NCBI GenBank assembly: GCA_964584645.1
Contig: CAZPBH010000001.1
Location: forward strand, 17,377 to 43,305
Origin: an uncultured Rhodospirillales bacterium
Lineage (GTDB): Bacteria > Pseudomonadota > Alphaproteobacteria > CAZPBH01
Direction: 5' to 3'
DNA length: 25,929 bases
A model generated the notes under the pieces. That model did not search any database. It was not told the DNA's origin and saw only the letters and a program-made list of their open reading frames with translations. Shown piece after piece: positions 1 through 25,929 of the stretch (position 1 is its first letter; each line of letters begins with the position of its first letter). The translations under genes were made by a program, and so were the position numbers.

Positions 1-655
1 CCGGCGTCGGGTTGATCTCGGCCACCTGCACGCCGGTCTCGACATGCACCCCGTGACGGCTGTGGGTATCGGCGAAGAATTGCGAGACCATTGGCGCCAC
101 CACCCGGGGAAGCAGCCGGTCCTGCGCCTCGATCACCGTGACCTTCAGGCCAAGCTTGACGAGGATCGCCGCCGTCTCCAGCCCGATGAAGCCACCCCCG
201 ATGATCACCGCGCGCCGCGCACCCGGCAGGCAGGCCCGGATCGCATCCACATCGGCCAGTGTGCGCAGATAGAACACGCGCTTGTGGTCCGCCCCGGGCA
301 CGGGGAGCTTGCGCACTCGGGTGCCGGTGGTCAGCGCCAGCTTGTCATAGGCGAGGTCCTGGCCGTCATCGAGGCGAAGGCGCTGACGGGCGCGGTCGAT
401 CTGCACCGCGCGGCGGCCGAAGATGGTCGTCACCCCGTTCCGGTCATAGAAGTCCATCGGCCGATAGAGCAGCCAGTCGGGCGCGAACTTGCCCGCCAGA
501 TATTGCTTGGACAAGGGCGGGCGCTGATAGGGTGCGACCGGCTCATCCCCCACAAGGGTGATCGGGCCCTGATGGCCTTCCAGCCGGGCCTGGTCGATGG
601 CCTGGGCCGCCGCCTGTCCGGCGCCGACGAGAACGAGATGATCGGTGCTGGCCAT
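1..655 (-). CDS. FAD-dependent NAD(P)H:ferredoxin reductase-type flavoprotein (putidaredoxin-reductase-like), 5' part; runs off the left edge
   Basis: Absent from the ORF track; translated by hand from the ATG at 655: MASTDHLVLVGAGQAAAQAIDQARLEGHQGPITLVGDEPVAPYQRPPLSKQYL...YDKLALTTG...VIIGGGFIGLETAA. It has an FAD-binding GAG motif, the PYxRPPLSK signature and an NAD-binding GGGFIGLE motif. It starts 5 nt after the stop of the Fe-S gene. Confidence 0.9.
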   Translation of the reverse strand, partial: MASTDHLVLVGAGQAAAQAIDQARLEGHQGPITLVGDEPVAPYQRPPLSKQYLAGKFAPDWLLYRPMDFYDRNGVTTIFGRRAVQIDRARQRLRLDDGQDLAYDKLALTTGTRVRKLPVPGADHKRVFYLRTLADVDAIRACLPGARRAVIIGGGFIGLETAAILVKLGLKVTVIEAQDRLLPRVVAPMVSQFFADTHSRHGVHVETGVQVAEINPTP

Positions 656-660
656 CGGCT

Positions 661-1266
661 TCAGGGCCTCGTGTAGATGATTTGCGGGTTGGCACCGGCG
701 GCTTCATGCAGATGCTGGGTGTCGCGCGCGGCGGCATAGCGGCTGACATCGCTGTCGGGGTCGTTCAGATCGCCGAAATGGAGCGCCCGGGTCGGGCACA
801 CCGACACACAGACCGGGTCGAGGCTGTCGACGAGGCGATGCTCGCAGGCCGAGCACTTGTCGGCCGTGCCGATCTGCGGATCAAAGGAAAGCGCGTCATA
901 GGGGCATTCCTCGCCGCAACGCTGGCAGCCGATGCACTTGTCCTTGTCGAGCAGGACGAGCCCGTCGCCTTCATCGCGGAACAGGGCGCGGGTGGGGCAG
1001 GCCTGCACGCAGGGGGCGTCGGTGCAGTGATGGCACATCGTCGGCAGCCAGAACATGTCGAGATCGGGATAGACCCCGGTCGGCCGTTCGATGTCGGGAT
1101 TCTCCTGGCTGTCGAGCACCTGGAGCCGGAATTGTCCCTCCGGGGTGTCATGCTCCATCTTGCAGCCGACGATGCAGGTGTCACAGCCTATGCAGCGCAG
1201 CAGGTCGATGACGAAACCGAGCTTCTTCGGGCGGGTCTCTTCCGGCGTTACGGGGGCGAGGCTCAT
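661..1266 (-). CDS. 4Fe-4S dicluster electron-transfer subunit (DmsB/NrfC-like beta subunit)
   Basis: Four Cys groups: CIGCDTCIVGC, CHHCTDAPCVQACP, CIGCQRCGEECP and CSAC...CVSVCP. The start overlaps the molybdoenzyme stop by 4 nt. Confidence 0.93.
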   Translation of the reverse strand: MSLAPVTPEETRPKKLGFVIDLLRCIGCDTCIVGCKMEHDTPEGQFRLQVLDSQENPDIERPTGVYPDLDMFWLPTMCHHCTDAPCVQACPTRALFRDEGDGLVLLDKDKCIGCQRCGEECPYDALSFDPQIGTADKCSACEHRLVDSLDPVCVSVCPTRALHFGDLNDPDSDVSRYAAARDTQHLHEAAGANPQIIYTRP

Positions 1267-3602
1267 GCCGCGTCCTCCTGTTCGTTTTCTTTCATGACTT
1301 CGACCGCGACATCCCAGACGGGGTAATTCGTCTCGATCGTGCGCTCCTGGACCTCGTTGCGGACGATGTGCCCGAGATCGGCGAAATGACCGCCCTTGAA
1401 ATGGGCGCGCCAGAAGCCCTGCGGCACCGTGACCATGCCGGCCTTGATGCCCTCGTTGATCGAGCAGCGCAGGCGCATCCGCCCCCTGTCATTGAAGACG
1501 GAGACCAGATCGCCCTCGTTTAGCCCGCGATCCCGGGCATCGGCCGGGCTGATCTCCAGCATCGGGTCGGGCAACTGCTCACGCACCCAGGGCAGCATGG
1601 TGTGCTGGGAATGGGTGGAGTGTACGTGCTTGGGGCTGATCAGCATCAGCGGATAGCGCTTGCCATGGGCCGTGCGCGGGCTTTCCAGCGGTTCCTTGAA
1701 GGTCAGCACGGCCTCGTCCTGATCGCGGAACTGCTCGGTATAGAGCTCGATCCGGCCCGAAGGTGTCGGGAACTTCCTGTCGGCAAAGGGCACATGCGGA
1801 CGCGGGATCTCGACCCTGGCCGCCCCTTCGCGCTTCAGCTCGTCCCAGTCGACGGCGCGCACGGCTGGATCGTCGTGATGCTCAAGGACGAACTTGCAGA
1901 CCTCTTCATTCGTCATCGACCAATGGGCGCCCTCGCCCATCCGTTCGGCGACCCCGGCGAAGATCTCGTAATCGTTCCTGCTTTCGCCCACCGGCGGGAT
2001 CGCGCGCTGGCGCAGCTGCAGCCACCAGTTCTCGCCCCCGGCCACGAGGTCCATCTCCTCCTCGTAATAGGAGACACAGGGCAGCACGATATCGGCGAAA
2101 CGCGCGGCATCGGTCATCAGCTGCTCGGTGACCACGAACAGGTCGAGCTGCGGCAGCGCCTCCTTCGTGAAGCGCTCGAAATTCGGGCTTTGGGTGCCGA
2201 ACCCGTAGGCCGAGAGCCAGAGCGCCTTGACCGGATAGGGCTTCTGGCTGCTGATGATGTCCAGCATATGCACACCCGGCAGCACCGAGCCGGTCTTGCC
2301 GCCGGGCTCCGTCCAGATCTTCGGTGGGTTGAAGGTGACGCGCATATGCGCGCCGTCCAGCAGATTGACCCCGGCATAGGGCTTGCCGATCGCCCCCACC
2401 ATCGCGCCCAGCGTCACATAGGAACGGTGAACGAGCTGACCGGCATGGTAGCGCTGCGGTCCGGCCCCGGCCCACAGCCAGGGTGTCCTGGCATTCGCAT
2501 AATCACGGGCGACCCGGCGGATCTGCTCCTCGGGCACCTCACAGATCGCGGCGGCCTCGGCCGGGCGGTAGGCCGCCCAGTGCTCGACCATGACCTCGAA
2601 GGCCGTAGGCGCCTGAAAGGACCGGCCATCGGCAAGCGCGACGGCATGACGACCACGCAGGCCCGGCGCCTCGGCAGCATCGGAGGGGCGCAGGCCGTCT
2701 TCCGCCACGACCCAGCGCTGATCGGTCTCATCGCCGGTGATCTGACCCCAGCGGAGCAGGGTGCCGGTTTCGGGATCGACCAGAAAGGGGGCGTTGGTAT
2801 GGGCGCGGACATAGCCCTCGTCCATCAGCCCTTCCTCGATGATCGTGTTGATCATGCCCAGCACCAGCGCGGCATCGGTGCCCGGGCGCGGGCTGACCCA
2901 TTCATGCGCCTTGGCTGCGGTGCGGGAAAAGCGCGGATCGACGACCGTCAGCCTTGCGCCCTTCTCCATCGCATCGAACAGGAAGCGCATCTCCGAATGG
3001 TCGGTGTCGGCCGGGTTGCGTCCGAAGATGAGGACGTAATCGGCATGGTGCAGATCGGCCAGATCGTTGCAGACGCTGGGCACGCCCAGCAGCGGCAGAT
3101 AGCCCATCATGCAGTTGAGATCGCCCATCATCCCGCCATGGGTCAGCACCGTGCCGCCGAGATTGTTGGCGATGCGTTCTGGCGTCGTGGTGGCCTTGAA
3201 ACCGTAATTGCCGCTCATGGTCATCCAGGCATTCGAGGCCGGACCGTAGCGGTCGATATTCGCCTGCAGCTTGCCGGCAATCGTGGCAAAGGCCTCGTCC
3301 CAGCTGATCACCTCCCATTCACCGGAACCGCGCTCGCCCCTGCGTTTCAGGGGATGGGTCAGCCGGTCGGGATGGTTGACCCGCTGCATCGCCATGGCGA
3401 TGCCCTTGATGCAGATCCGCTCGAAGCCGGGCTCTGGAAAGGCGGCCGGCTCGATCTTCAGGATGCGATCATCCTTCACAAAGGTATTGATGCCGCATGT
3501 GCCGCTGCAATTGGGGGAGCATACGGTACGGACGATACGATCCGGGACGATCTCGCCAGCAACCTTGGGGGTTTCCGTGGAATGCTCTATGCGACCGCTC
3601 AT
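1263..3602 (-). CDS. Molybdopterin oxidoreductase catalytic subunit, DMSO reductase superfamily, no Tat signal, substrate unknown
   Basis: N-terminal CSPNCSGTC...C Fe-S motif; RLTHPLKRRGERGSGEWEVISWDEA; VVDPRFSRTAAKA..W...RPGTD; ADIVLP; C-terminal molybdopterin-dinucleotide domain (HSTHSQH...ISPADARDRGLNEGD). Confidence 0.93.
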   Translation of the reverse strand: MSGRIEHSTETPKVAGEIVPDRIVRTVCSPNCSGTCGINTFVKDDRILKIEPAAFPEPGFERICIKGIAMAMQRVNHPDRLTHPLKRRGERGSGEWEVISWDEAFATIAGKLQANIDRYGPASNAWMTMSGNYGFKATTTPERIANNLGGTVLTHGGMMGDLNCMMGYLPLLGVPSVCNDLADLHHADYVLIFGRNPADTDHSEMRFLFDAMEKGARLTVVDPRFSRTAAKAHEWVSPRPGTDAALVLGMINTIIEEGLMDEGYVRAHTNAPFLVDPETGTLLRWGQITGDETDQRWVVAEDGLRPSDAAEAPGLRGRHAVALADGRSFQAPTAFEVMVEHWAAYRPAEAAAICEVPEEQIRRVARDYANARTPWLWAGAGPQRYHAGQLVHRSYVTLGAMVGAIGKPYAGVNLLDGAHMRVTFNPPKIWTEPGGKTGSVLPGVHMLDIISSQKPYPVKALWLSAYGFGTQSPNFERFTKEALPQLDLFVVTEQLMTDAARFADIVLPCVSYYEEEMDLVAGGENWWLQLRQRAIPPVGESRNDYEIFAGVAERMGEGAHWSMTNEEVCKFVLEHHDDPAVRAVDWDELKREGAARVEIPRPHVPFADRKFPTPSGRIELYTEQFRDQDEAVLTFKEPLESPRTAHGKRYPLMLISPKHVHSTHSQHTMLPWVREQLPDPMLEISPADARDRGLNEGDLVSVFNDRGRMRLRCSINEGIKAGMVTVPQGFWRAHFKGGHFADLGHIVRNEVQERTIETNYPVWDVAVEVMKENEQEDAA

Positions 3603-3685
3603 GCCTCACCAACCCCGTTCAATGCTTTCATCTTCAACCTAACCATCTACCCTACCCCCATGAGGTTCTTTCGATCAACGCCCCC

Positions 3686-4246
3686 ATGACGCAACGAAAC
3701 GAAAAGCCGCACCCCATCTGTGGCATGATTCTTGCGGGCGGACGCGCACGTCGCATGGGACGCCCCAAGGCAGGTCTCGTCGTGGGAGGACGGCGGTTGA
3801 TCGACCACGCGATCGCCTTGCTGGAAGCCTGTGGCGCCGCCGACATCCTGATCCTCGGCGAGGTCGAGGGCATGGCGAGCCTGCCGGATCCGACACCCTT
3901 TCCGGGCCCCGCGGCGGCGATCCTTGCCGCCCTTCGATCCCGACCGGGGCCATTTTCATGGCTGGTCGTGCCGGTCGACATGCCGGGGCTGGAGCCCGCG
4001 GATGTGCACCCGCTTCTGGCACGCGGCACCACCTCCCATTACGAGCGCGCCGGCTTTCCCCTGGTCATTCATCCGACGAGCCTCGAAGCCCTGCCCGATG
4101 ATCCGATGAAGGACGCCTCGATGCGCGAGCTTCGCGAGCGGCTTGGCTCTCGCCCGCTTGCGATCCCGGAGGCACGGCAACCATGGTTCAGGGATTGCGA
4201 TACGCCCGAGGACCTGAAGGCCCTCGAGCATCTGTTGGCGTCCTGA
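3686..4246 (+). CDS. mobA: Molybdenum cofactor guanylyltransferase (MobA-like NTP transferase)
   Basis: ILAGGRARRMGRPK nucleotide-binding loop, VVPVDMP and C-terminal DCDTPEDL. Divergent from the molybdoenzyme gene. Start placed at ATG 3686 because the longer track ORF overlaps the molybdoenzyme gene. Confidence 0.8.
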   Translation: MTQRNEKPHPICGMILAGGRARRMGRPKAGLVVGGRRLIDHAIALLEACGAADILILGEVEGMASLPDPTPFPGPAAAILAALRSRPGPFSWLVVPVDMPGLEPADVHPLLARGTTSHYERAGFPLVIHPTSLEALPDDPMKDASMRELRERLGSRPLAIPEARQPWFRDCDTPEDLKALEHLLAS

Positions 4247-4251
4247 TCGCG

Positions 4252-4995
4252 TCAGGCCGTGGCAGGGGCCGCAGCCGGCGCCTTGGGTTCGGGCCTGGTG
4301 CGCTTCCACACCGCCCAGGCAATGCCGATGGTCGAGATCGCCAGCAAATAGCCGCCCGCAAGCTCAACGGCATAGTGCACGATGCCCAGCGTCAGGCAGA
4401 AGGCGTGCAGCACATAGGGCACGGCCGTCCAGGTCGGCAGCTGCGGCGCCCGCAGCAGCATGAACGAATGCACGATCCCGCCGATGAAAAGCGCAAAGCC
4501 GGAGATCGGCAGAAGAATGCCGCCCAGCGGACCGGTGACGATGGTGTTGGCCAGCCCGACCATGTGCACCTGCGCCTGTGCCGCGATCTCCGCCGCGGCG
4601 GGGCCGGCACTTTCGGCCAGAGCACCATAATCGAGATAGAGACGGGCCAGCATCGGCTCGGTGTAGGCAAGAACACCGGTATGGGTCAGGAACAGGGCAT
4701 TGCCGGCGATTGACAGCATCGATCCCCAGAAGGCGAGCCCCTCATAGCGCGTGCCGCGCATGAACGCCCACAGGGCGATCCAGGCAAAGATCTGGATGAC
4801 GAGATTGGGCAGCAGCAGCACCCAGGCGAGCTCGTGCACGGCGGTGGAGTTGACCATTGCCCATGTGTCGAACAGGGCGGGGTCATTCGCCACCACGACA
4901 GGCCCACGCATATGCAGACCGATAATCGACAGCGGACCGCCGAGGACGAACAGGATCATGCCGACGCGAATGCGCCAGGCGTCTTTCGGGGACAT
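4252..4995 (-). CDS. Hypothetical polytopic membrane protein (about 6-7 hydrophobic helices)
   Basis: 247-aa ORF with several long hydrophobic segments and a purine-rich RBS (GAGAAGGG) upstream; same strand as and downstream of the TonB-dependent receptor. Confidence 0.75.
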   Translation of the reverse strand: MSPKDAWRIRVGMILFVLGGPLSIIGLHMRGPVVVANDPALFDTWAMVNSTAVHELAWVLLLPNLVIQIFAWIALWAFMRGTRYEGLAFWGSMLSIAGNALFLTHTGVLAYTEPMLARLYLDYGALAESAGPAAAEIAAQAQVHMVGLANTIVTGPLGGILLPISGFALFIGGIVHSFMLLRAPQLPTWTAVPYVLHAFCLTLGIVHYAVELAGGYLLAISTIGIAWAVWKRTRPEPKAPAAAPATA

Positions 4996-5033
4996 GGCTT
5001 TTCCCTTCTCTTCAATGGTTCGATGAAAACGAA

Positions 5034-5065
5034 ACGCCGGCCGAGCAAACCAGCTCGGCCGGCGT
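5034..5065 (-). terminator. Intrinsic terminator-like hairpin after the TonB-dependent receptor
   Basis: Perfect 13-bp inverted repeat ACGCCGGCCGAGC-N6-GCTCGGCCGGCGT, followed on the minus strand by TTCGTTTT, about 55 nt after the receptor stop. Confidence 0.7.
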
Positions 5066-5118
5066 CATCATGTTCAGGTGCCGCGCCCTTGCGGCAGGAA
5101 TGCAGGGTGAGCCGAGGC

Positions 5119-7482
<2,364 letters not shown>

Positions 7483-7648
7483 CAATGGGCCTCCCTGGGG
7501 CGCTTTCGTTGGAGTGCTTGGCTCAGCGGACATAAAAAAACGCCATGGGTTCGCGTCAGCGCGTGTGCACCGAACGTCCATGGCGTCTTTGCCCTTTGAT
7601 CAGCGCCGAGACCCTTGCCCACGGACTCCGCTGCTGTCAATGAAATGT

Positions 7649-7660
7649 TTTAAGCTTAAA
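7649..7660. promoter_or_regulatory. Perfect 12-bp palindrome TTTAAGCTTAAA upstream of the receptor; candidate operator
   Basis: AT-rich patch in a GC-rich window. It lies 8 nt upstream of a minus-strand TTGACA (7635-7640). Confidence 0.4.
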
Positions 7661-7703
7661 GAAAATCGCGGCCGGTGTTGCCCGGCCGCATCACATGCGC
7701 TGA

Positions 7704-8645
7704 TCAGATCTTCTTCACTTCCAGCTTGGAAGCAAAGAGACCCGGGGTGACGACCTTTTCCAGCGTCGCGACGAATTCGGGCGTCCACTGGTCCTTGTAG
7801 TCACGCACATAGTCGCGGAAGGTGCGCGGCGGCTTGCCCAGCAATTCGGGCAGGATATCGGTCAGGGGCTCGTTCTTGCCGAAGCGGGTGAGCGTGTAGA
7901 CCACCGACATGAAGAACAGCACGTCACCCGGCACGCCGCGGCGGATGTAGCGATAAAGGAAGCGCGGCAGCGAAGGGTTCACATAGCGAATATCGCGGCC
8001 GAGTTCCTCGGAGAAGATCTGCGCCACTTCCCACATGTCCAGACGCTCCGGTCCGGAGACGACATAGGTCTTCTTGTAGTGCGGCTCGGGCTTGCGGATG
8101 ATGTTCATGATCGCATCCGACAAATCGCGCGAATCAAGGAAAGATGTCTTGCCCTTGCCGGTCGGCACAAAGACCTCGCCCTTCAGCGCGATGTCGATGA
8201 TGTGCGAGCTGATGGCCCGGGTGAAGTTCTGCGCGAAATAGCTGGCTTCGAGGATCGTGTAGTTCACGCCCGAATCGCGGATCGCCTTTTCCACCCAGTA
8301 ATGCGGCACGAACTTCAGCTTGTCGGCACCCGGCACCGAAACATAGATGATGTGCTCGACCCCTGCATCGCGCGCGGCTTCCACAAACGGCGCCATGCGT
8401 TCCTTGGCCGTGACCGGATGCGGCAGCGGGAACAGCAGGAAGAGCGTCTTGCAGCCATCGAGCGTCGGCCCCCAGGTCTCACGCTTTCCGAAATCGAACC
8501 TGACAGTCGGCACATGGGCGCCGTACTGATCCTGGATCTTCTGCGGATTGCGAGCCGCGATCTTGTAGGGAATATCGCTCTGGGCGGCGAGAGCCGTGGT
8601 CAGCTCCGAGCTGACATTGCCACTGGGACCGGTCACCACGAACAT
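7704..8645 (-). CDS. NmrA-like NAD(P)H-binding oxidoreductase (atypical SDR)
   Basis: N-terminal VVTGPSGNVS Rossmann motif; AARDAGVEHIIYVS; H..VEKAIRDSGVNYTIL; SFLDSRD; C-terminal LLGKPPRTFRDYV. Confidence 0.88.
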   Translation of the reverse strand: MFVVTGPSGNVSSELTTALAAQSDIPYKIAARNPQKIQDQYGAHVPTVRFDFGKRETWGPTLDGCKTLFLLFPLPHPVTAKERMAPFVEAARDAGVEHIIYVSVPGADKLKFVPHYWVEKAIRDSGVNYTILEASYFAQNFTRAISSHIIDIALKGEVFVPTGKGKTSFLDSRDLSDAIMNIIRKPEPHYKKTYVVSGPERLDMWEVAQIFSEELGRDIRYVNPSLPRFLYRYIRRGVPGDVLFFMSVVYTLTRFGKNEPLTDILPELLGKPPRTFRDYVRDYKDQWTPEFVATLEKVVTPGLFASKLEVKKI

Positions 8646-8746
8646 GGGCTTTTCTCCTCAATAATGATGCGAAGGGATATGCCATGGCGTCCTTGCCCGG
8701 GCACGCATGCCGCCATGGCCGGTTTCCCGGCAGGACGACAGACAAC

Positions 8747-8787
8747 AAAAAAAGGGCCTTCCCCGCGCCGCTGCGCGAAAAAGGCCC
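8747..8787 (-). terminator. Strong intrinsic terminator on the minus strand with no annotated gene upstream
   Basis: Minus-strand RNA GGGCCUUUUUCGCGC-AGCG-GCGCGGGGAAGGCCC followed by U7. The 15-bp stem closes fully only on this strand, through three G.U pairs. Confidence 0.7.
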
Positions 8788-8967
8788 CGTTGCCATGAGC
8801 GTGCTTGTAGGCGGCTGGCCGGCCCGATGTCAAGCTCGCCGACGCATGCCCTGCGGTTATCACCACGGTGCGGGGTTCTTCTGGAAACCCTGCGGTGGCA
8901 TGCCACATCGCGCCTTCATGAGCGCTTGCAGCTCGCTGATGGAACACAAGAGGGAAAGAAGGCGCGC

Positions 8968-9834
8968 ATGAGCAGGATTGGCATCATCGGCGGGACGGGT
9001 CAGGTGGGCGGGCTGACCGCCGCGCAGCTGGCCGGCGCGAGGGCGGACATCACCGTCATCGCCCGGCGCGCGCCGGAGTACCTCCCGGAAGGTGCGGTCT
9101 ACCGCCCTGGCGACCTCGAACAGCCCTCCAGCCTGCGCGAAGCACTTGCGGGCATCGACAACGTCTTTCTGATCACGCCCGTGGTCGAGCATGAGACGCG
9201 CCTTGGCGTTGATGCCCTCGGGGTGATGGCGGAACTCGGCGTGGACAAGGTCGTCTACATGGCCATCGCCCATCTCGAGGCGATGCAGGAGATCCCGCAT
9301 TTCGCCAACAAGATCCCGATCGTGGCCCGGCTGCGCGAGGGGCCTTTCCGCCATGTCGTGCTGGCGCCCAACTTCTTCATGCAGAACGATTTCATGGGCG
9401 TGCAGGGCATTCTTCAGGCAGGCGTCTATCCGCTGCCGGTGGGCGAGAAGGGGCTCAACTCCATCGATGTCCGCGATATCGCCGATGCCGCCGTGATCGC
9501 CCTGACGGGTGATAGGCTGGATGGTCAGGAAGTCCCGTTATGTGGCCCCGACCTGCTGACCGGACCCACAATGGCGGCCACATGGGCTGGCGTGCTCGGC
9601 CGGCCCGTAGCCTATGCGGGCGATGATCTGGAGGCCTTCACGGGGCTTGTGGCGCAGGGCTTTCCGGATGCGGGCGAATGGCTGATCCATGATTTGAGGA
9701 CGATGATGGATGTCAACCAGCGGATCGGCTGTATCGCGACCGAGGCCGAACACCGGGCCTGCGCGGCCGCGCTGGGGCGTCCGCCCCGCCGCTATGCCGA
9801 CTTCGTGCGTGAGGCCGCCGCCAGCTTCCGATAA
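8968..9834 (+). CDS. NmrA-like NAD(P)H-binding oxidoreductase
   Basis: MSRIGIIGGTGQVGG; ALAGIDNVFLIT; PHFANK; LAPNFFMQN; SIDVRDIADAA; LGRPPRRYADF. Start set at ATG 8968 after a purine-rich RBS. Confidence 0.88.
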   Translation: MSRIGIIGGTGQVGGLTAAQLAGARADITVIARRAPEYLPEGAVYRPGDLEQPSSLREALAGIDNVFLITPVVEHETRLGVDALGVMAELGVDKVVYMAIAHLEAMQEIPHFANKIPIVARLREGPFRHVVLAPNFFMQNDFMGVQGILQAGVYPLPVGEKGLNSIDVRDIADAAVIALTGDRLDGQEVPLCGPDLLTGPTMAATWAGVLGRPVAYAGDDLEAFTGLVAQGFPDAGEWLIHDLRTMMDVNQRIGCIATEAEHRACAAALGRPPRRYADFVREAAASFR

Positions 9835-9947
9835 CCGGTCGTTATCGCCCTTGTCCGGCAAGGGGGCTCGCCATCTGCCCCCCTGAGACCCCACATCGCG
9901 CAGACACGCCAAGCCAGCCTCAACCCAGCCAGCCGAGGAGCATCTCC

Positions 9948-10373
9948 ATGAAGGCCATGTACACCGCCGAAGCGACCGCCCAGGCCGGCCGCCAGGGCCA
10001 TGTCCAGAGCGACGACAATTTCCTGAACCTCGACCTCGCCATGCCGAAGGCGATGGGCGGCACCGGGCAGGGCACCAACCCCGAGCAGCTCTTTGCCGGC
10101 GGCTATGCGGCGTGCTTCCATTCGGCGCTGCTGTTCATCGCCCAGCAGGGCAAGGTGAATGCCGAAGGGAGCACCGTGACGGCCAGGGTCGCGATCGGGC
10201 AGGACGAAGGCACGCCCGGCTTCAAGCTGGGTGTGGAGCTGATGATTGATCTGCCGAACCTGGCCGAGGATGAGGCCCGCAGCCTCGTCGATCAGGCCCA
10301 TGGGATGTGCCCCTATTCCAATGCCATCCGCGGCAATGTGGATGTCGAGCTGGTGGTGAAGCCCGGCCAATGA
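9948..10373 (+). CDS. ohr: Organic hydroperoxide resistance protein (Ohr/OsmC family)
   Basis: GTNPEQLFAGGYAACFHSAL and AHGMCPYSNAIRGN, with both catalytic Cys; GAGGAG RBS. Confidence 0.95.
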   Translation: MKAMYTAEATAQAGRQGHVQSDDNFLNLDLAMPKAMGGTGQGTNPEQLFAGGYAACFHSALLFIAQQGKVNAEGSTVTARVAIGQDEGTPGFKLGVELMIDLPNLAEDEARSLVDQAHGMCPYSNAIRGNVDVELVVKPGQ

Positions 10374-10828
10374 GCAGCTACGCCAAGGATGAGCTGCCGA
10401 CCGACGGCATTGCCGCGTTGCGCCCGCTGGGCGAGAAGGACCACCCCAACGCCTACAAGCTGAAGCAGGCGCATGAGGCCTTCCAGAAACAGGACCTCGA
10501 CACCGTGTTCTCGATCTTTGCCGAGGACATGACCTGGATCGTGCCCGGCCGGAACCTGATGAGCGGCACCTTCAAGGGCCGCGAGGGCGTGCTGGAAAGC
10601 TTCGGCAATCTGTTCCGCGAGACCGACGCCTATTGGGCTCACCCGCTGGACTATTTCGGCTCCGACAGCCATGCAGCCCTGGTCGCCCATGTGCGGGCCA
10701 AACGCAAGGGCAAGATGCTGGATTGTCAGGAAATCCTGCTGTTCCGCATCGACGCCGAGGGTCGGTTCAGCCATTGCTGGCACCTGGCCCTCGACGAGGA
10801 AGCCTGGCACGACTTCTTCACTGATTGA
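10370..10828 (+). CDS. SnoaL-like / NTF2-fold protein
   Basis: AFQKQDLDTVFSIFAEDMTWIVPGRNLMSGTFKGREGV pattern; the start overlaps the ohr stop (ATGA). Confidence 0.8.
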   Translation: MSSYAKDELPTDGIAALRPLGEKDHPNAYKLKQAHEAFQKQDLDTVFSIFAEDMTWIVPGRNLMSGTFKGREGVLESFGNLFRETDAYWAHPLDYFGSDSHAALVAHVRAKRKGKMLDCQEILLFRIDAEGRFSHCWHLALDEEAWHDFFTD

Positions 10829-10850
10829 GACGACGCTCCCGGGCGACCTT

Positions 10851-13800
10851 TCAGGCCGCCTGCTTCAACGGCTCCGGCTCGCCCCTGAACCAGGCCTTGA
10901 GAAGCTCGGCCTCGCGGGCCTTCGCCTCTTCCAGATGCCGCTCCTTCACATGGCCATAGCCGCGGATGAACTCCGGCACCTCGGCAATCTGGACGGCCAG
11001 ATCGATATTGGCCGGTGAGAGCGTGGCGAGCAGCTTCTCGATGGTTGCGCGATAATCGCGGATCAGCCCGCGCTCCATCTTGCGCTCTTCCGTATAGCCG
11101 AAGACATCGAGCGGCGTACCGCGCAGGAAGCGGGCTTTCGCCAGCAGCCTGAACGCCGGGAACATCCAGGCGCCGAATTCGCGCTTCTTCAGATGGCCCG
11201 TCTCCTTGTCCTTCGGCGCGATCATCGGCGGGGCAAGGTTGAAGCCCAGCCTGACATCGCCCTCGAAGGTCTGGTTCAGCCGTTCAATGAAGCGGCCATC
11301 GGTATAGAGCCGTGCGACCTCATACTCGTCCTTGTAGGCCATCAGCTTGAACAGATAGCGCGCGACCATCGCTGTCAGGGCTTCCGAGCCCGGCACCCTG
11401 GCGGCCTCCTCGGCGCGTACATGTTCGACAAACTTCGCATAGCGCTTCGCATAGCCCGCGTTCTGATACTTCGTCAGGAAGTCGATACGGGTTGTGATGG
11501 CCTCATCCAGGGTCTTCGCCTTCGGCTCGACGGTCTCGAGCGAGACGCTGGCCTTGGTGATGAAAGCCTGCCAGTCATGGCCGGCAAGGCGCCCCCAGCG
11601 GAAGGCCTGAACGTTCATCTTCACGGACTGGCCGTTCAGCTCCAGCGCACGCTCGATCGCCTCGGGGCTGACCGGCAGCCAGCCCTTCTGACAGGCATAG
11701 CCCATCAGCCAGGTGTTGGCGGCGATGGCATTGCCCATCAACCGCGTGGCGATGGTATGGGCGTCGGCGAAATCGACGCCCTCCTTGCCGATGGCGGCCT
11801 CGATCACCTGCTCGAAATCGCCGTGCTGCATGTCGAAATCGGGGTTGTACTGGAAGGTCGCGGTCGGCGTGGAGAAGCTGTTGATGATCGCCCGCGTGCG
11901 GCCCGGCTTGTAGGTCCGCAGCGCCTCCGGCCCGCCGGCAACGACGATATCGGCGCCGATGACCAGATCGCAGCTGCCGGTGCCGATACGTGTGGCGGCC
12001 AGCTGGTCGGGATGGGCAGCCACCCGCAAATGGCTCATCACCGCACCGTTCTTCTGGCTGAGACCCGTCAGATCGAGCGTCGAGGCGCCCTTGCCTTCAA
12101 GATGCGCAGCCATGGAGAGCACAGCACCGATGGTCACCACCCCGGTGCCCCCGATGCCGGTGACCAGCACGTCATAGCTGCGCGTCAGATCGGGCTGGGC
12201 GGGTGCCGGCACGCCCGCCAGCACATCCTCGGTCTTCGCTCCGGCCGCCTCGGCCTTTTTCAGCGTGCCGCCATGGACGGTCACGAAGGACGGGCAGAAG
12301 CCCTTCACGCAGGAATAATCCTTGTTGCAGCTCGACTGGTCGATCTGGCGCTTGCGGCCAAACTCGGTCTCCAGCGGCAGGATCGACACGCAGTTCGACT
12401 GCTTCGAGCAATCCCCACAACCCTCGCAAACGGCCGGGTTGATGAACATCCGCTTGGGCGGGTCGGGAAACTCGTTCTTCTTGCGCCGCCGGCGCTTTTC
12501 AGCCGCGCAGGTCTGGTCGTAGATCATCGCCGTACAGCCGGGCATTTCGCGCAACTGCTTCTGCACGCCCATCAGCTCGTCACGATGGAAGAGATCGACT
12601 CCATCTGGGAGTGTCACCCCGCGATAGCGCTCCAGCTCGTCGGTCACCATGACGACGCGCTTCACGCCCTCGGCGATCAGCTGGGCGGCGATCTGCGGCG
12701 GGGTCAGCACGCCATCGACCGGCTGGCCGCCGGTCATCGCGACAGCGTCGTTATAAAGGATCTTGTAGGTGATGTTCACGCCAGCGGCGACGGCAGCACG
12801 CACCGCAATCAGGCCCGAATGGAAATAGGTTCCGTCACCGAGGTTCTGGAAGATGTGCGGGGTATCCGTGAATGGCGCCATGCCGACCCAGTTCGCCCCT
12901 TCGCCTCCCATCTGGATCGGCGGTCCGTGCGGCCGGCCGGGCACGTAGAGTGCCATGGTGTGACAGCCGATCCCGGTCAGCCCTTCCGAACCTTCAGGCA
13001 ATCTGGTCGAGGTGTTGTGCGGACAGCCCGAGCAGAAGGCGGGCGCGCGGACGACCTCCGGGCCGGCGCCGGAAAGCTCGCCCGAGCGCGCGGCCATCGC
13101 TTCGAGTTCGCCCATCCGCGCCTTGAGGGCCTCATCGGCCAGCCCCATCGCCTCGAGGCGCCGGACCAGCGCGCGGGCGATCAGCAGCGGGGAGAGTTCA
13201 TAGGTCGCAGGCAGCAGGGGCGCGCCCTCCGGCGTGACCTTGCCCGCCAGACGGGGCCGGCTCTCACTCGGCAGCGGGTAGAGCAGGCGCCCCACCTGAT
13301 CCTCGATGAAGGCACGCTTTTCCTCGATGACGAGGACCTCTTCATGCCCCTCGGCAAAGGACCTTACGGTTTCCGGCACCACCGGCCAGGTCAGCGCCAG
13401 CTTCAGCACGCGAATGCCGAGGGCGCCAGGCTGGGCGGCATCGAGACCCAGATCCTCGAACGCCTGACGCAGATCGGCGAAACTCTTGCCAGCGGTGATC
13501 ACACCCAGGGTGCGCCGAGGGGCGTCATGGGTCACACGGTCGAGCCCGTTGGCCCGCACATAGGCCTGCGCTGCCGGCAGCCGGAAGTTGACGAGGCTGT
13601 CTTCCTCGGGAAGCGGCGTGAACCGCCATTTGATGTGCAAGCCATCGGAAGGCTGTGCCACCTCCGGCAGGATCGGCTGCACACGGTCATCCCCGACCTC
13701 GATCACCGAGCCGCTCTCGATGATCTCGGTCAGGCACTTGAACCCGACCCAGACCCCGGCAAAGCGCGACAGGGCGAGCCCGTGCAGGCCCAGATCGTGA

Positions 13801-14336
13801 TAATCCTGCACGCTGGCAGGAAACAGGATCGGGATCATCGCCGCCGCCAGCGCCTGCTCCGACTGATGCGCGGTAGTCGAGCTCTTGGCCGCATGATCAT
13901 CGCCGGCCAGCGCCAGCACACCGCCATGAGGCGACGTTCCGGCCAGATTGGCGTGCTTGAGCGCATCGCCGGCGCGATCCACACCCGGACCCTTGCCGTA
14001 CCAGAGTGCGAAAACCCCGTCATGACGCGCATTCGGGCGCAAGGTGACCTGCTGCGTGCCCCAACACGCCGTCGCTGCCAGTTCCTCGTTCACCCCGGGC
14101 TGGAAATGCACGCCGGCACCGGCCAGCATCTTCTTCGCACCCCAGAGAGCCTTGTCATAATTGCCGAGCGGCGAGCCCCGATAGCCCGAGACATAGCCTG
14201 CCGTGTTCAGGCCCGCCGCCGCATCCCGGCGGCGCTGGTCGAGGGGCAGGCGCACCAGCGCTTGCGTACCGGTGATGAACACACGACCGGATTCGGCTAC
14301 GTACTTGTCGTCGAGCGAGACGGAATCGAACGGCAT
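10851..14336 (-). CDS. Indolepyruvate:ferredoxin oxidoreductase family protein, single-chain fused form (TPP/Fe-S 2-oxoacid oxidoreductase, CoA-acylating)
   Basis: GYRGSPLG and NEELAATA (N-terminal domain); FCSGCPHN, GIGCH and GDGTYFHSG (TPP-binding); CEGCGDC..QSNC ferredoxin motif; GIGGTGVVT and GLSQKNG (gamma-like domain); 1161 aa. Confidence 0.95.
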   Translation of the reverse strand: MPFDSVSLDDKYVAESGRVFITGTQALVRLPLDQRRRDAAAGLNTAGYVSGYRGSPLGNYDKALWGAKKMLAGAGVHFQPGVNEELAATACWGTQQVTLRPNARHDGVFALWYGKGPGVDRAGDALKHANLAGTSPHGGVLALAGDDHAAKSSTTAHQSEQALAAAMIPILFPASVQDYHDLGLHGLALSRFAGVWVGFKCLTEIIESGSVIEVGDDRVQPILPEVAQPSDGLHIKWRFTPLPEEDSLVNFRLPAAQAYVRANGLDRVTHDAPRRTLGVITAGKSFADLRQAFEDLGLDAAQPGALGIRVLKLALTWPVVPETVRSFAEGHEEVLVIEEKRAFIEDQVGRLLYPLPSESRPRLAGKVTPEGAPLLPATYELSPLLIARALVRRLEAMGLADEALKARMGELEAMAARSGELSGAGPEVVRAPAFCSGCPHNTSTRLPEGSEGLTGIGCHTMALYVPGRPHGPPIQMGGEGANWVGMAPFTDTPHIFQNLGDGTYFHSGLIAVRAAVAAGVNITYKILYNDAVAMTGGQPVDGVLTPPQIAAQLIAEGVKRVVMVTDELERYRGVTLPDGVDLFHRDELMGVQKQLREMPGCTAMIYDQTCAAEKRRRRKKNEFPDPPKRMFINPAVCEGCGDCSKQSNCVSILPLETEFGRKRQIDQSSCNKDYSCVKGFCPSFVTVHGGTLKKAEAAGAKTEDVLAGVPAPAQPDLTRSYDVLVTGIGGTGVVTIGAVLSMAAHLEGKGASTLDLTGLSQKNGAVMSHLRVAAHPDQLAATRIGTGSCDLVIGADIVVAGGPEALRTYKPGRTRAIINSFSTPTATFQYNPDFDMQHGDFEQVIEAAIGKEGVDFADAHTIATRLMGNAIAANTWLMGYACQKGWLPVSPEAIERALELNGQSVKMNVQAFRWGRLAGHDWQAFITKASVSLETVEPKAKTLDEAITTRIDFLTKYQNAGYAKRYAKFVEHVRAEEAARVPGSEALTAMVARYLFKLMAYKDEYEVARLYTDGRFIERLNQTFEGDVRLGFNLAPPMIAPKDKETGHLKKREFGAWMFPAFRLLAKARFLRGTPLDVFGYTEERKMERGLIRDYRATIEKLLATLSPANIDLAVQIAEVPEFIRGYGHVKERHLEEAKAREAELLKAWFRGEPEPLKQAA

Positions 14337-14358
14337 CGGGACAGACTCCCTTCAAAAA

Positions 14359-14432
14359 TTTCATTGAAGATGAAACGAATTTGTGGTCCCGTCAAGGAAA
14401 TCGCGTACCGAACAGCCATGTCTTTTGACATG
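14359..14432. promoter_or_regulatory. Divergent promoter region with two palindromes: TTTCAT-N5-ATGAAA (14359-14375) and CATGTC-N4-GACATG (14417-14432)
   Basis: Minus-strand TTGACG (14390-14395)-N17-CATCTT overlaps the first palindrome. Plus-strand TTGACA (14425-14430) lies inside the second. The region is next to a MarR gene. Confidence 0.5.
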
Positions 14433-14464
14433 AACGCACGTTATGGGGTACCGCAAGGCCCAAC

Positions 14465-15031
14465 ATGTCGTCCAAACGCCGCTTCATACCGCGCGAGATC
14501 GTGCGCGATCTGCCGACCCTGGCTGGGGATGCGGCACCGGTTCGGGAATCGCTCGGCCTTCCGGACTTCCTGCCCTTCCGGCTGACCACCCTGTCCAACA
14601 AGGTGTTCTATGACGCCTTTCGCGACCCGGAAATCTATCGGGGGCTGAGCGTGCGCGGCTGGAAGGTGCTGGCGCTGCTGGGCGCCTATCCGGACATCTC
14701 CAACGCCGACATCTCCAGCATCATCGGCATGGACCCGGCGACCGTGACCCGGGCCGTGCGGGAGCTGCGCCAACGCGATCTCGTCGCCACCCAGCCCTCA
14801 CCTGATGACCGGCGCAAATTGCGCCATCGTCTGACGCGCGAAGGTGCGGCCCTGCATGATGCCATCGTCCCCGGCCGGCGTGCGCGCGGCGAGCGCTATG
14901 AGGAGGCTCTGACCCCGGCCGAGCGGCGCACGCTCCACCGTCTGCTCGACAAGCTCGATGCGGCGGTCGACGCGATCCTGGCCGAAGAGCGCCTGAAGGA
15001 CCCTGACCGGATCACACACCCAGATCGCTGA
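14465..15031 (+). CDS. MarR family transcriptional regulator
   Basis: FLPFRLTTLSN; WKVLALL; winged HTH MDPATVTRAVREL...DDRRKLRHRLTREG. Confidence 0.92.
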   Translation: MSSKRRFIPREIVRDLPTLAGDAAPVRESLGLPDFLPFRLTTLSNKVFYDAFRDPEIYRGLSVRGWKVLALLGAYPDISNADISSIIGMDPATVTRAVRELRQRDLVATQPSPDDRRKLRHRLTREGAALHDAIVPGRRARGERYEEALTPAERRTLHRLLDKLDAAVDAILAEERLKDPDRITHPDR

Positions 15032-15911
15032 CGACCTGATTGATGGCCTGGATCAGGGCCTGCCCCGCCGGGGTAAGCGGCCGGTTCGCGCGATAGCTGA
15101 GCGAGATCTTCGCCTCGAAGCCGAGCGGGGTCGGCAGACGGTGCAGCGTCCCCTGCTTGAGGTCGAGCGCGATCAACTGCTCCGGCAGGAAGGAGAGAAA
15201 GCGCCCGGTCGCCGTCAGATAGCGCAGGAAACTGCCGGAATTGGTCACGATCATCGGCTCCGGCGCGCTCAGCCCCTGGGCGATGAAGATGTCCTCCATG
15301 CGCTGGCGCCAGTGCTGGGTATCGGGCGGCAGCGCCCAGGCGGCCTCCGACAGATCGGCGAAATTCGTGTCCTTCTTGGTAACCAGCGGGTGGTTTTCGC
15401 CGGCATAAACCGCCACCCGGTCGGTCAGGATCGTCTCGGTCGCGAATTCGGGCTCCTGCAGGATCGGCCAGGCACCGATCACCATGTCCAGCTCACCGCG
15501 ACGCAGGGCCGGGATCAGGTCATCGACCAGCCCTTCCGTCACCGTCATCCGTACCTCGGGATTGGCCTCCACCAGACGGACCGTCGCAGCGGGCATCAGG
15601 TTGGTTGCAATCGAGGGCCCGATGCCGACGGAAAGCTCGCCCTCCGCGACCCCACGCAGCCGGCCGATCTCGTACTCCGCCTTGCGGATTTCCGCCTGGA
15701 TGACGCGTGCATGATGCGCCAGCGCCTCACCGTAATGTGTGGGCACCATGCCGAGTGGGGTGCGCTCGAACAGCTGGGCGTCAAGCTCGCGCTCCAGATG
15801 CCGGATGCTCTTCGACAGCGCCGGCTGGGTGAGCAGCAGGCGCTCGGCCGCCTGCCCGATCGAGCCACATTCGTAGACGGAAATGAAATGCCTCAGGCGC
15901 CGGGTATCCAT
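15012..15911 (-). CDS. LysR family transcriptional regulator
   Basis: The true start is MDTRRLRHF (ATG 15911), followed by the HTH GSIGQAAERLLLTQPALSKSIRHLERELDAQLFER; 299 aa. The 920-aa track ORF is this gene plus an antisense shadow. Confidence 0.93.
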   Translation of the reverse strand: MDTRRLRHFISVYECGSIGQAAERLLLTQPALSKSIRHLERELDAQLFERTPLGMVPTHYGEALAHHARVIQAEIRKAEYEIGRLRGVAEGELSVGIGPSIATNLMPAATVRLVEANPEVRMTVTEGLVDDLIPALRRGELDMVIGAWPILQEPEFATETILTDRVAVYAGENHPLVTKKDTNFADLSEAAWALPPDTQHWRQRMEDIFIAQGLSAPEPMIVTNSGSFLRYLTATGRFLSFLPEQLIALDLKQGTLHRLPTPLGFEAKISLSYRANRPLTPAGQALIQAINQVVSDLGV

Positions 15912-15988
15912 GAGCCCTGATCCTCCGATGCATGTGATCGCCAACCCTGCCGCGCCTGCATGTCGCAGATGGCCGGGCTGCGCGGCGA

Positions 15989-16010
15989 GATATTTGAAAC
16001 CTAAAATATC
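15989..16010. promoter_or_regulatory. Inverted repeat GATATTT-N8-AAATATC between LysR and the divergent operon; candidate regulator site
   Basis: AT-rich 7-bp inverted repeat in the divergent intergenic region. Confidence 0.4.
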
Positions 16011-16052
16011 TTGTGCCATAACTCGCCGGACATGGCAAAGGAGAATGCACCC

Positions 16053-18140
16053 GTGAGTGAACCCGTCCGTTACGAGCGCCAGGGCGACATCGCTGTCATC
16101 ACCATCGACAGCCCGCCGGTCAACGCCATCGACAGGCACATCCGCAAGGGGCTGAAGGAAGCCGCCGCACAGGCCGCTTCCGATGACAGCAAGGCCGTGG
16201 TGGTGCATTGCGCCGGGCGGACCTTTGCCGCCGGGGCTGACATCAACGAATTCGACACCGGCATTGCCCCGCCGCCCTATCACGAGGTGATGAACGCGAT
16301 CGAGGACCTGGCGAAGCCGGTCGTCGCCACCCTGCACGGCACCGCCCTCGGCGGCGGCTTCGAGCTTGCCATGGCCTGCCATTACCGTGTTGCGACCCCG
16401 ACCGCGCGGGTCGGTCTGCCGGAGCTTTCCCTCGGCATCATTCCGGGTGCGGGCGGGACCCAGCGCGCCCCGAGGCTGATGGGTGCGGAAAAGGCCCTCG
16501 ATCTGATGTTCTCGATGCGCCCGATGGCCGCCAAAGATGCGCTCGAAGCCGGGGTGATCGACCAGATCGGCGGCGAGGATCCGCTGCAGAACGGGCTCGA
16601 TTATGCCTGCCTGCTGATCGATGAGGCCAAGGGCCCGCGCCCGACCCGTGATGCCCGGGCGAACGCACCGGAGCCGGGCTTCTTCGATGCTGCGCGCAAG
16701 GAGGCTGAAAAGCGCTTTCCTCATCAGCCGGCTGCGGTGCAGCTGGTCGAGGTCATCGAAGCGGCCTTCACCCAGCCCTTCGATCAGGCTCTGGCATTGG
16801 AGAAGGAGCGCACCGAGGCGCTGGACGACACCATCCCCTCCAAGGCCCTGCGCCATGTGTTCTTTGCCGAGCGCCAGACCCGCGACATCCCGGACCTGCC
16901 CGCCGATGCCAAGGCGCGCGCGGTAAAGAAGGTCGGCATCATCGGCGCCGGCACGATGGGAGGCGGGATCGCCACGGCCTTCGCCAATGCGGGTTTTCCG
17001 GTGCGCCTGATCGACGCCACACAGGAAGGGCTGGATCGCGGCATCGCCACCATCAGGAAGAATTACGACAGCCGGGTGAAGCGTGGCCGCATGACCGAAG
17101 CGGAGGTCGAGGAGCGGATGGCGCTGATCACCCCCGACCTCGAGATGAAGAACCTCGCCGATGTCGATCTTGTGGTCGAGGCGGTGTTCGAGAGCATGAC
17201 GCTGAAGAAAGACATCTTCGGCAAGCTGGCGGAGATCTGCCAGCCGGGTACGGTGCTCGGCACCAACACCTCCACCCTCGATATCGAGGAGATCGCCAGG
17301 GCCACGGGACGGCCGGGCGATGTGATCGGCCTGCACTTCTTTTCCCCCGCCCAGGTGATGCCCCTGCTGGAGGTCGTGCGCACCAGCGTGACCGCCCCGG
17401 ACACCATCGCCACCGCGATGGAGATCTCCAAGCCGATCAAGAAGACTCCGGTGCTGGCGGGCAACGCCTTCGGCTTCATCGGCAATCGCATCATGGACCC
17501 CTATGGGCGCGAGGCCGAGCACATGCTGCTGGAAGGCGCCACACCCGATCAGATCGATGGCGCCCTGCAGAAATGGGGCATGGCCATGGGCATCCTTGCC
17601 GTGTTCGACATGGCCGGGGTCGATGTCGGCACCAAGATCCGTGCCGAGCGCACCGACCTGCCGGACGACCCGACCTTCTATCGCTCCAGCCAGCTGATCG
17701 TCGATCAGGGCTGGCTTGGCCAGAAGACCGGCAAGGGCTTCTATGTCTATGAGGGCCGGGAGCGCAAACCGCATCCGGAAGCGCTCGACCTCTTCAGGGC
17801 CGAGGCCGAGAAGCTGGGCGTCCAGCGGCGCGAGATTTCCGAGCAGGAGATCCTCGACCGGTGCCTGTGCGGGCTGGTCAACGAGGCGGCGTACGTGCTT
17901 CAGGAAGGCATCGCGCTGCGTGCCTCCGACATCGACGTCACCTGGACCTATGGCTATGGCTTCCCGCGCTTTCGCGGTGGCCCGCTGTTCTTTGCCGACA
18001 GCGAGGGGCTTTCGGGGATCGTGGCGAAGATCCGCAGCTTCGCCGAGCGGTTCAACCCTGAATATTGGCAGCCTGCCCCCTTGCTCGTCGAACTCGCCGA
18101 GAAAGGTTCAAGCTTCCAGGATTACGACAAGGGACGCTGA
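16053..18140 (+). CDS. Bifunctional enoyl-CoA hydratase / 3-hydroxyacyl-CoA dehydrogenase (FadB/PimF-like)
   Basis: Crotonase domain (GGGFELAMAC...PELSLGIIPGAGGTQR) and HAD domain (GIIGAGTMGGGIA, VEAVFE, HFFSPA, GFIGNR). GTG 16053 follows an AAGGAG RBS; ATG 16032 is an alternative start. Confidence 0.93.
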   Translation: MSEPVRYERQGDIAVITIDSPPVNAIDRHIRKGLKEAAAQAASDDSKAVVVHCAGRTFAAGADINEFDTGIAPPPYHEVMNAIEDLAKPVVATLHGTALGGGFELAMACHYRVATPTARVGLPELSLGIIPGAGGTQRAPRLMGAEKALDLMFSMRPMAAKDALEAGVIDQIGGEDPLQNGLDYACLLIDEAKGPRPTRDARANAPEPGFFDAARKEAEKRFPHQPAAVQLVEVIEAAFTQPFDQALALEKERTEALDDTIPSKALRHVFFAERQTRDIPDLPADAKARAVKKVGIIGAGTMGGGIATAFANAGFPVRLIDATQEGLDRGIATIRKNYDSRVKRGRMTEAEVEERMALITPDLEMKNLADVDLVVEAVFESMTLKKDIFGKLAEICQPGTVLGTNTSTLDIEEIARATGRPGDVIGLHFFSPAQVMPLLEVVRTSVTAPDTIATAMEISKPIKKTPVLAGNAFGFIGNRIMDPYGREAEHMLLEGATPDQIDGALQKWGMAMGILAVFDMAGVDVGTKIRAERTDLPDDPTFYRSSQLIVDQGWLGQKTGKGFYVYEGRERKPHPEALDLFRAEAEKLGVQRREISEQEILDRCLCGLVNEAAYVLQEGIALRASDIDVTWTYGYGFPRFRGGPLFFADSEGLSGIVAKIRSFAERFNPEYWQPAPLLVELAEKGSSFQDYDKGR

Positions 18141-18143
18141 CCC

Positions 18144-19283
18144 ATGATCGATGATCGCCCCGGCTTCGAGGAAGAGCACCGGATGTACCGGGAGGCGGCG
18201 CGGCGCTTTTTCGCCGACCGTCTGGTGCCGCATATGGAAGAATGGGACGAGGCCGGTGTGGTGCCCAAGAGCTTCTGGAAGGAAGCGGCCGAGCAGGGGT
18301 TTGTCTGTCCGCAGGTGCCGGAGGCATATGGCGGGCCGGGGGGCGATTTCCGGTTCAACGCCATCGTTAATGAAGAGCTCTGCTACACCGGCCAGGCCAG
18401 TGTCGGCATCCCGGGCCATAATGATCTGTGCTGCAACTACATCCTGAATTTCGGGACCGAGGAGCAGAAGCAGCGCTGGCTGCCCGACATGGTGTCGGCG
18501 GAGCGGATCGCTGCGGTGGCGATGAGCGAGCCGGGCACGGGCTCCGACCTCAAGGCGGTGCGCACCCGCGCGGTGAAGGATGGCGACAGCTATATCGTCA
18601 GCGGCCAGAAGACCTTCATCACCAATGGCCAGAACGCCGATCTGATCATCACCGTGGTCAAGACGGATCCCGCCCAGGGCGCGCGCGGCATCAGCCTGCT
18701 GATGATCGAATCCGGCATGGAAGGCTTCCAGCGGGGCCGCAATCTCAAGAAGATCGGGATGAAGGGTCAGGACACCTCCGAACTCTATTTCGAGGATGTC
18801 CGGGTGCCGGCGGAGAACCTGATCGGCAAGGAGAATGACGGCTTCGCGATGCTGATGCACGAGCTGCCGCAGGAGCGGCTCTCGATCGCCATCGGGGCCT
18901 GCGCCTACGCCCAGAAAGCCTTCGAGCTGGCCAATGAGTACACCAAGGAGCGCAAGGCCTTCGATCAGCCGATCGCCGCCTTCCAGAATACCAGATTCAA
19001 GCTGGCCGAGATGAAGACCAAGATCGCGGTCGGCTGGAGCTATGTGGACCAGTGCCTTGCCAAGCATGTCGAGGGCAGGCTCAGCGTCACCGAGGCCGCG
19101 ATGGCGAAGCTCTATGTCGCGGAAATGCTGAGCGAGGTCGTGGACGACGCCGTTCAGCTGCACGGTGGCTATGGCTTCATGAGCGAGTATCTGATCGCAC
19201 GGATGTACTGCGACAGCCGGGTGCAGCGCATCTACGGCGGTACCTCGGAGATCATGAAGGAAATCATTTCACGCTCGCTCTGA
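18144..19283 (+). CDS. Acyl-CoA dehydrogenase (LCAD-type catalytic Glu position)
   Basis: AMSEPGTGSDL, GQKTFITNG, ELPQERL, QLHGGYGF and RIYGGTSEIM (Gly rather than Glu at the MCAD catalytic site). Confidence 0.95.
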   Translation: MIDDRPGFEEEHRMYREAARRFFADRLVPHMEEWDEAGVVPKSFWKEAAEQGFVCPQVPEAYGGPGGDFRFNAIVNEELCYTGQASVGIPGHNDLCCNYILNFGTEEQKQRWLPDMVSAERIAAVAMSEPGTGSDLKAVRTRAVKDGDSYIVSGQKTFITNGQNADLIITVVKTDPAQGARGISLLMIESGMEGFQRGRNLKKIGMKGQDTSELYFEDVRVPAENLIGKENDGFAMLMHELPQERLSIAIGACAYAQKAFELANEYTKERKAFDQPIAAFQNTRFKLAEMKTKIAVGWSYVDQCLAKHVEGRLSVTEAAMAKLYVAEMLSEVVDDAVQLHGGYGFMSEYLIARMYCDSRVQRIYGGTSEIMKEIISRSL

Positions 19284-19332
19284 GTGAAGAAAAGCCCAGA
19301 ACAATAATCAACCTCGGGGAGGCCGCCGCCTC

Positions 19333-19872
19333 ATGACCGCCCATCCCTTTGCCTTCCTGCCGGAACACAACCGGTTCCTGACCATCGAGATCACAATTTC
19401 GTGCGTCATCAACATGGTCGTGAACGGGCTTTTCGTCTGGCTGCTGTTCGGTGGCATGGCCGAGATACCGCTGTGGACCATGCAGGGGCTGGCCTTCGAC
19501 CTCGTGCCGACGACCTTCATGATCACCTTCATGATGACGCTGGTGCTGACGCTCGTGACCCGGTTTCGCGTCAGGAAGGGATCTGCGCCCGGCTTCGGCT
19601 GGGACCGCCGCGATCATCCGTTCTGGGGGAAGTTTCCGCGTGCGCCCTACCTGCGCGCCCCGATGCTGGCCTTCATCATGCTCCTTGTGCTGGTGCCACC
19701 GCAGGTGCTTGTGCTCTGGGCGCTTGATCTGGCGCCGTTCAGCTTCACCACGGTCGTGATCTACAAGGTCTTCTACGGTCTGGTGCTGAGCCTGATCGTG
19801 ACGCCTCTGATCCTCATCCCGGCGCTTGCCGACAAGCCCCGCACCTCAGCCAGGGAAACTGCCGCAGCATGA
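19333..19872 (+). CDS. Hypothetical membrane protein (about 4 TM helices)
   Basis: Four hydrophobic segments; GGAGG RBS; the stop overlaps the next start (ATGA). Confidence 0.75.
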   Translation: MTAHPFAFLPEHNRFLTIEITISCVINMVVNGLFVWLLFGGMAEIPLWTMQGLAFDLVPTTFMITFMMTLVLTLVTRFRVRKGSAPGFGWDRRDHPFWGKFPRAPYLRAPMLAFIMLLVLVPPQVLVLWALDLAPFSFTTVVIYKVFYGLVLSLIVTPLILIPALADKPRTSARETAAA

Positions 19873-20699
19873 AGATCTGCCGGTTCGAACAGGGCGGCAC
19901 CCTCCGCCTCGGTGCCATCGAGGGCGAGCATGTGCGCGATCTCTCGGGCACGTTGCACGAGGACCTCTTCCGGGCGACGCCCGAGCAGATTGCGACGCTG
20001 CAGGCTGCCGTCGACGACGCTCCTCGCCTGAAGCTGGCCGAGGTGAACCTGCAGATGCCCATCGGGCGGCCGGGCACGGTGTTCGCGGTCGGCCTGAACT
20101 ATCGCCATCACGCCATCGAGCAGGGCAAGGACATCCCGACCGAGCCGACGGTGTTCATCAAGCCGCCGGCCGCTCTTGGCGGGCCCTACGATCCCATCCA
20201 TCCCAACCCGGCCTCACCCACGCTTGATTATGAGGGCGAGATCGTTGCGGTGATCGGCACGGCTTGTGCCCATGTCGGCGAGGCCGAGGCGGCGCGGGCG
20301 ATTTCAGGCTGGTGCCTGATTAACGACGTGTCGGTGCGCGATTTCGTGAAGCCGAACTCGCTGCCGGTCGGCAAGGGCGGGCGCGGGCACGGCCCCGTCG
20401 GCCCGTGGATCACGACGGCGGATGAGATCATCGACCCCACTGCCCTGCATGTCCGCACGTCGGTCAATGGCGAGGTCCGGCAGGACAGCCCGGCCTCCGA
20501 CATGATCTTCACGGCCGCAAAGGTCATCGCCTTCCTCAGCCAGGGCATTGCCCTCAAGCCCGGCAACATGGTGGCGCTGGGTTCGCCGGGCGGCTCGGGG
20601 ATCGGCTTCAAACCGCCGCGTTGGCTGGTGCCGGGCGATGTCGTGCGCGTCGATTGTCCGCAGCTGGGCTATCTGGAAAACCGCGTCGCCGGCGGCTGA
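19869..20699 (+). CDS. Fumarylacetoacetate hydrolase (FAH) family protein
   Basis: AVGLNYRHH, PTVFIKP, LDYEGEI, INDVS.RD, GPVGPWI, LKPG....GSPGG.G. Confidence 0.92.
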   Translation: MKICRFEQGGTLRLGAIEGEHVRDLSGTLHEDLFRATPEQIATLQAAVDDAPRLKLAEVNLQMPIGRPGTVFAVGLNYRHHAIEQGKDIPTEPTVFIKPPAALGGPYDPIHPNPASPTLDYEGEIVAVIGTACAHVGEAEAARAISGWCLINDVSVRDFVKPNSLPVGKGGRGHGPVGPWITTADEIIDPTALHVRTSVNGEVRQDSPASDMIFTAAKVIAFLSQGIALKPGNMVALGSPGGSGIGFKPPRWLVPGDVVRVDCPQLGYLENRVAGG

Positions 20700-20722
20700 T
20701 CGGCGCAGCTGACTCCCCCCTG

Positions 20723-21184
20723 TCATTCCTCGGGTGCCAGACGCTCCAGCAGATCGATCAGCTGGCGCCGTTCCTCGGGCTCCAGATCGGCGGCGATCTC
20801 GGTCTCATGGGCCTCGACCAGCGGGATGGCGCGGTCGAGCAGCGCGCGGCCCTCATCCGTCAGATAGAGGACCTTGGATCGGCGATCCCTGGGACTGGGC
20901 CGGCGCGCGATCAGGCCCCGCTTGCTCAGTTTTTCGACAGCCTCGCCCAGCGTGGCGCGCTCGACCCCGGCATAGCGGGCAAGCTCGGTCTGGCTCGCCC
21001 CCTCATTCTGCGCCAGCACGACCAGCAGGCCCAGCTGGCCGGGGGTTAGTTCGAGATCCGCCAGCGCCCGGCCGAAATGCTCGAACACCCGCACCTGGGC
21101 GCGCCGAAGCTGATAGCCCATCAGCCCCGTCAGGAAACCGCGGTCGAGACCGGGACGCCATGTCTTGTCAGCGAAACGCTTCAT
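20723..21184 (-). CDS. MarR family transcriptional regulator
   Basis: MGYQLRRAQ...LTPGQLGLLVVL...SQTELA...DRRSKVLYLTDEG. Start taken at MKRFADK (21184), leaving a 120-nt divergent intergenic region. Confidence 0.92.
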   Translation of the reverse strand: MKRFADKTWRPGLDRGFLTGLMGYQLRRAQVRVFEHFGRALADLELTPGQLGLLVVLAQNEGASQTELARYAGVERATLGEAVEKLSKRGLIARRPSPRDRRSKVLYLTDEGRALLDRAIPLVEAHETEIAADLEPEERRQLIDLLERLAPEE

Positions 21185-21237
21185 CGGCACGCTTCTACGC
21201 TCAATTCTGCGACCGGGCAATTTCGGTGCCTCGATCC

Positions 21238-21281
21238 TTGACTCTGAAAGGATTGCGTGTAATTGTAAGGCAACCATACAA
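21238..21281 (+). promoter_or_regulatory. Candidate sigma70 promoter and overlapping operator for the oxygenase/gentisate operon
   Basis: TTGACT (21238-21243)-N17-AATTGT with an upstream TG. The palindrome TTGTA-N9-TACAA (21263-21281) overlaps the -10 element. Confidence 0.5.
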
Positions 21282-21304
21282 ATGCGAGGAACCGAGCCGC
21301 AACC

Positions 21305-22330
21305 ATGTCCTTCCAGGTGAACATCCGTCAGGTCGACGAGCCGATCACGGTCGAGATGGGGGAAACCATTCTGGCCGCGGCCCTCAAGCAGGGGCTGGAC
21401 TTTCCGCATTCCTGCCAGTCGGGAAATTGCGGCGCCTGCAAATGTCGCCTGCACGAAGGCGATGTGGAGATGACCCCCTATTCCGAGTTTGCGCTCAGCG
21501 AGCAGGAAAAGGAGAACGGGCTCATCCTCGCCTGCCGCGCGGTGCCGTGGGAAGATTGCGATGTGTCATGGCTGGGGGACGAGGATCGGATCGTCCATCC
21601 GCAGCGTGACATGGATTGCGAAGTGACGGCTGTGGAGCGGATGACCCACGACATTGTCGCTGTCCGGGTAAAGGTGCTGGCCGGCGGGCCCTACAGCTTC
21701 TCGGCCGGCCAATATGCCGAAATGATCTTCGAGGGCCTGCCCTCGCGCCAGTATTCCATGGCCAATCGCCCCGATCAGAGCGAGCTGGAATTCCACATCC
21801 GCGTCGTTCCGGGTGGCGAAGTCTCGACCTATGCGAACGAAAGGCTCGGTCCCGGCACCAAGGTCAGGATCAAGGGTCCGGGCGGTACAGCCTATTGGCG
21901 CGAGACGCATCAGGGTCCGGTGCTGGCTGTCGCTGGCGGTTCGGGTCTGGCGCCGATCAAGTCGATCGTCGAGAGCGTGCTCCGCGAGGGGTTCGAGCAT
22001 CCGATCCATTTCTATTTTGGCGTCCGTGATGAGCGCGACCTCTACATGACGGAAGAGTTCGAGGCACTCGCGGCCAAGCATCCCAATCTCAGCTTTACCC
22101 CGGTTCTCTCCGAGCCGAGCGGCGAGACCGCGCGGCGCACCGGTTTCGTGACCGATGCCGTGAAGGCGGACCTCAAGAACCTCGAAGGCTACCGGGCCTA
22201 TCTCTGCGGCCCGCCGCCGATGGTCGAGGCCGGTGCGACGCTGGCCAGGGAAATGGGCGTGCTGCCTGAACATGTTTACGCTGACGCCTTCTATACCGAG
22301 GCCGAGAAAAAAGCCCTGGAGGCTGCCTGA
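21305..22330 (+). CDS. [2Fe-2S]-FAD-NAD(P)H oxygenase reductase (N-terminal plant-type ferredoxin; NahAa/DmpP-like)
   Basis: CQSGNCGAC...LAC, RQYSMAN (FAD), VAGGSGLAP (NAD), YLCGPPPMV and terminal DAF. Confidence 0.93.
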   Translation: MSFQVNIRQVDEPITVEMGETILAAALKQGLDFPHSCQSGNCGACKCRLHEGDVEMTPYSEFALSEQEKENGLILACRAVPWEDCDVSWLGDEDRIVHPQRDMDCEVTAVERMTHDIVAVRVKVLAGGPYSFSAGQYAEMIFEGLPSRQYSMANRPDQSELEFHIRVVPGGEVSTYANERLGPGTKVRIKGPGGTAYWRETHQGPVLAVAGGSGLAPIKSIVESVLREGFEHPIHFYFGVRDERDLYMTEEFEALAAKHPNLSFTPVLSEPSGETARRTGFVTDAVKADLKNLEGYRAYLCGPPPMVEAGATLAREMGVLPEHVYADAFYTEAEKKALEAA

Positions 22331-23265
22331 TGGCCGCACTTGAAGGTCGTGTTGCCCTGATCACCGGTGGTGCGCGCGGCATTGGTCGCGCCATCGCCGA
22401 GGCTCTGCTGCGCGAGGGCGCACAGGTGACCCTTGCCGATAACGGCGCCTCGATCGACGGTCAGGAGGTCGATGCTTCTGTGGCGGGGGCAACAGCGGCT
22501 GAGCTGGGCCCCAACGCTGCCGGCGTGGCAGCGGATGTCAGCACGCCCGAGGGTGCGCAAAAGGCGGTGGAAGCCGCGTGCGAGGCTTTTGGTGGCCTCG
22601 ACATCGTGGCGAACAACGCCGCGATCCTGCGCGATGGCTTCGTCTTCAAGGCGCGGCCCGAAGATTTCGACACCGTGCTGCGCACCAACCTCAACGCCGC
22701 CTTCTATGTGTTGAACGCCGCAACACCGCTGCTGCGCGAGCAGGCCAAGGCCGGTCGGGGCGGCGAGGCTGGCTGGGGCCGGATCCTCAACATCACCTCC
22801 AGCGCCGGCTTCTTCGGCAATTTCGGGCAGTCGGCCTATGCCGCCGCGAAGGCGGGGCTCTTCGGGCTGACGCGGGTCGCCGCCCTCGACATGGGACGCT
22901 CGAAGGTCACGGCGAATGCCATCGCCCCCTTCGCCCGCACCCGTGTCACCGACATCATCCAGCCGGCCAATGATGCCCAGGCGAGCTACAAGGAACGCGC
23001 CCTCAAGATTGACGCCGACCATGTCGGCCGCTGGGCCGCCTTCCTTGCCAGCGACCGGGCGGCCGGCATCACGGGCCAACTGTTCGTGGTCCGTGGCCGG
23101 GAAACCATCCTGATGAGCCAGCCCCGCCCGGCCGCCACCGCCGTGGCACCCGAAGGCGGCTGGACCATTGATACGGCCGAGGAAGCCGTCAGACAAAGTT
23201 TTGCCGAGAATTTCACGGGCAGCGAGACCGATCTCGAAGCCTTCAATACCGAGCCCGTTATCTGA
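22330..23265 (+). CDS. Short-chain dehydrogenase/reductase resembling 3-hydroxyacyl-CoA dehydrogenase (MFE-2-like) SDRs
   Basis: TGGARGIG, NNAAILRD, SSAGFFGNFGQSAYAAAK (YxxxK) and ANAIAP; the start overlaps the reductase stop. Confidence 0.92.
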   Translation: MAALEGRVALITGGARGIGRAIAEALLREGAQVTLADNGASIDGQEVDASVAGATAAELGPNAAGVAADVSTPEGAQKAVEAACEAFGGLDIVANNAAILRDGFVFKARPEDFDTVLRTNLNAAFYVLNAATPLLREQAKAGRGGEAGWGRILNITSSAGFFGNFGQSAYAAAKAGLFGLTRVAALDMGRSKVTANAIAPFARTRVTDIIQPANDAQASYKERALKIDADHVGRWAAFLASDRAAGITGQLFVVRGRETILMSQPRPAATAVAPEGGWTIDTAEEAVRQSFAENFTGSETDLEAFNTEPVI

Positions 23266-23296
23266 TCCACCATCGGTCAACAGGAGGAGAACACCC

Positions 23297-24007
23297 ATGA
23301 CTGACGTCCAACCCATCAAGACCGTCGACGAGTTCGAAGCCCAGGATGAAGAGTACAAGGGCGCCATCCGCAAGCTCGTGCGCAGCCATGCGATCAACGA
23401 GCTCTATGGTGCTCAGGTCTTTGACGAGCCCGCGATCCAGTACGCCCCGACGCCCTATGCGAAATGGCTGACCTGCCGCGTGGCGATGGAAGAATACGCC
23501 CACCACGTCCGCTTCCGCGAGCTGGGCGAGAAGATCGGCCTGTCGGAAGACGACATGGTGCCGGGTGGCGACAAGAAGCCGCTTTCGATCTTCGAATTCC
23601 CGCTGAAGAGCTGGGCAGAATTCTGCGTCATCAAGATGCTGGCCGATCTGGCCGAGATCCTGCAGGTCGAGGATCTGCTGCACTGCAGCTTCCACCCCCT
23701 GCGCAACCTCGCCCGCTCGACCATGCCGGAAGAGCGCTTCCACCATGATTTCGGGGTCGAGTTCTGCACCGAGCTGTGCAAGACCGAGGAAGGCAAGGCG
23801 CAGGTTCAGGCCGCCATCGACGAGTACTTCCCGTTCCTGCCGAAGTTCTTCGGTGCTTCGCAGTCGAAGAACAACGAGATGTACCTGAAATGGGGCATCA
23901 AGGACCGCACCAATGACGAAATGCGTGCCGACTACATGAAGCGCGCCACCGAGGTCTGCGACAAGCTTGGCCTCAAGCTGCCCGAGATCGAGCTCGAGGC
24001 CGCGTAA
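23297..24007 (+). CDS. Ferritin-like di-iron carboxylate protein of the PaaA/BoxB (aroyl-CoA epoxidase/oxygenase) family, stand-alone
   Basis: Inferred ligand set E35, E66-x-x-H69, D117, E146-x-x-H149; PaaA-like APT..K and W.E/D segments; AGGAGG RBS before ATG 23297; 236 aa. Confidence 0.85.
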   Translation: MTDVQPIKTVDEFEAQDEEYKGAIRKLVRSHAINELYGAQVFDEPAIQYAPTPYAKWLTCRVAMEEYAHHVRFRELGEKIGLSEDDMVPGGDKKPLSIFEFPLKSWAEFCVIKMLADLAEILQVEDLLHCSFHPLRNLARSTMPEERFHHDFGVEFCTELCKTEEGKAQVQAAIDEYFPFLPKFFGASQSKNNEMYLKWGIKDRTNDEMRADYMKRATEVCDKLGLKLPEIELEAA

Positions 24008-24010
24008 GTC

Positions 24011-25045
24011 ATGGAAGCCGCGGCGCAATCGGGCGACCAGCGGCAGGAATTTTACCGGAAGATAGCGGGGTCACATCTGACCCCGCTATGGGAATCCCTG
24101 CATGCGCTGGTGCCGAAAACCCCGAACACGCAGTGCGCGCCGGGGTTCTGGAAATTTGACGAGGTGCGTCCCTTCATCCATGAAGCGGGCCGGCTCATCA
24201 CCGCCGAAGAGGCTGAACGGCGTGTCCTGATCCTCGAAAACCCGGCCTATCCCGGAGAATCGCGGATTACCAACACGCTTTACGGGGGGTTGCAGTACAT
24301 CCTGCCGGGCGAGGTGGCACCCGCCCACCGGCACAGCCAGTCCGCACTGCGCTTCGTGATGGAGGGTCAGGGCGCCTTCACGGCCGTGGATGGCGAAAAG
24401 ACCACCATGCATCCGGGCGATTTCATCCTGACACCCTCATGGACCTGGCATGATCATGGCTGCGAGGTGGATGAGCCGACCATCTGGTATGACGGTCTCG
24501 ACATTCCGCTCGTCGCCTATTTCGGCGCCGGCTTTGCCGAAGCGGCCAACGTCAAGAGCCATGAGGTCAGCCGGCCCGAAGGTGACGCTCCGGCACGCTA
24601 TGGCGCCAATCTGCTGCCCGTCGATTACGAGCAGAGGGGCAAGACCTCGCCGATCTTCAACTATCCCTATGCGCGCTCGCGCGAGGCGCTGGAGAAGCTG
24701 AAGACCGGGCCGGTCGACCCGCATCGCGGCATCTGGATGAAATACATCAATCCGGCGACCGGGGACTATGCCCTGCCGACGATCTCGGCCTTCCTCACGC
24801 TGCTGCCCGATGGCCTTGCCACCCAGCGCTATCGCTCCACCGATGCCACGGTCGTGATCGTGACCGAAGGCACGGGCGAGAGCCGGATCGGTGATATCGT
24901 CTACAGATGGGGGCCGCGCGACATCTTTGTCGTGCCGGGCTGGCAATGGGTGACCCACCATCCCGATGGCGAGGCCGTGCTGTTCAGCTATTCGGATCGC
25001 ACCATCCAGGAAAAGATTGGCCTCTGGCGGGAAGAACGCGGATGA
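24011..25045 (+). CDS. gtdA: Gentisate 1,2-dioxygenase (bicupin)
   Basis: LTPLWESL, AERRVLILENP, LYGGLQYILPGEVAPAHRH, GDFILTPSWTWHDH, DGLDIPL, LFSYSDRTIQEKIGLWRE. Confidence 0.93.
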   Translation: MEAAAQSGDQRQEFYRKIAGSHLTPLWESLHALVPKTPNTQCAPGFWKFDEVRPFIHEAGRLITAEEAERRVLILENPAYPGESRITNTLYGGLQYILPGEVAPAHRHSQSALRFVMEGQGAFTAVDGEKTTMHPGDFILTPSWTWHDHGCEVDEPTIWYDGLDIPLVAYFGAGFAEAANVKSHEVSRPEGDAPARYGANLLPVDYEQRGKTSPIFNYPYARSREALEKLKTGPVDPHRGIWMKYINPATGDYALPTISAFLTLLPDGLATQRYRSTDATVVIVTEGTGESRIGDIVYRWGPRDIFVVPGWQWVTHHPDGEAVLFSYSDRTIQEKIGLWREERG

Positions 25046-25590
25046 CCCCCACCGACAAAGTGAACAAGATCATCGCCGACCTGCCGGATGAGGGCTATTT
25101 CTCCGCCGTCGGGGAAGAGCTGACCCGCGGCGAGGTCTCGGACGCAGAGACCTTCATCGCCGGGCTGGGGCTCGGCGATGTGACCGTTGAAGGCCCGGTC
25201 GAGAGCTGGGCCCGGGCCGTTGAAATCACCAGCCATCCGGACTGGAACCGGGAAGCCTGGGAAGCCGAAGAGGCTGCCCAGAAGGCGTTATATGCGGAGG
25301 TTGCCGACCGGATCGGCGAGCCGACACTCCTGCGCCTGCTGACCAAGGTCACGGAAAGGGGGGCCGAGATCTTCCACGGCCCCGCCTCGATCTCCATGGC
25401 GCGGGCCGGCATGGCCGATCCGCGGCTGTCGCGCTCGGCGGCGGGGGCGGCTTCACAGGCCCTCTATCAGCATGCGCTTGCGGTGCTGGCGGGCCCCGGC
25501 CATGAGCATTTTCTAAGTGCAAGGCTGCGCCTGTTTCTTGGCGGGCGCTGGCCGTTGAATATGATCGGACAGCGCTTCTATCTGTTCTGA
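25042..25590 (+). CDS. Hypothetical protein (182 aa), family not recognised
   Basis: ATGA overlap with the gtdA stop; codon style matches its neighbours; fills the gap before the hydrolase gene. Confidence 0.7.
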   Translation: MTPTDKVNKIIADLPDEGYFSAVGEELTRGEVSDAETFIAGLGLGDVTVEGPVESWARAVEITSHPDWNREAWEAEEAAQKALYAEVADRIGEPTLLRLLTKVTERGAEIFHGPASISMARAGMADPRLSRSAAGAASQALYQHALAVLAGPGHEHFLSARLRLFLGGRWPLNMIGQRFYLF

Positions 25591-25650
25591 CATCAGGCGC
25601 CCGGCTCATGGGCGCCATCTTTCCATTCAGGCTCAAGAGAGGTTATCGCC

Positions 25651-25929
25651 GTGGAATACGTCGTACCCCCGGTTCCCCCGGCGAGTGTTCCCGTGAAGGG
25701 CAGCGATGCCCGTTTTCCGGTGCACCGCATCTACTGTGTCGGGCGCAACTATGCGGCCCATGCGCGCGAGATGGGCAAGGATCCCGATCGCGATCCGCCC
25801 TTCTTCTTCTGCAAGCCGGCCGATGCGGTGGTCGAGAACAACGCGACCATCCCCTACCCGCCGCGGACCGAGAACTTCCATTTCGAGGCCGAACTCGTGG
25901 TCGCCATCGGCAAGGCCGGCGTGAACGTG
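25651..25929 (+). CDS. FAH-family hydrolase, fumarylpyruvate hydrolase (NagK)-like, 5' part; runs off the right edge
   Basis: Absent from the ORF track; translated by hand from GTG 25651 (GAGAGG RBS): [61 protein letters not shown]...[12 protein letters not shown]. Lies in a gentisate operon. Confidence 0.88.

Follow-up and report, generated by a model that had tools for sequence, protein, structure and literature searches.

A leaderless molybdoenzyme operon of Proteobacteria with a ferredoxin reductase-type flavoprotein as its third component

What is the role of a ferredoxin reductase-type flavoprotein in an operon that encodes a molybdoenzyme of the DMSO reductase family? To our knowledge, descriptions of this family are nearly all of two kinds: respiratory modules linked to quinones or cytochromes, and lone subunits in the cytoplasm with no clear electron donor. 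The locus examined here lies at one end of a 25,929-nucleotide stretch of DNA (the window) from an uncultured Rhodospirillales bacterium. Its open reading frames and a Pfam search of the window establish the order, on the minus strand, of a catalytic molybdenum (Mo) subunit, an iron-sulfur (FeS) subunit and a flavoprotein of the ferredoxin-NAD+ reductase type (FdR). The Mo and FeS genes share 4 nucleotides (1263-1266), with the start of the second overlapping the stop of the first, and a 5-nucleotide spacer (656-660) separates the FeS gene from that of the flavoprotein. This overlap and spacing point to translational coupling of the trio. The original prediction had described the same arrangement of a leaderless Mo-bisPGD subunit, a four-cluster partner and a flavoprotein, and the reading frames, Pfam matches and N-terminus all confirm it. 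A literature search found no published description of a Mo-FeS-FdR trio.

Table 1. Features of the trio and of the adjoining genes, in window coordinates.
Feature	Position	Strand	Basis or remark
Ferredoxin-NAD+ reductase-type FAD protein, N-terminal 218 aa	1..655	-	Pyr_redox_2/Pyr_redox; runs off left edge
DmsB/PsrB-type electron-transfer subunit P0002, 201 aa, four [4Fe-4S] motifs	661..1266	-	Fer4_11
Catalytic Mo/W-bisPGD subunit P0001, 779 aa, cytoplasmic	1263..3602	-	Pfam domains and N-terminus
MobA-like molybdenum cofactor guanylyltransferase	3686..4246	+	NTP_transf_3 match, weak MobA model matches
247-aa multi-pass membrane protein	4252..4995	-	matches no Pfam or NCBIfam family
TonB-dependent outer-membrane receptor	5119..7581	-	Plug and TonB_dep_Rec
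NmrA/EasG-like NAD(P)H-binding reductase	7704..8645	-	NmrA match, EasG subfamily match

P0001 has the domain set of the DMSO reductase (MopB) superfamily, comprising an N-terminal Molybdop_Fe4S4 domain (PF04879, 3.2e-9), Molybdopterin (PF00384, 1.5e-50) and Molydop_binding (PF01568, 1.3e-20), all above gathering scores, and it is the only gene of the family found in the assembly. The protein begins MSGRIEHSTE..., the reading frame cannot be extended upstream, and inspection of this N-terminus revealed neither an RR motif nor a Tat leader. The FS0 motif is all-Cys (C28-x3-C32-x3-C36...C64). Asp161, which is invariant in 103 of 103 near-clade sequences, aligns with Asp170 of PcrA, Asp222 of NarG and Ser176 of DmsA (S206 of the precursor), and is the predicted Mo ligand, as in NarG and PcrA, on the strength of this alignment rather than of a cofactor-bound structure. 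An AlphaFold2 model of P0001 has a mean pLDDT of 89 and a pTM of 0.90. The closest solved structures are distant matches, PcrA being nearest to the N-terminal half (1.5e-56).

P0002 resembles the DmsB/PsrB/NrfC-type subunits in its length, its Fer4_11 match (4.5e-27) and its four Cys groups; all 16 Cys of the cluster motifs are kept in 62 relatives. It is 38% identical to E. coli DmsB and falls below the cut-offs of the curated equivalogs (DmsB, 146.9 against 214.1).

The flavoprotein gene is interrupted by a 10-N scaffold gap (contig C1 17367-17376), which forms the left edge of the window. The C-terminal part lies beyond it at 16749-17366 and supplies the end of Pyr_redox_2 and a Reductase_C domain. 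Taken together, the two halves match Pyr_redox_2 at 1e-44 and Reductase_C at 1.1e-27. The uninterrupted ortholog in locus L004 shares 62% and 54% identity with them, and its alignment across the gap indicates that about 8 residues are missing. The protein thus has the two Rossmann folds of Pyr_redox_2 and the Reductase_C domain of putidaredoxin reductase and BphA4-type enzymes, and its GxGxxG...E fingerprint is of the NADH type. An intact ortholog matches ArR (3lxd, 5e-94), putidaredoxin reductase (1q1r, 9e-91) and 3fg2, within a range of 1e-90 to 1e-94, which bears out the putidaredoxin reductase-like character first assigned to the gene. The equivalog cut-offs for HcaD and AndAa were not reached. 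Members of this flavoprotein family usually act as NADH-oxidising ferredoxin reductases.

The same gene order was found at 13 distinct loci of a small set of environmental bacteria, all within one proteobacterial clade that lacks Tat leaders (G000, the locus of this window, and the relatives' loci L004, L122, L005/L006/L124, L038/L051, L039/L047, L042-L046, L050 and L121). Novosphingobium pentaromativorans US6-1, a cultured strain, carries one of these on its plasmid pLA3, where the flavoprotein gene is JI59_RS20440. The single exception, L037, is a clade member without the FeS and FdR genes, with a Rieske protein encoded upstream of its Mo gene. Two neighbouring clades had no FdR at any of 34 loci with at least 1.3 kb available beyond the FeS gene. 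In our tree the FdR-linked sequences group together as one monophyletic clade (SH-aLRT 99), with a Tat/TorD clade as its sister group. None of 83 near-clade protein clusters has a Tat leader; of the 36 clusters that come next (40-45% identical), every one has it except a single fragment. The Tat-exported sister enzymes belong to Eggerthellaceae and Desulfitobacterium, hosts rich in respiratory reductases. Distance matrices of the subunits are correlated in Mantel tests (Mo-FdR, r=0.40, p=0.008; FeS-FdR, r=0.51, p=0.0004), and shared host phylogeny may be a partial source of this signal. Such co-inheritance, like the adjacency of the genes, is compatible with a complex of the three proteins and does not prove one.

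The FdR class of reductase is known from oxygenase systems, and the flavoprotein might instead serve a separate Rieske, P450 or di-iron oxygenase, the Mo-FeS pair being merely co-located and using another redox partner. We regard this as quite improbable, since the position and tight spacing of FdR are constant in the 13 loci while the neighbours otherwise differ, even though L044 has a VanA-like Rieske oxygenase close to its trio and the Rieske protein precedes the Mo gene of L037. No [2Fe-2S] ferredoxin or oxygenase adjoins the trio in G000, L004, L038, L039, L121 or L124. The di-iron oxygenase of the window is paired with its own BenC-type reductase, and the genome holds a second FdR paralog on contig C161. 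Beyond the left edge, where the original prediction had proposed looking for an anchor or an oxygenase, the remainder of the reductase is followed by genes for a histidine kinase (GAF-HisKA_2), a regulator of the REC-ANTAR type and an acyl-CoA dehydrogenase. Neither there nor adjoining the trio was an anchor of the NrfD/DmsC type, an oxygenase, a P450, a Rieske gene or a small [2Fe-2S] ferredoxin found.

On the other side of the operon, the MobA-like gene is transcribed divergently from the Mo gene. The 247-residue membrane protein encoded beyond it may or may not be part of the Mo system. It has a homolog (41% identity) immediately upstream of the Mo gene in L043, and another small multi-pass protein is encoded close to the pLA3 trio. 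The 247-residue protein could dock the complex to the membrane for quinone exchange and leave the flavoprotein an accessory, but this seems highly improbable to us: it showed no similarity to NarI or DmsC when compared with them and belongs to no Pfam family, shares just two His with its L043 homolog, turned up in none of the other 11 loci with the trio, and is separated from the operon in G000 by the divergent mobA. Its position beside the operon, and upstream of the Mo gene in L043, nevertheless means that a purely soluble enzyme is presumed. The protein has some DUF4386-like character, which we record as a lead only. Homologs of the TonB receptor adjoin the trio or the Mo gene in L004, L037, L038, L043, L048, L121 and L124, and the NmrA/EasG-like reductase is kept in the clusters of the closest relatives (68% identity in L043, 55% in L038/L051).

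The reading that we favour, with somewhat better than even confidence, is that the trio forms one cytoplasmic Mo (or tungsten) bis-pyranopterin reductase that is driven by NADH and whose substrate, most likely an organic compound and often an aromatic or phenolic one, is imported. The FAD protein would accept hydride from NADH and release electrons one at a time into the small subunit, whose four [4Fe-4S] clusters would relay them to FS0 and the putatively Asp-ligated Mo of the large subunit. There the substrate, brought into the cell by the TonB-dependent receptor and MFS-type transporters encoded nearby, would be reduced by oxygen-atom abstraction or dehydroxylation. We infer the physical complex, the direction of electron flow and the class of substrate. 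For a reduction, electrons from NADH (-320 mV) run downhill through clusters of the DmsB type to a Mo centre. Among the trio loci, catabolic contexts include a meta-cleavage-product hydrolase, WrbA, an intradiol dioxygenase, aromatic-ring hydroxylases, a VanA-like demethylase and CoA ligases, together with MFS transporters and TonB receptors. These contexts fit an organic, often aromatic, substrate; because the neighbours vary widely from locus to locus, one single substrate cannot be inferred. Several genomes carry two or three paralogs, which suggests substrate diversification. The earlier suggestion of a soluble, NAD(P)H-coupled Mo enzyme for an organic compound is supported: none of the refuting findings that it had named turned up, it agrees with the gene contexts, and its reductase is retained at all but one of the loci in the clade; the hydroxylase variant fares less well, NAD+-coupled C-H hydroxylation being thermodynamically unlikely.

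If this is correct, Mo-bisPGD chemistry in aerobes would be powered in a new way, by NADH through an oxygenase-type ferredoxin reductase, and this would hint at unrecognised reductive steps in the aerobic degradation of aromatic or other organic compounds. A self-contained, three-protein NADH-driven catalyst would also be attractive for biocatalysis, and the trio on pLA3 of the cultured N. pentaromativorans US6-1 makes the idea directly testable. More tentatively, it is possible, though we would not rate it as probable, that the trio represents a class of Mo-bisPGD reductases, soluble and driven by NADH, that has yet to be described and that in aerobic Proteobacteria would carry out O2-independent cytoplasmic deoxygenation or dehydroxylation of TonB-imported aromatics and phenolics. 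Such a class may have arisen from a Tat-exported respiratory-type enzyme by loss of the signal and chaperone and gain of an oxygenase-type reductase.

Among known systems, DmsABC and YnfEFGH, the DMSO and selenate reductases of E. coli, share with the trio a four-[4Fe-4S] subunit of about 200 residues and a large subunit that binds Mo-bisMGD and whose FS0 motif is Cx3Cx3C...C. P0001 is 26% identical to DmsA, and the DmsA/YnfE model (TIGR02166) is its top NCBIfam match, although at 317.6 bits against a cut-off of 777.7. DmsA leaves the cytoplasm by the Tat route, coordinates its metal through Ser and binds DmsC, an anchor that oxidises quinol, whereas the trio has no Tat leader, Asp at the Ser position and an NADH flavoprotein in place of DmsC; the FeS gene is followed by the FdR, kinase, regulator and acyl-CoA dehydrogenase genes and not by an anchor gene. 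The type II enzymes (NarGHI, PcrAB, EbdABC, SerABC) resemble P0001 in having Asp at the metal-ligand position. They differ in that their FS0 is His-Cys3 (His-x3-Cys-x3-Cys), one cluster of the beta subunit (330-510 residues) is [3Fe-4S], the gamma subunit binds haem b and a chaperone of the NarJ type is present; the first FS0 ligand of P0001 is Cys28, its 201-residue partner keeps all 16 Cys, and no gamma subunit or NarJ-type chaperone for the trio was found. The type II model (TIGR03479) scores 314 bits against 984.75, over the N-terminal half only.

A cytoplasmic NADH-dependent enzyme that assimilates or detoxifies an inorganic oxyanion by reduction (nitrate, chlorate, selenate or tellurite) would also account for the Asp ligand, which is found in NarG, PcrA and SerA-type enzymes. 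It has a precedent in NasC with its NasB/NirB-type FAD subunit, a cytoplasmic Mo-bisMGD reductase fed from NADH by a flavoprotein of the same pyridine-nucleotide-disulfide-oxidoreductase superfamily, and ANTAR regulators often lie near nas genes and control them in other bacteria. We nonetheless judge it improbable. The Nas enzymes have a Cys ligand and no DmsB-type subunit, P0001 reaches only 175.9 bits against 1100 with the NasC model (NF047855) and scores 94 against 1084 with that of NarG, and the context of the trio includes no nitrite reductase or NarK-type transporter, the adjacent MFS proteins matching no nitrate/nitrite transporter model. The neighbours are instead TonB receptors, acyl-CoA dehydrogenase, NmrA-like and aromatic catabolic genes, and the multiple paralogs likewise suggest a range of substrates.

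The NADH-driven reduction of an organic compound that we favour has parallels in BisC and the catechol dehydroxylases. BisC, the biotin/methionine sulfoxide reductase, is a member of the superfamily that reduces S-oxides in the cytoplasm and depends on electrons derived from NAD(P)H, but is a single subunit with neither an FS0 cluster nor an FeS partner, both of which are present here; P0001 scores 192 bits against 1017.55 with its model (TIGR00509), and reaches no curated family cut-off in the placement of the large subunit that the original prediction had proposed. The catechol dehydroxylases Dadh and Dodh of gut actinobacteria, compared by description only, are DMSO reductase-family enzymes that reductively remove aromatic hydroxyls, and differ in that an NADH flavoprotein partner is not reported for them. 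The soluble Gordonibacter Dodh-type enzyme reportedly lacks a Tat leader, has a small 4Fe-4S protein as its partner and is encoded beside MFS transporters (PMC7028382). Eggerthellaceae and Gordonibacter loci of unverified function fall in the outgroup of our tree, at 22-28% identity.

The trio could also work in the opposite direction, as a water-dependent hydroxylase or dehydrogenase that draws electrons from a substrate of low potential (aldehyde-like, formate-like or an activated heterocycle) and passes them through the FeS clusters and FAD to NAD+. We think this fairly unlikely: NAD+ cannot be reduced with electrons from the hydroxylation of an unactivated C-H bond (about +30 mV in the case of ethylbenzene), the flavoprotein family usually oxidises NADH, and the hosts are aerobes with their own oxygenases for such steps. 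On the other hand, some relatives with an Asp ligand, EbdA among them, are C-H hydroxylases, acetone carboxylase-like and beta-oxidation genes lie beside some loci, as in the ethylbenzene pathway, and the homologous module of AorABC, a tungsten enzyme of Aromatoleum aromaticum that oxidises aldehydes, reduces NAD+ (PMC6365974, PMC10413684). The FeS and FAD module of the trio alone does not, therefore, fix the direction. AorABC (PDB 8c0z) has a catalytic subunit of the AOR (W-bis-MPT) family and not of the DMSO reductase family, but in it, as would be the case for the NADH-driven reductase that we favour, a four-cluster ferredoxin subunit and an FdR-like FAD subunit couple a pterin enzyme to NAD(H) (AorA with the FeS subunit, 5.5e-13; AorC with FdR, 3.7e-32).

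The left end of the window (1-3602) holds three minus-strand ORFs, encoding a Mo-bisPGD large subunit (P0001), an iron-sulfur (FeS) subunit (P0002) and the N-terminal part of a flavoprotein (FdR). The start of the FeS gene overlaps the stop of the Mo gene by 4 nt, and a 5-nt spacer separates it from the flavoprotein gene. P0001 begins MSGRIEHSTE..., with no twin-arginine motif and no possibility of upstream extension. Its N-terminal [4Fe-4S] motif (FS0) is C28-x3-C32-x3-C36...C64, and P0002 has 16 cysteines in four cluster motifs. The ORFs and Pfam matches thus bear out the three-gene operon of the original prediction, including its Mo subunit without a Tat leader.

The source assembly (2.7 Mb, 515 contigs, about 90% complete) places the window at bases 17377-43305 of a 43-kb contig, and a microbial mat metagenome run contains 94% of the sampled words of the region. 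The left edge falls exactly at a scaffold gap inside the flavoprotein gene. Left of this gap, on the same strand, Pyr_redox_2 ends and a Reductase_C domain follows, and an intact flavoprotein ortholog aligns to both sides with about 8 residues missing. Given this same-strand C-terminal half and the alignment across the gap, the gene is most likely complete, with the shift of frame between its halves an artefact of the placeholder gap. The FdR ortholog matches ArR (3lxd), PuR (3fg2), putidaredoxin reductase (1q1r), BphA4 and TodA (1e-62 to 1e-94), which, with the Reductase_C domain, agrees with the putidaredoxin-reductase-like FAD protein proposed earlier. An acidic residue closes its second Rossmann fold (VTVIEAQDR), presumably a mark of preference for NADH over NADPH, and this suggests that FdR uses NADH.

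Downstream of FdR on the same strand lies the ORF of a histidine kinase, which overlaps the stop codon of FdR; after it come a gene for a REC-ANTAR response regulator, a hairpin with a U-run and an acyl-CoA dehydrogenase gene. Past the left edge we found neither an NrfD/DmsC anchor nor an oxygenase or small ferredoxin that would explain the reductase. The kinase and regulator are kept near the operon in two related loci (L004 and L038/L051). The hairpin, also seen in L038, could be a plain terminator, or else a leader under ANTAR control. Rfam gave no match in the window or left flank.

To the right, beyond a MobA-like gene, are a membrane protein, a TonB-dependent receptor and two NmrA-like genes; a strong intrinsic-terminator-like hairpin lies just after the receptor gene. 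The membrane protein has no Pfam or NCBIfam match, and the protein atlas offers only a DUF4386-like lead. A 41% identical homolog abuts the Mo gene, directly upstream, in L043, and we considered that the protein might be a hidden anchor. This was rejected since it is unlike NarI/DmsC and is conserved in that one other locus only, with no homolog found in the remaining loci carrying the three genes. P0001 is the sole DMSO-reductase-family gene detectable in the assembly, which has MoaA and MoeA homologs elsewhere; no TorD/NarJ homolog was found in this sequence, which is about 90% complete. Synthesis of bis-MGD in this genome may serve P0001 alone.

Coordinates of features in the window, its left flank and related loci
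Feature	Coordinates	Strand	Details
Mo subunit (P0001)	window 1263-3602	minus	779 aa; Pfam Molybdop_Fe4S4, Molybdopterin, Molydop_binding
FeS subunit (P0002)	window 661-1266	minus	201 aa; Pfam Fer4_11
Flavoprotein (FdR), N-terminal part	window, from 655 past left edge	minus	Pfam Pyr_redox_2/Pyr_redox
Scaffold gap	contig CAZPBH010000001.1 17367-17376		10 N
MobA-like gene	window 3686-4246	plus	divergent from operon
Membrane protein	window 4252-4995	minus	247 aa, multi-pass
Terminator-like hairpin	window 5033-5066	minus	14 pairs, then T-rich tail
Gentisate 1,2-dioxygenase	window 24011-25045	plus	537 bits (curated cut-off 442)
GAF-HisKA_2 kinase and REC-ANTAR regulator	left flank (L003) 14967-16789	minus	downstream of operon
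Hairpin and U-run	left flank (L003) 14820-14966		GC-rich; between regulator and acyl-CoA dehydrogenase genes
Tandem Mo paralogs	L004 10001-16548
Tandem Mo paralogs	L038 10001-16427
Mo subunit without FeS or FdR gene	L037 8967-12283		preceded by 334-aa Rieske-domain protein, MFS transporter, CoA ligase
Second Mo subunit and ferredoxin-chaperone fusion, directly after trio	L121 14227-18326		second subunit 888 aa, no Fe4S4 domain match

A search of 5.8 billion proteins with P0001 returned two groups. The first (83 clusters, 46-71% identity) comes from Sphingomonadales, Steroidobacteraceae and uncultured Gammaproteobacteria, with a Tat leader in none; the second (36 clusters, 40-45% identity) comes from Eggerthellaceae/Coriobacteriia and Desulfitobacterium, with a Tat leader in all but P0091, an N-terminally truncated fragment. 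Gene contexts were taken from contigs encoding homologs, from PLSDB, and from metagenomes scanned with an alignment of the clade. Among the Tat-less proteobacterial relatives, 13 distinct loci have Mo, FeS and FdR genes in this order. Two of the 13 share a MAG, and another is carried by plasmid pLA3 (757 kb) of N. pentaromativorans US6-1, a cultured strain, whose annotation gives these genes generic names only. Tandem Mo paralogs at two of the 13 loci have one FeS and one FdR gene in common; the copies, seen in L004 and L038/L051, show about 55% identity to each other's orthologs. Only L037 (Aurantiacibacter sediminis) lacks both FeS and FdR genes, with a Rieske protein upstream of its Mo gene; four further loci end too early to show presence or absence. 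The expectation that homologs keep the reductase is therefore upheld. Also before the L037 Mo gene are two enoyl-CoA hydratases and an acyl-CoA dehydrogenase, with MoaA-MobA-MoeA genes nearby. At L121 the trio and a second Mo subunit are followed by a 477-aa protein in which a Fer4_11 ferredoxin is fused to a NarJ/TorD-like chaperone domain, then by a thiolase and a 3-hydroxyacyl-CoA dehydrogenase/hydratase.

The neighbouring clades are arranged otherwise. Tat-clade loci have the order Mo-FeS-TorD-like chaperone, with an 8-TM anchor-like gene in L053, and a third clade from sediment metagenomes, 30-37% identical to P0001 and without a Tat leader, has Mo and FeS genes followed by varied genes. 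In these two clades, 34 loci extend 1.3 kb or more past the FeS gene, and none of them has FdR there. The third clade (L057-L120) is large, unnamed and common in such metagenomes, with FS0 of the CPAHCGIDACG type, and in its member L065 the FeS gene is followed by an 8-TM anchor-like gene. A tree of 65 sequences groups the FdR-linked clade as a single branch (SH-aLRT 99), with the Tat/TorD clade as its sister (SH-aLRT 100). Distance matrices over 12 loci are correlated for Mo and FdR (r=0.40, p=0.008) and for FeS and FdR (r=0.51, p=0.0004), with a contribution from shared host ancestry to both.

The FdR-linked family is rare: no close homolog occurred in 800 sampled genomes (400 of the class, 400 of the phylum). 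A single-protein scan of genome contigs gave, among the matches listed, only distant gut Eggerthellaceae-type loci (22-34% identical), and the taxonomic order of the source genome has no other representative in the species set searched. The protein atlas returned generic names only, and the literature searched contained no description of the trio or of the US6-1 genes. The Mo-FeS-FdR operon is a real finding.

The placement of P0001 against characterised enzymes is based on NCBIfam cut-offs and PDB E-values, together with pairwise alignments to DmsA and NarG of E. coli. No model reached its curated cut-off, either for P0001 or for members of the neighbouring clades; P0001 scored 318 bits against 778 for DmsA/YnfE, 314 against 985 for Type II alpha, 259 against 666 for Fdh-alpha (TIGR01591), 230 against 694 for PhsA, 192 against 1017 for BisC, 176 against 1100 for NasC, 166 against 2000 for EbdA and 94 against 1084 for NarG. 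By these cut-offs it falls outside characterised families such as BisC, in line with the original prediction. The best solved structures are distant, namely PcrA (1.5e-56, over the N-terminal third of P0001) and acetylene hydratase (2.3e-48). The AlphaFold2 model of P0001 is confident (pLDDT 89, pTM 0.90).

Recurrent neighbours of the trio are TonB-dependent receptors (8 loci), MFS transporters, acyl-CoA dehydrogenases, CoA ligases and NmrA/EasG-like reductases. The window and its closest relatives (L004, L038/L051, L043) have in common a kinase, an ANTAR regulator, an NmrA-like gene, a receptor and an acyl-CoA dehydrogenase (about 70% identity). Aromatic catabolic genes are present at several loci, with an HsaD/BphD-like hydrolase, WrbA and an intradiol dioxygenase at L039, and aromatic-ring hydroxylases, DmpG and a VanA-like demethylase at L044. 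A link to nitrate assimilation, prompted by the ANTAR regulator, MFS transporters and NADH flavoprotein, was dropped because the MFS proteins do not resemble NarK and scores against the Nas models are low. The window also carries a gentisate 1,2-dioxygenase gene, preceded by genes for a PaaA-like protein and a BenC-type reductase. A gentisate pathway link was rejected, as this gene lies ~20 kb from the Mo operon and the cupin at L039 is not a gentisate 1,2-dioxygenase.

The overall reading of the operon as a soluble NAD(P)H-coupled Mo enzyme is supported. Judged from sequence, electrons would most likely pass from NADH to the FAD of the flavoprotein, on to the four [4Fe-4S] clusters of the FeS subunit, and then through FS0 to an Asp-ligated Mo and the substrate; the complex itself, its metal (Mo or W), the direction of flow and the substrate are what we infer here. 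FdR-type flavoproteins act physiologically as NADH oxidases for ferredoxins, electron flow from NADH to a Mo centre by way of DmsB-type clusters runs downhill, and hydroxylation of an unactivated C-H bond is thermodynamically unable to reduce NAD+. For these reasons a reductive direction is favoured over an oxidative one.

In comparison with known systems, the enzyme appears to be a mixture. P0001 Asp161 aligns with the Mo-ligand Asp170 of PcrA and Asp222 of NarG, and with Ser176 of DmsA (S206 in the precursor); the position is Asp in 103/103 near-clade, 41/41 Tat-clade and 63/65 sediment-clade sequences. By these alignments and motifs the Asp ligand is like that of type II enzymes, the all-Cys FS0 is like that of DmsA, and P0002, 38% identical to DmsB with four complete cluster motifs, is a short beta subunit of the DmsB kind. 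FdR matches AorC (3.7e-32) and the FeS subunit matches AorA (5.5e-13) of the tungsten enzyme AorABC, in which a four-cluster ferredoxin and an FdR-like FAD subunit join a pterin enzyme to NAD(H) (PMC6365974, PMC10413684). With a low-potential substrate the module may also run towards NAD+, as it does there. Although its catalytic subunit belongs to another superfamily than that of P0001, AorABC is the closest described case of such an NAD(H)-linked pterin enzyme.
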